Shown here piece by piece: positions 1 to 64,000 of a stretch of DNA of 64,000 bases. The DNA comes from a virus (taxonomy: Duplodnaviria; Heunggongvirae; Uroviricota; Caudoviricetes), in IMG/VR virus record IMGVR_UViG_3300036945_000242, positions 1 through 64,000 of that record; one strand, given 5' to 3'. Each line of letters opens with the position of its first letter. Positions within the stretch are counted from its first letter, which is position 1. Both the position numbers and the translations under genes were made by a program. Under the pieces are notes generated by a model, which ran no database searches, was not told the DNA's origin, and worked only from the letters and a program-made list of their open reading frames with translations.

Positions 1-27
1 AAAGCTACCCAAGCGAGCGTTGCTATC

Positions 28-102
28 TGGCACCGCTTACAGGAATCGAACCCATATTCACTCTTTAGAAGAGAGTTGTATTATCCGTTATACGAAAGCG
101 AT
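28..102 (-). tRNA. tRNA-Arg (anticodon TCT)
   Basis: Cloverleaf folded by hand on minus strand: acceptor ATCGCTT/AAGCGGT, D-stem GTAT/ATAC, anticodon stem ACTCT/AGAGT with loop CTTCTAA, T-loop TTCGATT, 3' CCA encoded. Confidence 0.6.
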
Positions 103-108
103 AAAACT

Positions 109-183
109 TGGTGGGTCAGGTGAGAATTGAACTCACGGTCAACCGATTATGAGTCGGACGCTTTACCATTAAGCTACTGACCC
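109..183 (-). tRNA. tRNA-Met (anticodon CAT)
   Basis: Acceptor GGGTCAG/CTGACCC, D-arm GCTTAATGGTAAAGC, anticodon loop CTCATAA, T-arm GTGAGTTCAATTCTCAC, CCA encoded. Confidence 0.6.
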
Positions 184-189
184 TAAAAC

Positions 190-277
190 TGGCGGATAGT
201 ATAGGATTCGAACCTATGCGCCCCTTTCGGAACGTCAGTTTAGCAAACTGATGCCTTAACCGCTCGGCCAACTATCC
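190..277 (-). tRNA. tRNA-Ser (anticodon GCT), long variable arm
   Basis: 88 nt. Acceptor GGATAGT/ACTATCC, anticodon stem TCAGT/ACTGA with loop TTGCTAA, long variable arm, T-arm ATAGGTTCGAATCCTAT, CCA encoded. Confidence 0.55.
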
Positions 278-285
278 TAAAACTA

Positions 286-360
286 TGGTAACGCATAGCG
301 GAATCGAACCGCTCTTGCTGGGATGAAAACCCAGTGTCCTAACCGATAGACGAATGCGTC
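286..360 (-). tRNA. tRNA-Glu (anticodon TTC)
   Basis: Acceptor GACGCAT/ATGCGTT, D-stem GTCT/GGAC, anticodon stem CTGGG/CCCAG with loop TTTTCAT, T-arm AGCGGTTCGATTCCGCT, CCA encoded. Confidence 0.55.
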
Positions 361-369
361 ACTAATACC

Positions 370-1011
370 TTATAAACTATTAACTTTTCTACCCCTAACC
401 CAACCGTCTAATATAGGGGCATCTTTCTTAATTTTTTTATTATCAATTCCGTTAGTAATCCACATAGTACCATATTGGGAATTATTTAGTGGGTTACTTA
501 ATCTTTCTTTTGCTTTATCAGAAACTTTCTTTTTAGTTTCTTCTGTATGATGTTTACCTAAAAAACTTATTTTACCAGCAGATAAAAATTCCTTTGGTGT
601 TCCGTGTAATTCATACGCTTTACGACCACCCTTTTTAGCCCATTCTTTTAATAAATTCGGATATCTATCATTCGTAGTTTTTCTAGCCTTTTTGTTTTTC
701 AATATACGAGCTTCTACATCGTTATTGATATAATCCCAACACCCTTGTCCTCCAGGTTTAAGGTTATACGTGCTACTATTAGCAACAAATTCTTCATTAA
801 CAATCTCTACTTCTTTCAAATACATTTCTTCAGGATTGTCAAATATGAATAATATTTCTTTAGTAAAATTTTCAATACCATATTTTAATATGTCACTTTT
901 TAGTTTTTTACTCGAACCCATATACGAGTCGTGTATATTGTCTGTTTTATGAACTCCTACGTAGATTCTTCCATCAATATTATTTGTTATTTTATATGTC
1001 GTATAAAACAT
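370..1011 (-). CDS. GIY-YIG homing endonuclease (Seg-like) inserted in tRNA cluster
   Basis: N-terminal GIY-YIG motifs (YKITN...GRIYVGVH...YMGSS). Located between tRNA genes as T4 segB is. C-terminal basic NUMOD-like region. Confidence 0.6.
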   Translation of the reverse strand: MFYTTYKITNNIDGRIYVGVHKTDNIHDSYMGSSKKLKSDILKYGIENFTKEILFIFDNPEEMYLKEVEIVNEEFVANSSTYNLKPGGQGCWDYINNDVEARILKNKKARKTTNDRYPNLLKEWAKKGGRKAYELHGTPKEFLSAGKISFLGKHHTEETKKKVSDKAKERLSNPLNNSQYGTMWITNGIDNKKIKKDAPILDGWVRGRKVNSL

Positions 1012-1035
1012 ATCACCTCAAAACGTATAAAGGAT

Positions 1036-1106
1036 AGCGGATAGGGAGAATCGAACTCCACTCTGCACAGCTTGGAAGGCTGGCGACACACCTTGTGCTT
1101 ATCCGC
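1036..1106 (-). tRNA. tRNA-Gly (anticodon TCC)
   Basis: Acceptor GCGGATA/TATCCGC, anticodon stem CAGC/GCTG with loop CTTCCAA, T-loop TTCGATT. No CCA encoded. Some non-canonical pairs. Confidence 0.5.
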
Positions 1107-1179
1107 AAAAACTAATCATACCCAACAAAGTCTCTACGAGTTTAACCGTAAAGGGGAGGGTATTATAAAATAAAAAGAG

Positions 1180-1251
1180 TCTGAGAGGCAGGAATCGAAC
1201 CTGCACTTCTGGTTTCCAAAACCAGATGACTAACCGTTATCCTACTCTCAG
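1180..1251 (-). tRNA. tRNA-Pro (anticodon TGG)
   Basis: Acceptor CTGAGAG/CTCTCAG, anticodon stem CTGGT/ACCAG with loop TTTGGAA, T-arm GCAGGTTCGATTCCTGC. Confidence 0.55.
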
Positions 1252-1258
1252 AAAAACT

Positions 1259-1337
1259 TGGTTGCCAAGGTAGGATTCGCACCTACGATCTCCAGCTTAT
1301 GAGACTGGCGGGGACGACTAGACTCCCCTACTCGGCG
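1259..1337 (-). tRNA. tRNA with CAT anticodon (Ile2-lysidine type or second Met)
   Basis: Anticodon stem CCAGT/GCTGG with loop CTCATAA, T-arm GTAGGTGCGAATCCTAC, CCA encoded. Acceptor stem has one mismatch. Confidence 0.45.
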
Positions 1338-1345
1338 ATAATAAT

Positions 1346-1424
1346 TGGCTCCGTATCTGGGAATCGAACCCAGCTAATCATTGATTAACAGTCAAGTCCT
1401 TGCACCATGCTTGGATTCTACGGA
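1346..1424 (-). tRNA. tRNA-Asn (anticodon GTT)
   Basis: Acceptor TCCGTAG/ATACGGA, anticodon loop CTGTTAA, T-arm CTGGGTTCGATTCCCAG, CCA encoded. Confidence 0.5.
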
Positions 1425-1580
1425 ATAAAATTTGTATTAAGAACTATACTACCAAAACGTCCTTAGCTTGTTTTACAATACCCGAACCTAGCATCTTTAC
1501 GACCCAGACGTAATATCTTTACAACGCTCGACTTTAATGTCTACCCGATTGTGCACGTAGTATAGTTTTTAATATAAATT

Positions 1581-1656
1581 TGGCATCGCAGGTAGGAATC
1601 GAACCTACAACCTTCGGTTTTGGAGACCGACGCTCTGCCAATTGAGCTACTGGGAT
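1581..1656 (-). tRNA. tRNA-Trp (anticodon CCA)
   Basis: Acceptor ATCCCAG/CTGCGAT (one mismatch), D-stem GCTC/GAGC, anticodon stem TCGGT/ACCGA with loop CTCCAAA, T-arm GTAGGTTCGATTCCTAC, CCA encoded. Confidence 0.6.
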
Positions 1657-1696
1657 ACATATAAACTATTTGGAGCGACACAACTATAATACATAT

Positions 1697-2221
1697 CTAT
1701 GTAGATAACTTTCCAACAACACCTTTACCACACCACGTGTCTGTCTGAGAATGGCAGTTTGGACACATAAGTCTTAAATTGTGTTTTCTATGGTCAGAGT
1801 TATCGCCATTAATATGATCAAGTTGTAAAGAAAGTTCTTTACCTTGCCAATTACTAATACTACAAATAGAGCACTTATAGTCAATAACTGATTCTTTAAT
1901 CATCCTTTTCTTTAGCTTCAGTGTTTGATAATAGGGATGCAGACCATCAAGAATCTCATCAAGAGGTATCTTTGGTTGGTTACCGCCACCACTTCCAAAT
2001 TCTAAACCTAAAACCTTACATTTTCTCCATATTTGTATTATTGGAACTTTGAATTTAGCAGACAGTTTACCTAGATGCTTTTCTTCAGTATAAGCAGCAA
2101 TCAATTCTATATCTGTAAACTTGTTTCTAACTTGTTTCATTTTAACCACTCCCCCATCTATCCAATAAAAACCATATAAAAACACACTACCAAGAGCACC
2201 CCGATTAGTTATGTCGGTCAA
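1697..2221 (-). CDS. HNH homing endonuclease
   Basis: C-terminal HNH motif LQLDHINGDNSDHRKHNLRLMCPNCHSQT. Sits inside the tRNA cluster. Confidence 0.6.
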   Translation of the reverse strand: MTDITNRGALGSVFLYGFYWIDGGVVKMKQVRNKFTDIELIAAYTEEKHLGKLSAKFKVPIIQIWRKCKVLGLEFGSGGGNQPKIPLDEILDGLHPYYQTLKLKKRMIKESVIDYKCSICSISNWQGKELSLQLDHINGDNSDHRKHNLRLMCPNCHSQTDTWCGKGVVGKLST

Positions 2222-2265
2222 ACGCTCACTCAGGTAACTACATCCTAAGGGAATGTGTTTTTATA

Positions 2266-2339
2266 TGGTGCCCCTCGACAGAATCGAACTGCCATAATCG
2301 GATTACAAAACCGACGTAATACCATTATACGAGAGGGGC
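2266..2339 (-). tRNA. tRNA-Thr (anticodon TGT)
   Basis: Acceptor GCCCCTC/GAGGGGC, D-arm GTATAATGGTATTAC, anticodon loop TTTGTAA, T-arm GGCAGTTCGATTCTGTC, CCA encoded. Confidence 0.55.
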
Positions 2340-2523
2340 GAATATACCTAAAAAAGAAGTATGTTACCCGAAACAGGTAACATACAAATAGAATAGGTCA
2401 TTAACAAAATAAAAGAAGCTAGCGAATTTAAAGAACGTTTAATTAGTTAGACGATACTAACTAATATCATTACACTTATTATACCGCAAAACTCTTTGAG
2501 AGTCAAGCGATATTTTAGATATA

Positions 2524-2558
2524 ATAAAAAAGCCCTAAAGGGTTTAGTCTTTAGGGCT
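2524..2558 (-). terminator. Rho-independent terminator (minus strand)
   Basis: Perfect 10-bp stem AGCCCTAAAG/CTTTAGGGCT with 8-nt loop, followed on the minus strand by TTTTTT. Confidence 0.6.
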
Positions 2559-2687
2559 CAGCATAGGAATAGAGTTAAATCAATTCAAATACCGAAGCCC
2601 ATGTTCATCATAAAAGGCGGTCGCATGCGTTGGTCTATTTGACCAACTAATTTGCGAGTAGCTATTATATGAAGCGTTAGACATAAG

Positions 2688-2720
2688 TTATTATAACCTA
2701 ATAAAGTTTGAAAGTAAAGC
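2688..2720 (-). promoter_or_regulatory. Early sigma70-type promoter cassette, repeat family ttattataacc-N-ttgaaagtaaag
   Basis: On minus strand TTTACT-N17-TATAAT. Direct repeat of 2811-2843 and related to 22851-22884. Confidence 0.45.
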
Positions 2721-2810
2721 GATTATTCATCGTACTTTATATTTAGTAAACTTTACACGATAAAAAGTCAAATAATTTAAAATAAATCATACTTTTTATC
2801 AACTTAAGAC

Positions 2811-2843
2811 TTATTATAACCTAGTAAAGCTTGAAAGTAAAGC
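2811..2843 (-). promoter_or_regulatory. Early sigma70-type promoter cassette (second copy)
   Basis: Minus strand TTTACT-TTCAAGCTTTACTAGGT-TATAAT with exact 17-nt spacer. Confidence 0.45.
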
Positions 2844-2913
2844 TTTATTTTAGAAAACGAAGATATTTTTTCTGGCTCTATAGAATTCTTCGTAAGTCTG
2901 GGGTTCCAAGAGC

Positions 2914-3390
2914 CTACGCTTTTTTTGCTACAGCCTTTCTAGGGGCTTTAACTTTAGGAGCTGGATCCGCTGCAACTGGTTCTACTACGGGTAACGGTTT
3001 AAGGAAACCCGCTTTCTCGCCTAACTCTCTAGTTAGGTTAGGGTAAAGGCGTGTAAGGTCTTGGTCTTTAATAGCTAACATTAAATCCGCCTCGGAGGGG
3101 TGGATATTCTCTAGTAAGCTAATAAAAATAGACTCACGTTTTAAAGAGGGTAAATCCGCTCTGCAAAACACATAGAAACGTCTAAACTCTTGATGTACAT
3201 TTCCTGGAGTCATACCAATAGGAGCTTCGTCTTTTTTATAAGGCGGTACTCCTTCGGGTAGAATAAACTTCTTTGCTGGGTCGTAAGCGTATTCATACAC
3301 AATACGCAACCCAGCGTTAGCCATGTGTTTAGCGAGTAACTCGGGGTTATCGTTAATTTCTTTTAAAACTTCGGTAATATATTTTGCCAT
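2914..3390 (-). CDS. hypothetical protein
   Basis: 158-aa ORF immediately downstream of rnh in the same orientation. No motif recognised. Confidence 0.4.
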   Translation of the reverse strand: MAKYITEVLKEINDNPELLAKHMANAGLRIVYEYAYDPAKKFILPEGVPPYKKDEAPIGMTPGNVHQEFRRFYVFCRADLPSLKRESIFISLLENIHPSEADLMLAIKDQDLTRLYPNLTRELGEKAGFLKPLPVVEPVAADPAPKVKAPRKAVAKKA

Positions 3391-4280
3391 TAAAATTCCT
3401 CTAACTCAGATAATAGTAAACGACAGCGGTTTTCAATCAAGTAATTCATGATTGACATTTTATCGCCGACAACGTTATAATTTTGGTAAGCGTCTACGAT
3501 TTTAGAACTTACTTCTACAGGTATATAGTCAAAATCAATTAACCTTACATTACGAGACCAATTACGTCGTTCTTCGTCATTAGCACAAGCTTCAAAACCC
3601 TTCTCCATAAACTCAGCTAAGCGTTTAGCGGTAACGGGTTTTTGACGCTCGCCCTTTACAAATACATCATCCGCTGACAAGATATTAGGAATACCGTCAT
3701 CCCCCGCCTTTACCACGTGAGTAATGTACTTTTCGTGTAACTGGGCTTTGTTAGCTGTTAAGCGTTTCTTCATATAGGGCGAGTACTGATCAACGTTCGA
3801 GAACTTTTGTAATTGAATAAAGTCAGCGTCCGAAGATAAGATAATAACCTTTTGCGGTTCAGATTCTAAACCAACTTGGATTAAATTGTTATCTTGTGAC
3901 CACTTAGCTAATACCGCAATCACATCATCCGCTTCGGCTTCGTTAATGTGAATAACCTTATAAGGAAAGTGTTTTTGTAAATCATCACGAATCTCCGATA
4001 GCGTATCAAAGATAAGTTTCCAATTTAAATCAGACTGTTCTCTGGACTTTTTACGCCCAGCCTTATAGTGTTCAAACACTTCTTTACGCCAGTATTTTCT
4101 ACCGTCGCAACAAATAACCAATTCACCGTATTCTTTACCGTATTTTTTCTTATACGCTTTTAGAGTTGATAAAATTGAGTGACGGATAAGGTTCTTAACC
4201 TCACTCTCCGTACCTTGTAATTCTCGTTTGAAAGAAAGTATAGACGCCAAGGCTACTTGGCTATAATCTGCTAATATCAT
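3390..4280 (-). CDS. rnh: RNase H / 5'-3' flap exonuclease
   Basis: Matches remembered T4 RNase H (DYSQVALASIL vs DFSQIALSTAL; EADDVIAVL vs EADDHIAVL). Size 296 aa vs 305 aa. Confidence 0.8.
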   Translation of the reverse strand: MILADYSQVALASILSFKRELQGTESEVKNLIRHSILSTLKAYKKKYGKEYGELVICCDGRKYWRKEVFEHYKAGRKKSREQSDLNWKLIFDTLSEIRDDLQKHFPYKVIHINEAEADDVIAVLAKWSQDNNLIQVGLESEPQKVIILSSDADFIQLQKFSNVDQYSPYMKKRLTANKAQLHEKYITHVVKAGDDGIPNILSADDVFVKGERQKPVTAKRLAEFMEKGFEACANDEERRNWSRNVRLIDFDYIPVEVSSKIVDAYQNYNVVGDKMSIMNYLIENRCRLLLSELEEF

Positions 4281-4465
4281 TTAAGACCTTTTAAGTGTTC
4301 AGGAAGTTCGCTTTTAATAAACGCAAATCCTTCGTTTTCTAAGAAATATTCATACATCCCCTGTATATAGGTTATGTGAGCGATAGCTTCTAGTATAAGA
4401 GCTTCGTTATGTTCTTCATACTTAAGTCTCTCAATCAACGATTTAGCACGTTCACATTTAATCAT
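4277..4465 (-). CDS. hypothetical small protein
   Basis: 62-aa ORF with ATGA overlap to rnh. Confidence 0.3.
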   Translation of the reverse strand: MIKCERAKSLIERLKYEEHNEALILEAIAHITYIQGMYEYFLENEGFAFIKSELPEHLKGLK

Positions 4466-4468
4466 AGT

Positions 4469-5569
4469 TTAAAAGGCTCCAATAATAATACAATCCTCAG
4501 ACACTCGACCGTTAGGTACGGAGGCTTTGGTTTTTAACGCTGTTAAAGAGGCGTTCAACTCTCGCTTAGAAGTTACATTGAATGTAAAATAAGTCTCTGG
4601 GTTACGAATAGTATATTGGGTAGATGTTTTAATATCGAAGCCAATAATAGAGGAGTTCTTAACGGATAAGCGAGTACCCTTTTCTGCGCAATAGATTTGT
4701 ACTTTACGGGCTTTGGTATTATATACCCAAACCTCAGTAGAATCTACAATACGGGTAGAAGGCACGGACTTAAGTTTCAACTCATCAAACACTCTCATAT
4801 AATTCATCTTAGCCACTAACTTAGCAGGGGTTTGCGGCTTCTTAGCCACTACCCTTTGAGACTTAGCGGTAACGATTTGTTGGGTACAATCGGATACAAT
4901 AGTTGTAACAAACGCTAGTAACGCTCTTAGCTGACGCTTGTTAAAGTTACGATAACCCTCGCTCAACTGAGCGTCTTTACCCTCCACCGCTTCAGTAAGT
5001 TCTTTTACTAAAGAAGTGTAGAAAGAAGCGATATGCTTAGCGACGGGGGCTGATACGTTGTTGGCTAATAGGTAATTCTTAGCCGAGAAGTCGGAAGTCT
5101 TCAAAGCACAGAACTCGTCAATAGCGTAATCAAACTCAGCACCGTGTAGGTGAGCTAGGGCTTCAATACGTTCTTGAACGTTCACTACGGGAGCAGCGAC
5201 AGTTAAAGTAGATTTAGTTTTAACAGGAGCGGGAGCGGTTAGACGAGCCTTTAATTCGGATAACATAGTATCGAATTTATTTTGCTCAGTAGTTTGGAGC
5301 GAAGTGCCACCCTCAATCAATCTGGCTAGAATACCAGCGTGACGGAAGTGGCGTTCGTCAATTTTCAATAAGCCTGCAGCGGTACGCTTATCGGTCTTAG
5401 CTACGTAACCGATTAACCACTTCTTCTTATCGAGGTCGGTGTTGTTGATATTATAATAGTTTAACGCACGAATGAGATCCGCCTTATAGTTCTCTGGGCG
5501 AATAGTACGTTCAACGCCTTTAGCTAGACGTTCGGCTTTTTCAATGATAGCGGTTCTTTTATCTGACAT
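4469..5569 (-). CDS. hypothetical protein
   Basis: 366-aa ORF preceded by a promoter cassette and SD GGAGG. Confidence 0.45.
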   Translation of the reverse strand: MSDKRTAIIEKAERLAKGVERTIRPENYKADLIRALNYYNINNTDLDKKKWLIGYVAKTDKRTAAGLLKIDERHFRHAGILARLIEGGTSLQTTEQNKFDTMLSELKARLTAPAPVKTKSTLTVAAPVVNVQERIEALAHLHGAEFDYAIDEFCALKTSDFSAKNYLLANNVSAPVAKHIASFYTSLVKELTEAVEGKDAQLSEGYRNFNKRQLRALLAFVTTIVSDCTQQIVTAKSQRVVAKKPQTPAKLVAKMNYMRVFDELKLKSVPSTRIVDSTEVWVYNTKARKVQIYCAEKGTRLSVKNSSIIGFDIKTSTQYTIRNPETYFTFNVTSKRELNASLTALKTKASVPNGRVSEDCIIIGAF

Positions 5570-5589
5570 AGGTACTTACCTCCAAGTTA

Positions 5590-5626
5590 TAGTATATTAT
5601 ACTATATTAATGGTTGTAAGTAAAGC
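5590..5626 (-). promoter_or_regulatory. Early sigma70-type promoter (ttgtaagtaaag family)
   Basis: Minus strand TTTACT-N17-TATAAT, then GGAGG SD and ATG of the 366-aa gene. Confidence 0.5.
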
Positions 5627-5627
5627 T

Positions 5628-5945
5628 TTATTTTTTTTCATTAAAATGTTGAACCGAACCCCAGCTGAAGGAACGCCACCCATTATATTGTAAGTCGAAT
5701 ACACGAACAATATCTGGCGGACCTCCAGCCCCAGTACCTTTGGGCTTTGCGTGGGGCGGAATTAGTGAGTCGTTAAGGGTACATAGCATATATCTAGTGC
5801 CGTTTGTGGTCTTTTTAGTAAAGGTCACATAAACCCCTTTCGGGGATTCCGTCAGTAAGGGGTAAACCCGTTGCTGCATAAAATCGGCTCTAGATTGTTT
5901 CATTTTTTTAGTTTTCTTTAACGATTGAATCGTACAATTCCACAA
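5628..5945 (-). CDS. hypothetical small protein, paralog of 7251-7550
   Basis: Shares VTF.K..G..R.L.CTLN..LIP...PK...WRSF.W.S with the ORF at 7251-7550. Real start probably M15 near 5903. Confidence 0.4.
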   Translation of the reverse strand: MWNCTIQSLKKTKKMKQSRADFMQQRVYPLLTESPKGVYVTFTKKTTNGTRYMLCTLNDSLIPPHAKPKGTGAGGPPDIVRVFDLQYNGWRSFSWGSVQHFNEKK

Positions 5946-6168
5946 ACTCTTCGTGGTCTTGTAAATCTTGCATCAGACTTTGCTTATGGAAAGTTCTGGC
6001 AATCTTATTTAGCGTTTTCTTAGGAATCTGATGTTCCTTGTGTAAGTCGCCGATAATTTCTTTAATCAAGTCACGCTCAGCTTCAGCACGAACGAAAGCA
6101 TTACTGATTTCAGACATTGCGGCTTTGATCTTTTTGCGGTCATCTGGGCTAATTGTAATCATACTCAA
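5908..6168 (-). CDS. dsbA: DsbA-like dsDNA-binding protein (late transcription enhancer)
   Basis: 86 aa. Position just upstream of rnh as in T4 (33-dsbA-rnh). Recalled similarity IPKK..N.IAR..HKQ. Confidence 0.45.
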   Translation of the reverse strand: MSMITISPDDRKKIKAAMSEISNAFVRAEAERDLIKEIIGDLHKEHQIPKKTLNKIARTFHKQSLMQDLQDHEEFVELYDSIVKEN

Positions 6169-6186
6169 TATATCTTTCTAAAAAAA

Positions 6187-7062
6187 TTACTTAACGTTAA
6201 TCATAGGCATAGTGGAACCAGTTACTTGCGGTAACTTACCGTCCCAGCGTTGAGCCTTAGTATATTCTACTAACTCATTAGTCAAACTAGCTTGAAGCAA
6301 ACGGTTAGCGTCAGCCTCACCCTTGGCGGCAATTAACATAGCATCGGCTTCACCACGGGCTTTTTCACGTTCAATTTCCGCTTGAGCTTTAGCGGTTTGT
6401 AATTCGTTTTCACGTTGTTGAGCCTTTTGAGTAGCTTCGATTTTACTATTGATAGCTGAGGTAATGGTTGGCGGTAAACGCATAGCACCGATCCAAGAGA
6501 TTTTCTCAACTACAATACCAATATCGCCTACTTCTTTTTGTACACGTTGGGTGACCTTATTCATTAAGGGTTCTTTACCAGCACCGTAAATTTCAGCTAC
6601 ATCCATAGTAGAGGTTTCGCTATTGATAGCGTCACGAACCATATTACGAATGTAAATATCGGTAATCTCGTCAATACCTTTACGATACTTCTGGAACACC
6701 AAGTCGGCTTTATCGGCTTTAATAGCGTAAGTAATACCTACGTCAGCGTTGATTTGTGTACCTTCACGGTCTTGAAAGGTAATAGATTCGTCTTGAACGC
6801 CAAGAGCTTTACCCCAAACAGCGGTTTGAGCGAAAGTAGGGAATAAGTACAATTCTTCATTCATACCTAACCAATACTTACCAGGACCGACTACTTCGCC
6901 AGTAACGCCTTTATCACCACCATATAAGTCGAACTTAACACCCACATTACCCGCTGGAACTTTAGAACAAGCTGATACGGCTAACAAAGCACTTACGGCT
7001 AAAGCTAATTTAATTTTACGCATATTATCTTTCAAAAATTTATTTACTATCGTCCATGTCAT
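6187..7062 (-). CDS. SPFH/band-7 (prohibitin/HflC-like) lipoprotein
   Basis: Signal peptide and lipobox LAVSAC (likely start M14 near 7023). SPFH-like core followed by a long Ala/Glu-rich coiled coil. Confidence 0.55.
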   Translation of the reverse strand: MTWTIVNKFLKDNMRKIKLALAVSALLAVSACSKVPAGNVGVKFDLYGGDKGVTGEVVGPGKYWLGMNEELYLFPTFAQTAVWGKALGVQDESITFQDREGTQINADVGITYAIKADKADLVFQKYRKGIDEITDIYIRNMVRDAINSETSTMDVAEIYGAGKEPLMNKVTQRVQKEVGDIGIVVEKISWIGAMRLPPTITSAINSKIEATQKAQQRENELQTAKAQAEIEREKARGEADAMLIAAKGEADANRLLQASLTNELVEYTKAQRWDGKLPQVTGSTMPMINVK

Positions 7063-7243
7063 TTAAAAATGCAGCCATACACCAAGAAGCATACGCTACA
7101 CCACCCAATACAATTAAAACGCCGAGGGCTACGGCGAAAGTGCTCTTAGCAGAGAACAAGAAGGGTAAAATAAACCCAACAAGTATGCCTAAACATACTA
7201 CCAAAGCTACAACCAATAAGAATTTAGTTTTACTCATATACAA
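7040..7243 (-). CDS. small two-TM membrane protein
   Basis: 67 aa, two hydrophobic helices. Overlaps the SPFH gene start. Confidence 0.3.
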   Translation of the reverse strand: MYMSKTKFLLVVALVVCLGILVGFILPFLFSAKSTFAVALGVLIVLGGVAYASWCMAAFLNDMDDSK

Positions 7244-7250
7244 AAACGCC

Positions 7251-7550
7251 TTAATGATAAGAAATAATAGAATCCCAACGGAACGAACGCCACTCTTGTA
7301 AACTTTGTACGAATACTTTAGCGGTAGGCGAAGGAGCGGAATCCTTATTATACGCTACTTGGGTTTTAGGAGCTTTATCTTCGGGAATTAAATCGCCGTT
7401 TAACGTACAATCTAAAACTCGAATAGAACCGTCTACCTTAGCAAACGTTACATGAACGATACCCTTTTGGAGTTTGACATTTACGTCTTCGCGAAGATCG
7501 GTACTGTCGTTTAATTTAATTTGGTTAAAATTAGTCTTCGATTGCATCAA
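7251..7550 (-). CDS. hypothetical small protein, paralog of 5628-5945
   Basis: Shared CTLNGDLIP...WRSFRW motif. Confidence 0.4.
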   Translation of the reverse strand: MMQSKTNFNQIKLNDSTDLREDVNVKLQKGIVHVTFAKVDGSIRVLDCTLNGDLIPEDKAPKTQVAYNKDSAPSPTAKVFVQSLQEWRSFRWDSIISYH

Positions 7551-7818
7551 TAAAACCTTTCAAATCATTAGAAAATTCACCCATTAAAGCTTTAAAGCTT
7601 TTCTTGGATAGCATAATACCACTGGTCACATCAAGAATAGGCTTATCGGGTTTACCGCTAGCCATAAATTTGGTAATACGAAGCTCAACGCAGTCGTAGT
7701 CATATTCAATAAAATCAAGGGTCACTTCGTAACCGCTTTCTTTTTTAATAGAATACTGTTTACTAAAAACCTTATTCGTCATAATCGACTTTTCCTTTAT
7801 GTTTTGGATTACGTTCAT
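7531..7818 (-). CDS. hypothetical protein
   Basis: 95-aa ORF in an operon-like array. Confidence 0.3.
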   Translation of the reverse strand: MNVIQNIKEKSIMTNKVFSKQYSIKKESGYEVTLDFIEYDYDCVELRITKFMASGKPDKPILDVTSGIMLSKKSFKALMGEFSNDLKGFIDAIED

Positions 7819-7960
7819 ACGCTACCTTAGAATCAACTACTCGCATACGATATTTCGGAGAACGTAAGTCCTTGGCGATTAAGTTCTTAGGCTTAAGCTT
7901 AATATCGTACTTCATTTTTGAGATAGCTTCGTAAATCTCGTCATCTACATCGTATTTCAT
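7772..7960 (-). CDS. hypothetical small protein
   Basis: 62-aa ORF directly downstream of the promoter cassette at 8004-8035. Confidence 0.3.
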   Translation of the reverse strand: MKYDVDDEIYEAISKMKYDIKLKPKNLIAKDLRSPKYRMRVVDSKVAYERNPKHKGKVDYDE

Positions 7961-8003
7961 ATAATATACCCTTAGATACTTTTCGTCCCCATATAAGAAT
8001 TAT

Positions 8004-8035
8004 ACCCTAAACTTAGTTGTAAGTAAAGGGTATTT
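8004..8035 (-). promoter_or_regulatory. Early promoter cassette, identical copy of 41226-41257
   Basis: Minus strand CCTTTACTTACAACTAAGTTTAGGGTATAAT. The 32-mer is identical at the two loci. Confidence 0.5.
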
Positions 8036-8044
8036 TTAAATTAT

Positions 8045-9112
8045 TTACATTAAAACACGTTTAGACTTAGGCTTTTCAGGCGGTAGCTCAACCGCTAAAT
8101 CGTCTTCCAGTCTAATATCTTCTACAAACTGTAAGTCGTAGTGTTTCTTTTTCTTTTTCGGTCTATTGAAGAATGAGTCAATAAGGTCTTGAGATTCTTC
8201 AGGAATAGTTGGTACTTCTTCCTTCGGTTTCGGTTTAACAATTTCCTCAACAGTTTCTTCAGGCTCATTCACCACTTCAGGAATAGGAGCGGGAGTAACC
8301 TTTAAAGGCTCTTCCTTAACTACCGCTGGAGCTTCTGTCGGTGTAACGTTAGCTAAAGCTTCTTCTTTGGATACTCGTAATTGCCAATTCGCTGCCACTA
8401 ACATCAATACAGCTAAAGGGTCAAATACAAATACAATTAACAATATAACTATACGAACCGCTTTCTCTAATAAATTAGAGTCAGGGTTATCGCCATAGAT
8501 TAGAGCTGCGATGTATTTGATTGGTCCAACTTCGGCTTCGATTTTACGGTTTTCGGCAGCGAGGGGTGCTCTTTCTTTATTGAGTTCTTGGATCTTGGCG
8601 ATAGAGGCTTGGATTTGGTCGTTAAGAGTTTTTCGCTCTGCGGTTTGACTTCTTCTAAGGTTGGCGGATTTACTGGCTCCTGCGGTGTCCGTAGATCGGG
8701 CAAGCGTTTGATCAACTGCAGCATCCAATTGAGAAAGCGATTTACGAGATTCATCTATGATTTCCTTTTCTATTTTAATTTTGCTATCGACAAATTCGAT
8801 TTTAGCAATAACGTCCCCAGCGGGAACGGCTTGGTCTAAGTGAGCTTTGGACAGGTATCCAAAAATTCCCATAGAAGTTAAAAACATCAATACAATTAAT
8901 GCTGTTAAAAAATAAGACTTCATCAGAAAAGGAATCTTTTTCCAAGAACGATAAAGCCACGAAGCTACTACTAGCTTGGATACCTCAAGTAGAGAACCCA
9001 TAACTAGAATAGGTATAACGGCTGCAGCAAAGATAGCCGTCAATCCCATAATAGAATAGAAAGCTGCTACCGCAGATAATGCTAATGCTGTTGCGAAAAG
9101 TATATATGTCAT
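8045..9112 (-). CDS. membrane protein with coiled-coil and Pro/Glu-rich C-terminus
   Basis: N-terminal TM helices, central coiled coil, second hydrophobic block, acidic and K-rich tail. Confidence 0.4.
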   Translation of the reverse strand: MTYILFATALALSAVAAFYSIMGLTAIFAAAVIPILVMGSLLEVSKLVVASWLYRSWKKIPFLMKSYFLTALIVLMFLTSMGIFGYLSKAHLDQAVPAGDVIAKIEFVDSKIKIEKEIIDESRKSLSQLDAAVDQTLARSTDTAGASKSANLRRSQTAERKTLNDQIQASIAKIQELNKERAPLAAENRKIEAEVGPIKYIAALIYGDNPDSNLLEKAVRIVILLIVFVFDPLAVLMLVAANWQLRVSKEEALANVTPTEAPAVVKEEPLKVTPAPIPEVVNEPEETVEEIVKPKPKEEVPTIPEESQDLIDSFFNRPKKKKKHYDLQFVEDIRLEDDLAVELPPEKPKSKRVLM

Positions 9113-9534
9113 AATTTATTTTTAATATGTGAACCGTGTATTCTACACATGATGTTATTATTATAATAAGCATCACTTTCCAATACTCTATGAGCGAATT
9201 GTTCCCTTGCTTCCACGTAAGAACATTCGGATTTAGACTTACAAAAAAACAAAATCTCTCGAGTAAATTTATCTACACCGAGAGATTCTATATCTTTGGT
9301 TAGTTCTAAGGATGACCCGTAATAGGTCATCCAATCAGAATCAATTTTACTTTTAATCTTTTTCTTTTTCTTAGTTCCGTTTTTCAATGTAACAGTTTTA
9401 ACCGTTGTCTTGGAAAACTTCGCTAATTTCTTACCGATATACTTACGACCGCTAGTCGTATTTTCAATAAGGTAAACGAACCCCACACAATCGTCGGGTA
9501 ATTCGTTTACCTCAGTTCCTTGATAAAACCACAT
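9109..9534 (-). CDS. denA: GIY-YIG endonuclease, EndoII (DenA)-like
   Basis: GFVYLIEN...KYIGKK GIY-YIG core. 141 aa vs 136 aa for T4 EndoII. Adjacent to the nucleotide-metabolism genes as denA is in T4. Confidence 0.5.
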   Translation of the reverse strand: MWFYQGTEVNELPDDCVGFVYLIENTTSGRKYIGKKLAKFSKTTVKTVTLKNGTKKKKKIKSKIDSDWMTYYGSSLELTKDIESLGVDKFTREILFFCKSKSECSYVEAREQFAHRVLESDAYYNNNIMCRIHGSHIKNKL

Positions 9535-9565
9535 TTTAAATTTATAAAGAGTTGATACCCTCTAC

Positions 9566-9721
9566 TTATTCAGGTTTATCTAAGTCCTCTTCTTCCTCGT
9601 AGATATCAGCCGAACAAACGGGGCAGTAAACTATATCTTCAGTAGAAAGGTCATTATCCGATTTTACTGTAATCTTGCCATGAGATTGGCAAGATGAACA
9701 TTCAAAATATTTTGTAGCCAT
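9566..9721 (-). CDS. small Cys4 zinc-ribbon protein (not in ORF track, 51 aa)
   Basis: Hand-translated: MATKYFECSSCQSHGKITVKSDNDLSTEDIVYCPVCSADIYEEEEDLDKPE. Fills the gap between the EndoII-like and RNR genes. Confidence 0.35.
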   Translation of the reverse strand: MATKYFECSSCQSHGKITVKSDNDLSTEDIVYCPVCSADIYEEEEDLDKPE

Positions 9722-9732
9722 CTTGCTTCTCC

Positions 9733-11658
9733 TTATAAGGTTACTTCACAAGCACCGCCTGCGCAAGCTACTTGGTCGTTTAAATTGGTATTGTCTTCTA
9801 ACTCAAGAACTAAGTCTAAGTTAATATCGTGTAAATGGGTAAGCATTGATTCAAATACTTCTTTAGTACAGTCCTCAAACGGGGCTTGTACGTAAGTACC
9901 GTTATCATAAGGAAGTACAGAAATACCCGTATATGAATCACGGTTATCCCACATCCACTCACCCACAGTTTCCCACTCGGTATCTCTTACGGAAATTGTA
10001 CAAGATACGTTATGGTGGTTTGAACCTGAGCGATACCCGTTATGAACCCAATCAATATTAAAACGTTTAACCCTTTCTAATAGGCTTAAGGCTGGCTCGG
10101 TACGTAAAATTGAACCAATAGGAGCAGCTTGAGGGAAACTCATTACCGCTTCTAGATGAGGCTTAAATTTACAATCTTCAATAAGGCTTGGGAAATTGTC
10201 GTTCATATATTTGAAGAGCGGTTCGTTTTTACCGACACGCATTCTACGAATATAATAATCGTTATGCCAAGCATGGATACCTGAAGCTGAACCTACCGTC
10301 AAGGAAGAAGTACCAGAAGGCTTAATACAAGTAGTACGAACCGCTGGGTTGATACCGATTAAGGCTGCAACTCTAGCATTTTCTTCTTTAACAATTTCAG
10401 CAGCTTGAACTAAATCAAACGGTAATACCTTACCTGAACCAATACCCGTTAAACCAACACCAATCAAAGCGTCTTCTTCCGTATTTTCACGCCATTGTGG
10501 ACGTAAATAATGGAAGTTAGTATAACCCGCTTGTAAAGTACCTAAGAACGATGCAGCTTTAACTCTAGCATTTAAATCTTCTTGACTCTTAACGTCATCA
10601 ACGTTGGTTTCAGTCAAGTTACAAAACTGCATATTCTTAAGCGAAATTTCACAACAAGGGTTAGTACCAATATCGTAGTCGTTAGTCCAGAAGAATCCTG
10701 GCTCGCCAGAACCTGAATCTTTCACTCGTTGCCAAATATCTTTGAACTGGTCTTCGCTAACTACACCACGCTTTAATACTACTGAGTTATTGGCACGACC
10801 ACGTTGTGGGTTTAATTCCCACCAAGCACCCGATTTACAACCCAACATATCCATATCTTCAATACTGAATAAGGAGATTAAAGCCGCACGTCTAATACCG
10901 CCCGATAAAACAGCGTCCGCTACGTGACACATGATATCGTGGGCTTCTAGTGAACTCAACTTACGACCTACCGAATTATTCAATACCGCACGAATGTGGT
11001 CAAGACAAATACGCAACGGGTCAGGTCCAGGAGCTTTACCACCGCTGGTAATAAGGCGTGAACCTTTTTGTCGAATATCACGGAAGTCAAACTCAGGGTC
11101 AGATTTACCTTCAAAATAGGCACGTACCAAAATACGAACCGCATCAGCCCAACCCTCAATAGAATCGCCTACTAGGTAACGTCTAGAGCGTTTAATAGGT
11201 CCAACCACTAAAGGAAGCTTATCTACGTGAGGTTTCTGAACTGAAAAACCAACGCCTGAACCGCCTAGTAAAAGGAACATAGCTTCCCAAAAAGCCGCAG
11301 GATTATCTACCGCTACGTAAGCGCAGTTAAACATTCGGTTATTGGCTAACTCAATAGGGCGACCACCGAATTGCATAGAACGCATAGACGGTAATACTTT
11401 TTTAGTCTTAACGAAGTCGGTGTATAATTGTTTAATTTCTTTTTCTAGATGCGGGTATTTTAAAATATGCATACTAGCGTTACGGTCACACAAATCGTCC
11501 CAGTTTTCTCTACGGTTTAATTCTGGGATAAATTTAGCATACTTATTGAATACGGTAATATTAGATAAAATTCTTTGCGATACATCCATTTTTATTTTAG
11601 CTTTCTTGTTTGTTAATGTTGTTGATAATAGGAAATAACTTTGCGATAACCTTAGCAC
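9733..11658 (-). CDS. ribonucleotide reductase catalytic subunit, probably class II (adenosylcobalamin-dependent)
   Basis: Finger-loop motif TNPCCEISL, C-terminal redox Cys pair (ACAGGACE), about 620 aa with no ATP-cone. Likely start M24 near 11589. Confidence 0.65.
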   Translation of the reverse strand: MLRLSQSYFLLSTTLTNKKAKIKMDVSQRILSNITVFNKYAKFIPELNRRENWDDLCDRNASMHILKYPHLEKEIKQLYTDFVKTKKVLPSMRSMQFGGRPIELANNRMFNCAYVAVDNPAAFWEAMFLLLGGSGVGFSVQKPHVDKLPLVVGPIKRSRRYLVGDSIEGWADAVRILVRAYFEGKSDPEFDFRDIRQKGSRLITSGGKAPGPDPLRICLDHIRAVLNNSVGRKLSSLEAHDIMCHVADAVLSGGIRRAALISLFSIEDMDMLGCKSGAWWELNPQRGRANNSVVLKRGVVSEDQFKDIWQRVKDSGSGEPGFFWTNDYDIGTNPCCEISLKNMQFCNLTETNVDDVKSQEDLNARVKAASFLGTLQAGYTNFHYLRPQWRENTEEDALIGVGLTGIGSGKVLPFDLVQAAEIVKEENARVAALIGINPAVRTTCIKPSGTSSLTVGSASGIHAWHNDYYIRRMRVGKNEPLFKYMNDNFPSLIEDCKFKPHLEAVMSFPQAAPIGSILRTEPALSLLERVKRFNIDWVHNGYRSGSNHHNVSCTISVRDTEWETVGEWMWDNRDSYTGISVLPYDNGTYVQAPFEDCTKEVFESMLTHLHDINLDLVLELEDNTNLNDQVACAGGACEVTL

Positions 11659-12271
11659 ATACTAGGGCTACTTGGCGGTGTTCTTCTTGGGTACTTTCAT
11701 CGGTACGAACTTCACAGTAGTGAATCCATGAGCGGAGCGAACCTTTCATGTACATACGACTAGCCGTTAGACCTTCGGGGAGAATAGCCCTAGCTTGTTC
11801 TTTAGCGATACCTAAAGATAAGGCTTGGGAATAAACGTCTCTTACATTGGCAATTAACTTACGCTGTTCATCTTCCCACCAACGAATAAGTTCTTTATCA
11901 TCAGTAGGTAAACTCTTTTGGCGGTTAGTTGGGTCTTGTAAGCGAGTTTCACGAATAACAAATTCTAACTCTTTAACAGGGTCAGCGTATCGTTGGCTAA
12001 ACTCTTGGAACACAAAGCTTTTGTGTCTTATAGCTTGGCGAGCGATATCTCTGGTAGTATTGATTTCAAGCGTTAAATCCACCATTTCTAACGGGCTAAA
12101 GTGTTTATGTCTTAGTAAATAATTTACTAACTTATCAGCAGTCTCATGATTCATTTGGTTGCTGGGGTTACTTACCCTAGCGCAATAGGCGATAAGTTCA
12201 TGGGGAAGGGTTAAACCCTCAGCCACTAATTCCGCCGATGGGGTGGTATATGATATAAGTCTTACTTGCAT
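11597..12271 (-). CDS. thyX: flavin-dependent thymidylate synthase ThyX
   Basis: ThyX signature RHKSFVFQEFSQRY (RHR-X7-S...SQRY). 224 aa. Confidence 0.75.
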   Translation of the reverse strand: MQVRLISYTTPSAELVAEGLTLPHELIAYCARVSNPSNQMNHETADKLVNYLLRHKHFSPLEMVDLTLEINTTRDIARQAIRHKSFVFQEFSQRYADPVKELEFVIRETRLQDPTNRQKSLPTDDKELIRWWEDEQRKLIANVRDVYSQALSLGIAKEQARAILPEGLTASRMYMKGSLRSWIHYCEVRTDESTQEEHRQVALVCAKVIAKLFPIINNINKQES

Positions 12272-12287
12272 TAACTTTCCTTTTGGT

Positions 12288-13331
12288 TTAACATTTCCGC
12301 CAAGTGGCGAATTTCAATTTAGCTTCTATTCCTGTAAAGGTATTCGTATTTATAAGGTTTATAATCTCATCTGACGTATAACCTAATAATATTAAATCGT
12401 TAATATCCTTAGCATCAACGCTATCCGGAAACATACAAACTTTATAATCCGAGTCAATATATTTCTTTAACTGTTTTACAATATCCTTATTTCTAGGCTC
12501 ATTATCCATAACCAATGTACAATTAGCTTTTAAGCTCCTAATTATAGGGGTATCAAAACTAGCACCCGAAACCGCAATAGCGTTAGGTAAAAATAACGAA
12601 TCAATTGGTCCTTCAACTACATAAATTGGTTTAGCGTAGTTTACTATATCTAAACCGTAAATCTTTTCTTGTACGTCGTCAATCTTTACAGTAAGATACT
12701 TAGGCGTTTCATCCCCATACGCTCTACCCTGATAGGCGAATACCTTACCGTGATTATTATAAAAGGGAATAATCATCCTAGGGTGTTCAAATTGAATCGG
12801 CTCAGGAAAGGTTTTTTTACCCGTCGACCAATTTACATAAGCCTTAAACTTAGGCGCAAAATACAACCGACCCCAAGCACTCTTAGGTATTTTACGCTTC
12901 TCTACGTACTTAACCGCAGGGTGCGTTGGGGGTAGCTCCGCTATACATACTAAAGGGTCTAGTAAGTCATCGCTAAGTTCTACTTCAACAGGGGGAGTTT
13001 CTACCGTTGTGGGTTCGGTAGTTGGGGTGATGTGGAGTACGTTGCTTTTATACTTCTCAAAAACGTATTCCTTATACAAATAAGAATCTAAATGTTTGAT
13101 TAAGTTTCCAAGATTATTAACGTATCCGCAGTTGTGACATTTAACAAAAAGGTCGCCATTTGACTTATAGATAAAAGCCCTAGCTTTGGTTTTATTAGTA
13201 GAACTATCCCCGCAAATTGGGCAAGAAAAGTTCCACAAATAATCATTTTTTTGCTTAAAGTTTCTAAGCCTATTCGCTATCATACTAACGAATTTCAAAT
13301 CTATATGCATCATATAAAGCCTTAACCTCAA
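12288..13331 (-). CDS. 61: DNA primase gp61-like
   Basis: N-terminal zinc ribbon CPICGD...CHNCGY plus Toprim motif VVEGPIDSLFL. Likely real start MMHIDLKF near 13313 downstream of the promoter. Confidence 0.7.
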   Translation of the reverse strand: MRLRLYMMHIDLKFVSMIANRLRNFKQKNDYLWNFSCPICGDSSTNKTKARAFIYKSNGDLFVKCHNCGYVNNLGNLIKHLDSYLYKEYVFEKYKSNVLHITPTTEPTTVETPPVEVELSDDLLDPLVCIAELPPTHPAVKYVEKRKIPKSAWGRLYFAPKFKAYVNWSTGKKTFPEPIQFEHPRMIIPFYNNHGKVFAYQGRAYGDETPKYLTVKIDDVQEKIYGLDIVNYAKPIYVVEGPIDSLFLPNAIAVSGASFDTPIIRSLKANCTLVMDNEPRNKDIVKQLKKYIDSDYKVCMFPDSVDAKDINDLILLGYTSDEIINLINTNTFTGIEAKLKFATWRKC

Positions 13332-13362
13332 GTAGTTATAACACTTATTATAGCGTAAGGAT

Positions 13363-13380
13363 AGCTGTAAGTAAAGTATT
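13363..13380 (-). promoter_or_regulatory. Early promoter for primase (minus)
   Basis: Minus strand TTTACT-TACAGCTATCCTTACGC-TATAAT upstream of ATGATG. Confidence 0.5.
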
Positions 13381-13408
13381 ATATTTCGTAAAGATTAGGT
13401 AAAGTCGC

Positions 13409-13437
13409 TTGACTTACAAGGCGTACCTTAGTATAAT
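13409..13437 (+). promoter_or_regulatory. Consensus sigma70 promoter on plus strand (TTGACT-17-TATAAT)
   Basis: TTGACT at 13409-13414, 17-nt spacer, TATAAT at 13432-13437. Oriented against all neighbouring genes. Confidence 0.45.
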
Positions 13438-13444
13438 ACCTTTA

Positions 13445-13560
13445 GGTTCTGACTTAACGTTAGTTAAGGCACTGCGTAGCAGTATCTAAGTGAATGTATT
13501 AAACGTATGTATAACAAAACTAAGTCTGTGAGCCTTTGGCTCACCTGCCCGTAGGGCAGT
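13445..13560 (+). ncRNA. candidate structured small RNA / antisense transcript
   Basis: Downstream of the plus promoter. Conserved hairpins CTTAAC-gtta-GTTAAG, CTGC-gta-GCAG, GTGAGCC-ttt-GGCTCAC, CTGCCC-gta-GGGCAG. Duplicated at 48021-48140 with a loop substitution in hairpin 1. Confidence 0.25.
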
Positions 13561-13576
13561 AAGTAAGTGTATAGGG

Positions 13577-14050
13577 TTAGTTGAATAGCTTTGAGAAAGT
13601 GTTAAGGTTACTGAAAAGGAATAGTATAACTGCTACTCCGCCCAGAATATACCAACGCCAAACTTCCAATACGGTAACTCTAGCGTCTAGGGCTTTAAAG
13701 CTATCTTTGTTAGATTTTTCAATATTAAGTATATCGTTCTTAATTTCATTTTGTATTTCTTTGTGTTGCTCTCGAGAAGCTACTGAATTCTCAGCCATTT
13801 TAATTTCAATACCCATTTCCATATCATCTATTTTAGATAATATTTCTTTAGTCTGGGTAGCAATACGAGCATTGATATCTTTTACATCGTCAGTACGTAT
13901 ATCACTTTCTTTTACCAATTGAGTAATTTTAGCGTCATGTACTGCTAACAACTTTCCAATATCGTCGCTCACTTGGGATATCTTTTCCAGTGATTGGTCT
14001 AATTTATTAACTACGCTTTTTAATACTTCTACTTCTGTCTCGAGTGCCAT
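13577..14050 (-). CDS. coiled-coil protein with C-terminal TM anchor
   Basis: 157 aa, heptad-rich, C-terminal hydrophobic helix. Confidence 0.35.
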   Translation of the reverse strand: MALETEVEVLKSVVNKLDQSLEKISQVSDDIGKLLAVHDAKITQLVKESDIRTDDVKDINARIATQTKEILSKIDDMEMGIEIKMAENSVASREQHKEIQNEIKNDILNIEKSNKDSFKALDARVTVLEVWRWYILGGVAVILFLFSNLNTFSKLFN

Positions 14051-14063
14051 TGTATTTTCTCTC

Positions 14064-14657
14064 TTATTGTTCTTGTATTTCTTTTTGAGTTCTATACCAC
14101 TCCTGCCACTGCATAACCAAATCCCTTAACTCGTAGTAGGTTAAGTAATTTTGGGTTATAACGTCTAGGGCTTCACTTGCTTTAACATCGGAGGCGGTTT
14201 CAGCATCTGGGATGGTACTTGGGGGAATGATTGCTTGACTGGCACTGTCGTGGAGCACGACGAAAGAATTAGACAACTCGCAAGTAGCGTTGATAGCGTC
14301 AGTGTTTTTAACGACTGCTTTAGTAGTTTCATTTCGTTTTTCCTTAATGATTTGCTTTTGTATAACTATCTTTTCAACGATTTTAACGTTAGCTTCCTTA
14401 GAGGCTTCTTCCTTTTTAGCTACTACCGTTTCGGCTTCTTTGACTTTAGTTTCCCAACGGGTTTGGTTTTCTACCCCGCCCATTAAATAACAACAAGAAG
14501 CTATTACCGCAATACCCACTACTTCTAACCCTAGGTTTACAAGAGTGTAAGGGAATATGGCGAACGAAGGGAAAAATCTAGCGTATAAGAATAACGCTAA
14601 CCCGCTAACTGCTATAACGTATATACTCCAAACTGGTAAAAAATCTAATAGAAACAT
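14064..14657 (-). CDS. membrane protein (multi-TM N-terminus plus coiled coil)
   Basis: 197 aa. Two or three TM helices then a K/E-rich helix. Confidence 0.35.
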   Translation of the reverse strand: MFLLDFLPVWSIYVIAVSGLALFLYARFFPSFAIFPYTLVNLGLEVVGIAVIASCCYLMGGVENQTRWETKVKEAETVVAKKEEASKEANVKIVEKIVIQKQIIKEKRNETTKAVVKNTDAINATCELSNSFVVLHDSASQAIIPPSTIPDAETASDVKASEALDVITQNYLTYYELRDLVMQWQEWYRTQKEIQEQ

Positions 14658-14671
14658 TTTATATTATCCCT

Positions 14672-15229
14672 TTATTTTGTAGGCGGTGAGCCTACGATTA
14701 GTTTTGGAGCAGACCTACGAGCCAAGCTACGATATTTTTTAATATCTTTTTTACCAATCTTTGGTTCCAACACCGAAGCTCCGGATACGTTATTGGTTGG
14801 TGCTCCGCCAACCGCCCCTTCCCCTTCCTCAGAGAAGAAGTCAATTAACACTTTATACTCCGGATATGTTGTAATATCTTGTTCAGTTATCATAGACTGA
14901 AAATCTTGAAAATTACTTTCCATTAACGGTATAGCGGTATCGTCTGAGTTATTATACGCTTCACGTACCAATACCATTGCAGCAACCATATTACGTAACT
15001 TAGCGTCTTCGCCAGGAAGTTTATTTATAATACGCTTCATATTAAACACAAGACGCACTAGGTAGTTATAAGCGTCCTTTTCGGCTGGGGATCTTAACGT
15101 AGATGCTTTACGTAATACTTTACCCTTATCGTCCACGATTCCGTGTTTAAACGCATCCGATTCTCCGAAAGGCGTAACTAGAAGCTTTAAAATTCTTAAA
15201 GCAATAGCGTTATCTACTAATGCGCTCAT
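14672..15229 (-). CDS. hypothetical protein
   Basis: 185-aa ORF in a tight array. Confidence 0.35.
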   Translation of the reverse strand: MSALVDNAIALRILKLLVTPFGESDAFKHGIVDDKGKVLRKASTLRSPAEKDAYNYLVRLVFNMKRIINKLPGEDAKLRNMVAAMVLVREAYNNSDDTAIPLMESNFQDFQSMITEQDITTYPEYKVLIDFFSEEGEGAVGGAPTNNVSGASVLEPKIGKKDIKKYRSLARRSAPKLIVGSPPTK

Positions 15230-15603
15230 ATTTTTCTCAACCTATCTATAATGTTTTGGTCTAAAGGTATTTCTGAAGCTACTATTGAATAGTTCGGAAC
15301 CGTTTCGGGCATTCTTTCTAGGTAAGTTAAGAATGTAATTAACATTGGCCAATACTCTTCATCTATTTTGAAGAATAACATATTAGTGGCAGCTTCATTA
15401 AATAAATTATATATTATGATAATATGATTTAATATTAAACGTTCCTTCAATTCATTATCCCTAGAATACCTAGAGAGTAACTTCTTTAAATATAAAAATT
15501 TCTTTAAATCTTGGTCGAATTCCTCGACAGTTTGACATTGTGGGTTGTCGTAGTGCTTCATAGCATACAACATGAAATTGGAGTCGTTTAATCTTTCTTG
15601 CAT
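15226..15603 (-). CDS. hypothetical protein
   Basis: 125-aa ORF. Confidence 0.3.
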   Translation of the reverse strand: MQERLNDSNFMLYAMKHYDNPQCQTVEEFDQDLKKFLYLKKLLSRYSRDNELKERLILNHIIIIYNLFNEAATNMLFFKIDEEYWPMLITFLTYLERMPETVPNYSIVASEIPLDQNIIDRLRKI

Positions 15604-15641
15604 TATTTATTTATATGGGGCTTATTCAGCCCCATTTTTAA

Positions 15642-16208
15642 TTATGCTTCAGCGTCTGGTAATACAGCGTCGTCAGAACGGTCGCCAGTAGTTTCGGGAA
15701 CTAATGCGGTATTAGCCCCTTGCATAGCCACTAAACACTCGGCTTGGTGTTGAACTGAGCCGTCAGCGTTAGTCCAAGTTTTATATGACCACCATCCTGG
15801 ACACTTAATACCTTTAGCTCTAGTGGTAGAGATTGTAGCTTCCACCGAGTCCACAAAGTAGATATTAGCGGGGGAGTGTTGTAGGGTGTGAGCCACGCCT
15901 ACCCCAACCGCTGTAATATCAATAGCCGTACCCGCTAAAGCGTTAGCTTCAGAGGTGGCTAATTTGAGTACGAATGAATCAATACGGATAGCGTAGTAAA
16001 GCGTACCTGTAGTTAAACCAGCAATAGCCGTTCCACCACCTGCGCTGTAATATACTGGCATGCCAGTAGTATAACCGTGACCATCGGCGATAGTAATAGT
16101 ATTAGCCGTAACGCCTACAACTGCAGTTGAAGCTCCGCTAAAAATATTGATTCTTGTATTATTTTTTGGTGCTGATGCTAAAGCGTCAGTAATTCCCCAT
16201 AAACTCAT
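15642..16208 (-). CDS. hypothetical Gly/Ala/Thr-rich protein
   Basis: 188 aa, low-complexity beta-rich composition. Confidence 0.3.
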   Translation of the reverse strand: MSLWGITDALASAPKNNTRINIFSGASTAVVGVTANTITIADGHGYTTGMPVYYSAGGGTAIAGLTTGTLYYAIRIDSFVLKLATSEANALAGTAIDITAVGVGVAHTLQHSPANIYFVDSVEATISTTRAKGIKCPGWWSYKTWTNADGSVQHQAECLVAMQGANTALVPETTGDRSDDAVLPDAEA

Positions 16209-16228
16209 TCTAGTTTCCTCTTTTTTAA

Positions 16229-17326
16229 TTATTCGAATAATTGACCAGCTAACGCTAAGGCTACATTTTCTTCAATATACTCAGCGTCTTCGTCGGATAT
16301 ATATACTTCTCCGTCGATATAGGTAGCGATAACATCATCGCTAAATTCTTCAGACAAATATAATTCTTCTTGTTCGTCTACGCAAACAAAAACTGCTTGT
16401 CCACTTTCAATACTTTCCTGAATAGCTTGTTCGGCTAAAGATTGTAAGCTTTCTAAAATAAAGTAAGCTCTGCTTTCCGCTTCTTCATTAACCTTCTTTT
16501 CCATACGGTCTTCAGCTTTTTCTAGACCTCTTATTCTATTAGTAATCTTATCGGCAGTTTTTACGCTAACCTTACGAGTACGAGCTACGTCGCCTAATTT
16601 TTTATTTAAATCGACTTTAGCCTTACTTGAATAAGATTTAAGCGTATCATAGTTTAACTCATTAATGATTGCGCTTTTGTCTAATTGGAGACCGTCTTCC
16701 AACACCATTTCTCCGTCTACGTACGCTGCTATTGTATCTTCGTTGTATTCTTCGGAGATGTATATATTTTCATCATCATCCACACACAGGAAAAAAGCTA
16801 GGTCTTCAACCAAGCTTAACTCTGCAGCGTATTCTGCTAATTGTTTTAAATCCGTCATTTCTAATCCTTCGTTTTGTGATTTTGTTTTATCGCCCATATA
16901 TGCAGCGATCGCCATCTCAGCCCTCTTTTTACTAGATTTACCTTTAAATTGAGGGGCTGTAGATTTTTTGAAGTCTTTAACGTATTCGCCCGCCCCCATA
17001 GATGGGTCTAAGGTTTCGTCCATACGCTTTTTCTCTTGTCTTTGCGCTTTTCGTACAGCTGCTCGTTGCTTAGATATAACCGCTTTAGCGGTAGGACTCT
17101 TCTTTACAACAGGCATTTTATACAGATAGGGCGATCCAGGATCGCCTAAGTCCACCGTGGGTTTAACGCCTTGAAGCAGATTATTAGCGAACGTAATTCG
17201 GTTTGGGCGAATACGTCTAGTTCTAGTTTTTCCCGTAACCTTATCTACCCATTTTCTTATAGAAAATTCGGCGGCATATACGTCTTCTTTTATATTACTC
17301 ATTTTGTTAAAGCGGTAAGCATCCAT
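16229..17326 (-). CDS. acidic protein with internally duplicated domain
   Basis: Two copies of a motif like FFLCVDDDENIYISEEYNEDTIAAYVDGE / VFVCVDEQEELYLSEEFSDDVIATYIDGE. Confidence 0.35.
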   Translation of the reverse strand: MDAYRFNKMSNIKEDVYAAEFSIRKWVDKVTGKTRTRRIRPNRITFANNLLQGVKPTVDLGDPGSPYLYKMPVVKKSPTAKAVISKQRAAVRKAQRQEKKRMDETLDPSMGAGEYVKDFKKSTAPQFKGKSSKKRAEMAIAAYMGDKTKSQNEGLEMTDLKQLAEYAAELSLVEDLAFFLCVDDDENIYISEEYNEDTIAAYVDGEMVLEDGLQLDKSAIINELNYDTLKSYSSKAKVDLNKKLGDVARTRKVSVKTADKITNRIRGLEKAEDRMEKKVNEEAESRAYFILESLQSLAEQAIQESIESGQAVFVCVDEQEELYLSEEFSDDVIATYIDGEVYISDEDAEYIEENVALALAGQLFE

Positions 17327-17736
17327 CTATGTTTATTATGAACGTCTAATCTACTCGCAGCAAAATCCGCTAACCCTTGTTTATTTTGGGCGGTAGCGGT
17401 AGTAAATAATTTATTTAACGATTGTATTAGAGTATCATTATCGGCAATAAGAGTATTTATCATCAACAAAGAACTCATCTTTTCATCGCCACATTGCTCA
17501 ATAGTAGCTAGGTCTAAGATAGTTTGTAGGCTAGATGGAGCGAATTCGTCTATCGCTCTAATTTCCTCAGCTATAACGTCAACCGCATCGTGTACTTCTT
17601 CGTATAAATCGCCGAAGAATCCGTGAAGCTGAATAAAGTCTATACCAGTAACATTCCAATGGAAAGAGTGAGTCTTGTAGTAAAACGCAAACATATCCGC
17701 TAGAACAATTTTAGCCGTGATTTTTAATTCATCCAT
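17299..17736 (-). CDS. Dps-like ferritin (DNA protection during starvation family)
   Basis: 145 aa. Ferroxidase-site pattern YKTHSFHWNVTG...FIQLHGFFGDLYEEVHDAVDVIAEEI typical of Dps. Confidence 0.55.
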   Translation of the reverse strand: MDELKITAKIVLADMFAFYYKTHSFHWNVTGIDFIQLHGFFGDLYEEVHDAVDVIAEEIRAIDEFAPSSLQTILDLATIEQCGDEKMSSLLMINTLIADNDTLIQSLNKLFTTATAQNKQGLADFAASRLDVHNKHRWMLTALTK

Positions 17737-17746
17737 TTATATACCT

Positions 17747-18421
17747 TTATTCCGTTTGCTGACGAATACGTTGTATTCTAGCCGTGTTATTCATTTTACT
17801 AGGCGGGTAGCTAATACCACCCACTGCGGTCATATCTAACTCAGCGGTGTTTAAATCTTCTGGGTCTTTAGGGCTAGTGATTTTACCGCTAGCCATAGCA
17901 GACAACTTCATATAGTCTTTAAACCCTAAGTTACTCTTACCAATATTGAATTTACTATTAGTATTAACTACTGGCGATTCAACTTTAGGTGATTTGATTT
18001 TTGTCGATTCTGACATTTCAGCTCCCGCTGTTTGTGGATTATATTTTGTTTCCATATTATCTATCTCGTGTTTGTGTGCATGCCAGTAGTCCATATGGTG
18101 AAGAAATTCTCCTACGCTTTCTAACCACTCCCTAGCCTTACCGTGATTAAACCGCCATACCGCTAATTCCTCATCATCAGGAGCTTTACCTTGTTCAAGG
18201 TGTAGGTCGTTCAACTTCATATAGTTATCCGTAGCTTTTAAAGCGTTTAATACCGCTACTGGGCTAGAATGACCTACTCGTTGAATCGTTTGTTGGAAAG
18301 CTCTAACAGCGTCCTCTGAGTGATGTAGATTTTTAGTTTTATATCCTCTAAACGTAAGTTCTGCTGGAGCGTAACCTACTGGGATATCTTCATAAAGGCG
18401 TTTTTTCATTTTGTATCCCAT
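17747..18421 (-). CDS. hypothetical protein
   Basis: 224-aa ORF. Confidence 0.35.
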   Translation of the reverse strand: MGYKMKKRLYEDIPVGYAPAELTFRGYKTKNLHHSEDAVRAFQQTIQRVGHSSPVAVLNALKATDNYMKLNDLHLEQGKAPDDEELAVWRFNHGKAREWLESVGEFLHHMDYWHAHKHEIDNMETKYNPQTAGAEMSESTKIKSPKVESPVVNTNSKFNIGKSNLGFKDYMKLSAMASGKITSPKDPEDLNTAELDMTAVGGISYPPSKMNNTARIQRIRQQTE

Positions 18422-18432
18422 TTATTTAGGGG

Positions 18433-19194
18433 TTATACTGGCGTTACGGTTATGGTAGCACTAGGTATGGCTGGTCTGACGTAAGGGGTAGTTTGAGCTG
18501 GAGTGTATTCTAAGCTTATACCAGAAACATTATTTACAGCGAATTTTACTTCTATATAGTCATTAGCGGATACGTTATCTAAAACCCATTGTTTAGACAT
18601 TAATTGATAAGCGTCTGTACCACCACCTTGTTTTATTTCAACTTTAACACAAGTTTCAGCTACATCAGAACCATTTTTAGCTAACCAGATATAAGCTTCT
18701 CTATTAGCGGAAACGGTATTTTTAATCTGCATTTCTAGAAATACAGTGTAAATTCCTGCAGTTGAAATGGAAATTCTACTAGGATTAGCTGACGTTACGG
18801 TAACGCCTCTAGTGTTTATGTGTGGCGTAGCGTCGGTGTACCAATCAAACGCATATACAGTATCAGCAACTGGTGCCGTTATGTTAGCTAATTTATGGAA
18901 ACATCCTTTACTCGATGTAATTCCGCCGACCTTTACTCCATCTGATAATCTAAGTTCTCCAGTATCTTGATTATAGAAAAGGTCGCCTTTAACGCCTATG
19001 TATTCGGAAGCCGAAGTTCCGCCCATTTTATCGGCAAATAGTTTGAAAGTGGTTGTCATTTTTATTATTCTTCGTTTATTATTCTTCGTGACCCATACTT
19101 TTACGTAGAGTATGGAATAGAGCGGTTCTGTGTCTTTCGGGCATTTTAGAAGGTAAATTAGCGTGGAAATTTTCTTTATCTCCAGACGCTGCAT
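18433..19194 (-). CDS. hypothetical beta-rich protein
   Basis: Likely starts at MTTTFKLF near 19059 to avoid overlap with the upstream gene. Confidence 0.35.
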   Translation of the reverse strand: MQRLEIKKISTLIYLLKCPKDTEPLYSILYVKVWVTKNNKRRIIKMTTTFKLFADKMGGTSASEYIGVKGDLFYNQDTGELRLSDGVKVGGITSSKGCFHKLANITAPVADTVYAFDWYTDATPHINTRGVTVTSANPSRISISTAGIYTVFLEMQIKNTVSANREAYIWLAKNGSDVAETCVKVEIKQGGGTDAYQLMSKQWVLDNVSANDYIEVKFAVNNVSGISLEYTPAQTTPYVRPAIPSATITVTPV

Positions 19195-19696
19195 ATTCCC
19201 TCATCTTAGTACCCGATACGCCTGAAGTATCATCAGCGTCCGGATCCCTATCGCCAGCTGAGTGTACGGTAATTTTATTGAAGTTATAGCTACCGTGTTT
19301 CCCTGGAACTCCGTTATATTTATGTAACAACTCACTCATAGTCCCCACCCTATCTGACCCCGCTATAACGTGGAGGTGGGTTATCCCGCTATCCGACATA
19401 TCCGAAGCGTGGTGTAAGATGGTGGGACTCGCCTTAGAGGAAGCTTTGATGTTAGTTCCTGGAAATGCCGCTTTAGCGAACTTAACTTTATCCTCGGGGG
19501 ATAAGGGGTTTTTCTTAGCGTCGTGGGAATGAGATAAAACCACTACGTGATCAGCGTTGTGTTTAGCTGCCACCTCGTGTACTTTATCTATTACTTTTTC
19601 GTGTCCAGCGGTGGGCGGGTTCATACGCCCATAAACTAAAACCCCGTGAGTATCGGGCTTGGCCGATTCGATTAGGTATTGAAAGAACGATTTCAT
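19079..19696 (-). CDS. nucleotidyltransferase, NMN/NaMN adenylyltransferase-like (cytidylyltransferase fold)
   Basis: H/TxGH motif YGRMNPPTAGH and C-terminal SGTKMRE (ISSTxIR-like). 205 aa. Confidence 0.5.
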   Translation of the reverse strand: MKSFFQYLIESAKPDTHGVLVYGRMNPPTAGHEKVIDKVHEVAAKHNADHVVVLSHSHDAKKNPLSPEDKVKFAKAAFPGTNIKASSKASPTILHHASDMSDSGITHLHVIAGSDRVGTMSELLHKYNGVPGKHGSYNFNKITVHSAGDRDPDADDTSGVSGTKMREYAASGDKENFHANLPSKMPERHRTALFHTLRKSMGHEE

Positions 19697-20886
19697 TATT
19701 TTCCGAACCTTAACATATTAGAACGAGCAAACTCGGCTCGGTTTACTAGCTTGGTAGGCTTACCTTCGTGATGAACTACAAAGCCCTCTGGTTTTGATTT
19801 AGTACCGTTAATGCTATGGTCTAGACCGCCTTCGTGTTGTTCTAGCGTAGATACTAAAACGTTCTTAGCTTTTTGTAAGTGGTCGTGCATCTTTAGTAAA
19901 TTATTATAGTGCTCTTTATTATTTTCGATATGGTGGATATCGTCGTGTAACGCTTGAGACTTAGCGTTTTTACTCTTTTCTGTCTTAACCTTAGCTATTT
20001 CTTTTTCGGCTTTTGCTGCGATATGACCTTGTAACCCTTTGTGAGTAGGGGTTTCGCCTGTTCTTACGGTGTGGTTAATGTAGGCTTTTAACGCTCCACC
20101 CTCGCCATGGTGCTTCTCGGTAGCGTCGTACATCTTATCACCGTGTTTAGCGTGAATTGATTTAGCGGCGTCTAAGTGACCTTTAAACTCTTTACTAGCC
20201 GCAGGCGTTAAGGCTACTTTACTGGTATCGTGCTCGGCGGTTTTATGGAATACGTCTTTGTGTTTACCGAAACCGCTAGTATCTGGATGTGGACTAGCTT
20301 TCATATCCGTAATATCGTTACCGTGATATTGGGTATGGGTTACTAAGCCTAATTTAGCGTGTTTAACCGCTTCGGCTTCTTTTCCTTTAGCGGTGTAGGT
20401 AATTGTGTTTGGCGTAAAGGAAGCGTTACCGTTATCGTGGTGGTGGACGTCGCCGTGAGTAAACATAACGTCGCCCTGATATACCCCGTGTTTAGGAGCT
20501 ACCTTGGGTAAGTGGTGGAGGGCGGATTTAAGCTTTTCTACCAATCCAGGAGCGTGTCCGTGGTTAGCTTCAATATCTTCGTTAGAGTAGTTTATTTTCG
20601 GAGTCTTGTTGAAAGCCGATTTAGTTGCTACGAAGAACTTATTATTCTCGGGGTGGTGGCCATACACTAAGCTAGGCGACCCGTCATACTTCATTGAAAG
20701 GTCAGTGCTATGCGCACCTGCTTTAACGTGGTCGTGAGCTTTTTGTAGAACGCCAAAAGCGTGAACCGCCCCTTTATACCCCGAGTTTAACGGGTGGTCT
20801 TCAGCGTGTTCAATATGTTTTAGCTTATCGTCGCTGGAGGCTTCCGCAGCCTCCATAAGCATTTTAAATTCTTTAAAATTAAGCAT
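19696..20886 (-). CDS. His-rich RNA ligase-like nucleotidyltransferase (Rnl1-type motifs)
   Basis: Motif I MKYDGSPSLV (T4 Rnl1 has TKEDGSLVS). Motif IV/V EGFVVHHEGKPTKL (T4 has EGYVAV...HFKIK). About 12% His. Confidence 0.45.
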   Translation of the reverse strand: MLNFKEFKMLMEAAEASSDDKLKHIEHAEDHPLNSGYKGAVHAFGVLQKAHDHVKAGAHSTDLSMKYDGSPSLVYGHHPENNKFFVATKSAFNKTPKINYSNEDIEANHGHAPGLVEKLKSALHHLPKVAPKHGVYQGDVMFTHGDVHHHDNGNASFTPNTITYTAKGKEAEAVKHAKLGLVTHTQYHGNDITDMKASPHPDTSGFGKHKDVFHKTAEHDTSKVALTPAASKEFKGHLDAAKSIHAKHGDKMYDATEKHHGEGGALKAYINHTVRTGETPTHKGLQGHIAAKAEKEIAKVKTEKSKNAKSQALHDDIHHIENNKEHYNNLLKMHDHLQKAKNVLVSTLEQHEGGLDHSINGTKSKPEGFVVHHEGKPTKLVNRAEFARSNMLRFGK

Positions 20887-22423
20887 TTACGTTTTCTCTG
20901 ATTAGGGTTGTTATATATCTAACTTGCTCAGTCGTTAAGCGTCTATTTCGAGTTTGCTCTAGATTGAGTGAAGATTGGTTAGCGGTAGGTATAGGGGTTA
21001 CTGGATTGGCTACCTTCTTTTTAGCTCTAGTCTTTTTCGGAGCATTAGGATCCTTCTTAGCTCTAGGCTTTTTCGGAGCGTCAGGATCCTTCTTAGCTCT
21101 AGGCGTTTTAATTTTAATCTCTTTACCAGAAGATACCATAGAAGACTGCGGGTCGCTTTGTGAGCTAAACTTCATATCTTGTCTAGCGATTTCGCGATGG
21201 GTATCATTTCCGTCCTTATCCTTTTCCTTTTTAGAGAAAACTACGCTACCACCTCTAGCCTCAATGTGTAATTTTTCTGGTTCTGACGTATGGTTTTCGT
21301 AATGTTTTTCCACATCTGTTATAAGGTGGTGTTTTATATTATCGCCTGAACCGTATGTTACGTGTCTATAATGTTCGTGTGTATCAGTAGATCCTGGATA
21401 TATGGGTTGATTATGCATAGGCGGATTTTTAGCACTTAACAAATGAACCAATTTAGCTTGTCTTTCTTCGTGCGTCGAATCCTCTCTATTTAAATGGTCG
21501 GCGAGGTCTTTAGCGGTCTTATGTAAAACGGTAGTATTTTTACGTTTAATGTCCGCTTTGACTTCTTCGGGTTGAGCCTTAAGCCAATCTTTTCTCTTTT
21601 CAGCCCCATGAACCTTAACTTTTCCCTTAGAGTTAGTGTAGGTCGTAGGCATCGTAGGATGAGCGTCTACAACGGATTTTCTATGAGCGATTAAATTCCC
21701 TTTAGCGTTTGGACCAGAATGTTCTATCCCAGGATTAGCTAATGGCACTTCGGGGCTATTTTTATCAGTCTTCTTTAAACTAATACCAGTAAATTTTGTA
21801 TGCTTTTTCTCATCATCTTTATGGTGAGAATGTACTACGATATCCGATGGGTCTTCATTTTGAGATGAATTGAATTTACCGCCAGTAGCACGTCCGATAT
21901 CTCCAGACTTTGAAGTCCAAACAACGTGCTTAATTACATGACCTTTGCCGTCAAAATGTTGCTTAATATCTGAGGCTGCAGATTTAGCTCTAGCCGCAGT
22001 TCTTGCGTACTCTCCAGGATGATTTTTTTCTAAGGTATCTTTAAGCTTATCGTGAGCTTCTTCGGGAGAATCACCTTCTATGTTAGGATGTTTTTCCATG
22101 TGTTTACCGCCATTAAGGTGGTAACCGACTAGAAGCTCGTGTAACTTTCCAGTTAAATCGGCTTTAGAAACCTTTTTCTTTTTCTCTTCTTCGGATTCTT
22201 CTTCTGGTTCTTCATCCGGATCTTCTTTAGATTCGTAGACGTACTTTGCTACGAGGATTTCCTCGCCATCTTCGTTCTCATCTACAATCCAATTAGTTAT
22301 ATTGTCTTGTTCTTGTTGTTCTCTCATAAGAGAGTCGATATATATACGCTCTTCTTGTTTACCGCTTAGGTACTGACTAAAGTTAATCATCATTTCCCCT
22401 ATATTCTTGTTTAACAGTTCCAC
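20879..22423 (-). CDS. His-rich protein with acidic tract and C-terminal basic tandem repeats
   Basis: 514 aa. Repeats PRAKKDP[DN]APKK near the C-terminus. No catalytic motif recognised. Confidence 0.35.
   Translation of the reverse strand: MELLNKNIGEMMINFSQYLSGKQEERIYIDSLMREQQEQDNITNWIVDENEDGEEILVAKYVYESKEDPDEEPEEESEEEKKKKVSKADLTGKLHELLVGYHLNGGKHMEKHPNIEGDSPEEAHDKLKDTLEKNHPGEYARTAARAKSAASDIKQHFDGKGHVIKHVVWTSKSGDIGRATGGKFNSSQNEDPSDIVVHSHHKDDEKKHTKFTGISLKKTDKNSPEVPLANPGIEHSGPNAKGNLIAHRKSVVDAHPTMPTTYTNSKGKVKVHGAEKRKDWLKAQPEEVKADIKRKNTTVLHKTAKDLADHLNREDSTHEERQAKLVHLLSAKNPPMHNQPIYPGSTDTHEHYRHVTYGSGDNIKHHLITDVEKHYENHTSEPEKLHIEARGGSVVFSKKEKDKDGNDTHREIARQDMKFSSQSDPQSSMVSSGKEIKIKTPRAKKDPDAPKKPRAKKDPNAPKKTRAKKKVANPVTPIPTANQSSLNLEQTRNRRLTTEQVRYITTLIRENVNA
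21000..21112. repeat. About 42-bp tandem repeat (2.5 copies) inside the CDS, encoding PRAKKDPxAPKK
   Basis: ggatccttcttagctctaggctttttcggagc repeated in tandem. Coding, not CRISPR. Confidence 0.6.
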
Positions 22424-22791
22424 TTACGCAAAGCTAGGGCTTTACGGGTAGGTCTTCCTCGTTCGTCTTTCATTGGACCGTCCACACCACTCATACGTGC
22501 GCAAAAGCTTTTACGTCGTTTAGCGTCTTTACTATCGGGGTCTAATTTTGAGGGTTCTTTCGTTACCGCCATCTTTAAATTTCCGCCAGTCTTAGCATTA
22601 TAAGCGTCTACGCCTTTTTGAGTTAAACCGCCTGTAGAACTTTTATGTCCTTTAGCGTCTATTGCGTATTCTAATAAACCTTCGTCTACGGGTACACAAT
22701 TAGGTACAGTTTTACCTTTTTTATTTTTCATGCCTAGTTGCTTATAGCCTGTCCAACAAGCTTCTTCGATGTATTCCGTAAATTTTAGCAT
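22411..22791 (-). CDS. hypothetical protein
   Basis: 126-aa ORF downstream of the promoter cassette at 22851-22884. Confidence 0.3.
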   Translation of the reverse strand: MLKFTEYIEEACWTGYKQLGMKNKKGKTVPNCVPVDEGLLEYAIDAKGHKSSTGGLTQKGVDAYNAKTGGNLKMAVTKEPSKLDPDSKDAKRRKSFCARMSGVDGPMKDERGRPTRKALALRKWNC

Positions 22792-22850
22792 AGTTTGTCC
22801 AAATAAATTCTTTCGTTTACTTATTTATTTAAAATAAAAACCCGCCTAAT

Positions 22851-22884
22851 TTATTATAACCTATAAAACTTTGCAAGTAAATAG
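22851..22884 (-). promoter_or_regulatory. Early promoter cassette (ttattataacc family)
   Basis: Minus strand TTTACT-TGCAAAGTTTTATAGGT-TATAAT. Flanked by direct repeats ataaaa(a)cccgcc at about 22833-22846 and 22895-22906. Confidence 0.45.
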
Positions 22885-22898
22885 TTTTAGACGAAATA

Positions 22899-22918
22899 AA
22901 ACCCGCCGAAGCGGGTTG
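22899..22918. terminator. Hairpin terminator (AACCCGC-ttcg-GCGGGTT) with T-rich flanks on both strands
   Basis: 7-bp GC-rich stem with UUCG tetraloop on minus, followed by TTTATTT. Ends the operon 22923-28008. Confidence 0.55.
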
Positions 22919-22922
22919 TTTA

Positions 22923-23465
22923 TTAAATACCTAGATTAGAATTTATATATTGTAAAATGGTAGCTTGGTGTTCTAACGTACAATTATCAAACTCTTGGGT
23001 AAACGCCATATATTCAAAGTTAGAAAGAATATTAGATATTTTAGTATCCCTACCCTTTAAGAACGTTTCCGATTGGTTAGATCCTCTATCTATATACCGC
23101 TGTTTTAAAACGGATTGCGGAGCCTTTAACGCTACGATATTAAATTCGCAATTTGGTAAGGAATACAGGTGGTCGTAGAATTTACCGTTAGTTAGGCGGT
23201 CACCTTCAAAGATAACATTAGAAGTAGTTTCCCGCATAAACTTTTCAGCATTAGGTTGCACACTCATACCCAACCTATCAGTACCCGCAAAAACCTCACC
23301 CTCCTCATACTTACCCAAAACGTATAAGTCTAACGCTTCGCAGTACATAGCGTGAATCATAGGCTCGGGTTCAACCGATTGCCAAGTTTTACCCTCCATA
23401 AATTTACGGAATAACGTAGTTTTACCAGTACCTGGAACGCCACAAACAGCAATAATTTTTCTCAT
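22923..23465 (-). CDS. P-loop kinase (Pnk-kinase/AAA_33-like); candidate DNA or nucleotide kinase
   Basis: Walker A AVCGVPGTGKTT (T4 Pnk has TIGCPGSGKST). Walker B VIFEGD. 180 aa. Last gene of the operon. Confidence 0.5.
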   Translation of the reverse strand: MRKIIAVCGVPGTGKTTLFRKFMEGKTWQSVEPEPMIHAMYCEALDLYVLGKYEEGEVFAGTDRLGMSVQPNAEKFMRETTSNVIFEGDRLTNGKFYDHLYSLPNCEFNIVALKAPQSVLKQRYIDRGSNQSETFLKGRDTKISNILSNFEYMAFTQEFDNCTLEHQATILQYINSNLGI

Positions 23466-24481
23466 GTAAACATCTCCAATCCTATTAGTTGTGCTTCCTC
23501 GTCGCTAAACATCCACTCTAACTTTTCAAATTTACCTGTTGCTAGAAATAGCGGATACTTTTCTTTCATAATTCCACGCTTTACGTCTAAGCGGTTATTG
23601 ATACTTTCGTTTCTAGCTTGCCATAAAACTTCCCAATCAATACCATACCAACCGTCTTGCCCGCAACGCTGAATTTCTTCCGCTTGTCGGTCTAGGTAAT
23701 ACCCTAGATAACGACCGTTGGTCGTTCGGAATAGTTTCTTATACGAACATAGACAAGTTTCCATAGTAAAGTAATCAATCTGACTAGCCAACTCAGGGAA
23801 TCGGCTACGCATTTCAATAAGAATATCCTCACCAAACGATTCAAGATTATTATATTCTTGTACGCTTAACTTCTTATCATAATCCTCATCCCTACCCGAA
23901 GCTAATAATAAGCCGTTACGATGCGAACGAGAACCGTCATAATCGCTTAACATTAAAGAACTAGGCTCAACGTCAATACCAGCGGTGTGCTTTAAGTGTT
24001 GCATATAAAACCATGTAGAGTACCTACCAAACTTGTGTAAATTAGTTTTAAGGGCTACCCATAAAGAATCAAAGTTCTCCTTAGAATCTCCTACGTAGAA
24101 CTGCTCAAGCCGTTCACGTTGAGAACTTTGACCGATAAACTTTTGATACGATTCAAACATTGACGGTAAATGACCTTTGTTCCACTTGGTATCGGTTTGG
24201 TATCGGAGTCGCTTATAATTTTCCGTATTCCACTTCTCGATTCTATCTACCGTTGCTAACTCAAAATCTGGGAACTCGTTCATAAGAACCCAAGAAGTTG
24301 GTAAATAGTACGTATTACCGTAAAACCACGCTAACCAAAGTCTTTGCTCGTCGTTGTGTTCGTAACGGGTATTCAAATAATTAGTCGCCCATACCGCTGG
24401 GTCGCAGTCGTTAAATTTCAACGACCACGCATACCAACGAATAAATCCTTCTCTACGATTTTCTTTTAAACGATAATCCAT
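23462..24481 (-). CDS. W/Y-rich all-helical protein; candidate base-modifying transferase (aGPT-Pplase-like?)
   Basis: 339 aa, no catalytic motif recognised. ATGA-coupled to the kinase. Confidence 0.3.
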   Translation of the reverse strand: MDYRLKENRREGFIRWYAWSLKFNDCDPAVWATNYLNTRYEHNDEQRLWLAWFYGNTYYLPTSWVLMNEFPDFELATVDRIEKWNTENYKRLRYQTDTKWNKGHLPSMFESYQKFIGQSSQRERLEQFYVGDSKENFDSLWVALKTNLHKFGRYSTWFYMQHLKHTAGIDVEPSSLMLSDYDGSRSHRNGLLLASGRDEDYDKKLSVQEYNNLESFGEDILIEMRSRFPELASQIDYFTMETCLCSYKKLFRTTNGRYLGYYLDRQAEEIQRCGQDGWYGIDWEVLWQARNESINNRLDVKRGIMKEKYPLFLATGKFEKLEWMFSDEEAQLIGLEMFT

Positions 24482-24484
24482 ATA

Positions 24485-25033
24485 TTAAAATTGTGTTAGC
24501 GAAGCTATCTTATTTACGCTAGCGGTATCAAAGATTTCAACACACCCACCCTTTCCCTTTTTATTAACTGCATTATAGATAACCGAATCAGTATAATCGT
24601 ATTCGCACTCAGAGAACGAATCACTGGTTATACGGAAAATGCTTAACTGGCAACCCGATTTTTGTTTACCCCAAAACTTGAATCCTATTTTCTCATAGAA
24701 ACCAACCGCAGATGGTTCAGACGATACTCGAAAGAAAGAAACGCCACGATTTTTCATATCGCTTAGCGAATTTTCACATAGAACTCTAGCCGCACCCTTA
24801 CCCCTGTGATTAGCGAAAGTATGTAAAAGTTGTAAGTTAGCTACATGAGGCTTTCGTTTAGATACGGTAGTGATGATGGCTGCCATCAATTGCGTACCCT
24901 CAAAAACGCCCCAACACTCGTCCCACTGCTTTTGCATATCCGCCTTAGCGACAAACGTTTTAGCAAACTTATCAGCGGGGTCGGTACTAATAGCAGAGAT
25001 AAATTCTTCTCTGGAACATTTACACAACTTCAA
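24485..25033 (-). CDS. GNAT family N-acetyltransferase
   Basis: GNAT motif A HRGKGAARVL and FYEKIGFKF. Confidence 0.55.
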   Translation of the reverse strand: MKLCKCSREEFISAISTDPADKFAKTFVAKADMQKQWDECWGVFEGTQLMAAIITTVSKRKPHVANLQLLHTFANHRGKGAARVLCENSLSDMKNRGVSFFRVSSEPSAVGFYEKIGFKFWGKQKSGCQLSIFRITSDSFSECEYDYTDSVIYNAVNKKGKGGCVEIFDTASVNKIASLTQF

Positions 25034-25898
25034 CGAACGTTCTCACTTTCTTACCACGGCTATCGTCGTGTTTGGTATTATTCCAGCCAATAAATTGAGC
25101 TAAGTCCCACTGCATTGGAGGGAACTTATAACCGTTAGCCGAAATAAGCTCATTAACGTCTGGACCATCGTTTAACGCTGCGTAGAGGAAATCTTGAACA
25201 AAGCGGAAACACGACTCAAGCTCTTCCCTATCAAGAGTACCACGGAAAAGGCGGAACTCAATTGTATCAATATGCTTAAGAGCGTACATATTTATAGCGT
25301 AGCGGAATGGGCGACCCATAGATACACCGTCCTTACCTGCAGCGTGCATTTTGATAAAAGAATCAAAATCGGTAGCTAGGTTCAAAATATTATCGCTCAT
25401 ATAATCGGGCATAGCTCGACCGCCATCAAACTTCAAATACATCTTGGAACCCTTAGCCCCTTTCATTTGATTGTGTTCAAAGAAACCATAAACACGGTCA
25501 ATAGTATCGGCTTGATTCTTCTTAATATAAGCGGTTAGACGCTTCAAAGCGTCAATATCATCCCGTAGTCCTGGAACTCGACAATGAATATGGGTATGAG
25601 CTGTAACACCAACCGTTGGCGAATGACCCGCATCGGTGAATAATTTTCGCAGCTCAAAGTAGCGATCTACCTGCTCCGCCCAAGTTTTAGTTGGCTTAGT
25701 GTTTATCTCTCCGCCGAAAGGAGGGTCTATACCTAGAGGGTCAGCGCATACGTTTTTATGTGGGTCTCGGAGGTTGATAATATCTCGTTCCGAATATTCC
25801 CAAGCACCCAGATTAACTGGGATTTCAAACGAGCGGGGAATATCGCCCCACTCAATTTCCATACCGTATGTAAATTTATCAGACGGATATTGTTTCAT
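25020..25898 (-). CDS. GCS2/glutamine-synthetase-like amidoligase (Amidoligase_2-type)
   Basis: N-terminal YGMEIEW and IEFRLFRGTLD (E.R motif) typical of carboxylate-amine ligases. Overlaps the GATase gene end. Confidence 0.5.
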   Translation of the reverse strand: MKQYPSDKFTYGMEIEWGDIPRSFEIPVNLGAWEYSERDIINLRDPHKNVCADPLGIDPPFGGEINTKPTKTWAEQVDRYFELRKLFTDAGHSPTVGVTAHTHIHCRVPGLRDDIDALKRLTAYIKKNQADTIDRVYGFFEHNQMKGAKGSKMYLKFDGGRAMPDYMSDNILNLATDFDSFIKMHAAGKDGVSMGRPFRYAINMYALKHIDTIEFRLFRGTLDREELESCFRFVQDFLYAALNDGPDVNELISANGYKFPPMQWDLAQFIGWNNTKHDDSRGKKVRTFVEVV

Positions 25899-26598
25899 AT
25901 TTTACCTTTTGTAAGTCTTTAGCCTCAATACTTATTCGTTCAACAGTAACCGTTAGATTCTTGTCGATTTTGTGATAAGCGTTCATATCAACTTCAACAG
26001 TTTCGCCCTTTAGGTTAGCTCTGCGTGGAATATCCCTAGTAGAAGTAATTATACTACCATTTTCAATGGAAGTAAAGTATAAAGGGCGTTTACCGTTACG
26101 ATAATACGTTATAGATTTAGTATCTTTACCCAATTCACATACCGCCATTGAAGCGTCTTGAAACTCTTCCAAAGGCGATAACGAATGTAATACTAATTCG
26201 CTATCGTTCCTAGTGGCGCACGTATAACCGTAATTACTTTCCCATTGGCTAGGATCCTCTTGAGTAATAACCCCGTTATGGGCGATTGAAGTTGTTTCGT
26301 TTGAAATAGGCTGATTATACAATAGGTCAGAAGTAGAATATCTACAATGACCTATTAAATACAAGTTACCGTCAGCGTTCACTAAATCCGATAATTTATC
26401 ATCCGTTAAATGGATATCGACAAATTTATCTGCTGATATAGAATCCGAGATAGTAACAATATCAGCCGACCACCATGGTAGAAAGGAAATACCCGTAGCG
26501 TGTTTACCCCTAATCATAGACTCGGTAAACACTTTTCGTAGGAGAGCTAAGTCTCCTACGGTCGGATTCAATATAATGCTTCCAACGATTGCGCACAT
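25879..26598 (-). CDS. stand-alone class-II (Ntn) glutamine amidotransferase domain protein
   Basis: Protein starts MCAIVGS (Cys2 nucleophile as in MCGIVG of PurF/GlmS/AsnB). 239 aa, no synthetase domain. Its ATG abuts the TAA of the upstream gene. Confidence 0.6.
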   Translation of the reverse strand: MCAIVGSIILNPTVGDLALLRKVFTESMIRGKHATGISFLPWWSADIVTISDSISADKFVDIHLTDDKLSDLVNADGNLYLIGHCRYSTSDLLYNQPISNETTSIAHNGVITQEDPSQWESNYGYTCATRNDSELVLHSLSPLEEFQDASMAVCELGKDTKSITYYRNGKRPLYFTSIENGSIITSTRDIPRRANLKGETVEVDMNAYHKIDKNLTVTVERISIEAKDLQKVKYETISV

Positions 26599-28008
26599 TT
26601 AGAAAAAATCCTCTAAGCTAGATTGTTTAACAGACTCGGGATGGTTTTTAAGCATCTCTTCATAACCAATTTTACTGGCGCAATAATCGTACCAAGCTTG
26701 CTCAGTCCACATTCCAGGAGAAATACCGTTCCAACGTAAACGCTGTAAAGGGTGTGATTTATCTAATCGGCGACTCTCCACATACTCAAACCTAGCGTTC
26801 TCATACTCATAAGAACCCAAGTTCAACATACCCTCACGTAAATAACAAACTAACGAAATACGCTCAGCTTGCTCATCGTGTAAAGTAATTTCGGTATTAC
26901 CGTGAAGAACTTCGTGGTTATTGATTAACAGTAAATCTCCAGGACGTACATTAACCGCAATTCTATATTCTGGGGCTACTAAGTAACCGCCTGTATAGTT
27001 ACCGTTATTAGATAATACTAATAGGTTAGATAAGCCCTGAGTATAATCGCCAGCGTCATAATGAGCAGCAGTTCTAAAGGTTCTATTAACAGTAAGCGTA
27101 GTGAATGGCGTTCCAGGAACTCTAAATCTATGATCAATAGTTTCAGCAGCACGCATTTGGTTACCATAACGCCATGGTAATAGGTCTTTAAAACCAGTAG
27201 CCAAGGTTTGTAAAAACGGGTAAGCCCTAGCAAATAACTCAGGATTATCCCGTGTATAGTTAGTAGTTCTACCGTAAGGAATACGTGGATAACGGTCAAA
27301 CCAACCAGCAATACCCGAATATACACCAATACCATAAGTCGTAGTGCTCATAATGGTAGAGATTCTATCCGCAGAGTCAGCCCTAGCCTCACGACTTAAC
27401 GGTTTAATACTATCGACCCATGAGTCAAAATCAAAGCCGTTAGTAAAGCCATGCTCAGGGAAACGGTCAATAACCCATACAAAGTTCTTACCACCACCAC
27501 CCGCTAACTTACGATCTTCTTGAGTAGGGTACTTAGAACGAACCGTGTCAATAACGTCCTCAACTTCAAGAGCTGCTAATCGGGCTGACTTTAACTCGGA
27601 TAACATATCGTATTGGTAGTTAGTAACCCAAATACGAGTATCGTCCGTAACCGTAACGCCCTCTTTAATACCTGAAGCTAAACCTCGATTTTCGGTTCGG
27701 GTAGCAGCTTGACGTAAACCAATATACGCTTCGTCTTGAATTTCTTTAGGGAAAAAGTTCTTACGGAATTTAAAGGCGATTTTTAATTCGTTAGTACCCA
27801 TATGACAAGAAGAACAATCTCTAGGCGTATCGCAGGTACTTTGAGTTACTACGTCGCAGTCAGGAGGCATATACACATCACAATCTTCGTTAATAAGCGT
27901 ATCATAGTGTGATTCGTTTAAGAACATACCAATTAAGTGTTCACAATCGTGTTTAGTATCTGCTACAATAACTCTAACGTTTCTATCTTTTTCTTTAATA
28001 ATCGCCAT
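26599..28008 (-). CDS. 2OG-Fe(II) dioxygenase (HxD...H) with N-terminal Cys/His cluster; TET/JBP-like candidate
   Basis: Cys cluster HDCEH...CDVYMPPDCDVV..CDTPRDCSSCH. Facial triad AHYDAGD about 50 aa before HEVLHG, then RISLVCYLR. Confidence 0.5.
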   Translation of the reverse strand: MAIIKEKDRNVRVIVADTKHDCEHLIGMFLNESHYDTLINEDCDVYMPPDCDVVTQSTCDTPRDCSSCHMGTNELKIAFKFRKNFFPKEIQDEAYIGLRQAATRTENRGLASGIKEGVTVTDDTRIWVTNYQYDMLSELKSARLAALEVEDVIDTVRSKYPTQEDRKLAGGGGKNFVWVIDRFPEHGFTNGFDFDSWVDSIKPLSREARADSADRISTIMSTTTYGIGVYSGIAGWFDRYPRIPYGRTTNYTRDNPELFARAYPFLQTLATGFKDLLPWRYGNQMRAAETIDHRFRVPGTPFTTLTVNRTFRTAAHYDAGDYTQGLSNLLVLSNNGNYTGGYLVAPEYRIAVNVRPGDLLLINNHEVLHGNTEITLHDEQAERISLVCYLREGMLNLGSYEYENARFEYVESRRLDKSHPLQRLRWNGISPGMWTEQAWYDYCASKIGYEEMLKNHPESVKQSSLEDFF

Positions 28009-28023
28009 ATAATACCTCTTTGT

Positions 28024-29427
28024 CTAAAATTTAAAATCACTAAATCCGCCTGCGGAACGTTCGCCACCAATATCTGTTTTACTAAAAGCAGCTGGGTCAG
28101 CTTCCCACGGGGCAGTGTTACCTACTCCGGATAAATCGTCTTGAGCCGAATCTTCAACATCATATAAGGTCATCTTCGAGCGGTCAATACCAATAATAAA
28201 ACGCTTATAATTATCCACACTAGCGTAGCGATTCTTTAGCTGTTTTACCATAATCTGACCCATACTTTCTAATTGTTCATTAGAAACTAAAGCAAACATA
28301 AAGTCAGCCGTAGCGGGTAAGCCAAAAGATTCTGAAGTATCTTCTAATCCAGGATCCGAATTAGTAAAACCGCTTCTAGTGGTTTGGGTAGCTGAAATAA
28401 TAGGAACATTATACTCTACCGCTAAACCCCTAAGTTCCTCAGCAATCGCTTTAATGTAAGTATAAGAATTTACGCCACCACTCATTTTAACCCTTTGACT
28501 TGAACAAATATTCAAGTAGTCAATCATAACAATATCGGGCGTAAAATTACGCTTAACCTTTAACTCTTCCAGTAACGCCCTAAAGTGACCCGCATGAGCC
28601 GAAGAAGTCGGATACTCTTTAACAATCAATTTACCATTAGTCTTTTCCGTTACCTTTTTAATACGAGATAAGAAAACCTCTTTACTCATAGAGCCTAACT
28701 TATCCATACTAATATTTAGAATGTTAGCGTCAATACGTTCTGCGATACGCTCTTCAGCCATCTCCATGGTAATATATAGAACGTTTCTACCCTCAATCAA
28801 ATTACCCGCAGCTACGTGACACATGAATAAGGATTTACCAACACCAGTACCCGCTAAAGCAATATTTAGAGTCTTTTTAGGTAAACCGCCTTTAGTAATT
28901 TTATTAAAGAAATCTAAGTTAAATCCGATACGCTCCTCGACTCGATTGTAATAATCGTATCGAGTTTCCGCATCCTCAAAGTAATCATGACCAACGTGAT
29001 TATCGAAAGTAATAGATAACGCTTGAGTAAGAATACTGGGAATTGCGTCCTGTGTATTCTTACTATCCTTTCCTTCAATAATCTTAATAGAATTTAAAAT
29101 AGCGTTATACACCGCACGGTCTTTACAGAACTTTTCAGTTTTCTCTAATAACCACTCGGTGTTACTTTCGGTAACAGTTAGAGATTTTGAATAATCACTA
29201 AACTCAGAAACCTCTTTATCAGAGATTCCTGGATAGTTAGATATTTCAATCTCAAGAATATCGTGAGAAATAGGCTTGTTATAAGTATCGAAAAACTTAG
29301 ATATGATAGAAGATATAACCGATTCTTTACGGTCGGTGAAATAGCTCTTATCAATATAAGGTACTACCTTGCGGCAGTAGTCCTCATTCTGAATCAGATT
29401 CGATAATATCAAGCTTTCTATTCTCAT
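28024..29427 (-). CDS. 41: replicative DNA helicase gp41 (DnaB-like)
   Basis: Walker A NIALAGTGVGKS, RecA-like C-domain, 467 aa (T4 475 aa). Synteny with gp61, gp40 and uvsX. Confidence 0.8.
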   Translation of the reverse strand: MRIESLILSNLIQNEDYCRKVVPYIDKSYFTDRKESVISSIISKFFDTYNKPISHDILEIEISNYPGISDKEVSEFSDYSKSLTVTESNTEWLLEKTEKFCKDRAVYNAILNSIKIIEGKDSKNTQDAIPSILTQALSITFDNHVGHDYFEDAETRYDYYNRVEERIGFNLDFFNKITKGGLPKKTLNIALAGTGVGKSLFMCHVAAGNLIEGRNVLYITMEMAEERIAERIDANILNISMDKLGSMSKEVFLSRIKKVTEKTNGKLIVKEYPTSSAHAGHFRALLEELKVKRNFTPDIVMIDYLNICSSQRVKMSGGVNSYTYIKAIAEELRGLAVEYNVPIISATQTTRSGFTNSDPGLEDTSESFGLPATADFMFALVSNEQLESMGQIMVKQLKNRYASVDNYKRFIIGIDRSKMTLYDVEDSAQDDLSGVGNTAPWEADPAAFSKTDIGGERSAGGFSDFKF

Positions 29428-29734
29428 CAGTTCCCCCAGTATAAATTAGCGAATTGTCTCTTACGCCCTCTTCCAATAACTCAATTAGAATTTCACCTAA
29501 ACGAGATTCTAAGTCTTCATCTAAGAACGTAAGCCCACCGTCATCATGTAAAGCATATTCAAATTTTAGAACCGCTACTTCATTATCAACATCTTCTCGA
29601 ATTTCATCAAACGCAACTTTACCATAAGAAATAATAACCCCAGTGAACGGTTCATCTAAAAGTTGAATAGCTACTTTACCGCTAATTTTAGATTCTAACG
29701 CTTTGATATTATACTTCGGCATTGTCCAACTCAC
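29384..29734 (-). CDS. 40: gp40-like small protein
   Basis: 116 aa between uvsX and gp41, as T4 gene 40 (114 aa). Call by position and size only. Confidence 0.3.
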   Translation of the reverse strand: MSWTMPKYNIKALESKISGKVAIQLLDEPFTGVIISYGKVAFDEIREDVDNEVAVLKFEYALHDDGGLTFLDEDLESRLGEILIELLEEGVRDNSLIYTGGTDENRKLDIIESDSE

Positions 29735-30806
29735 TTTCGATTTGAATAACTTTAGCTAACTCAGCATCCACTTCGTCATCCGTAATAACCTCACCGTTAG
29801 ATACTTGGTAGCGGTCAGCTACGAACGCATGGAACGTTTTATCGGTTAAGATAGGTTGCCAAAAATCTTTAGACTCAGTATCCTTCAAACGAAACTTCTT
29901 AGCCTCAATCTCACCGCTAGTTTTATCGACCCTAGAATACCAACCGTTTGACGGTTTAATAACGTGACCTGATTCTAAAGACATATCCAATAAACCAGAC
30001 CAACGAGAAATACCACCCTCAAATTTAACCGTAACAGGAATCTTAGACTTCTCACGGGTATATCGGGACTTCTCAACGTTAATGATAAAGTTGTGACCGA
30101 TTAAGTCAGTACCGTCTTTTTCTTGCTGACGACCAATTACGAAAATCGTATCGCTAGATAAGTAAATGCCAGTACCACCCGAAATAATAGCTTTAGGGTA
30201 CATACCCTGTTCCATGTAAATGTGGTTTACCGCTACCATAGGAATATCCAACTTATTTAAATAAGGGGTAATCATACGGAAAATAGACTTCATCTGCTTA
30301 GCTCGAGACATATCCGCAACGGTTTTACCCTCTTTAGCGTCTTCAACTTCTTTCTTAGAAGCCATATTACCTAAAGAGTCAATAACGAAAATAACTCGGT
30401 CACCACGGGTCAATCCTTCTAATTGAGCAATAGCGTCAATTTTAAATTCTTCCATATTCATAATGGGAATATGTACAATTCTAGAAGTATCCATCTTTAA
30501 CGATGTAAAGTAGGCTTCAGGCGTACCAAACTCACAGTCATAAAATACCATAACCGCATCGGGATACTTATCCATATAAGATTTGGCCATTAACAAACTA
30601 AACATAGATTTAAAATGTTTACTTGGACCACACCATAAAGTAAGCCCAGGAACAAAGCCCCCGTCTAACGAACCCGATAACGCTACGTTAATAGCGGGAA
30701 TAGGCGTTTGAATCATATCCTTCTTAGTAAAATACTTAGAAGCGTTAAGAATGGAAGCGTCTTTAATGGTAGTAGTTTTACGGATTTTATCTAATAATGC
30801 GGACAT
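29709..30806 (-). CDS. uvsX: UvsX recombinase (RecA-like)
   Basis: Colinear with remembered T4 UvsX (GPSKHFKS vs GPSKSFKS; YPDAVMVFYDCEFG vs YPDAVCLFYDSEFG; VVFIDSLGNLASKKE). Confidence 0.85.
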   Translation of the reverse strand: MSALLDKIRKTTTIKDASILNASKYFTKKDMIQTPIPAINVALSGSLDGGFVPGLTLWCGPSKHFKSMFSLLMAKSYMDKYPDAVMVFYDCEFGTPEAYFTSLKMDTSRIVHIPIMNMEEFKIDAIAQLEGLTRGDRVIFVIDSLGNMASKKEVEDAKEGKTVADMSRAKQMKSIFRMITPYLNKLDIPMVAVNHIYMEQGMYPKAIISGGTGIYLSSDTIFVIGRQQEKDGTDLIGHNFIINVEKSRYTREKSKIPVTVKFEGGISRWSGLLDMSLESGHVIKPSNGWYSRVDKTSGEIEAKKFRLKDTESKDFWQPILTDKTFHAFVADRYQVSNGEVITDDEVDAELAKVIQIESELDNAEV

Positions 30807-31108
30807 TACTCACCCTTTACAAAGTTAATATATTCTTTTGCGGTCATCATCAAACCGACTTTACGTCTAACTTCATTACCCTCATCATCTACGATAACGC
30901 AAGTCGGTACGCCTCGAATACCAAATTTAATAGCTACCTCACGTTGAGCCTCAATATCAATATTCTCTACTTCGATTAAATCTTTATCGGTAGATTCGAT
31001 AATGGTAGATAACATTTTACACGGAGCACACCAAGTAGCGTGAAATTTTAATAGTTTCATATTATTCCTTAAACATTTTATTGAGACGGTTTCTAGCCGA
31101 AGTAGCAT
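30806..31108 (-). CDS. thioredoxin
   Basis: WCAPCK active site. 100 aa. Confidence 0.65.
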   Translation of the reverse strand: MLLRLETVSIKCLRNNMKLLKFHATWCAPCKMLSTIIESTDKDLIEVENIDIEAQREVAIKFGIRGVPTCVIVDDEGNEVRRKVGLMMTAKEYINFVKGE

Positions 31109-31331
31109 ACGCCGACCAGTTACCCATTTTATCTTCCGTACGTAATAAATTACGACAAGTATATGCGATATCCGCTTGACTACGACATACCGCTTCTTGA
31201 TTTATCTCACCGTTAGTATATACTCTACAATGGTATTTACCATCAATACACGTTACCTTTACTTCGTGGGTACAGTGTTTGAGCATAAATTGTCTTACGG
31301 TTAAAACCATCTTATACCTATTCATAATCAA
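31062..31331 (-). CDS. small Cys-rich protein
   Basis: Probably starts MNRYK near 31325 after GGAGG. Six or more Cys. Confidence 0.3.
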   Translation of the reverse strand: MIMNRYKMVLTVRQFMLKHCTHEVKVTCIDGKYHCRVYTNGEINQEAVCRSQADIAYTCRNLLRTEDKMGNWSAYATSARNRLNKMFKE

Positions 31332-31339
31332 CCCTCCTT

Positions 31340-31376
31340 ATAGGTATATTATACTATAAAAAGGGTTGTAAGTAAA
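31340..31376 (-). promoter_or_regulatory. Early promoter (ttgtaagtaaag family)
   Basis: Minus TTTACT-TACAACCCTTTTTATAG-TATAAT then GGAGG SD. Confidence 0.5.
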
Positions 31377-31379
31377 GTG

Positions 31380-31916
31380 TTATTTATGCGGTACGTCAAA
31401 TACGAAAGTAATTCTAACCACATCGCCCGTGTTTTTAGTACCGTGCGGTAACTTGTTATTAAACCAAAGTAAATCGCCCGCTTTAACGCTAACCGTCTCG
31501 TCTCCAACGGTATAGTCGTATTCGCCTTGGATAGCTAGGTGATACCTATCCCTAGTTTGGTAATAATTACCAATGTCAATATGCGTACCAACCTCACCGC
31601 CAACGGGTAGCGATAAGAACCCGCAACGGGAGTAGGTTTTAAAGTGGCGTTTCATAAAGCGAATAACTTCGGTATGGCGTTCTACTGCGGACGTTGGAAT
31701 ACAAATATCCGTATCGCCCACGTATTGATCCATACTTGTTACGCCACCCATAACCAACTGCAGCACCCCCGCTTTTACCTCGGGGAAGCCGTAGCTTAGC
31801 ATAGATTTAGCCCCATCCGCCCTAGTTTGAACGCCCCAATCTTCGGGGTTATCTTCTAGTTGTTTAAGAATCTTAGAGACGTTAATCCCCCGCTTAATCA
31901 ATTTAATATTATCCAA
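31380..31916 (-). CDS. cupin-type 2OG-Fe(II) oxygenase (Asp/Asn beta-hydroxylase-like)
   Basis: GTHIDIG (HxD) and LPHGTKN (distal His). 178 aa. Confidence 0.4.
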   Translation of the reverse strand: MDNIKLIKRGINVSKILKQLEDNPEDWGVQTRADGAKSMLSYGFPEVKAGVLQLVMGGVTSMDQYVGDTDICIPTSAVERHTEVIRFMKRHFKTYSRCGFLSLPVGGEVGTHIDIGNYYQTRDRYHLAIQGEYDYTVGDETVSVKAGDLLWFNNKLPHGTKNTGDVVRITFVFDVPHK

Positions 31917-34404
31917 AAAAGTCCTCCAATGATGAACGTTCTTCCGTATCCCAACCTAAAGGCGTTATAGTATTTTGTAACGCATCTAAAAATACCTTTT
32001 TAAATTGTAAGTCAAAATCTATATAACGCTCTAAACCAAACTCACTAGGCAACTTCTGTGTAAAGGAAATAACGTCCTCATGGAACGGGTTAGGCTTCCT
32101 TACATAGATAAACTTAATCTTATCACCGTCCCTAATAGGTTTATACTTCTTATCTAAACCCAAACGTTTCAAGTGGTGGTTATGTAATAAGGAACCTCGG
32201 ACGTGAATCGGAGTACCCTTAGCGTATATCGGCGAACCAACATACTTAACCATACCAGAAACGCCTCGGGGTGAGGCGATACTTTCAATAGGAAGTTTAT
32301 TAAACTCAGTTCTAAACTTAGAAACGAATTTATGTAATTCCTGCTCATTACCCGTTAGAATAACGCTAATAGATTCCTTTAACTTATCACGAATAACCTT
32401 TGGAGTTGAGGATTTAACCATCTCCAAACCGCTCACTTTAATTTTCGGCTTAGCGTATTGAACACCCTCTGAGTTGTGGACGTTTAGAATATAACGCTTC
32501 TTGGCAATCCAAATAGCGGTATCAGCTAACACCTCACGTTTCATACGCATCTTCTGAGCGTAAGCGTTCATATACACAGCTAAATCGCTATACGTCTTAT
32601 TCATGAAAGGTTGGAATTTATCTTCACAAACTTTATCCATGAACTTGATTTTCTGCTCATCAGTTTTATTGATACAATACTTTTCAACTAAATCGCCCAT
32701 ACGTAAGTAAATAGAATCGGTATCACTAGCTACAACGTAATCTACGCCTTTGCTTTGTACAATCTCATTCATCAACTTATTATACGCATTAGCAATCCAA
32801 CGAATACTCAACTGACCGCTAGCGGTAATACTCTCCGCCATACGTAAGTCAAAATATCGAAAGTATGGGTTACCAATAGCACCATAAGCCGAGTTCAAAG
32901 CAATCTTCATAGCCATTTGTAGGTTATTAAGCCTTGAAATTTCTTTAAGTAAATGCTTCTTAGATTTATCTAACTCATACTCTTGTTGAAACGCTAACAT
33001 TTGCTTCTTGAACTTAGAACGACTAGCGTACATATCTTCCATCAGCTCAGGTAAAAAGCCCTTAACGTCTTTACGATAACACCACCCGTTCGCAGCCATA
33101 GATAAATTCAATTGCTTGGCTAGCGAAGTATCCGCCTTACCATCGACTAAATCATCAATCGTGCACGATATCTTATACTCGGTTAAAGTTTCAGGCGAAA
33201 TATTATATTGCATAATCAAATGCGGATATAACGAATCCAAGTCAAAAGAAGCTAAAAACTTATGTACACCAACGATAGGATCTTTAACGTAAGCCCCCAT
33301 AAATTGCTCAGACTTAGCCGAGAAACTTTTAATTGGTATAACTACGTTTTTATTCTGTAACGTATTATAGATAATAGAATCCCACATACGAACTGGCGAA
33401 AACACGTCGTCAAAGTTGATTTTAGCGTTATACGCCATAGTATAACACAACTCGATTAAACGCATTTTATCTTCTAACTCAACCACTAACCTAACGTCAA
33501 TAATATTGTATTCGACAAACTTCTGAGGATCGTTAGTGTAAAAGTCTTTAAATGAAGCGTATTCCGAGTGATCGACTTTAGTTTTACCTAACTCATACTC
33601 AGCAATATAGTCTAAAGCGTAGGACTCTTGTTTAGTATAAGTAAACTTCTTATAAAGCTCAAGGTAATCTAAATCGGCAATACCCAAAATATCATAATGT
33701 AACTCTTCACTACCTTTGATAGTAGTTTTACGCTCGTTCACTTTACCCCAAGGCGATAACATATTAGCATACGACTCGCCTAGTTCCCTAGAGATACGGC
33801 GAACCAAATACACAACGTCGAAGAATTTAGTATTCCAACCCGATACCGCATCAGGGTAATTAGAAGCCCAACTAGCTACAAATTCCCGTAACATAGAACG
33901 CTCATCCGTAAAGAACTTGAAATCTACGTCTTCGTGAGTATTATTAAACGGTAAACAACTAAATGTAGTAAACCGTTTAGTCTTACTATTATATTGGGTA
34001 ATAAGGGTGATAGCTTCGTTGGCGGTATTGATATCAGGGAACCCATATTCAGTTTCGGTTTCAATATCGACTAAAGCAGTATGGATTCTATCAATATCCC
34101 AATCTACAGTACCCCTATAATTATCGCTAATGTATTGGATATTATAATTGGTATTACCGTAGATTTCAAACCCGTTTACGTCTTCGTACTGTTTTACGAA
34201 CTCCCTAGTTTCTCGAATACTTCCTGGCTGTACCTCATCTACGGTAGAGCCGTGTAAAGTAGTCCAAGGAGATTGTTTCTTGGACTTGATATACATTGTC
34301 GGGCGATAATCCGCTTTAGACATATACGGGCGACCTTGAGGGTCAATACCTCTTACGAGGATACGATCGCCCATAGTGACAACGTTCGTATAGTATTCTG
34401 ACAT
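31909..34404 (-). CDS. 43: DNA polymerase gp43 (family B)
   Basis: Exo motif VDIETE, polymerase motifs including VVASDTDSIYL (T4 has IAAGDTDSVYV). 831 aa. Confidence 0.9.
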   Translation of the reverse strand: MSEYYTNVVTMGDRILVRGIDPQGRPYMSKADYRPTMYIKSKKQSPWTTLHGSTVDEVQPGSIRETREFVKQYEDVNGFEIYGNTNYNIQYISDNYRGTVDWDIDRIHTALVDIETETEYGFPDINTANEAITLITQYNSKTKRFTTFSCLPFNNTHEDVDFKFFTDERSMLREFVASWASNYPDAVSGWNTKFFDVVYLVRRISRELGESYANMLSPWGKVNERKTTIKGSEELHYDILGIADLDYLELYKKFTYTKQESYALDYIAEYELGKTKVDHSEYASFKDFYTNDPQKFVEYNIIDVRLVVELEDKMRLIELCYTMAYNAKINFDDVFSPVRMWDSIIYNTLQNKNVVIPIKSFSAKSEQFMGAYVKDPIVGVHKFLASFDLDSLYPHLIMQYNISPETLTEYKISCTIDDLVDGKADTSLAKQLNLSMAANGWCYRKDVKGFLPELMEDMYASRSKFKKQMLAFQQEYELDKSKKHLLKEISRLNNLQMAMKIALNSAYGAIGNPYFRYFDLRMAESITASGQLSIRWIANAYNKLMNEIVQSKGVDYVVASDTDSIYLRMGDLVEKYCINKTDEQKIKFMDKVCEDKFQPFMNKTYSDLAVYMNAYAQKMRMKREVLADTAIWIAKKRYILNVHNSEGVQYAKPKIKVSGLEMVKSSTPKVIRDKLKESISVILTGNEQELHKFVSKFRTEFNKLPIESIASPRGVSGMVKYVGSPIYAKGTPIHVRGSLLHNHHLKRLGLDKKYKPIRDGDKIKFIYVRKPNPFHEDVISFTQKLPSEFGLERYIDFDLQFKKVFLDALQNTITPLGWDTEERSSLEDFFG

Positions 34405-34412
34405 TTAATTCC

Positions 34413-34985
34413 TTATTGTTTAATAACGCTTTTACCGTATAAAAGCATCATAATGTCTAGTGCGCAATCATGTACTGGGTGATGTTTAGATACCATCGAA
34501 TCTCTAAAGGTTGGATGCTCTACTTTACAATACCCGTTAGTTGTACCGTACATAATATCAATAGCGGTACGCACATCCCTCCACTTATTATACCCCGTAA
34601 TAGGTTGTACGTCAAGCTTTTTAGCTAGTGAATCAATAGCCATTTGGTCTAATGAACCCCTAGCCCACATAGTTTGTTCTTTACCGTTGTACTTATCCAC
34701 ATATTCAGTAAGCTGCTGTATTCCCTCCTCGGCAGATACGTCCATACGACTAGGAACAAACGCTAACTTACGAACGTATTCGGGTTGCTCATTCCACCAC
34801 TTAAGCGTATTTTTATCAATAGACCGCTTTAACCTAGTGACTTGGTCTTTGCTATCAAATTTAACGCAAAGAGCCTTATTCAATAAGTCGTCATACGAGG
34901 GGTTATCTTCTGGATTAAAGTGAATAATAGCAGCAGATAAAATAACGGTATTAGACTCAACACCAAGAGTTTCTACATCGAACAT
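34413..34985 (-). CDS. dexA: DexA-like 3'-5' exonuclease (DEDD family)
   Basis: Starts MFDVETLG like T4 DexA (MFD..IDFETMG). Exo III-like HHPVHDCALD. Confidence 0.6.
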   Translation of the reverse strand: MFDVETLGVESNTVILSAAIIHFNPEDNPSYDDLLNKALCVKFDSKDQVTRLKRSIDKNTLKWWNEQPEYVRKLAFVPSRMDVSAEEGIQQLTEYVDKYNGKEQTMWARGSLDQMAIDSLAKKLDVQPITGYNKWRDVRTAIDIMYGTTNGYCKVEHPTFRDSMVSKHHPVHDCALDIMMLLYGKSVIKQ

Positions 34986-34992
34986 TAAAATT

Positions 34993-35274
34993 TTAATTCC
35001 CCTTAATAAATTTACCGCTTCTAATCGAGTTCAAAGGTTGATCAGGCAGCTTTAACATCTTACGAATAAGCTTATCCTTAATCATATCAGGCACAGAAGA
35101 ATAAGGATATTCTAACTCAAACGGGCAACCACCCGCACCCCAACCGTTATTGATCATAAATTCTTTAAACATAGCCACGTCAGCTCTGTTTCTGATATTA
35201 AATGTACGACGGTGTTTTAAGTTTTCGAGTAAAATCATATTAAATATCTTTCGCTTCAAAATAATTATTGCCAC
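34993..35274 (-). CDS. hypothetical protein
   Basis: 93-aa ORF. Confidence 0.3.
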   Translation of the reverse strand: MAIIILKRKIFNMILLENLKHRRTFNIRNRADVAMFKEFMINNGWGAGGCPFELEYPYSSVPDMIKDKLIRKMLKLPDQPLNSIRSGKFIKGN

Positions 35275-35593
35275 TATGAGTAGATCTGTTATAAACTACG
35301 TTAGATTCCGTATGAATCTCTTCATCGAACAAGTCGTCGTATTTATTGTCAGGGAAGTAGTAGTCAACTATATCCGCAATTAAGCTATAAACAAAAGACA
35401 ATAACCAACGTACAAAGAGTAATACGCAAACTAATATTAAAGATAGAAACGCATACGCAACTATTACTGGAAACATAAATGCCAAGGCTACCATACTAAA
35501 GAATAACGCTACGCACACATTTACGGTAGTACGCTTGTTCTTTCTAATATACAAAGAGGATTTAGCCCGTAAAGCTTTTAACCACGCTATCAT
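35240..35593 (-). CDS. small membrane protein
   Basis: 117 aa, two TM helices. Confidence 0.3.
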   Translation of the reverse strand: MIAWLKALRAKSSLYIRKNKRTTVNVCVALFFSMVALAFMFPVIVAYAFLSLILVCVLLFVRWLLSFVYSLIADIVDYYFPDNKYDDLFDEEIHTESNVVYNRSTHSGNNYFEAKDI

Positions 35594-35784
35594 AATTTTC
35601 CTTTCAACTCTTTAAAGGTGCGGTTTCTAGTTTCTAACGTCATAGGCGTTTTCAACCGAACTACACGTTTAGTCACCACATTAAAGTAAGCGAATAACTT
35701 TTTACGACTATCATCTACATAGTAGATATGGTTGGGGGTATTACCAGCCCATTTAGTAGTTTCCTGTAACGCTTTCATATTCAA
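35590..35784 (-). CDS. hypothetical small protein
   Basis: 64 aa, after a promoter and AGGAG. Confidence 0.3.
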   Translation of the reverse strand: MNMKALQETTKWAGNTPNHIYYVDDSRKKLFAYFNVVTKRVVRLKTPMTLETRNRTFKELKGKL

Positions 35785-35804
35785 CTCCTATTTACTTCTA
35801 TACC

Positions 35805-35841
35805 TATATTATACCCTAAAGCGAGTTGTAAGTAAAGCTAT
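35805..35841 (-). promoter_or_regulatory. Early promoter (ttgtaagtaaag family)
   Basis: Minus TTTACT-TACAACTCGCTTTAGGG-TATAAT. Confidence 0.5.
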
Positions 35842-35848
35842 AAATGAG

Positions 35849-35872
35849 AAAAGCCCTCCGAAGAGGGCTTTT
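35849..35872 (-). terminator. Hairpin terminator after the Hsp20 gene
   Basis: AAAGCCCTC-ttcg-GAGGGCTTT on minus, followed by a U-rich tract. Confidence 0.5.
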
Positions 35873-35886
35873 ATTTAATCTACCGT

Positions 35887-36411
35887 TTAGTCGTTTAGAA
35901 ACGATGGGGTAGATTTAGTTTTGATATCAATCTTAGTAGATTTTTTAACTTCTACAATTTTCTCCAAAGAGATGTATAACATACCGTCAACCATTTCGGC
36001 AGAGGTTACTTTGATATCAGTATCGGTTGCGAATCGTCTTACAAAAGCACGATTAGCGATACCCTTAACCAAATACTTAGGTTCTTCAGCCTCATCGACC
36101 GTTTTATTAGCAGATACTACTAAAATAGAGTCTTCGATATCAACGTTGATATCGCTAACGCTGAAGCCAGCTAACGCTACTTCAATCGTGTAAGAGGTTT
36201 CGCTTACTTGTTTAACGTTGTAAGGAGGGTAAGAAGTGGGCGATTGGGGTGATGCGATTTTCTTACCAACGAAGTTACCGAAAACGTTAATTTCAGGCTG
36301 AACGGGATAAGATTTATCAACACGACGAGCGGTATCTAAAATATTTTTTGACCACTGTGTGTCATTTAACATAGACATAGCATCAACGAGCGAACGATTA
36401 AAGTTTTTCAT
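35887..36411 (-). CDS. small heat-shock protein (Hsp20/alpha-crystallin)
   Basis: ACD pattern YTIEVALAGFSVSDINVDIEDSILVVSA...GIANRAFVRRFATDTDI..MVDGMLYISLEK. Confidence 0.7.
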   Translation of the reverse strand: MKNFNRSLVDAMSMLNDTQWSKNILDTARRVDKSYPVQPEINVFGNFVGKKIASPQSPTSYPPYNVKQVSETSYTIEVALAGFSVSDINVDIEDSILVVSANKTVDEAEEPKYLVKGIANRAFVRRFATDTDIKVTSAEMVDGMLYISLEKIVEVKKSTKIDIKTKSTPSFLND

Positions 36412-36432
36412 ATTTTCTCCAAAGAGCGAGAT

Positions 36433-36461
36433 TAAAAAACCGCTACCTTAAAGCGTAGCGG
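36433..36461 (-). terminator. Rho-independent terminator
   Basis: CCGCTAC-gctttaag-GTAGCGG followed by TTTTTT on minus. Confidence 0.55.
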
Positions 36462-36475
36462 GGTTGGTTTCCCAT

Positions 36476-36643
36476 TTACTGAACAAAAGCTTCAGGTTGG
36501 GAACTAGGTTGTTGATCAAGCTGGCTTTCGCCCTGCTTTTTAATTTTTACAATAAGTTCGGCTACTTCAACAAACGGTTGAGTACCTAAACATTTTAATA
36601 CGGTATTTATTTCATTAACTGTTAAATTTAAAGTAATATTCAT
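36476..36643 (-). CDS. small ORF translationally coupled to regA (ATGA overlap), 55 aa
   Basis: Hand-translated MNITLNLTVNEINTVLKCLGTQPF.... Its start overlaps the regA stop. Confidence 0.3.
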   Translation of the reverse strand: MNITLNLTVNEINTVLKCLGTQPFVEVAELIVKIKKQGESQLDQQPSSQPEAFVQ

Positions 36644-37065
36644 TTTTTTCCAATAGTGTATTTAGGGACTAATTCCCATTTAGATTTTTCTTTAAACGAT
36701 ACAATTTTAATTTGAGATAGCGGAGATTTATCTACGTTTATTACGGTTTTAGGGTCGATAGTTAATAAACCCCATTCCTTTAATAAAACGGCGATAGCAT
36801 CCCTACGCTCAATATCGCTTACGCTAATATTAGAAGGCTTACCGTCTAAAGCGAATAACTCTTTAAAGTGTACGATGTAATACCTACCTTGTTTATGTAA
36901 GATATGACAAGATTGAAATAACCGCATTTCTTTTCTAGAAGCTATCCCAATACGAGTAAGCGTTTCCCTAACCTTTAAAAAGTTATCAGGCTCTGGTAAC
37001 CCTACCTCAAGCATTGACGCAGGAGCCCAATTATACAAGTTTGTATCCATATTATTTACCGCCAC
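36640..37065 (-). CDS. regA: RegA translational repressor
   Basis: Strong match to T4 RegA (FLKVRETLTRIGIA, QSCHILHKQGRYYIVHFKE, WELVPKYTIGK). Likely start MLEVGLPEP near 37014. Confidence 0.8.
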   Translation of the reverse strand: MAVNNMDTNLYNWAPASMLEVGLPEPDNFLKVRETLTRIGIASRKEMRLFQSCHILHKQGRYYIVHFKELFALDGKPSNISVSDIERRDAIAVLLKEWGLLTIDPKTVINVDKSPLSQIKIVSFKEKSKWELVPKYTIGKK

Positions 37066-37432
37066 AATAGTATTTTTGTTCTATTTCTTTCAATTGATTA
37101 GCAGTCAGAAGTCCAAGAACTTCTTCAGCTCGCTTAGATGAATAACCGTAGTGCTTCATCACCAGTTGAAGGTTTTTGGAATCAGAATCTTTTTTGACCC
37201 ACTTAGAAAACCGCTTCTTTCTGGTAACGGTATTTAGTAGGAACTTAAATTGCCAATCTTTAGGAATAGTGGGGCAGGTATTCATCTCATTCGCTAGAAA
37301 CAACGTATCATGAAAATAAGATAAACCACGATTTACCATAAAGGGCGAATAATCTTTATTCGCCTGAGGATCTTCAAATAAATCTTTTTTCGTATCGTTA
37401 ATAGCGTTAATAAAATCAAACGGACTTGCCAT
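37052..37432 (-). CDS. 62: clamp-loader subunit gp62
   Basis: KDYSPFMV and RKKRFSKWVK match T4 gp62 (KDYSKFMV, RGKRYGKWAK). Position between gp44 and regA. Confidence 0.6.
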   Translation of the reverse strand: MASPFDFINAINDTKKDLFEDPQANKDYSPFMVNRGLSYFHDTLFLANEMNTCPTIPKDWQFKFLLNTVTRKKRFSKWVKKDSDSKNLQLVMKHYGYSSKRAEEVLGLLTANQLKEIEQKYYCGGK

Positions 37433-37784
37433 GGTTAAGTACCTTTTCTAAATCTTGCTTTTTAATAGCTAATACACGTTTAGGAAAGCGGGTTTGGATA
37501 ACTTCAGCTAATTCTTCAAAAGTTTTACCTTGAGCAATAAACTCATCACCTACCTCAGTGTACAAGTAGATAATACCGTCTTTAATATCTACCCGCATAT
37601 TTTCAGCGTTAGCTGCAGCTGTGCGATAATCGTAGTCATTACCCGATTTATCACGAACAGATTTTAAAGTAGATAAAGTTTCTTTAATAGCGTAGATATA
37701 ACCTATTCTAAAAAAGGTTCTAGCAATTAAATATACTAAAATAATAAAACCGACTGCGCTCAAAACTATTGTTAATGAATCCAT
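37416..37784 (-). CDS. hypothetical TM-anchored protein inserted between gp44 and gp62
   Basis: 122 aa with an N-terminal TM helix. No T4 counterpart at this position. Confidence 0.35.
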   Translation of the reverse strand: MDSLTIVLSAVGFIILVYLIARTFFRIGYIYAIKETLSTLKSVRDKSGNDYDYRTAAANAENMRVDIKDGIIYLYTEVGDEFIAQGKTFEELAEVIQTRFPKRVLAIKKQDLEKVLNHGKSV

Positions 37785-37819
37785 AATATACCTCTTTAAT
37801 TAAAATCAATGTTTAGAAA

Positions 37820-38791
37820 TTATTTAAACTTTACGTTAGCCATAATTTCGGTTAAAGCTGCCATAGTATTTAACTCGTGGTCAGCAACAAAAGCTGCCTT
37901 ATATTGATAATCGGCTAGAATCAAAATCAATTGAGGTACGCTAGCAGGTTCAATAATATTAACAGAAGAATCGTAAAACATACGGAACAAAGCTACTGAA
38001 TCGGAATCGGAGTTCTTACCTACCCATTTACGAACTTCGCCAAAGTTCTTATCACGCATAAATTTAAACAACTCACGATACGTTTCTTCGCCTACGTTTA
38101 GTAGAATACCGCTATCAATTTTACCAGATACCGAATAACGTTGTAACTCGTTTAATACTCTACGATAATCAGGAAAGTGTTTAGAAACTACCTGAGCCAC
38201 TACTTTAGGATCGTACTCGATACCCTCAGCAACTAAAATCTGAATAGCACGTTTAAAGAATAAACCCGCTAATTCGCTTTTTTGCTTATTATCAATTTTA
38301 AATTCGATAACGGAGCAACGGCTATGTAAAGGCTCAATAATACGGTTTTTATAGTTACAAGTAAAGATGAAACTACAATTATTAGAGAACTCTTCAATAA
38401 AGGCACGTAACGCTGGTTGGGTAGAGTTAGGGTTTAAATAATCAGCCTCGTCAATGATAACTACTTTATGAGCATCGGTTAGGGAAACTGAGGAAGCGAA
38501 GGACTTAATCTTAGTACGTAAAACGTCAATACCTGATTCTTCCGAACCGTTAATGAATAGGTATTCAGCCCCTACTTCATTACACAAAGCTTTAGCGACG
38601 GTAGTTTTACCAACACCCGCACCACCCGCAAATAAGAAAGTAGGAATCCTACCGCCTTTAATGTAGTCTTGAAATGTGCTTTTCAAAGACTCGGGTAAAA
38701 TACATTCGTTAATTTTAGTAGGGCGGTATTTCTCTACCCAGATGAATTCATTAGAATTAGATGTAATTTCAGCCATATCAATATTCTCCAT
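37820..38791 (-). CDS. 44: clamp-loader ATPase gp44 (RFC-like AAA+)
   Basis: Walker A GGAGVGKTT, KYRP box, DEAD box IDEADYL, SRC motif. Colinear with T4 gp44. Confidence 0.8.
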   Translation of the reverse strand: MENIDMAEITSNSNEFIWVEKYRPTKINECILPESLKSTFQDYIKGGRIPTFLFAGGAGVGKTTVAKALCNEVGAEYLFINGSEESGIDVLRTKIKSFASSVSLTDAHKVVIIDEADYLNPNSTQPALRAFIEEFSNNCSFIFTCNYKNRIIEPLHSRCSVIEFKIDNKQKSELAGLFFKRAIQILVAEGIEYDPKVVAQVVSKHFPDYRRVLNELQRYSVSGKIDSGILLNVGEETYRELFKFMRDKNFGEVRKWVGKNSDSDSVALFRMFYDSSVNIIEPASVPQLILILADYQYKAAFVADHELNTMAALTEIMANVKFK

Positions 38792-38834
38792 AAAAAATAG
38801 AGGGGCGATTAAGCCCCAGATTCACAATACCGTA

Positions 38835-39512
38835 TTAAGCGTCAAAGGTAGAGTCCGATTCAACCGCTACGTAATAAACTAATTCTTGATTTACCGCTTT
38901 AAAGCGTGAGATACGCTTACTAGAAATACTAACCGCATAATCACCATGAATCATCTTAAGGTTATCTACCTTTAAGTTAATACGGAAGTTTTTATCCGTT
39001 ACGCCTACCGCTGAAAGATAGGTATTACCTGTATCGTTTTTCTTATCACCTACTTGTAAAGAGATATTAGCACCATCACCGATAACCGATAAATCGGAAG
39101 CTCGTAATACGGAAGCCGTTTTCTGAATCATAGCTAAAGTATGAGCGGTGAGTGTAAAGTCAATATCTGAGGCGGGGAATACGATAGGCTTTGTAGGTAT
39201 AACTAGAACGTCTTTAGAACCAGCGTAGAACTTAATAGAAGAACTACCCTCTTTAATAAGTACGTACTTTTCTCTAAATTCTAATTCAGGGTCGCTGAAT
39301 AATGACATAGCACCTAAAAACTCATTCAAGTCATAGATACCAAACTCTACGGGGAAGTGCTCAGCCACGGTAGTATCTGCCATAACGTTTTTATGAGTCG
39401 AGATAGTAGAGATACCTGAACCCTCTTTCAATAGTAAGTTGCTATTGATTCCAGCAAAGTTTTTAATTAGGGCTACTGTTTCTTTTGATAATTTCATATT
39501 TTTCCTATACAA
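38835..39512 (-). CDS. 45: sliding clamp gp45
   Basis: MKLSKETVALIKNFAGINSNLLLK vs T4 MKLSKDTTALLKNFATINSGIMLK. Real start at MKLSK near 39497. Confidence 0.85.
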   Translation of the reverse strand: MYRKNMKLSKETVALIKNFAGINSNLLLKEGSGISTISTHKNVMADTTVAEHFPVEFGIYDLNEFLGAMSLFSDPELEFREKYVLIKEGSSSIKFYAGSKDVLVIPTKPIVFPASDIDFTLTAHTLAMIQKTASVLRASDLSVIGDGANISLQVGDKKNDTGNTYLSAVGVTDKNFRINLKVDNLKMIHGDYAVSISSKRISRFKAVNQELVYYVAVESDSTFDA

Positions 39513-39561
39513 TAATAAAACGCTTATTTATATTATACTTAAATAAGCGTTGCGAGTCAAC

Positions 39562-39885
39562 CTATTTAGTGGGGGCGTTATCCCACTCATTGTCGATATC
39601 TTTTTCCAATAAGAATAAAACACAACACATAACGTGGGCTAAGTGGTTTAAACCAGTTTCGGGATCGAAACGCTCACCCCTAATCCAAGCCCAAAGGTGT
39701 CTCATCGCAGCGGAGAAATATCGTCGTTTACCGTCCGCAACGTGTTTCCAATTATCTGGGGCGTATTTCTTAGCACCAAAAGTTAAAACTTTAACGGTTT
39801 CTTCTAAAGCACGAGAAGGGACTAAATCATACTCAGGCTTACCGCCATCATACTTCATTCCCAGTGGTTTAACTTCTTTGTCCAT
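39562..39885 (-). CDS. hypothetical all-alpha protein (possible MazG-like NTP pyrophosphohydrolase)
   Basis: 107 aa. Weak resemblance only. Confidence 0.25.
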   Translation of the reverse strand: MDKEVKPLGMKYDGGKPEYDLVPSRALEETVKVLTFGAKKYAPDNWKHVADGKRRYFSAAMRHLWAWIRGERFDPETGLNHLAHVMCCVLFLLEKDIDNEWDNAPTK

Positions 39886-39893
39886 AGGTTATA

Positions 39894-40169
39894 TTAACGT
39901 GAAAAAATACTAGAACCTGCCGCTTTATACGCTTCGCGAACCATACGCTTACTCGGCTTACCTAGGCGATATTGTACATTACGGTCACCCGCTACTCGGT
40001 TAGAGTAAATAGCGTAACCCTGTTTTCGTAAATCGTAAATAGAATCACGGGGACTTTTCGCACCGAAACGTTCAACGATATCTTTATTGGTAATGGATTC
40101 ACCAGACAAAAGGGCTTCTAAAACTAATTGATTTACTGACATAATATTCCTTAATATAATAATCGCCAA
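39894..40169 (-). CDS. hypothetical protein (possible winged-helix)
   Basis: 91-aa ORF. Confidence 0.3.
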   Translation of the reverse strand: MAIIILRNIMSVNQLVLEALLSGESITNKDIVERFGAKSPRDSIYDLRKQGYAIYSNRVAGDRNVQYRLGKPSKRMVREAYKAAGSSIFSR

Positions 40170-40216
40170 AACAAAAAAGGTAAGAGTCGGGCGGTCAACT
40201 CTTACCTATACACAAT

Positions 40217-41179
40217 TTAGAACTCGAACGCTTCACCGACAGTTACGGTAACAACTTTCTTAGGCTTAGAAGCTTCAGCCGCAGCTGCAGCCTTAGCAGC
40301 TAATTCTTCAGCAGTTGGCTCTGGAACACACAATTTATCGAATAAGTCAATAAACGAAGCACGGGTAGCTTCATCAAAGCGGTTACAGCACAACTCTACA
40401 GCTTTCTTTCTGTCTTTAAAGATAGAAAAAGCTTTAACAATATGAACCATACGACGTGTAGTGATAGTTTCATCAGCACCACCGCTATCGAATGTTTTAC
40501 GAACAGCATCAGCCCACTTAACTAAGGCGGAAGCGAATACGTCATCTAAACAACTTTCAGCGGTCATTAAGTTTTTAACAATCTTAAGCTCGATAGAAGC
40601 GGATGGATATTCTTGGTTAAAGGTAATAGCGAAACGCTCTAAGAAAGCTTCGTTCAATACGTTAGTACCGATATAACGACCGTCATCACTACCTTTACCT
40701 TTAGTATTAGCGGTGGCGATAATATTGAAACCAGACTTAGGATAGATAAGCTCATTCTTTAACTTGAAGTAATAAGGCTTACCCTCTAAGATAGGTTGTA
40801 AACACAATAAAGTATTAGCAGCACCCGCATCAATCTCGTCAAGTAACAAAGTAGTACCGTTACGCATAGCGATAAGGACTGGACCTTCCACAATTTCAAC
40901 GTTACCGTCTACGAGCGTTTTAGAACCGATAAGTTGGTCTTCATCGGTCATAGCGTTTAAGTTTACACGAATTAAAGGCTTGGCTAACTTAGCACAGATT
41001 TGTTCTACCATAGTAGATTTACCGTTACCAGTTGGACCAGAGATATAGGTAGGATAGAACACACCAGATTTGATGATCAATTCCATATCTTTAAAATTAC
41101 CGAAAGGAACGAAGTTAGCGTCTTTTTTAGGTACTAAAGAGAAAGCGTCAGAAGATAAGTTAGTCATAGTAAAATTCAA
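40217..41179 (-). CDS. cobS: CobS-like MoxR-family AAA+ ATPase
   Basis: Walker A YISGPTGNGKST, Walker B LLLDEID. About 320 aa as in aerobic cobaltochelatase CobS. Confidence 0.65.
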   Translation of the reverse strand: MNFTMTNLSSDAFSLVPKKDANFVPFGNFKDMELIIKSGVFYPTYISGPTGNGKSTMVEQICAKLAKPLIRVNLNAMTDEDQLIGSKTLVDGNVEIVEGPVLIAMRNGTTLLLDEIDAGAANTLLCLQPILEGKPYYFKLKNELIYPKSGFNIIATANTKGKGSDDGRYIGTNVLNEAFLERFAITFNQEYPSASIELKIVKNLMTAESCLDDVFASALVKWADAVRKTFDSGGADETITTRRMVHIVKAFSIFKDRKKAVELCCNRFDEATRASFIDLFDKLCVPEPTAEELAAKAAAAAEASKPKKVVTVTVGEAFEF

Positions 41180-41225
41180 AGTTAGTTTAACAAAATTTAA
41201 GAGTTATCACTCTATACAGGTATTA

Positions 41226-41257
41226 TACCCTAAACTTAGTTGTAAGTAAAGGGTATA
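41226..41257 (-). promoter_or_regulatory. Early promoter cassette, identical copy of 8004-8035
   Basis: Minus CCTTTACTTACAACTAAGTTTAGGGTATAAT. Confidence 0.5.
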
Positions 41258-41266
41258 ATATAATTT

Positions 41267-43429
41267 TTACGCAATCAATTCAACAAAGCGGTTTAATAAA
41301 ATCTTATTTTTGATTTTATTAGCCATAGAAGCCGTAAATGCAGAAGCCACATCTTCAACAGAATCTTCGGTATCGACCTCAATATTCGATTCGCTAGTGT
41401 TAGATTTAGCTAACGCATCGCTAGGAATATAGAAGAACTCGTCATGCGGGGAACCGCTAACCGATACGTATTGATTCTTAGCGTATTGTTCCACGGCTTC
41501 TTTATATGTAGTAAAAGTTCTCTCATAACGCTTCAATTCGTTATAACCTCTACCACAATTAGAAGTTAAGACATTACTCTCAAAAAAGTCCTTACTAGCT
41601 AAGCTACCACCGATATAAAAGCCAATACTAGGACATTTATATCTATCTTTAATCATTTTAATTAAAGAGAAAGTTTGTACTGCCGAAGAACCCATAGGAT
41701 ATTCGATTTTAGTCTTTTGGTCTCTAAGAATAACCTCTCTCTTATAACCACCGTTATTGTAATATACTGAAGTAGATTCGCCGTCAGTTAAAGTGATAAA
41801 AGAGAACTTTTCCACTTTAGTAGAAGCTAAAAAATGATCAATATATTCGGTCATATAAGCCAAAGAATTATTCAGCGGAGTAGAACCAGTGTCAAAACCC
41901 TCAATTCTACGGAAAGGACGAGTTCTAAACAAACGCTTAGCCATAGTCTTGAATTCAGAAGAACTCATCTCATTAGAGAAAAATTCCAATAATCTAAACT
42001 CAGAACACTCATTAGTCAGCATACCATCATTTCTGTGTAGATTAGTGCTAGCTGCAGCTCTGTGGTCTCTGATTTGAGAGGTAGTAGTGGTATTATCGCT
42101 GAACGCTAATACTTTATACTTAATCTGGTTTTTATGACAGAAGTAAGCTAAAGGAATAAGTTGAGCCATAGTATCGTCTAACATATCATTCATAGAACCA
42201 GACCAATCTAGCAAGAAAATCATACCATGGTTCTTACCGTTAGGTAATGTAGTAATGCTCTTGAATAAGTCTTCTTTTAACTTATAAGCGTAAAGCTTAC
42301 GAGTGTCTAAAGCACCGCTCTTAGAAACTTGGGCACGTTTGTATTGAGTGGCACTCTTACGCATCTCGAACTCTTTAGTCAAATAAGACACCGCACTATT
42401 CATAGAGGTGTAAAACTTATCAAACGCACGAGGGCTTTCAGCAACAGTTTTAGTTTTAGCTAAAATTTCCTGATAACCCATAACACGTTCTAGTAAAACG
42501 TTTTCGTCTACTTTGGTATAGGCGTAGTCAATACCGTTATCTACACCAACGTTATCTTTAATAGCGTTTAAGGTTTTAGATTCTAAAGCCGATTCATCTA
42601 GAGGGGAAGGCTTGTTACCGCTTTTGCTAGAGCCATTATTTTGACCTTCGGCGTCTTGGTTGTCTTCGCCATCTTCATCACCGTCGGAAGAGTCACTTTC
42701 AGAATCGTTATCATCTTCATCATCACTTTCTTGGTCAGATTTATCGGAGTCGCTTGTATCATTGTCGCTAGAGGGCGTACCACTCTGGCTACCGTTAGAT
42801 TTACCCTTTGAATCTTTATCAGATTCGCCTTTATCCTTACCGTCGCCATCCTCACCTTCCTCACCGTCGTCAGACTGAGGTTCTTGTTGTTTCTTAGAGT
42901 ATTCTAAGATTTCACGAGCAATTCGATTAACGTCATCTTCAGAAACGCAAGCCTCTACCGCATCATACAAATCACGCTCTTCAGCCGTAAAACTGACGCC
43001 AGCGTTATGACCTAACTTAGAATATAAGTTAATGCGGTCAATTAAGTTGAGTTGAGAAAACGATACCTTTTTACCAAAAATACCCTTATCTGAAAGCTCA
43101 GAATAACCGATAGAGAAGTCTTTAGCGATACCTGGATACTTACGCTTCACCAACTTCTCAACACGGATATTATCTACAACTTTAGAATATTGGTTTAGCA
43201 ACTTATCGTTACCGACTAAAGTTTTTAGCTTTGAGGTAGTATAAAGGGCGTGACCTACTTCTTGACCGATTAAAGCGGTCTCAGCCTGTTTAGAAATACC
43301 CTTCCACTGGGGAAGTACCAAAGTACGGGTTTTGATGTCGAACTTTGATTCATTAACCTTTTTACGAAAAATATTGATATTTTCGGTAGCTAATAATTTA
43401 GCGGTAAGGTCTAACACGTTTTGTTTCAT
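41267..43429 (-). CDS. cobT: CobT-like protein: long acidic D/E/S tract plus C-terminal vWA domain (MIDAS DxSxS)
   Basis: vWA MIDAS FLLDWSGSM. Acidic low-complexity region at about 42604-42883. Partner of the upstream MoxR ATPase. Confidence 0.6.
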   Translation of the reverse strand: MKQNVLDLTAKLLATENINIFRKKVNESKFDIKTRTLVLPQWKGISKQAETALIGQEVGHALYTTSKLKTLVGNDKLLNQYSKVVDNIRVEKLVKRKYPGIAKDFSIGYSELSDKGIFGKKVSFSQLNLIDRINLYSKLGHNAGVSFTAEERDLYDAVEACVSEDDVNRIAREILEYSKKQQEPQSDDGEEGEDGDGKDKGESDKDSKGKSNGSQSGTPSSDNDTSDSDKSDQESDDEDDNDSESDSSDGDEDGEDNQDAEGQNNGSSKSGNKPSPLDESALESKTLNAIKDNVGVDNGIDYAYTKVDENVLLERVMGYQEILAKTKTVAESPRAFDKFYTSMNSAVSYLTKEFEMRKSATQYKRAQVSKSGALDTRKLYAYKLKEDLFKSITTLPNGKNHGMIFLLDWSGSMNDMLDDTMAQLIPLAYFCHKNQIKYKVLAFSDNTTTTSQIRDHRAAASTNLHRNDGMLTNECSEFRLLEFFSNEMSSSEFKTMAKRLFRTRPFRRIEGFDTGSTPLNNSLAYMTEYIDHFLASTKVEKFSFITLTDGESTSVYYNNGGYKREVILRDQKTKIEYPMGSSAVQTFSLIKMIKDRYKCPSIGFYIGGSLASKDFFESNVLTSNCGRGYNELKRYERTFTTYKEAVEQYAKNQYVSVSGSPHDEFFYIPSDALAKSNTSESNIEVDTEDSVEDVASAFTASMANKIKNKILLNRFVELIA

Positions 43430-43444
43430 AGCAAATTTCTCCTT

Positions 43445-43480
43445 ATAGTATATTATAAACTAAAAGGCTTTGTAAGTAAA
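43445..43480 (-). promoter_or_regulatory. Early promoter (ttgtaagtaaag family)
   Basis: Minus TTTACT-TACAAAGCCTTTTAGTT-TATAAT then GGAG SD. Confidence 0.5.
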
Positions 43481-43499
43481 GCCTTTTAGTAGATATTTT

Positions 43500-45212
43500 T
43501 TAGTTCACCATAACAGAAAAGTCGTTTCGTTTTTCAAACTTAATAACGGAACGGAACTTATCGAATAACACGTCTTGTTTATGGGTTATCACAAATACGT
43601 TTGAATCCGCAAACTGATCCAACACACCCATTAACAAATCGGTAGAACTAGAGTCTAAGGAAGAATCGAAGATTTCGTCCATAAACAATAGGTTAGTATT
43701 TACCGAGTTTTTCATTTTAGCGATATGTCTCCACGTGAATAGTATTGCTAAGTCAATCTTCTGTTTCTCACCCTCAGAAAAGCTATCGTAAGTGAATTTA
43801 TCTCGGAACCTAGATTTAATAGTTTCATTAAAAGATTCGTCAAGCTCAAAGTGAATATACGTATCCATAGCGTTCAAATACTTGTTAATCAATTTATTCA
43901 TAACAGGTAGGTATTGCTTAATAATAGCGGTTTTAATACCCGTATCTTTAAGCAAGATAGAAGCTACGTCCTCTAGCGATTTACGCTTATCCAACATCAA
44001 CCTTTCCGCCATCTTGTCTTTGGTTTCCTTAGCCATAACCCGTAGTTTATCACGCTCAACTTCGATATCACCACCGCTACCGTTTATAGAAGCAATCTCT
44101 CGCTTAATGGTATCAATCTCCTTAATCATATAGTTCTTACTATGATTCTTGACTTGGATTTCATTAAACACAGTTACTAACTTATCGCTAGTGGCTTTAA
44201 AGTCTAAATTAAGCTTAGACAAAGTAGCTAGGTCATTAGACAGCTTGGACTTCTTAGCTGAGGTAGCCTCTACCTCAAGAATCAACTCATGCATAACGGT
44301 ATCGTAGTGCGTTTTAGGGATTTCTTGAGAGCAAGTCGGACAGGAACTGTTCTCATGGAAAAACTTAGACTTATTACTACAAGTAGCTAAATTTTGGTCA
44401 AGCTTGGATATAGAAGATTGAAGTTTAACAATACCGCTTTGAAGCCTATCGGAATCTTTAAGTTTGTCTTTAAGTTTCTCGGAAGCTTGTAAATCCTCGG
44501 TAATTTGTGCGTCTAAATCGGCAATATTCGCTTCATGTTCGGCTATCTTTTCTTCCAGCTTGCGAATATTAGAATCTTTAACATCAGTAAGCGTTTTCAT
44601 AATAGCTAGCTGGTGTTGGACTTGCGTTTTAGATATACGTATATCCGAATCCAACTGAGCCATTTGTTGGCGGGTTTCTGATACCTTATTCTTCAATACG
44701 CTATTCATAGTAGAGAAGATTTTAATATCTAAAATATCTTCAATTACTTCTCTACGTGAATTAGTCGATAACTGCATAAAGGGTTCGTACGAAGCTGAGC
44801 CCAAGATAACCACTTGGGTAAAGGTACGGTAGTTTAAACCAAGAATTTGTTGCTCTAGGACTTTCTGATAATCTTTAGAAGCGGCATCTTGGTTTAACAT
44901 AGTACCATCTACCCAAATCTCAAATACGTTGGGGGAAATACCCCTAACGACTTTATACGATTTATTATCAGCGTCAAACTCAATAGTAACCGTACAATTC
45001 TTACCGTTAATACTATTCACTAATAAGTTCTTTTTAATATTCCTAAACGGTTTACCGAAAAGAGCAAAGCAAATAGCATCCAAAATTGTACTCTTACCGT
45101 CTCCGTTCTTACCGCTAATTAACGTAGTAGAAGAACGGTTTAATAATACTTTAGTGGGGGAGTTACCCGTTGAGAGTAGATTTTTCCATTCGATAGATTT
45201 AAATACGACCAT
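43500..45212 (-). CDS. 46: recombination nuclease subunit gp46 (Rad50/SbcC-like)
   Basis: Walker A NGDGKSTILDAICFALFGK, long coiled coil with CPTC zinc hook, C-terminal signature and D-loop region. Confidence 0.75.
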   Translation of the reverse strand: MVVFKSIEWKNLLSTGNSPTKVLLNRSSTTLISGKNGDGKSTILDAICFALFGKPFRNIKKNLLVNSINGKNCTVTIEFDADNKSYKVVRGISPNVFEIWVDGTMLNQDAASKDYQKVLEQQILGLNYRTFTQVVILGSASYEPFMQLSTNSRREVIEDILDIKIFSTMNSVLKNKVSETRQQMAQLDSDIRISKTQVQHQLAIMKTLTDVKDSNIRKLEEKIAEHEANIADLDAQITEDLQASEKLKDKLKDSDRLQSGIVKLQSSISKLDQNLATCSNKSKFFHENSSCPTCSQEIPKTHYDTVMHELILEVEATSAKKSKLSNDLATLSKLNLDFKATSDKLVTVFNEIQVKNHSKNYMIKEIDTIKREIASINGSGGDIEVERDKLRVMAKETKDKMAERLMLDKRKSLEDVASILLKDTGIKTAIIKQYLPVMNKLINKYLNAMDTYIHFELDESFNETIKSRFRDKFTYDSFSEGEKQKIDLAILFTWRHIAKMKNSVNTNLLFMDEIFDSSLDSSSTDLLMGVLDQFADSNVFVITHKQDVLFDKFRSVIKFEKRNDFSVMVN

Positions 45213-45221
45213 AATTTACCT

Positions 45222-46280
45222 TTATACAACTTCCTCATTTAACGCTTCGGTGTAAAGCGTTTTCATAAACGTTTTAATATCTTCTTTATCATCTTCGTTG
45301 GCTACCGAATCTACGTAATTAGCCAACACAGACATAGTATCTTCTAAATCAACAGCTTCATCTACCGTACCCTCGCTATACTCAGATAGGTCTTCCATAA
45401 TTTTGATTTCAAAGCAACCCTTTGTGTAAAGTTTCTGAATGAATTTATCAAACATATAGAAGTCAGTTTTGTGAGTTACCACTACCCGAACGAAACAATC
45501 TTTTAAGTTTAAAGCGTCTAAATCAGGAACTTCACCCGTATCATCGTATTCCAATCTACAGAAAATAGTATTTGGATTTTGTACAAATTCTAATTCTCTT
45601 GTTTCAGGGTTGAATAGGTGAAACCCCCTAGGGTCAGCAAAGTCTTGCCAAGTAAGCTCGTACGGATTACCCAAATAGTGAATATGACCCGAGCTAGACT
45701 TGTGGTGATAGTGACCGCTGAATACCGTATCGAACTTGTCAAATATAGAAGGGTTTAAACCTTCATGACTTTCCATACCACGGTACATAGCGAAACCCGC
45801 TATCTCAAAGTGACCCATACAAATATCAGCGTTAGTATCTCTAATAAAATCAAAGCTCTCAACGCTATTATCCGCACAAATCCAAGGCATCATAGCAATA
45901 GTAACATTATTGATAACAATATTGGTAGGTGAATCAATAACGTTTACATTGTTATATTCTTGTAATAGTAACTTAGGGGAATTAACCGAATTAGTATTTT
46001 TGAAAGCGGTATCGTGATTACCCGCAATCATGTTAATATAAATTCCACGTTTCTCCGCTTCGTCAAAGAAAATACGTTTAGCGTGGTGTAGGGTTACGTG
46101 GCTAGTGTATTTTCTTCGGTCAAAGGTATCTCCCAACATTAAAATATTAGTAACGCCCTCAGCTTCTAACCGAGGGAAGAAAGTACCCTTATAAAACTCC
46201 TCAAAGAATTTAATAAAAAGAGGGCTATCATTTCTAGCCCCCCAATGCGTATCCGTGATTATAGCTACTTTACGACTCAT
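45222..46280 (-). CDS. 47: recombination nuclease subunit gp47 (Mre11/SbcD-like)
   Basis: Phosphoesterase motifs IITDTHWG, GDTFD, GNHD, GHYH. Confidence 0.8.
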   Translation of the reverse strand: MSRKVAIITDTHWGARNDSPLFIKFFEEFYKGTFFPRLEAEGVTNILMLGDTFDRRKYTSHVTLHHAKRIFFDEAEKRGIYINMIAGNHDTAFKNTNSVNSPKLLLQEYNNVNVIDSPTNIVINNVTIAMMPWICADNSVESFDFIRDTNADICMGHFEIAGFAMYRGMESHEGLNPSIFDKFDTVFSGHYHHKSSSGHIHYLGNPYELTWQDFADPRGFHLFNPETRELEFVQNPNTIFCRLEYDDTGEVPDLDALNLKDCFVRVVVTHKTDFYMFDKFIQKLYTKGCFEIKIMEDLSEYSEGTVDEAVDLEDTMSVLANYVDSVANEDDKEDIKTFMKTLYTEALNEEVV

Positions 46281-47380
46281 ACAAATCCCATGGTTTTCTT
46301 ACGGTTAATACCTTTTTCGGAAGGCTCTAAGTTGGTTTTAGAATTAAAAATCTCAGCAATAGAATAAGGTTTCGATTCATCGGAACGCTCAAATAGCGGG
46401 ATACCTAATTTATCGGCTAATACTTTAGCTTGATCAACGGTTAGGGGCTTAAACTCTAACACGTCGTGGCAACGTCCAGGACGTACCAAAGCAGCGTCTA
46501 CATCAGTGATAGAGGGTAGGTTGGTTGAGAAAATTAGTTTCTTTGAAGAAGAAGCTACCAAACCATCACCAACATTCAAAAACTTATGCATCATTGTATT
46601 ACCTTCAGTTCTTGAACTTAGGAAGTTGTCCGAATCTTCAAGAACCATAACGTTAGTATCAGATTCCAAAAAGCTAGCAAAGAAATTATCTTTAGATAAA
46701 ATATTTGGGTCATAAGTAACGGAAGCCGAAGTTTTACTATGAGCCAATAACCCACGAATAAAGCTAGTTTTCCCAGTTCCAGGAGGTCCGATTAACAACA
46801 AGATATTAGAACTGGAATTCATAAACCTATCGTAATACTCAGTTAAAGGCTCACCTAAAAACGGATACATCTCATCAATAGGTAAACGCTCTACGTTTAA
46901 CGGTGAAGGGAAGTATTCACCGTACTCGGAATATACCCAACGAACCGTAGAACCAACAACATCAAAATCGTTGGTAAACTTAGCTAACGTTTTATGAACC
47001 CAAGAAGGTGTACCAGTAATAGAGATTTTGGAGATTTCATTAGACGATTGAAACGCAATCATTTCAGTACAACCGTTATCTCCGTCAATATTAACAAACC
47101 CCGCAAAATCGCTAGTGAACATAAGCATACTATTTTCATATCGCTTTTCAATATAATCTCGCATAACTTCCTTACTAGAAACCAACTCAACAGTTCGGTT
47201 AATAGTAGGGGTTTTACTAGCTAGACGAGTTTCTAAAACCTTGTTTCTAGCGTACTTGTCGAATACTTCATTGGCTAAGTGTATATTTTGATTGGTCATA
47301 TTATTAAGTGGTAATGATTTAGAAAGTTGTAAAGAACTTTCGTTTGCAAGGTCAGCTATAAGTTTATCAATTTTATTCAA
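46277..47380 (-). CDS. AAA+ ATPase of unknown role inserted between gp55 and gp47
   Basis: Walker A LLIGPPGTGKTS, Walker B VMVLEDSD. 367 aa. No T4 equivalent at this position. Confidence 0.5.
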   Translation of the reverse strand: MNKIDKLIADLANESSLQLSKSLPLNNMTNQNIHLANEVFDKYARNKVLETRLASKTPTINRTVELVSSKEVMRDYIEKRYENSMLMFTSDFAGFVNIDGDNGCTEMIAFQSSNEISKISITGTPSWVHKTLAKFTNDFDVVGSTVRWVYSEYGEYFPSPLNVERLPIDEMYPFLGEPLTEYYDRFMNSSSNILLLIGPPGTGKTSFIRGLLAHSKTSASVTYDPNILSKDNFFASFLESDTNVMVLEDSDNFLSSRTEGNTMMHKFLNVGDGLVASSSKKLIFSTNLPSITDVDAALVRPGRCHDVLEFKPLTVDQAKVLADKLGIPLFERSDESKPYSIAEIFNSKTNLEPSEKGINRKKTMGFV

Positions 47381-47892
47381 ACAAACTCCCCTAGGTCAGT
47401 TATTTGTTGAGTACGCTTTTTACGTTTAACAGCGGGAGCTTCTTGTGGAGGGTTATTTTGCATATACTCAATATAAGTATTTTGAAACACCCCGCCCTCA
47501 TCGTGTTCCTGAAGCTCAAATAAATCAAACGACATATCTTGTATTAGTTTACTTCTAATATAAGATTGTCGTTTTTCTTTGTTTATTCTACGTATAAAAG
47601 CGAAGAATATAACTTGTGTAAAATACGCAAAGGGGTTATCAGACTTATCAGGGTCAAAACTACTAATATATTGAATACAATTTTCAATACCATCGGAAAT
47701 CATTTCATCCCGATAGGAATAGTTTATAAAGTTAGGGCGATAGGAAACCCTAGTTGCTATTAAAAGAATACACTCCCCAATATAATTATTGAGGCGGGGT
47801 TTGCGTAAACCCGCTTCCTCAGCTTCTTTACACTTAAGCTTATATTCTTTTAACGCCTCCAAAAAATCTTTGTTATCTACGTAGTGTGCCAT
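47377..47892 (-). CDS. 55: late-transcription sigma factor gp55
   Basis: NPFAYFTQVIFFAFIRRINKE vs T4 gp55 [21 protein letters not shown]. Confidence 0.75.
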   Translation of the reverse strand: MAHYVDNKDFLEALKEYKLKCKEAEEAGLRKPRLNNYIGECILLIATRVSYRPNFINYSYRDEMISDGIENCIQYISSFDPDKSDNPFAYFTQVIFFAFIRRINKEKRQSYIRSKLIQDMSFDLFELQEHDEGGVFQNTYIEYMQNNPPQEAPAVKRKKRTQQITDLGEFV

Positions 47893-47984
47893 TTTAAAAC
47901 CTTTTATACTTTAATTACCTTTATTATAGTATAAAGTTTATTGTAAGTAAAGTATTATATTTCGTAAAGATTAGGTAAAGTCGC

Positions 47985-48013
47985 TTGACTTACAACCGCT
48001 ATCGCGATATAAT
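47985..48013 (+). promoter_or_regulatory. Consensus sigma70 promoter on plus strand (TTGACT-17-TATAAT)
   Basis: TTGACT 47985-47990, TATAAT 48008-48013. Confidence 0.45.
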
Positions 48014-48020
48014 ACCTTTA

Positions 48021-48140
48021 GGTTGTATTTTATGACTTAACTTTAGTTAAGGCACTGCGTAGCAGCGTTAGAAATAACTGAGTACTAGACTAATAAAAAC
48101 TAAGTCTGTGAGCCTTTGGCTCACCTGCCCGTAGGGCAGT
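48021..48140 (+). ncRNA. candidate structured small RNA / antisense transcript (copy B)
   Basis: Same four hairpins as copy A. Hairpin 1 loop is ttta instead of gtta. Confidence 0.25.
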
Positions 48141-48150
48141 AAGTGAGTGT

Positions 48151-48528
48151 CTAGTGTACTATACGGGGTTGGGTATCTGAAGGTTCTTCTTCTAAGCTTT
48201 CTTCCGTAACGTAACCTTGACTATCTACTGTGGCTGTAACCTTGGTTTCAAACGCTTTAACTAGGTTTAAGTAATGGTCAAGCAACGCTGAGTGTAAATC
48301 TTCCATTATAATAATATGATTAAAGGATATTGTATATTTCTTGGTAGCTGAATATTCACACCAAGGGTTAGCCGATACGGACGGAACTAAATTACCATCT
48401 TCATCTTCCGTATGAAATACCCTAATTAACATAGGATTAGATATTACAACGGTTTCTGAAGGTTTGTTCTCAAGGGTAGCCAATAACTCTTCACCCGTTA
48501 CTAATTTTAAAACAACATATTTATTCAA
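48151..48528 (-). CDS. hypothetical protein (UvsW.1-like position)
   Basis: 125 aa, overlaps the end of uvsW. Confidence 0.3.
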   Translation of the reverse strand: MNKYVVLKLVTGEELLATLENKPSETVVISNPMLIRVFHTEDEDGNLVPSVSANPWCEYSATKKYTISFNHIIIMEDLHSALLDHYLNLVKAFETKVTATVDSQGYVTEESLEEEPSDTQPRIVH

Positions 48529-50008
48529 GATTCACTCCTAATAGTTTAACATTAAATTGCTCTTCAGCGTATATTTTATAACGCTCCGCAGCGTGTCTAA
48601 GCGTATGGTTAGCGTTCTTTTTCCACTGTAAATCATCCGCTATATCATACAGATTACAAATAGTCTTACCGTTATTAAGCCTCAACCCACGCCCAATACT
48701 TTGTAAGTTACGAATTTTACCCTTGCTAGGCGAAGCAAATACAATATTCTCAATAGAAGGAATATTGATACCCGTTGAGAATGTGCCGAAACTAGCTACA
48801 ATAATAGCATTAGTTTCCTTTGCGCATAGTGCTCTAATTTCTTCTCGTCTAGCGGTATCTGTACCCCCGTGTACAAAGAATACTTTCCTACCGTCCTCAA
48901 CCCCCTCCTCTATCATTTTATGTAACACCTTACCGTGTTTTTCTACGAATTGGAATAACACTAAACTATTCCCCTCACACTTCAACACTAGGTCGGTAAT
49001 GTATTGGTTTCGTTTATGGTTAGTTACAACGAAGTCTAATTCGGTTTGATAGTCCGACTTATTCATTTCTTTACGAATAGCTTCGGGGTACTTTAAAACA
49101 ACGCAAGTGATAGCTAATTGGGTTAAGCTACCTTGATCCATTAGTTTCTTAGTTGTGGTAACACGGTGTATTGGTCCAAAAATACCTTCCAAAACTAGCT
49201 GATGTACTTTTTTATTATCTAAAGTACCCGTTGTTCCAATACGATACTTAACGTCCGCCATTTTCTCCATAACCGAAGTCAGCGACTTAGCTTTGAACTG
49301 GTGGGCTTCGTCCCCAAATATAACGTCAAACTGGTTAAACCAAGATTTAGGTTGTAAGTAAATAGATTGCCAAGTCGTGATTAAAACGTTACTAGCGATA
49401 ACCTTAGAGAAGCCTGAATATAACTTTTGACAATGTTTATCAACGTCAAACCCGTTTACCGAGGAATACTCTCTAAAGTCAGACTGTAACTGCTCAACCA
49501 AAGACGTAGTAGGTACTATAATAATACACTTACGCTTTTTAGATAAATGCCACATCATTGTTAAGTAAATAATGAACGATTTACCAGAAGCCGTAGGCGA
49601 TAGTAATAGCACACGACTACGCTCTAAAGCGGTTTGAACCGCCTCTAGTTGATAATCCCTAATCTCAATAGGTTCCCCACGGCTGTGCGGTTTCAACTTA
49701 GTAGAAAAGGCTAAAATATCCTCAGCGGAAACTTCCGTCTTTTCTAGTATAGGCGTTACGTATTCTACCGTATCGCCATTTTCGTTGGCGAATCGCTCCA
49801 CATACGAAACTAGACCTAGGTATAACGTTTTACGGATTGGGTCGTAAAGCCGAACCTTTCCGTCCCATAACCTAGCCCTAAATTGAGGAGTGAACTTGGC
49901 TCCAGGATATTCATAAGTGAAAAAATCGCATAATTCTTTTTCCGTAGAGGGTTCAGAATATATGCGAATAAAAACTTCGTCTAATTTTTCAATATGTATT
50001 ACAGCCAT
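48521..50008 (-). CDS. uvsW: UvsW SF2 DNA helicase
   Basis: Helicase motifs LLSPTASGKS and FGDEAHQF. 495 aa. Adjacent to uvsY. Confidence 0.75.
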   Translation of the reverse strand: MAVIHIEKLDEVFIRIYSEPSTEKELCDFFTYEYPGAKFTPQFRARLWDGKVRLYDPIRKTLYLGLVSYVERFANENGDTVEYVTPILEKTEVSAEDILAFSTKLKPHSRGEPIEIRDYQLEAVQTALERSRVLLLSPTASGKSFIIYLTMMWHLSKKRKCIIIVPTTSLVEQLQSDFREYSSVNGFDVDKHCQKLYSGFSKVIASNVLITTWQSIYLQPKSWFNQFDVIFGDEAHQFKAKSLTSVMEKMADVKYRIGTTGTLDNKKVHQLVLEGIFGPIHRVTTTKKLMDQGSLTQLAITCVVLKYPEAIRKEMNKSDYQTELDFVVTNHKRNQYITDLVLKCEGNSLVLFQFVEKHGKVLHKMIEEGVEDGRKVFFVHGGTDTARREEIRALCAKETNAIIVASFGTFSTGINIPSIENIVFASPSKGKIRNLQSIGRGLRLNNGKTICNLYDIADDLQWKKNANHTLRHAAERYKIYAEEQFNVKLLGVNLE

Positions 50009-50010
50009 AA

Positions 50011-50469
50011 CTAATTACCTGCTAAAAATTGTTTCCACATAATACCGTTTTTAATATCCCAACCTCGGGATTTAATTTGGTTCATGACGGATTCTAAAAA
50101 ATATATCATTGTGTATAAGTATTCTAATCGTATTTGCATCTTGTTTAAATCTTCATCACCCGATAGAAACTCTTCCATATCGGATTTTAAAGGTTTAACG
50201 CCTTGCCACTGTTGCCAGCCTAGGGCGGTTAATTCTTCCCTAGAAAGCTCGCCCCTATAATATCTAAATTTTGTTTTTCGTAATACGCTTATATCAGCTT
50301 TTAATTTAGTAGCTTTAAGCTTTACGCCTATTAGTAGTCGGAGGTATTTGGCGTGAAGTTTAGGGGTTTCGGTTGAATGTTCCCCTAATTTATTATCGTC
50401 AATAACGCAATCGACTTCCCACATATCCTGCATTTCTTCTAAATTCATAATTTTCCTTAAACACTTCAA
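50011..50469 (-). CDS. uvsY: UvsY recombination mediator
   Basis: MNLEEMQDMWEVDCVIDDNKL vs T4 MRLEDLQEELKKDVFIDSTKL. C-terminal QIKSRGWDIK vs AIKSRGFAIK. Confidence 0.55.
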   Translation of the reverse strand: MKCLRKIMNLEEMQDMWEVDCVIDDNKLGEHSTETPKLHAKYLRLLIGVKLKATKLKADISVLRKTKFRYYRGELSREELTALGWQQWQGVKPLKSDMEEFLSGDEDLNKMQIRLEYLYTMIYFLESVMNQIKSRGWDIKNGIMWKQFLAGN

Positions 50470-50487
50470 TTACCTAATATAGCGTAT

Positions 50488-51033
50488 TTATTTAAGTTTA
50501 AAGCTAGTGTATTTGAACGTAACCTTACCGATAACGTAATTAACGTCCCTAGAGGTAGAAGTAAAGTTAATAGAAGATAGTGATATAGGAAATAAATCTA
50601 CAAAATATAAATCGGCTAAGGGCGTATTTGAAGAACTTAAAATACTTAAAACCCCGTCTGAGTAGTTGGTGATGGTTTCGGCTGCGAAACTAGAGGGGTT
50701 GTAAGATTCTCTAACAAATGTAGCGTATTGTTCCCACCCATCAGGGAAACCTAAGCCCTCTAACCAATTTAATATAGCTCGGTAGTTTTCCATTTTAGAA
50801 TCTACAATAAAATCTAATTCTAGGCTACCGTAATTAAGTTTTTCTCCTGGGATATGAATATCTACAAAAGGCGTATTCTGTGTTATATCACCTAAACCTA
50901 CGCTCGGAATACTAGCTTCTTGGCAGAAGAACTGAAGTGAGGGTAGTTTTTGAATAGAAAGCCGATACCCGTTAGGTGATAGTGGGGATAGGTTTTCGGG
51001 TATAGGGCAGGTAATAGTTCGGGGAAAGGTCAT
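50488..51033 (-). CDS. tail-tube-fold paralog (gp19/gp3-like)
   Basis: 181 aa. Pattern FFCQEASIPSVG resembles the tube protein at 57632-58189. Confidence 0.35.
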   Translation of the reverse strand: MTFPRTITCPIPENLSPLSPNGYRLSIQKLPSLQFFCQEASIPSVGLGDITQNTPFVDIHIPGEKLNYGSLELDFIVDSKMENYRAILNWLEGLGFPDGWEQYATFVRESYNPSSFAAETITNYSDGVLSILSSSNTPLADLYFVDLFPISLSSINFTSTSRDVNYVIGKVTFKYTSFKLK

Positions 51034-51046
51034 TATAATACTCCAA

Positions 51047-51069
51047 TGAAAAAGGGAGCCGAAGCTCCC
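51047..51069 (-). terminator. Hairpin (GGGAGC-ttcg-GCTCCC plus TTTTT) after the capsid gene
   Basis: Lies between a TATAAATA box and the next start codon. May act as a terminator or as a 5'UTR stabiliser. Confidence 0.45.
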
Positions 51070-51098
51070 TAAAATTTATACCGCTTCTTACGTCGGTT

Positions 51099-51106
51099 TA
51101 TTTATA
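51099..51106 (-). promoter_or_regulatory. T4-type late promoter box TATAAATA
   Basis: Exact TATAAATA on the minus strand, about 65 nt upstream of the 181-aa gene start. Confidence 0.4.
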
Positions 51107-51118
51107 CTTAACTCAATA

Positions 51119-52411
51119 TTACATTAAGTTAGTAACAGCAACTCTACGATAGTAGTAGTTCTTATCAGCAGTCAAGCTACCAACTGTACCAGAACCGTCA
51201 TCCAAATCAACGAATGGGTTAGCTACTAAGCCGTAACGAGTCTTGAAACCAATTTTAGGTTGGAAGCTGTTAGGGTCTACAGCACGAACCATTTGTAACG
51301 GTACGTATGGGCAGTAGAATAAACCAGCGTCAAAAGCGGAAGTACCTTTGTAACCAACTGTGAAGAACTGTGTAGCACCTTGGTTAGCTGAATATGGATC
51401 AACATAAACTTTGTACTTACCGTTCAATACACCAGCGAAAGTAGTAGAAGCTTCATCAACATTCAAACCAGTTTTCAAAGCTGGAGCGTAGTCAAGAACA
51501 CCTGCCATTGCGAACGCAGAAGCTACGTCAGAAGAACAGATAATAAAGTTACCACGACCACGACGTGTTTGTTGGGCGATAGCATTAGCTTCACGCTCTA
51601 ATTGGAACAACATACCTTTGAATTTCTCTACAGACCAACGACCGTTAGAGTCAACGTCTAAGTCGAAAGTACCAGCAGTAGCAGTACCAACTTGAGCACC
51701 AACTTTAGCTGTTTTGTAGATAGTACGGATAACTTCACGGTTCATTTCAGCTAAGATTTCTGTAGAAAGAATCTTGCTCAATTCGCCTTCAGCGTCAAGA
51801 CCGTGAACTGATTTCATATCTTGAGCTAATTCAACTGAGTATTCAGCTTTCAAAGCACGTGTTTGAGCAGTTACGGATGTTTTCTCGATAGAGAAACCCA
51901 TTTGACCGAAAGTACCGTCACCAGAACCGCCTTGACCTAAACGCTCGGCAGCAGCTGTGGACATACCAGTACCAGTAGTGTAAGTACCATCAACTGGGTT
52001 ACCACCAGCGTGAGTACCTGTACCTGAGAAGTCAGTATCGGCTTCGTTAAACAAAGCTTCTGTACCACCCATTGAAGTGTAGCGTGATTTCATAGCGAAA
52101 ATCAAGCCAGTAGGTTGAGTCATTGGTTGAACACCAGCAACGTCATACGCAATAAGTTGTGGCATAGCACGACGTACTAAACTGACCAATACTGGGTCAA
52201 ATTTAGCCATACCACCCGCATCAGGGTAGCTACCAACTGAGTTAGTTGGGGCGGTTTCAAATAACGCTTGGCGTTGCTTGCGCATTTCTACTTCTTGGTT
52301 TTCCAAGAGAGTAGCGGTAACTTCACGGCGATACGTGTCAGTAATAGCAGGTGAACCATCGTGGTCCAATACTGGAGACCATTTTTCTACGAGTTGTTGA
52401 CGACTTAACAT
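51119..52411 (-). CDS. 23: major capsid protein gp23
   Basis: LVRRAMPQLIAYDVAGVQPMTQPTGLIFAM vs T4 MVRRAIPNLIAFDICGVQPMNSPTGQVFAL. Also ALKAEYSVELAQDMKSVHGLDAE. Confidence 0.9.
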   Translation of the reverse strand: MLSRQQLVEKWSPVLDHDGSPAITDTYRREVTATLLENQEVEMRKQRQALFETAPTNSVGSYPDAGGMAKFDPVLVSLVRRAMPQLIAYDVAGVQPMTQPTGLIFAMKSRYTSMGGTEALFNEADTDFSGTGTHAGGNPVDGTYTTGTGMSTAAAERLGQGGSGDGTFGQMGFSIEKTSVTAQTRALKAEYSVELAQDMKSVHGLDAEGELSKILSTEILAEMNREVIRTIYKTAKVGAQVGTATAGTFDLDVDSNGRWSVEKFKGMLFQLEREANAIAQQTRRGRGNFIICSSDVASAFAMAGVLDYAPALKTGLNVDEASTTFAGVLNGKYKVYVDPYSANQGATQFFTVGYKGTSAFDAGLFYCPYVPLQMVRAVDPNSFQPKIGFKTRYGLVANPFVDLDDGSGTVGSLTADKNYYYRRVAVTNLM

Positions 52412-52442
52412 TTAGTTATTTTCCTTTTTAATTAAATTTAAT

Positions 52443-53393
52443 TTACAAATTTACGCTACGATCTAACGCACTAACATACGCTGACATAGTTTCGCTAGTT
52501 TCTTCATTCAAAGAACTTACGTTACTATCGGCATAGTATGGTTGGTACATAGACTCAGTTAAGCGGTTGTTTCTGCTAGAGAAGAAATTCTCTCGAATAA
52601 CGGCTACTTTTTCTTCAAAGATCTCTGCGCTTTCAAAAGCGATCTCTTCAGTTAAAGCATAGAATTTATCTACTTCGGTTTGAGCCAAACCTTCAGTATA
52701 TTCGCTTACGATGTCAAATCTTACGCTCTCCATTAAGGCTGCATTCAATTCAATATTATTACGAACTTCTTCGTCTAATTCTTTTTCCAACTCTTCGATT
52801 TGGCTTGCCATTTCGTCTACGATATCTACTTCGCTATCTGCGACATTGATATAGTGTTGTTCGAATAGACCTTTGATACCGTGCATAAAGCTTTCCATAA
52901 CTTCTACTTTAATGCCACGCTCTACAGCTAATTGGTTTTCTTCCATCCACTGTTCAACGACGTAATTTAAGTAGCCATCAATATGCTCTACCAATTCCAT
53001 CATGTTTTCTTGTACAGCTTCTTGAAGTTGTTCTTCGAAGATTTCAGCGTAGTGTTCGTCGAGGGCTTCAATTTCTTCAGCAACACGACCTAACACGGCA
53101 GCTTCAAAAATAGTAGCTGCTTTAGCTTTAAAGTCTTCAGAAAGGTTTTCACCGTTTACTAAAGCGTCTAAACCTTCCTTCATCGAACTTCCTTTTAAAT
53201 GGTTAGCCTCTGGAGCTGATGCGCCTTTAGTAGCACGGTTAGCTTTTTTACTTGTACCGCCTGTGGCGATATCTTGGCGATCAACGTTATTTCTAGCGTT
53301 ATCTGGGTTTTGTGTATATGCTGGCGGTTTAGCTTCTTCTTCGTTTAAACGACCTTCGGCTAAAATTTCAGCGATCTTTTGTTCAATTGACAT
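52443..53393 (-). CDS. 22: prohead scaffold protein gp22-like (acidic coiled coil)
   Basis: 316 aa, highly acidic and helical. Sits between gp21 and gp23. Confidence 0.5.
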   Translation of the reverse strand: MSIEQKIAEILAEGRLNEEEAKPPAYTQNPDNARNNVDRQDIATGGTSKKANRATKGASAPEANHLKGSSMKEGLDALVNGENLSEDFKAKAATIFEAAVLGRVAEEIEALDEHYAEIFEEQLQEAVQENMMELVEHIDGYLNYVVEQWMEENQLAVERGIKVEVMESFMHGIKGLFEQHYINVADSEVDIVDEMASQIEELEKELDEEVRNNIELNAALMESVRFDIVSEYTEGLAQTEVDKFYALTEEIAFESAEIFEEKVAVIRENFFSSRNNRLTESMYQPYYADSNVSSLNEETSETMSAYVSALDRSVNL

Positions 53394-53448
53394 TCTTTTC
53401 TCCTAACTGGGATAGTTCTATATTTATTTAGTATTTATGCGATTTCTC

Positions 53449-54105
53449 TTAGAAACTTATATGTCGTAGAAACTTAGCAAATTCTAACATCATAGCTTCA
53501 TCTAAATTTCTAGACGAAGTTTTTCTTATATTAGCCCTAGCTTCTTCGATATGACGTTCAACGTATTTACCGTCTACAAACGTCCATTCCTTGTTTTCCA
53601 TAATACCACGTACGAAAGCGTCTGGTGCTGAAGGGTCGGCTACGATATCCGCAGCAGTAGATAACATAAAGTCGTCTTGTACAATCTGTACGCCCTCATT
53701 ATTCGGTGCTAAAGTACCTAAAGCCCTACTAGAAACGCCTAAGTTAGCTCCGCCATCTAAAAGACCACGAGCAATATTTCCCATGGGGGTTTCTAAAATC
53801 TTAGCTCTACCAACGTAATTAGTACCCTCTTTACGGAGGTTAGTAATTATGTGAGAGACTCTATCTAAATTGATAGAGGGATTAGATGGGTGACCTAACT
53901 CGCCGTAAGCTCTATTCTTCTGTACCGATTCCATCATGTAACGGTTTACTTCTCTATCCATGATATGTTCAGGATACATTCTACCGTTACGATTCTTTAG
54001 CTCAGATTGTAAGAAAACGCCTTCAATGAAGTAATTTTTCTTGCCATTCGCCGAAGCCTCAGTAATTAAGTTCACCGTTTCGTGAACTTCTCTAATAAGT
54101 TTCAT
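53449..54105 (-). CDS. 21: prohead core protease gp21
   Basis: GELGHP, GVSSRALGTL and VADPSAPDAFV match T4 gp21 (GELNHP, GVSSRGLGSL, VWGPSAPDAWV). Confidence 0.8.
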   Translation of the reverse strand: MKLIREVHETVNLITEASANGKKNYFIEGVFLQSELKNRNGRMYPEHIMDREVNRYMMESVQKNRAYGELGHPSNPSINLDRVSHIITNLRKEGTNYVGRAKILETPMGNIARGLLDGGANLGVSSRALGTLAPNNEGVQIVQDDFMLSTAADIVADPSAPDAFVRGIMENKEWTFVDGKYVERHIEEARANIRKTSSRNLDEAMMLEFAKFLRHISF

Positions 54106-54110
54106 CTTAT

Positions 54111-54560
54111 TTATACCTTATCTGGACTACCGCTTAGAGTGGTGCTAGCACCGATTCTAGTTGGATCGTCATAAGCTCCATATGTAGCATTTTCTACTTT
54201 AGGAGCGTAACCACTGGCTTTTCTCAAAGTCATGTATAGTTGAGCGTTGGCTCCGGAAATAGCTACTACAATGTCGCTAGTGTTTGATGTGGACTCTATA
54301 AAACCTTCACCGATAAAGTTAATAGTACCTTCACCCTCGGCTGAGAAAGAAGAAACTACCACTGAATTGCGTGTGACGGTAATTACTGAGGATGCTAAAC
54401 CTGAGTACCGCATTGCTACGATATTCACGGTTTGTGTGCTACCAGATAGTGCTTGACTATCCGATAAGACGTCCGTTGCGATACCGATGGTTTCGGTGCC
54501 GATACCCGTAATTTTCACTACGGATTCTTGAACTGTGTTTTTTAAGATAGTCTTAGCCAT
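54111..54560 (-). CDS. hypothetical Ser/Thr-rich structural protein
   Basis: 149 aa, in the prohead-core gene region. Confidence 0.3.
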   Translation of the reverse strand: MAKTILKNTVQESVVKITGIGTETIGIATDVLSDSQALSGSTQTVNIVAMRYSGLASSVITVTRNSVVVSSFSAEGEGTINFIGEGFIESTSNTSDIVVAISGANAQLYMTLRKASGYAPKVENATYGAYDDPTRIGASTTLSGSPDKV

Positions 54561-54563
54561 ATT

Positions 54564-54896
54564 TTATGTTGGGCGAACCATAGCTCCTGGGATTTTCTTA
54601 GCTACGTTTTCAGCGTGAGCCTTAGTGCCAAATTCTTTCCAACGCTTACCGTTTATATGTACAGCGTGAGGTCTATTTGGGTCATTTCGTTTCTGTTCTA
54701 ATTGTTTCATTAGCGCAGCATGAATAGCTTTAGCTTCTTCTGGAGTATTGTAAGAATTATCGTCGTTAGGATCGTTCTTATCCATTTTACGCAACTTACT
54801 AGCAGCTGCCGGAGAACCCGAAGCACGGAATCCAGCTTCGTCTAAGCGTTCGCCGTAGAAACTCATTTTTTCTAAAAATTCGTTTAATTGGATCAT
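54564..54896 (-). CDS. hypothetical protein (prohead core region)
   Basis: 110-aa ORF. Confidence 0.3.
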   Translation of the reverse strand: MIQLNEFLEKMSFYGERLDEAGFRASGSPAAASKLRKMDKNDPNDDNSYNTPEEAKAIHAALMKQLEQKRNDPNRPHAVHINGKRWKEFGTKAHAENVAKKIPGAMVRPT

Positions 54897-54997
54897 TTAT
54901 TATCTTCTCTGTTAAATAAGTTTGAGGTTTGGCGAGTGACCCGCCAAACTTGTAAACTATTATCTGTTATATATTACAGTTGACCAGCTGGACTTTC

Positions 54998-56011
54998 TTA
55001 CTGTCCGTCTGTGGCACCCTTACGACGAGCTTGAGCTGCTCCGGCAAATCTTTTCTTAGATAAGTCGGCTAAACGTTTAGATTCTCCTGGGCTGTAGTTG
55101 AAATCTTTATATGGAACATTAGTTCTTTCATTTTTACCAGCTCTAGATAAAGCTGAGCTATCTGAAGCGTTAGCAGTAGCACCAGCTTTATTAGCCATCG
55201 CTAAAGCTTTACTACGATAACTATTTAAAGTGCTTTTATTTAATTCGTTTAATTCGATTTCTTCAGCGATACGTAAACGAGCGTGTAACATAGCGTGTTC
55301 AATTCGGTGCGCTACAGCTTCGTTAAAAGCGTGCTTAATATCGGTAGAATTACCTTCCATTAAAGAATCCAATAACGGAATAACAGTGTAACGGTAGTCT
55401 AAATCTTCGTAATATTCTTCGCCGAATACACGTTTCTTTAAAGAACTTAAACCAGATTTGGCAGCAGAATATCCTTTTTTAGCTACGTCTTTAACGCCTT
55501 TAGCCATATCTTTAACGGTATCTACTGCTGAGATATCTTTCATCTTATCTTTAGCTTGCCTTATTTGTTCAGAGTCTAAACTTTTTTTACTATGTTCAGT
55601 TCCTGAGAGGGTAGCTTGTTGAGCTAAGTTTCTAATTTTATCTTTATTAGATATTGCTCTATCAACAGCACTACCTTGGTATTCGCCCCTGCGATCCTTA
55701 TACCCTTTAATTTTGCTTCGAACGTCGTTCTTAGCTTTTTCGCCTTCTGGAGAATCGCTAAACTTAGCCTGAAATTTTTTATTAGCTTGCTCAACTCCAG
55801 CTTTTCTTTTACTAGATTCTCTCTCGTTATCTGAACGAGCTTGGCGATTTAAACGAGCTTGATCGCTTTCCTTTCCCCATGTAGAGTCAATACTACCTTG
55901 GTTTTTGCTTCTAGTAGCCGATATTTTATCTCGTCTTGTAATTTCTGAGTTAGCTTTTCTTGCATAATTAGCTAGCGTTTGCGCGTCTAATTCATTTAAT
56001 TGTTTGGACAT
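54998..56011 (-). CDS. Lys/Ser/Ala-rich helical protein (prohead core/internal protein candidate)
   Basis: 337 aa between portal and protease genes, where T4 encodes the core proteins gp67/gp68. Confidence 0.3.
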   Translation of the reverse strand: MSKQLNELDAQTLANYARKANSEITRRDKISATRSKNQGSIDSTWGKESDQARLNRQARSDNERESSKRKAGVEQANKKFQAKFSDSPEGEKAKNDVRSKIKGYKDRRGEYQGSAVDRAISNKDKIRNLAQQATLSGTEHSKKSLDSEQIRQAKDKMKDISAVDTVKDMAKGVKDVAKKGYSAAKSGLSSLKKRVFGEEYYEDLDYRYTVIPLLDSLMEGNSTDIKHAFNEAVAHRIEHAMLHARLRIAEEIELNELNKSTLNSYRSKALAMANKAGATANASDSSALSRAGKNERTNVPYKDFNYSPGESKRLADLSKKRFAGAAQARRKGATDGQ

Positions 56012-56063
56012 TTTCTTTCCTTTTATGGTGGTTATTTTATTTAGTTAAAACCTAACCTTGCGG

Positions 56064-57584
56064 TTATTGTTTGGGCGGAGGTTCTCCACCACCCATTTGT
56101 TGCTGTTGTAAAGCTTGCTGAGCTTCTAGCTCTTGCTGCTTAATCAAGTCTTGTTCCATCTCTTTATCAATCTCTTTCATTTCTTCTGGAGATTGTAATA
56201 ATAAATTCTTACGTATCCAATCAGTAGAATAATACTTACCGACAAATGGATCAATAGTTTGTAGTATATTTATACGGTTTTGTAACAACTCGGCATTCTT
56301 CAACTCGTTGAAGTGGTTGTCTTGTTGGTAGTCGTATGTAATATCTATTTCAATATCTTCCCAATCATCTGGGGTTATAATACCCTTACAGATTAGTTGG
56401 ATTCGTAGAGCAGATGAAAATAGTAAAGAAAAGCGTTTACGCAAACGAGCGATAAACTTACTGAATTTAATCTCATCTCGAGTAATTTCCGAGGCTCTAC
56501 CCATACTAAAGCCTTGAGAAGCCTCAAGCCTAGACATAGGAACGTTTAACGCTTGATAAAGTTTCTTCTGGAAATACTCAATATCTTTAATATCACCTAG
56601 ATTTTGGCCAGCGGGTAGCGTAGTAATTTCAGTACCTTTACCGCCTTCTCGACGAGGCATCCAAAAGTCTTCCATCATACTCAAGTGACGACGGTCGTCA
56701 CGAGTCTCACCCGTAGTAGCGTCATAAACGATTTTATTACGAAACTTGTTCATAATCTCGTTTACGTATTGCTCGGCTTTTAATTTCGGTAAGTTACCCA
56801 CGTCCACGTAAAACACTCTACGCTCTGGGGCACGGCTAATACGATAGATAACTACCGCATCCTCAATCATTTTTAACTGATTGACGGGTTTAATAGCCTT
56901 GTGTAACGCTGATAACATCATACCATTGTCAGCGTCTTGAATGCCAGATGGACAAAAAACTACTGATTCTATCGGTAGTTTTATACCTTGTGTTGAGTTA
57001 GCTACAATACCCTTATCATTATACAGAAAGAACTCTTCAATCTGTTTAACGACTTCTACGCCTTTTGATGAGCGAGCTTTATCTACGTTTTTAATTCTAC
57101 GAATCTTACGTGGGTCAATGTAACGTAATTCTTGAATACCCTTTTTCTTATCGGTTTCATCGACAAGAATCTGATAATACGCTCTACCGTCAATATACCA
57201 CTGTTTAAAAATATCATGACCTTTTAAGTCAAATTTATACAGTCTTAATATATTAGCGTGTTCTTCACGTATTTTCTTTTTAACTGATTCTGAAACTTTT
57301 ACGTTATCGAGATTGATTTTAACTGGGATTTCAAATCCGTCAGATATAATAGCCTCGTTTACGATATCGTCAATTGCGCCATCGCAATCAGCGTATTTCG
57401 CCGTATCGCGATAGCGTTTAATCAGCTCGTTCTCGTTCTTTACGATACCTTCAACGTCTAATACTGTACCATAGTGTGCGCCCGTCGAAACGACAGTGCT
57501 TCCGTCATCCATAGGGGGAGTTACTACGCTCCCCATTACGGATTGTGGCTTTTTCTTCTTTATTTCAAATCCAAAAACGTCCAA
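56064..57584 (-). CDS. 20: portal protein gp20
   Basis: 506 aa. Sits between tube gp19 and the protease gene. Called by size and synteny. Confidence 0.7.
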   Translation of the reverse strand: MDVFGFEIKKKKPQSVMGSVVTPPMDDGSTVVSTGAHYGTVLDVEGIVKNENELIKRYRDTAKYADCDGAIDDIVNEAIISDGFEIPVKINLDNVKVSESVKKKIREEHANILRLYKFDLKGHDIFKQWYIDGRAYYQILVDETDKKKGIQELRYIDPRKIRRIKNVDKARSSKGVEVVKQIEEFFLYNDKGIVANSTQGIKLPIESVVFCPSGIQDADNGMMLSALHKAIKPVNQLKMIEDAVVIYRISRAPERRVFYVDVGNLPKLKAEQYVNEIMNKFRNKIVYDATTGETRDDRRHLSMMEDFWMPRREGGKGTEITTLPAGQNLGDIKDIEYFQKKLYQALNVPMSRLEASQGFSMGRASEITRDEIKFSKFIARLRKRFSLLFSSALRIQLICKGIITPDDWEDIEIDITYDYQQDNHFNELKNAELLQNRINILQTIDPFVGKYYSTDWIRKNLLLQSPEEMKEIDKEMEQDLIKQQELEAQQALQQQQMGGGEPPPKQ

Positions 57585-57631
57585 GACATTCTCCTAATAT
57601 TTTACAAATTACTTTGTTATTTAGGCGAATA

Positions 57632-58189
57632 TTAGCTAGTTCTAGAATTGTCTTGGTCAGTAGACTCAGACGTAAAGTAGTTGTATTGGAATGTAATTCC
57701 GAACGACTCAATCTGATTATCTGAAGCGTAATTCAATTGAATAGCGTCAATTACTGTAGGGAATGCGTCTTTGAAGATGTAAGTCTTCAATACCGCACCA
57801 TTACGATCTAATTGTTCAACACGCATATCTGACTGATAAGATACGGGATTAGTAACACCGTTAGTAGCAGCGTAGTTTTGTACTTTACCTTGCCACTCTT
57901 CCATAGCGTTTCTAATATCGAAGTCTACGTCGGTATATACTGTAACGTTCCAAGGTTGGAAACTACGTTCGCCCGCAAAGTTTACTGTACGTCCTCTATA
58001 AGCTACTGCTACGTTAGAGATACTAGATCCTGGAAGGGAGGTAGCACTACACAAAAACTCAGCTTTCTTAGCAGCAAAAACGCCAGTAGAAATACTAAGG
58101 TCTGCTGGAAAACTTAAAATAACACGAAATTGGTTGGGGCGTGCGCCCCCGCCCAACATAAGTGATTTAAAATCGTTGATATTTGCCAT
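57632..58189 (-). CDS. 19: tail tube protein gp19
   Basis: ARPNQFRVIL and AGERSFQPWNVTV vs T4 gp19 ARPNLFQVEI and AGDRTFDDWTVTV. Confidence 0.7.
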   Translation of the reverse strand: MANINDFKSLMLGGGARPNQFRVILSFPADLSISTGVFAAKKAEFLCSATSLPGSSISNVAVAYRGRTVNFAGERSFQPWNVTVYTDVDFDIRNAMEEWQGKVQNYAATNGVTNPVSYQSDMRVEQLDRNGAVLKTYIFKDAFPTVIDAIQLNYASDNQIESFGITFQYNYFTSESTDQDNSRTS

Positions 58190-58216
58190 TATTTTCTTTC
58201 TTTAATTTGTCTTTAA

Positions 58217-60427
58217 TTAAGCGTTAAGCTCGCTGAAGGAAATACCAGAACGAGTAGCGATAAAGTTCAAAGTAATGAAGTTGATAGCACGGTTCGGTTT
58301 TACGAAAATATCAGCGATAAATTCGTTACGGTCAATAACTTCACCAGTATTGTTACTAGCATCACAACGAACCAAGAACTCAGTAATACCTCTACGACCT
58401 TGTACATCACGTAAGAACGGTTCAACCAAATTCTTAAATTGAGCACGAGTAAACGAATCGTTAAACTCGAATAATTGATACTTAGAAGCGGTAGCGATAG
58501 CTTTTTCTAATACAATAAACAATCTACGAACGTTGATACGATCAAAGGCGGAAGGTTTAGACAAGAGAGTCTTATCACCAAACAATACAGTACCTTGTCC
58601 TGGAAATGTAACCACAGGGTTTACACCGTTTTTATAGAGATTGTCTCTATCGGTTTTTCTAGGATTGTGTGATAACTTGACTACGTTCTTGATTTGACCA
58701 CGGTTTAAACCTCCTGGAGAGAACCAAGGATCGTTAGTGAAGTCGGTACGAGCACATAAACCAGCTACGTCGCCATTTAACGGAACCCAGCGGTATTTGT
58801 CGTTATAACGGTCGTATTGGTATTTGAATCCAGAGTCCATAACCGCATAAGATGTACTTGGTAATTCGTTACGGAAGGCGATGATTTGGTCGGTAGCGTC
58901 AGAACCAGAACCGATGATAATTTCGTTGCTCTCGCTTACAGGGGAAACAAATGCTACGCAATCTTTACGAGCTTCAACCACATTATTGATAATGTAGATA
59001 GCCACAGTAGAAGATACTTTACCCATAGGTAATAAGCTAATATCGTAAAGGCTGTCGTCCGCAAAAGGAGCCCAAGCGTTTTGTAAGTTACCGTCAGTAA
59101 CAGTAAAATCGTCCACACCACCAACTAAAGAACGGCTGATAGCGGTAGTTGCTGATTTAAAGGTAACGCTATTTGCTTCAGAACCCCAAGCTGTACCGCT
59201 AGTCGATAACACTGGGTGATCCATCCACCAAATATACTTAGAACGAGCGTTAAGTACGTTTTTGTAGTAGTTGTTAGTACCGTCAGATTGTCTAGCGTCA
59301 GAAGCTTTAGATACGAATGCGAACTTTTCTAAGATACTACCTCTAGTGCCAGTCCATACACCATCTTCGTCGATAACAATGATATGTAATTCGTCATTAG
59401 AACCGCCAACCGTACTCGCATACTCAGAAGTATTAGGAGCGGTATCGAATTCGTCTCTATAAGCCCATGTAGCGAAACTAGCAGAATCTGCCATAGAAAC
59501 ACGTAAAGAGTTTCCTAAAGTTCCTGGATACTTAGCAGCGAATTCGCCAATTAAGGCTGAACCGTTGATAAAGTTAGTTTCGTAGTCGTCGCTATTTTTA
59601 ATCTTAATACCAACAACAGACGAGATAGTTGCTACGGCTGTAGCTTGCGTAGAAGCTCCACCACCAGCAATCGTAACAGTTGGAGCAGTAGCGTAACCAG
59701 TTCCTGGAGTAACAATAGTAACGCCAGTAATAGTTGAAGTGCCAATAGTAATTGTGCCTGCTGCTGCATTAGATCCGCCTGAGCCAGCATTATTAAAAGT
59801 AACGGTAGGGGCTGAAGTGTAGCCTGAACCGCCATTATCTACGGTGATAGAAGTAACTTGACCTAAAGTCGGGCTTCCTACTGTAGTATCTACAACAGCT
59901 GTACCCGTAGCCGTAACGCCACCCGCTACTTGAGGTGCGCTGAACGTAATAGTTGGGGCTGAAGTGTAACCTGTACCGCCATTCGCAACAGCAACGGTTA
60001 ATACTGGAGCACCAGAACGTACAGCCGTACCAGTAGCATTAACGCCACCATCAGCGTCCGGAGCACTAAAAGTTACGGTCGGTTGGCTAGTATAGCCTGA
60101 ACCCGCTGTACTCATAGTAACACTAGCTACAGAACCAGTTAAAAGCGAAACCGCATTGCGTTGGTTTGTAGTATCGGCACGAGATACTAAAAGGCTATTA
60201 GAGTAAGCTAAGAAATTCGCTGCAGTAAAGAAAGATTGAGCGGTAGCGTCGTTCGGTTTACCGAAACGTTGTACTAATTCATTTTCAGAAGCGATAATTG
60301 TAGGATCCATAACAGGACCCCACTGAAAAGCACCAGCATAAGCACCATTAGAAGTAGAAACGGCTGGGACGATTGACGTCAAGTCCTTTTCTACAATGGC
60401 TACTCCTGGAGATAATTGAAACGGCAT
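58217..60427 (-). CDS. 18: tail sheath protein gp18 with Ig-like repeat insertion
   Basis: N-terminus LSPGV...AFQWGP (T4 has LSPGI...KFQWGP). 736 aa vs 659 aa in T4. Extra length is four ~40-aa repeats GG(S/T)GYTSAPT(V/I)TFSAP. Confidence 0.8.
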   Translation of the reverse strand: MPFQLSPGVAIVEKDLTSIVPAVSTSNGAYAGAFQWGPVMDPTIIASENELVQRFGKPNDATAQSFFTAANFLAYSNSLLVSRADTTNQRNAVSLLTGSVASVTMSTAGSGYTSQPTVTFSAPDADGGVNATGTAVRSGAPVLTVAVANGGTGYTSAPTITFSAPQVAGGVTATGTAVVDTTVGSPTLGQVTSITVDNGGSGYTSAPTVTFNNAGSGGSNAAAGTITIGTSTITGVTIVTPGTGYATAPTVTIAGGGASTQATAVATISSVVGIKIKNSDDYETNFINGSALIGEFAAKYPGTLGNSLRVSMADSASFATWAYRDEFDTAPNTSEYASTVGGSNDELHIIVIDEDGVWTGTRGSILEKFAFVSKASDARQSDGTNNYYKNVLNARSKYIWWMDHPVLSTSGTAWGSEANSVTFKSATTAISRSLVGGVDDFTVTDGNLQNAWAPFADDSLYDISLLPMGKVSSTVAIYIINNVVEARKDCVAFVSPVSESNEIIIGSGSDATDQIIAFRNELPSTSYAVMDSGFKYQYDRYNDKYRWVPLNGDVAGLCARTDFTNDPWFSPGGLNRGQIKNVVKLSHNPRKTDRDNLYKNGVNPVVTFPGQGTVLFGDKTLLSKPSAFDRINVRRLFIVLEKAIATASKYQLFEFNDSFTRAQFKNLVEPFLRDVQGRRGITEFLVRCDASNNTGEVIDRNEFIADIFVKPNRAINFITLNFIATRSGISFSELNA
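59654..60115. repeat. Four tandem ~120-bp coding repeats (Ig-like domains) inside the sheath gene
   Basis: Repeated motif GSGYTS(A/Q)PT(V/I)TFSAP...GGV(N/T)ATGTAV. Confidence 0.6.
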
Positions 60428-60515
60428 AAAGTTTCTCCTTGTTTTGTTTATTCGATAGGGTATTTAATTGTGTATTAACCCCTACAATGTATAATATTTA
60501 GTCGTTTAACGTTTT

Positions 60516-62114
60516 CTAAAAGTCTAATAAAACTTCAGTCTGAGGCGACCCATCGCTATAATTACCGAATGGTGTAAGCTCGTCCTCAATCAATTGCATC
60601 TGCTTTTTATACATAATATCTCTAAGATTTACGTTATTCAAGTCTTTAAAGTAAGGGTTAATAGTAAGCCACGAAAATAACACTAGACACATAACAATAT
60701 CGTCGTGGTATCCTTCGTCGGCTTGATAAGAACCCCTATTTTCGATAAACGTAGATATCTCGGATATAGCATCCGCATCTTGTATTATCAGATTATTTTC
60801 TTCTACCAAAGATTTAAAGTTTTGACAACCAAGACGTTTTACTTGTTTGTCGGTAGTAACACCCAGCTGAGTTTTAGTACCCGAACGACCGAAACCGCCC
60901 GTAATAGCTTGAGACCCAGTACCCATATTACCACGGCTTACATATAAAATATTCTCATATTCTAGTTCCGATTGTAAAATGTACGGTACTTGTTCGCTGG
61001 AGTTTAACTCAATTAACACATGAGCGTTATTATATTGCTTTCCTAATTGGTAAATCATATTAGGATATAATAACGGACTAATTTTATTATTTCTATACTT
61101 ACCTACCATTTTATATGGAGTTTCAGTAATATCTATAATAACCAAACACGAATAGTCGCCACCCACACCCTTAGACGTATCCGCAACTATAACGTAATTA
61201 TTATCTTTCTTAGGTAACTCGTATAAATCTATACCCTCGGCATTAGTGTAAACTGGAGTCGCCAAAGACATTCTAGCGATAGTATCCGCACCAATCAAAG
61301 TTAAAGAAGAACCTAGGAAGTTACATAAAATCTCTTGGTTAAATTTAACTTCACCCAGAGTGCTTTTCTGTTCGTCCGCCCATTCTTTCGTACGTCCTGG
61401 GATTTCCCAATAAGGGATAAACAAATTAACAAATCCATTACGCTTATTCTCCGCATCAGTCCAAAGCTTCCAAAAGTGATTATACCCCATCGGAGTAGAA
61501 CTTAATAAGATTTTAGTAGTATTACCAGCGGAAATAGTAGGCGTGATAGAAGCGAAGAATTGGTCGGCTAGGGTATTAGGGATAATAGCGGTTTCGTCCA
61601 CATAAAGCATATTAACCGATTTACCCCGAATACCTGAAGCCGTAGTGGGTGAGGTGAATACTTTAGAATTGTTTTCTAAAATAATATCACCCTTATTCCA
61701 ACCCGTAATACCTTGTTGCATCCAACTAGGCAGTTCTTCGTACATCAATTGGTAACGGGAAAGTACCTCTCTAGCCGAGGTAGCTTTATTCGCTAAAATA
61801 GCAACGGTTTTATCTTCCTGAAACAACGTGTACCACAAAATATACGCTGCCGAAGTAGTGGTTTTACCTTGTTGGCGACCTTCCATAAGAATAACTTTCC
61901 TATTCTCGTGGATAATCTTAACCTTCTTTTTCTGACAATCGTATAGTTTAAAGGGTATTAAACCGTGGTCAAGAGAAATAATTTTACAATACGTTTCAAT
62001 AAAGTAAATCGGATCCTCTTGACACTTTAAATACTCTACTAATTGGGGTTTAGTAAAGGATTGTTTAATGCCGATTGATTTTAATTTCGGGTTTGAGTTG
62101 TATAATCTAGCCAT
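60516..62114 (-). CDS. 17: terminase large subunit gp17
   Basis: ILMEGRQQGKTTTSAAYILWY...VAILANKATSAREVL and GWNKGDIILENNS match T4 gp17 (SRQLGKTTVVAIFLAHF...VGILAHKGSMSAEVL). Confidence 0.85.
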   Translation of the reverse strand: MARLYNSNPKLKSIGIKQSFTKPQLVEYLKCQEDPIYFIETYCKIISLDHGLIPFKLYDCQKKKVKIIHENRKVILMEGRQQGKTTTSAAYILWYTLFQEDKTVAILANKATSAREVLSRYQLMYEELPSWMQQGITGWNKGDIILENNSKVFTSPTTASGIRGKSVNMLYVDETAIIPNTLADQFFASITPTISAGNTTKILLSSTPMGYNHFWKLWTDAENKRNGFVNLFIPYWEIPGRTKEWADEQKSTLGEVKFNQEILCNFLGSSLTLIGADTIARMSLATPVYTNAEGIDLYELPKKDNNYVIVADTSKGVGGDYSCLVIIDITETPYKMVGKYRNNKISPLLYPNMIYQLGKQYNNAHVLIELNSSEQVPYILQSELEYENILYVSRGNMGTGSQAITGGFGRSGTKTQLGVTTDKQVKRLGCQNFKSLVEENNLIIQDADAISEISTFIENRGSYQADEGYHDDIVMCLVLFSWLTINPYFKDLNNVNLRDIMYKKQMQLIEDELTPFGNYSDGSPQTEVLLDF

Positions 62115-62120
62115 AATACG

Positions 62121-62870
62121 TTATAGTGTACTTTCCCAACCTTCGTTGGTTATTTGTCCTGTGGCAGCATCGCCATGAGCGGTATAAGTTTCTTGTATTT
62201 CGCCCGTACTTTTGGTACTTAGGTTAGCTATAACTGTCTCAATAATGCCAGTACCCGTATTATGTACCATACCGTATAGGTTCATTTTAATTGTGAAACT
62301 TAGCGTATGTGTAACAAAGCGTCTTTCCTCGAAGCTACCATCATACTCATCGTTCACCGATATACTATTAAGCACCACGGGTACGTCCTGCACAATAGAC
62401 ATAGACGGTATAATACCTAAAGCGAGCGTATATTCGGGTGAGAATGTGGGTAGTATTTGTTCTATAATCTGGAAAGCGTCTTCCTGAGTTTTAGTAACTA
62501 CGTAAAGCTTTATATCTATATTATAGGGTACGGGCGATTGTACGTAAGAAACCGTACCATCACTCTTACCGCAAGTTATAGTGTTATTTCTATTAAGCTT
62601 CCTAGAGGTGTCGTAGTTGTAGCCCGTTATTTCAAACGACATTCTAGGTAGTGTGGTGTAAGTTGATTTTGTTAAATCTGGGTCAGAATCTGTCCTCACT
62701 AACCACTTCTCTTTAGGAGCGTAGCTAATTGGTACTTGAAGGCGTTGAACGGTGGTTCCCGTTACCGAGTCGCCCTGTTTTCGGTCTATATAAATGGAGC
62801 TAAACAAAGCCCCAAAAGACACAATAGTTTTACGGATTAGTCCGTGGTAGAATACGCTTCCCGATAACAT
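62121..62870 (-). CDS. 15: tail sheath stabiliser / tail terminator gp15
   Basis: FGALFSSIYIDRKQ...VPISYAPKE and AFQIIEQILPTFSPEY vs T4 gp15 MGDLFSNIQIKRQ...VPITYASKE and MFQIVEQILPYFQPHF. Confidence 0.65.
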   Translation of the reverse strand: MLSGSVFYHGLIRKTIVSFGALFSSIYIDRKQGDSVTGTTVQRLQVPISYAPKEKWLVRTDSDPDLTKSTYTTLPRMSFEITGYNYDTSRKLNRNNTITCGKSDGTVSYVQSPVPYNIDIKLYVVTKTQEDAFQIIEQILPTFSPEYTLALGIIPSMSIVQDVPVVLNSISVNDEYDGSFEERRFVTHTLSFTIKMNLYGMVHNTGTGIIETVIANLSTKSTGEIQETYTAHGDAATGQITNEGWESTL

Positions 62871-62872
62871 TG

Positions 62873-63526
62873 TTAAATATCTCCTTGCGGATTATTAGTA
62901 TCTACCACAAAAGAAGAAGCTTGGTCTTTGAAGGAGTTATTATCCCCGTAAGATTCTACTACATCTATATCTGGAGTTTGGTTTACATCGTAAGTTTTCA
63001 ACGACTCAAAAACATCAATAGCGGGCACATCAGTTTCCATTCGTTCAGAAGCATATTGAAACAATTCAATTTGTAGCTTATAGACGTATAGTTTACCTAA
63101 TTGGTAAAAAGGGTCTTTATGTTCAACGAATTTAATTTCAAATAAACCGCCCGTAAGTGGGAAATAGATTAAATCGCCCTCGTTAGGTCTAGTTGGAATG
63201 GTAGTTGTACCGTGTACGCCTATAAGCTGTTCCCAACGTTTACGAGCGACGATTAGGGTAGCGGTTTGTTCAATCATTAAACTAACCTTTTGTATAAAAG
63301 ACCCTTGACCGCCGAAACCATCTACGTTCTCGAAATACATCTCAATAGGGTAAGCGTGTTGAAAACGGCTAAGCCTATCCTCGCCTAAAATCTCGTCTTT
63401 GGAGGCTAAACTTCTAGGAATATATTGAACATCATTCCCATACATCTTCAAAGACTCAATAATCATAGCTTCTACTAGATTTTGTTCGTTTGAAGTACCG
63501 TGGGTAAAATAAGGATTTGTAGCCAT
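62873..63526 (-). CDS. 14: neck protein gp14-like
   Basis: 217 aa directly upstream of gp15. Assigned by synteny. Confidence 0.35.
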   Translation of the reverse strand: MATNPYFTHGTSNEQNLVEAMIIESLKMYGNDVQYIPRSLASKDEILGEDRLSRFQHAYPIEMYFENVDGFGGQGSFIQKVSLMIEQTATLIVARKRWEQLIGVHGTTTIPTRPNEGDLIYFPLTGGLFEIKFVEHKDPFYQLGKLYVYKLQIELFQYASERMETDVPAIDVFESLKTYDVNQTPDIDVVESYGDNNSFKDQASSFVVDTNNPQGDI

Positions 63527-63531
63527 AAGTC

Positions 63532-63930
63532 TTAACCCAAGAAGAACTCTAGTGGGGCAGACTTTGTAAGCATATCGCGTTCTAAATCGCCAATTTCAGC
63601 TAACGCCTCAGCGTACAATTTATCTCCGTCTAGCGTAACCCCGCCAGGAAGCTGGATACCCGAGAATTTCTTAATATTGGTAGCCCATTGTTTCTTGAAC
63701 AACGCTGTAACGTAATGCTTAAGCCACGGCTCGTTAAACATCTTGGTAAAATCGACTGGATTTAACGCTCTATACGCTTCTACTACCATATAATCGCCAA
63801 GAGGAATATCGGTTTCCCAGTTAATATCCAAATACAGCCTATTAGTTAAACGGTTAAACCTGTAAGTCGGATGCCCATTGAGCTCAAGGTCTAACATAGC
63901 CAAGTGGCTCATAACGGTTTTATAATACAC
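63532..63930 (-). CDS. structural protein (possibly gp13-like neck protein), may extend past the window end
   Basis: ORF reaches the window edge. Position upstream of gp14. Confidence 0.25.
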   Translation of the reverse strand: MYYKTVMSHLAMLDLELNGHPTYRFNRLTNRLYLDINWETDIPLGDYMVVEAYRALNPVDFTKMFNEPWLKHYVTALFKKQWATNIKKFSGIQLPGGVTLDGDKLYAEALAEIGDLERDMLTKSAPLEFFLG

Positions 63931-64000
63931 AATAGACGTAGAGGCTAAATCGTAAAGGTCGTTTAACCGTAATTGATATTGAACGTCAAAAAGGTTTTTA

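Follow-up and report, generated by a model that had tools for sequence, protein, structure and literature searches.

Composite intergenic elements that join a promoter to a stem-loop have been described in T4-like phages as PeSL elements (Arbiol et al. 2010, PMC2839356; Comeau et al. 2014, PMC4122927). In a PeSL, a stem-loop directly precedes a sigma-70-like early promoter, after which come a Shine-Dalgarno sequence and a start codon (PMC4122927). A second type of intergenic element, the T4 replication origins oriF (uvsY) and oriG (34), combines a middle-mode promoter with an A+T-rich unwinding element without sequence requirement, in which the origin transcript forms a persistent R-loop (PMC3016281). 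Among the cis-antisense and small RNAs encoded by phages are CfrI of cyanophage S-PM2 and OOP of lambda (PMC12197685). The cyanophage RNAs that we found described comprise CfrI, which is an antisense RNA, and the Rfam motifs glnA, manA, wcaG and abiF.

The cassette that we describe here was found in a window of 64 kb (positions 1–64,000 of the IMG/VR virus record IMGVR_UViG_3300036945_000242), which is part of a marine T4-like myovirus whose major capsid protein shares 67% identity with that of Methylophilales phage Melnitz and 62% with that of Pelagibacter phage HTVC008M. The window has a G+C content of 38.6% and carries nearly all of its genes on the minus strand. The cassette is about 250 bp long and present twice. 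Copy B makes up the entire 258-nt intergenic gap 47893–48150, with gp55 on one side and a 125-aa open reading frame on the other, and copy A (approximately 13314–13576) lies between the primase gene (minus strand) and a 157-aa open reading frame. Both copies show the same order of elements: a minus-strand early promoter, a 33-nt spacer, a plus-strand promoter and hairpins arranged around an A+T-rich variable centre (Table 1). An earlier note on this DNA, made from the letters alone, had ascribed to copy B the same architecture as copy A, and divergent promoters and hairpins are indeed seen in both. When aligned, the two copies share identical blocks of roughly 15 to 55 nt, between which the spacers of both promoters and some 30 nt in the centre cannot be aligned. 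The 3' hairpin motifs CTGCCCGTAGGGCAG and GTGAGCCTTTGGCTCAC occur within the window only in the two cassettes, at 0.03 and 0.06 expected occurrences, and no third copy was found in the 64-kb window or in the 10 kb past its high end. The cassette is confirmed at this place and lies far beyond chance. Its extent had been given as 47935–48150; this range does hold the cassette, but it begins some 40 nt late and truncates the minus promoter.

The genes next to copy B largely agree with their earlier naming. The gp55 gene had been called the late sigma factor gene, which its PHROG match bears out (Table 1), and its blastn matches fall under annotated late sigma factor genes. The UvsW and UvsY genes come after the 125-aa open reading frame and were both named in agreement with Pfam, and the map of open reading frames places copy B, as had been stated, between gp55 and the 125-aa, UvsW and UvsY genes. 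The label 'uvsW.1-like' for the 125-aa gene did not hold: this gene gave a weak match to PF16243 Sm_like (E 5.9e-6) that lies under the Pfam cutoff, PHROG matches to phrog_471/527/431 and no match among PDB sequences.

Table 1. Features of the two cassette copies and of the genes beside them, in window positions.
Feature	Position	Strand	Basis or remark
gp55 late sigma factor gene	47377–47892	-	phrog_234 'late sigma transcription factor', E 4e-59; downstream of copy B minus promoter
Copy B early promoter TTTACT-17-TATAAT	47923–47951	-	-10 at 47923–47928, -35 at 47946–47951; scan 10/12; member of 14-copy family
Copy B spacer between the two -35 boxes, 33 nt	47952–47984		Identical in copies A and B; includes ATTAGGTAAA at 47970–47979
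Copy B promoter TTGACT-17-TATAAT	47985–48013	+	Scan 11/12; promoter-family member
Copy B palindrome ACC-TTTA-GGT	48014–48023	+	Stems invariant; spans predicted start site
Copy B hairpin H1, UG / CUUAAC - loop - GUUAAG / CA	48033–48054	+	Stem kept in 10/10 sequences
Copy B hairpin H2, CUGC-GUA-GCAG	48055–48065	+	Compensatory changes in two pairs
Copy B variable A+T-rich centre	48066–48107	+	Ends in semi-conserved AAAACTAAGTCT
Copy B hairpin H3, GUGAGCC-UUU-GGCUCAC	48108–48124	+	Motif confined to the two cassettes
Copy B hairpin H4, CUGCCC-GUA-GGGCAG	48125–48139	+	Motif confined to the two cassettes
125-aa gene	48151–48528	-	Open reading frame; convergent into copy B; stop codon 48151–48153
Copy A early promoter TTTACT-17-TATAAT, primase side	13347–13375	-	Scan 10/12; alignment with copy B
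Copy A promoter TTGACT-17-TATAAT	13409–13437	+	Scan 11/12; pattern search
Copy A predicted RNA body	13444–13559	+	Alignments with copy B; covariance model R1 score 122.7 bits
Copy A hairpin H1	13450–13471	+	Alignment, model R1
Copy A hairpin H2	13472–13482	+	Alignment, model R1
Copy A variable centre	13483–13527	+	Alignment, model R1
Copy A hairpin H3	13528–13544	+	Alignment, motif positions
Copy A hairpin H4	13545–13559	+	Alignment, motif positions
157-aa DUF7201 gene	13577–14050	-	Neighbour of copy A

Relatives of the cassette were found in metagenomes only at close evolutionary distance. A blastn comparison of the cassette with 50,697 GenBank phages gave no match, and neither did five exact or gapped cassette patterns in IMG/VR. 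A search of metagenomes with the H4 22-mer returned three contigs that are 75–84% identical to the window, in which H4 is invariant because the search pattern required it; further contigs were found via close homologs of the two upstream neighbour genes. Eight further cassette copies of related phages were thereby recovered, all at the same two junctions, five of them at the gp55 junction (L083, L085, L086, L087 and L090) and three at the primase junction (L084, L091, to which L094 is identical, and L095). Two further samples hold both junction copies, L084 and L085 in one and L090 and L095 in the other. As expected of a repeat, several independent assemblies break off within the cassette. The contig L096, whose neighbour protein is 54% identical, possesses a plain 53-nt gap at the primase junction and no cassette, which amounts to one gain or loss at this junction; hence, the cassette is restricted to a narrow clade and acts like a module that was inserted. 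Among the 80 nearest IMG/VR relatives, a homolog upstream of gp55 was detected neither by blastn nor by the covariance model R1 described below, and these relatives carry a different, shorter element at the gp55 junction.

Within the gap between the Sm-like gene and gp55, 52 of 55 distinct IMG/VR relatives as well as Melnitz harbor an antisense TTGCYT-17-(T/C)ATAAT, the -35 of which sits in an arm of a palindromic terminator hairpin. A conserved motif of about 20 nt, a G-cluster, comes after it, and one form of this motif, TATAAT-AACC-ATGTCG-GGTTTGAT, resembles TATAAT-AACC-TTTA-GGTTTGA of the cassette. Judged by these sequences, an antisense-facing promoter at the gp55 junction may be ancestral in the phage family, in which case the window's clade would have added the four-hairpin body and the second copy.

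Both cassette promoters are members of one sequence family, as the pattern TTKACTNNCAA-N12-TATAAT occurs 14 times in the window versus 0.00 expected occurrences. Twelve of these lie on the minus strand, which is the gene strand, and the two on the plus strand are the promoters of the two cassettes. The minus promoter of copy B faces gp55, as the earlier note had it, and is followed by an AAAGG Shine-Dalgarno sequence and the gp55 ATG at 47892; in copy A, the corresponding promoter is followed by AAGG and the primase ATG at 13313. The plus promoter is directed antisense into the 125-aa gene, likewise as predicted, and all orthologs that extend to its hexamers have kept these: a -35 of TTGACT or TTTACT and a -10 of TATAAT stand at a constant 17-nt spacing in L083, L085, L086, L087, L090 and L091, and L084 keeps the -10 only. 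The 12 variable bases of its spacer differ in nearly every ortholog at constant hexamers. The same combination of conserved hexamers and variable spacer is found for the copy B minus promoter, which is conserved in L083, L085, L086, L087 and L091, and the ATTAGG(G)TAAA motif of the 33-nt spacer between both promoters is kept in every ortholog that reaches it. Since the hexamers are kept while the spacers are free to change, the similarity reflects selection on promoter function and not a recent duplication.

To describe the hairpins, we built the covariance model R1 from the ten copies, which represent about six phage variants, and realigned the copies to it. In this alignment of close relatives, which is fitted to the structure, 96.9% of the cells of the five-helix structure are paired, compared to 91.7% in shuffles (0/500 reach the observed value) and to only 23–47% when the helix partners are slid. 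Seven pairs change on both sides (reached by 1/500 shuffles), and the covariation score amounts to 0.193 versus 0.087 in shuffles (0/500). RNAalifold recovered the same helices without a supplied structure, with eight compensatory pairs, and lengthened H1 by two pairs, one of them compensatory. A terminal A·C pair of H2, which would be G·U on the minus strand, disappeared when RNAalifold placed this base in the H1 extension, where it shows a compensatory change in L091. The close kinship of the copies and the invariance of the H3 stem, apart from a 6–7 bp length change, and of much of H1 across all ten mean that few of the compensatory events are independent.

The individual helices vary as follows. 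The H1 stem changes from CTTAAC/GTTAAG to CTTAGC/GCTAAG, that is, from A-U to G-C, in two sequences, its outer U-A becomes A-U in L091, and its loop is GTTA, TTTA, GTA, GAA or TTT. The stem of H2 occurs as CTGC/GCAG, TCGC/GCGA, TTGC/GCGA and TTGC/GCAA. H3 is shortened from 7 to 6 bp in relatives by the joint loss of an inner C and G, around a loop of TTT, AAA or TTC. H4 shows compensatory changes in four pairs (L090 and L095), reading CTGCTCC-GCAA-GGAGCAG in one relative and CTGACCC-GCA-GGGTCAG in another, with GCAA as the L090 loop. The palindrome between the plus promoter and H1 possesses a TTTA loop, or GTAA in L091; since its invariant stems show no covariation across the copies, its structure is unproven, and it is a putative 5' hairpin or operator-like site. 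Between the 5' and 3' hairpin pairs, the variable centre of the ten copies measures 40–50 nt with 22–34% GC, compared to 38.6% for the window, and the identity across copies is 30–66% in this centre versus 69–91% in the structured parts.

A variable centre of some 30 nt between conserved hairpins would also be seen if H2 and H4 imitated type I-F-like CRISPR repeats around a spacer-like stretch, as a repeat mimic or mini-array. H4 (CTGCCC-GTA-GGGCAG) with its TAAG flank superficially resembles type I-F CRISPR repeats. The stems of H2 and H4, however, covary (TCGC/GCGA, CTGCTCC/GGAGCAG and CTGACCC/GGGTCAG), so it is the structure that is conserved and not a specific repeat sequence. In addition, no CRISPR-DR model of Rfam matched even at E up to 10, H2 and H4 are spaced by 59–62 nt with another conserved hairpin inside, and none of 185,579 bacterial and archaeal GTDB genomes contains the H4 22-mer. 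We regard CRISPR mimicry as effectively refuted and assign it next to no probability.

The orientation of the plus promoter speaks for the plus strand as the one that carries the structure, and two internal wobbles bear on the same question. H2 of L085 and H4 of L087 each hold an internal U·G on the plus strand that would be a C·A mismatch on the minus strand, and both lie on the path C-G, U·G, U-A seen across the sequences, an argument for the plus strand that consists of these two cells. The plus-strand loops moreover include GNRA tetraloops and G..A-type triloops (GCAA, GTAA, GTA, GCA and GAA). As a test of the strand, single-sequence folding was discarded as uninformative or contradictory, the energies being more unusual on the minus strand (z -3.6 and -3.1) than on the plus strand (z -1.6 and -0.7).

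The copies contain no conserved plus-strand open reading frame. Nor did a scan call an intrinsic terminator, i.e. a stem with a T-run, in either cassette on either strand or on the plus strand within about 500 nt past H4, which is followed by TAAGTGAGTGT; on the minus strand, a TTTT(T) run begins 8 nt past H3. Given that no terminator follows H4, the predicted RNA could be much longer and antisense to the upstream genes. We also considered the hairpins as a plain terminator and rejected this, as no T-run lies past the hairpins on either strand and canonical terminators exist elsewhere in the genome. With respect to known RNAs, Rfam 15 at gathering score matched only tRNAs over the window, and relaxing the threshold to E up to 10 gave the cassettes chance matches of 10–16 bits to eukaryotic snoRNA, miRNA and lncRNA models. 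The cassette RNA has no perfect complementarity of at least 12 nt to minus-strand phage mRNAs in the window, and the energies of its duplexes with the leaders of gp55 and primase are not significant (z -1.8 and -1.1); unconstrained duplexfold energies were discounted because of long-loop artefacts. The element hence has the promoter of its own, the lack of a conserved open reading frame and the covariation-supported helices of a small RNA gene, and lacks a terminator and convincing complementarity to an mRNA in the window. In being a small non-coding RNA, as predicted here, with its own promoter in an intergenic region and directed against the 3' end of the neighbouring gene, it resembles CfrI and OOP. 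It differs from both in that it has no sequence or Rfam relationship to them, exists in two paralogous copies, is without an intrinsic terminator and has its conserved part in the intergenic region, not overlapping the target gene.

Since a short repeated composite cassette that can appear at a new junction of a T4-like genome is reminiscent of PeSL elements, we compared the locus to these. Both have an early promoter, stem-loops, a Shine-Dalgarno sequence and a start codon, and the promoter TTTACW-N17-TAYWAT of T4/PST closely corresponds to TTTACT-N17-TATAAT here. The cassette could accordingly be read on the minus strand only, with the hairpins forming the 3'-UTR or terminator of the upstream operon ahead of an early promoter, the whole having been copied between the two junctions by recombination and the plus promoter being secondary or incidental. 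Promoter, Shine-Dalgarno sequence and start codon of the published definition (PMC4122927) are present on the minus strand of both copies, and the single-sequence folding energies favour this strand. The hairpins start 11–17 nt past the upstream stop codons, and the window has other units that agree with the published PeSL definition, with canonical terminators 10–20 nt upstream of early promoters at 35836, 22881 and 2506. Furthermore, the centre of L095 holds a canonical minus-strand terminator with a 9-bp stem followed by U7, relatives outside the clade possess a bidirectional terminator hairpin at the same junction, and the plain gap of L096 fits a module that was inserted.

The third part of the definition, a terminator just upstream of the promoter, was not found in the cassettes, however. 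The nearest conserved hairpin, H1, lies about 80 nt from the minus -35, and H3 and H4 are about 160–190 nt upstream of it without a T-run directly after them; where a PeSL has a single terminator, the cassette has four covarying hairpins without a T-run at a distance of 40–190 nt. A minus-strand reading leaves unexplained why the plus hexamers are conserved around a free spacer, and it turns both internal wobbles into mismatches. PeSL elements occur in many copies, preferentially in hyperplastic regions beside indels and gene swaps, whereas the 64-kb window and 10 kb of its flank together gave two copies, both at syntenic junctions of conserved core genes and not at sites of gene shuffling. 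Unlike a PeSL, the cassette also has a built-in second, divergent promoter whose transcript carries the hairpins. With hairpins that stand far from the minus promoter, have no T-run after them and belong to the divergent transcript, the cassette falls outside the PeSL definition, and we consider it unlikely that a minus-strand element of this type accounts for it.

In the earlier note, the primase, UvsW and UvsY neighbourhood of the two copies had been taken as a sign of a replication origin. In relatives, this neighbourhood recurs only by way of the same syntenic junctions and is for this reason not independent evidence for an origin, so the idea as first put forward is not supported. The locus does resemble T4 oriF and oriG, which also have a promoter followed by an A+T-rich stretch without sequence constraint, exist in more than one copy per genome and sit in a region of replication and recombination genes. 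As an RNA-primed origin, the plus transcript would form an R-loop in the A+T-rich centre, or a structured primer like ColE1 RNA II, and prime leading-strand synthesis, and the hairpins in the displaced plus strand would keep the opened region stable. The strong predicted promoter without a gene to express, the 40–50 nt centre of 22–34% GC that is free in sequence like the T4 unwinding element (PMC3016281) and the presence of two copies per genome are in line with this. So is the antisense-facing promoter at the UvsW-side junction, which appears conserved far beyond the clade. C-GNA-G loops are very stable in single-stranded DNA too, which we count in favour of an origin.

Several properties of the cassette disagree with those of a T4-type origin. 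The T4 origins have their unwinding element immediately behind a MotA-dependent middle promoter, whereas the promoter predicted here is of the early sigma-70 type and not of the middle-mode type, and the A+T-rich stretch starts about 45 nt past its predicted start, clamped by G+C-rich hairpins. No conserved secondary structure has been described for the T4 origins (PMC3016281), which need none, whereas the predicted cassette transcript has four conserved hairpins that are kept by compensatory change. The cassette is absent from the primase junction of the 54%-identity relative (L096). The cumulative GC skew shows no inflection and runs monotonically through both copies, although a skew is not expected to mark T4-like origins. 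It is thus rather improbable in our view that the plus promoter and its transcript constitute an RNA-primed or R-loop origin in which an ancestral promoter at the gp55 junction acquired four hairpins and a primase-side copy in this clade. If true, it would give a T4-like phage other than T4 a defined origin for the first time.

With its promoters, its conserved folded structure, its two copies per genome and its lack of coding capacity established, we consider it reasonably probable that the element is a duplicated regulatory cassette in which back-to-back early promoters drive a core gene on one side and, on the other, a predicted structured non-coding RNA of about 120 nt directed against the upstream operon. 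The minus promoter would start the downstream core gene, gp55 at copy B and primase at copy A. The plus promoter, which is the stronger consensus match in both copies (11/12 versus 10/12) and opposes every gene in the region, would transcribe the RNA from predicted start sites at 48020 (copy B) and 13444 (copy A), the seventh nucleotide after the -10, to a 3' end presumably after H4. The RNA would comprise the 5' hairpins H1 and H2, an unstructured A/U-rich variable centre and the adjacent G+C-rich 3' hairpins H3 and H4, the latter two probably stabilising or defining the 3' end. Its putative gene is convergent with the upstream operon and would end 11–17 nt from the stop codon of that operon, the H4 end being separated from it by 11 nt in copy B (125-aa gene) and 17 nt in copy A (157-aa gene).

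We suppose that both promoters are used by host RNA polymerase at an early stage of infection and that the RNA, or convergent transcription as such, acts at the operon boundary. By pairing with or blocking read-through from the upstream middle/late operon, it could leave gp55 and primase dependent on an early promoter of their own. We favour this role in regulation at the operon boundary since any transcript that reads through from that operon would be complementary to the RNA, and since relatives have, at the same junction, divergent promoters with a bidirectional terminator between them. It is about equally possible that the RNA acts in trans or binds a protein.

The description that fits the element best is that of a new structured RNA gene within a PeSL-like regulatory cassette that is bidirectional. 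It is a candidate for a new RNA family and would be a comparatively well-supported addition to the very short list of non-coding RNAs for T4-like marine phages. It also suggests that the composite promoter and stem-loop cassettes of T4-like genomes can be bidirectional and include an RNA gene of their own. As it would provide an early promoter to both primase and gp55, the late sigma factor, and would direct its RNA towards the UvsW/UvsY operon, the cassette is a candidate for an element that, in these uncultured phages, separates early from middle/late transcription or, less probably, marks the start of replication.

Outside the cassette clade, the intergenic regions immediately 5' of gp55 (about 141-162 nt, loci L001-L070) were compared together with the corresponding region of Methylophilales phage Melnitz (L100 4760-4936). 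This comparison reveals a promoter-like TTGCYT-17-(T/C)ATAAT site in antisense orientation to the genes in 52 of the 55 distinct sequences and in Melnitz, the -35 of which lies within an arm of a palindromic A-run/T-run hairpin. Directly after the site comes a motif, also conserved and some 20 nt long, that occurs in the forms AACC-ATGTCG-GGTTTGAT, AACGGTGTTAGGGTTGAT and CCACAG-TGT-CTGTGG-TTGAT, one of them similar to the start of the predicted transcript of the cassette.

Within the cassette itself, the ATTAGG(G)TAAA motif is retained in every ortholog that reaches that far, including those in which the remainder of the spacer differs, and could represent either a regulator site or an UP element. 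The variable centre of the copy-A ortholog in L095, a metagenome contig of a close relative, contains an additional 9-bp hairpin (AGGTCTAGA...TCTAGACCT, approximately 1200-1240) that is preceded by an A7 run on the plus strand and, when read on the minus strand, constitutes a canonical terminator followed by U7. L091, another contig of this kind, shows an Intein_splicing match at 3761-4246. The matching gene follows thyX and takes the place of the 641-aa reductase-like ORF of the window (9733-11658), and the match suggests an intein in the L091 ortholog.

Beside copy A, the mechanically called primase ORF starts with a TTG at 13331, which would leave a distance of only about 9 nt to the predicted start of the transcript (window 13308-13331). 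An ATG at 13313 is preceded by GAGG...AAGG and is more likely the start codon, yielding a protein of 341 rather than 347 aa.

Three early promoters on the gene strand (35836, 22881 and 2506) each possess a canonical intrinsic terminator with a G+C-rich stem 10-20 nt upstream, and these pairs are units like the promoter-early stem-loops (PeSLs) of T4-like phages. Eight clustered tRNA genes (Arg, Met, Ser, Glu, Pro, Met, Trp, Thr; window 28-2339, minus) are interrupted by a 213-aa ORF (370-1011, minus) weakly matching the GIY-YIG homing endonuclease SegE. The repeat search further returned a 41-nt unit (family D4) at 59670-60109 in four diverged copies spaced by 126, 147 and 126 nt, probably encoding a repeated protein domain of a structural gene.

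Coordinates of the features in the window
Feature	Position	Strand	Remark
Terminators of PeSL-like units	35840-35880, 22885-22925, 2510-2560	minus	stem + T-run
125-aa gene	48151-48528	minus	adjoins copy B
ATTAGG(G)TAAA motif	47970-47979 (copy B), 13394-13403 (copy A)		between two -35 boxes

Of 80 related loci, 67 carry a homolog of the 125-aa gene ahead of gp55. The product of the 125-aa gene matches phrog_471/527/431 and, weakly and under the cutoff, Sm_like (PF16243, E 5.9e-6), and is possibly an RNA-binding protein encoded next to the putative RNA gene of copy B.
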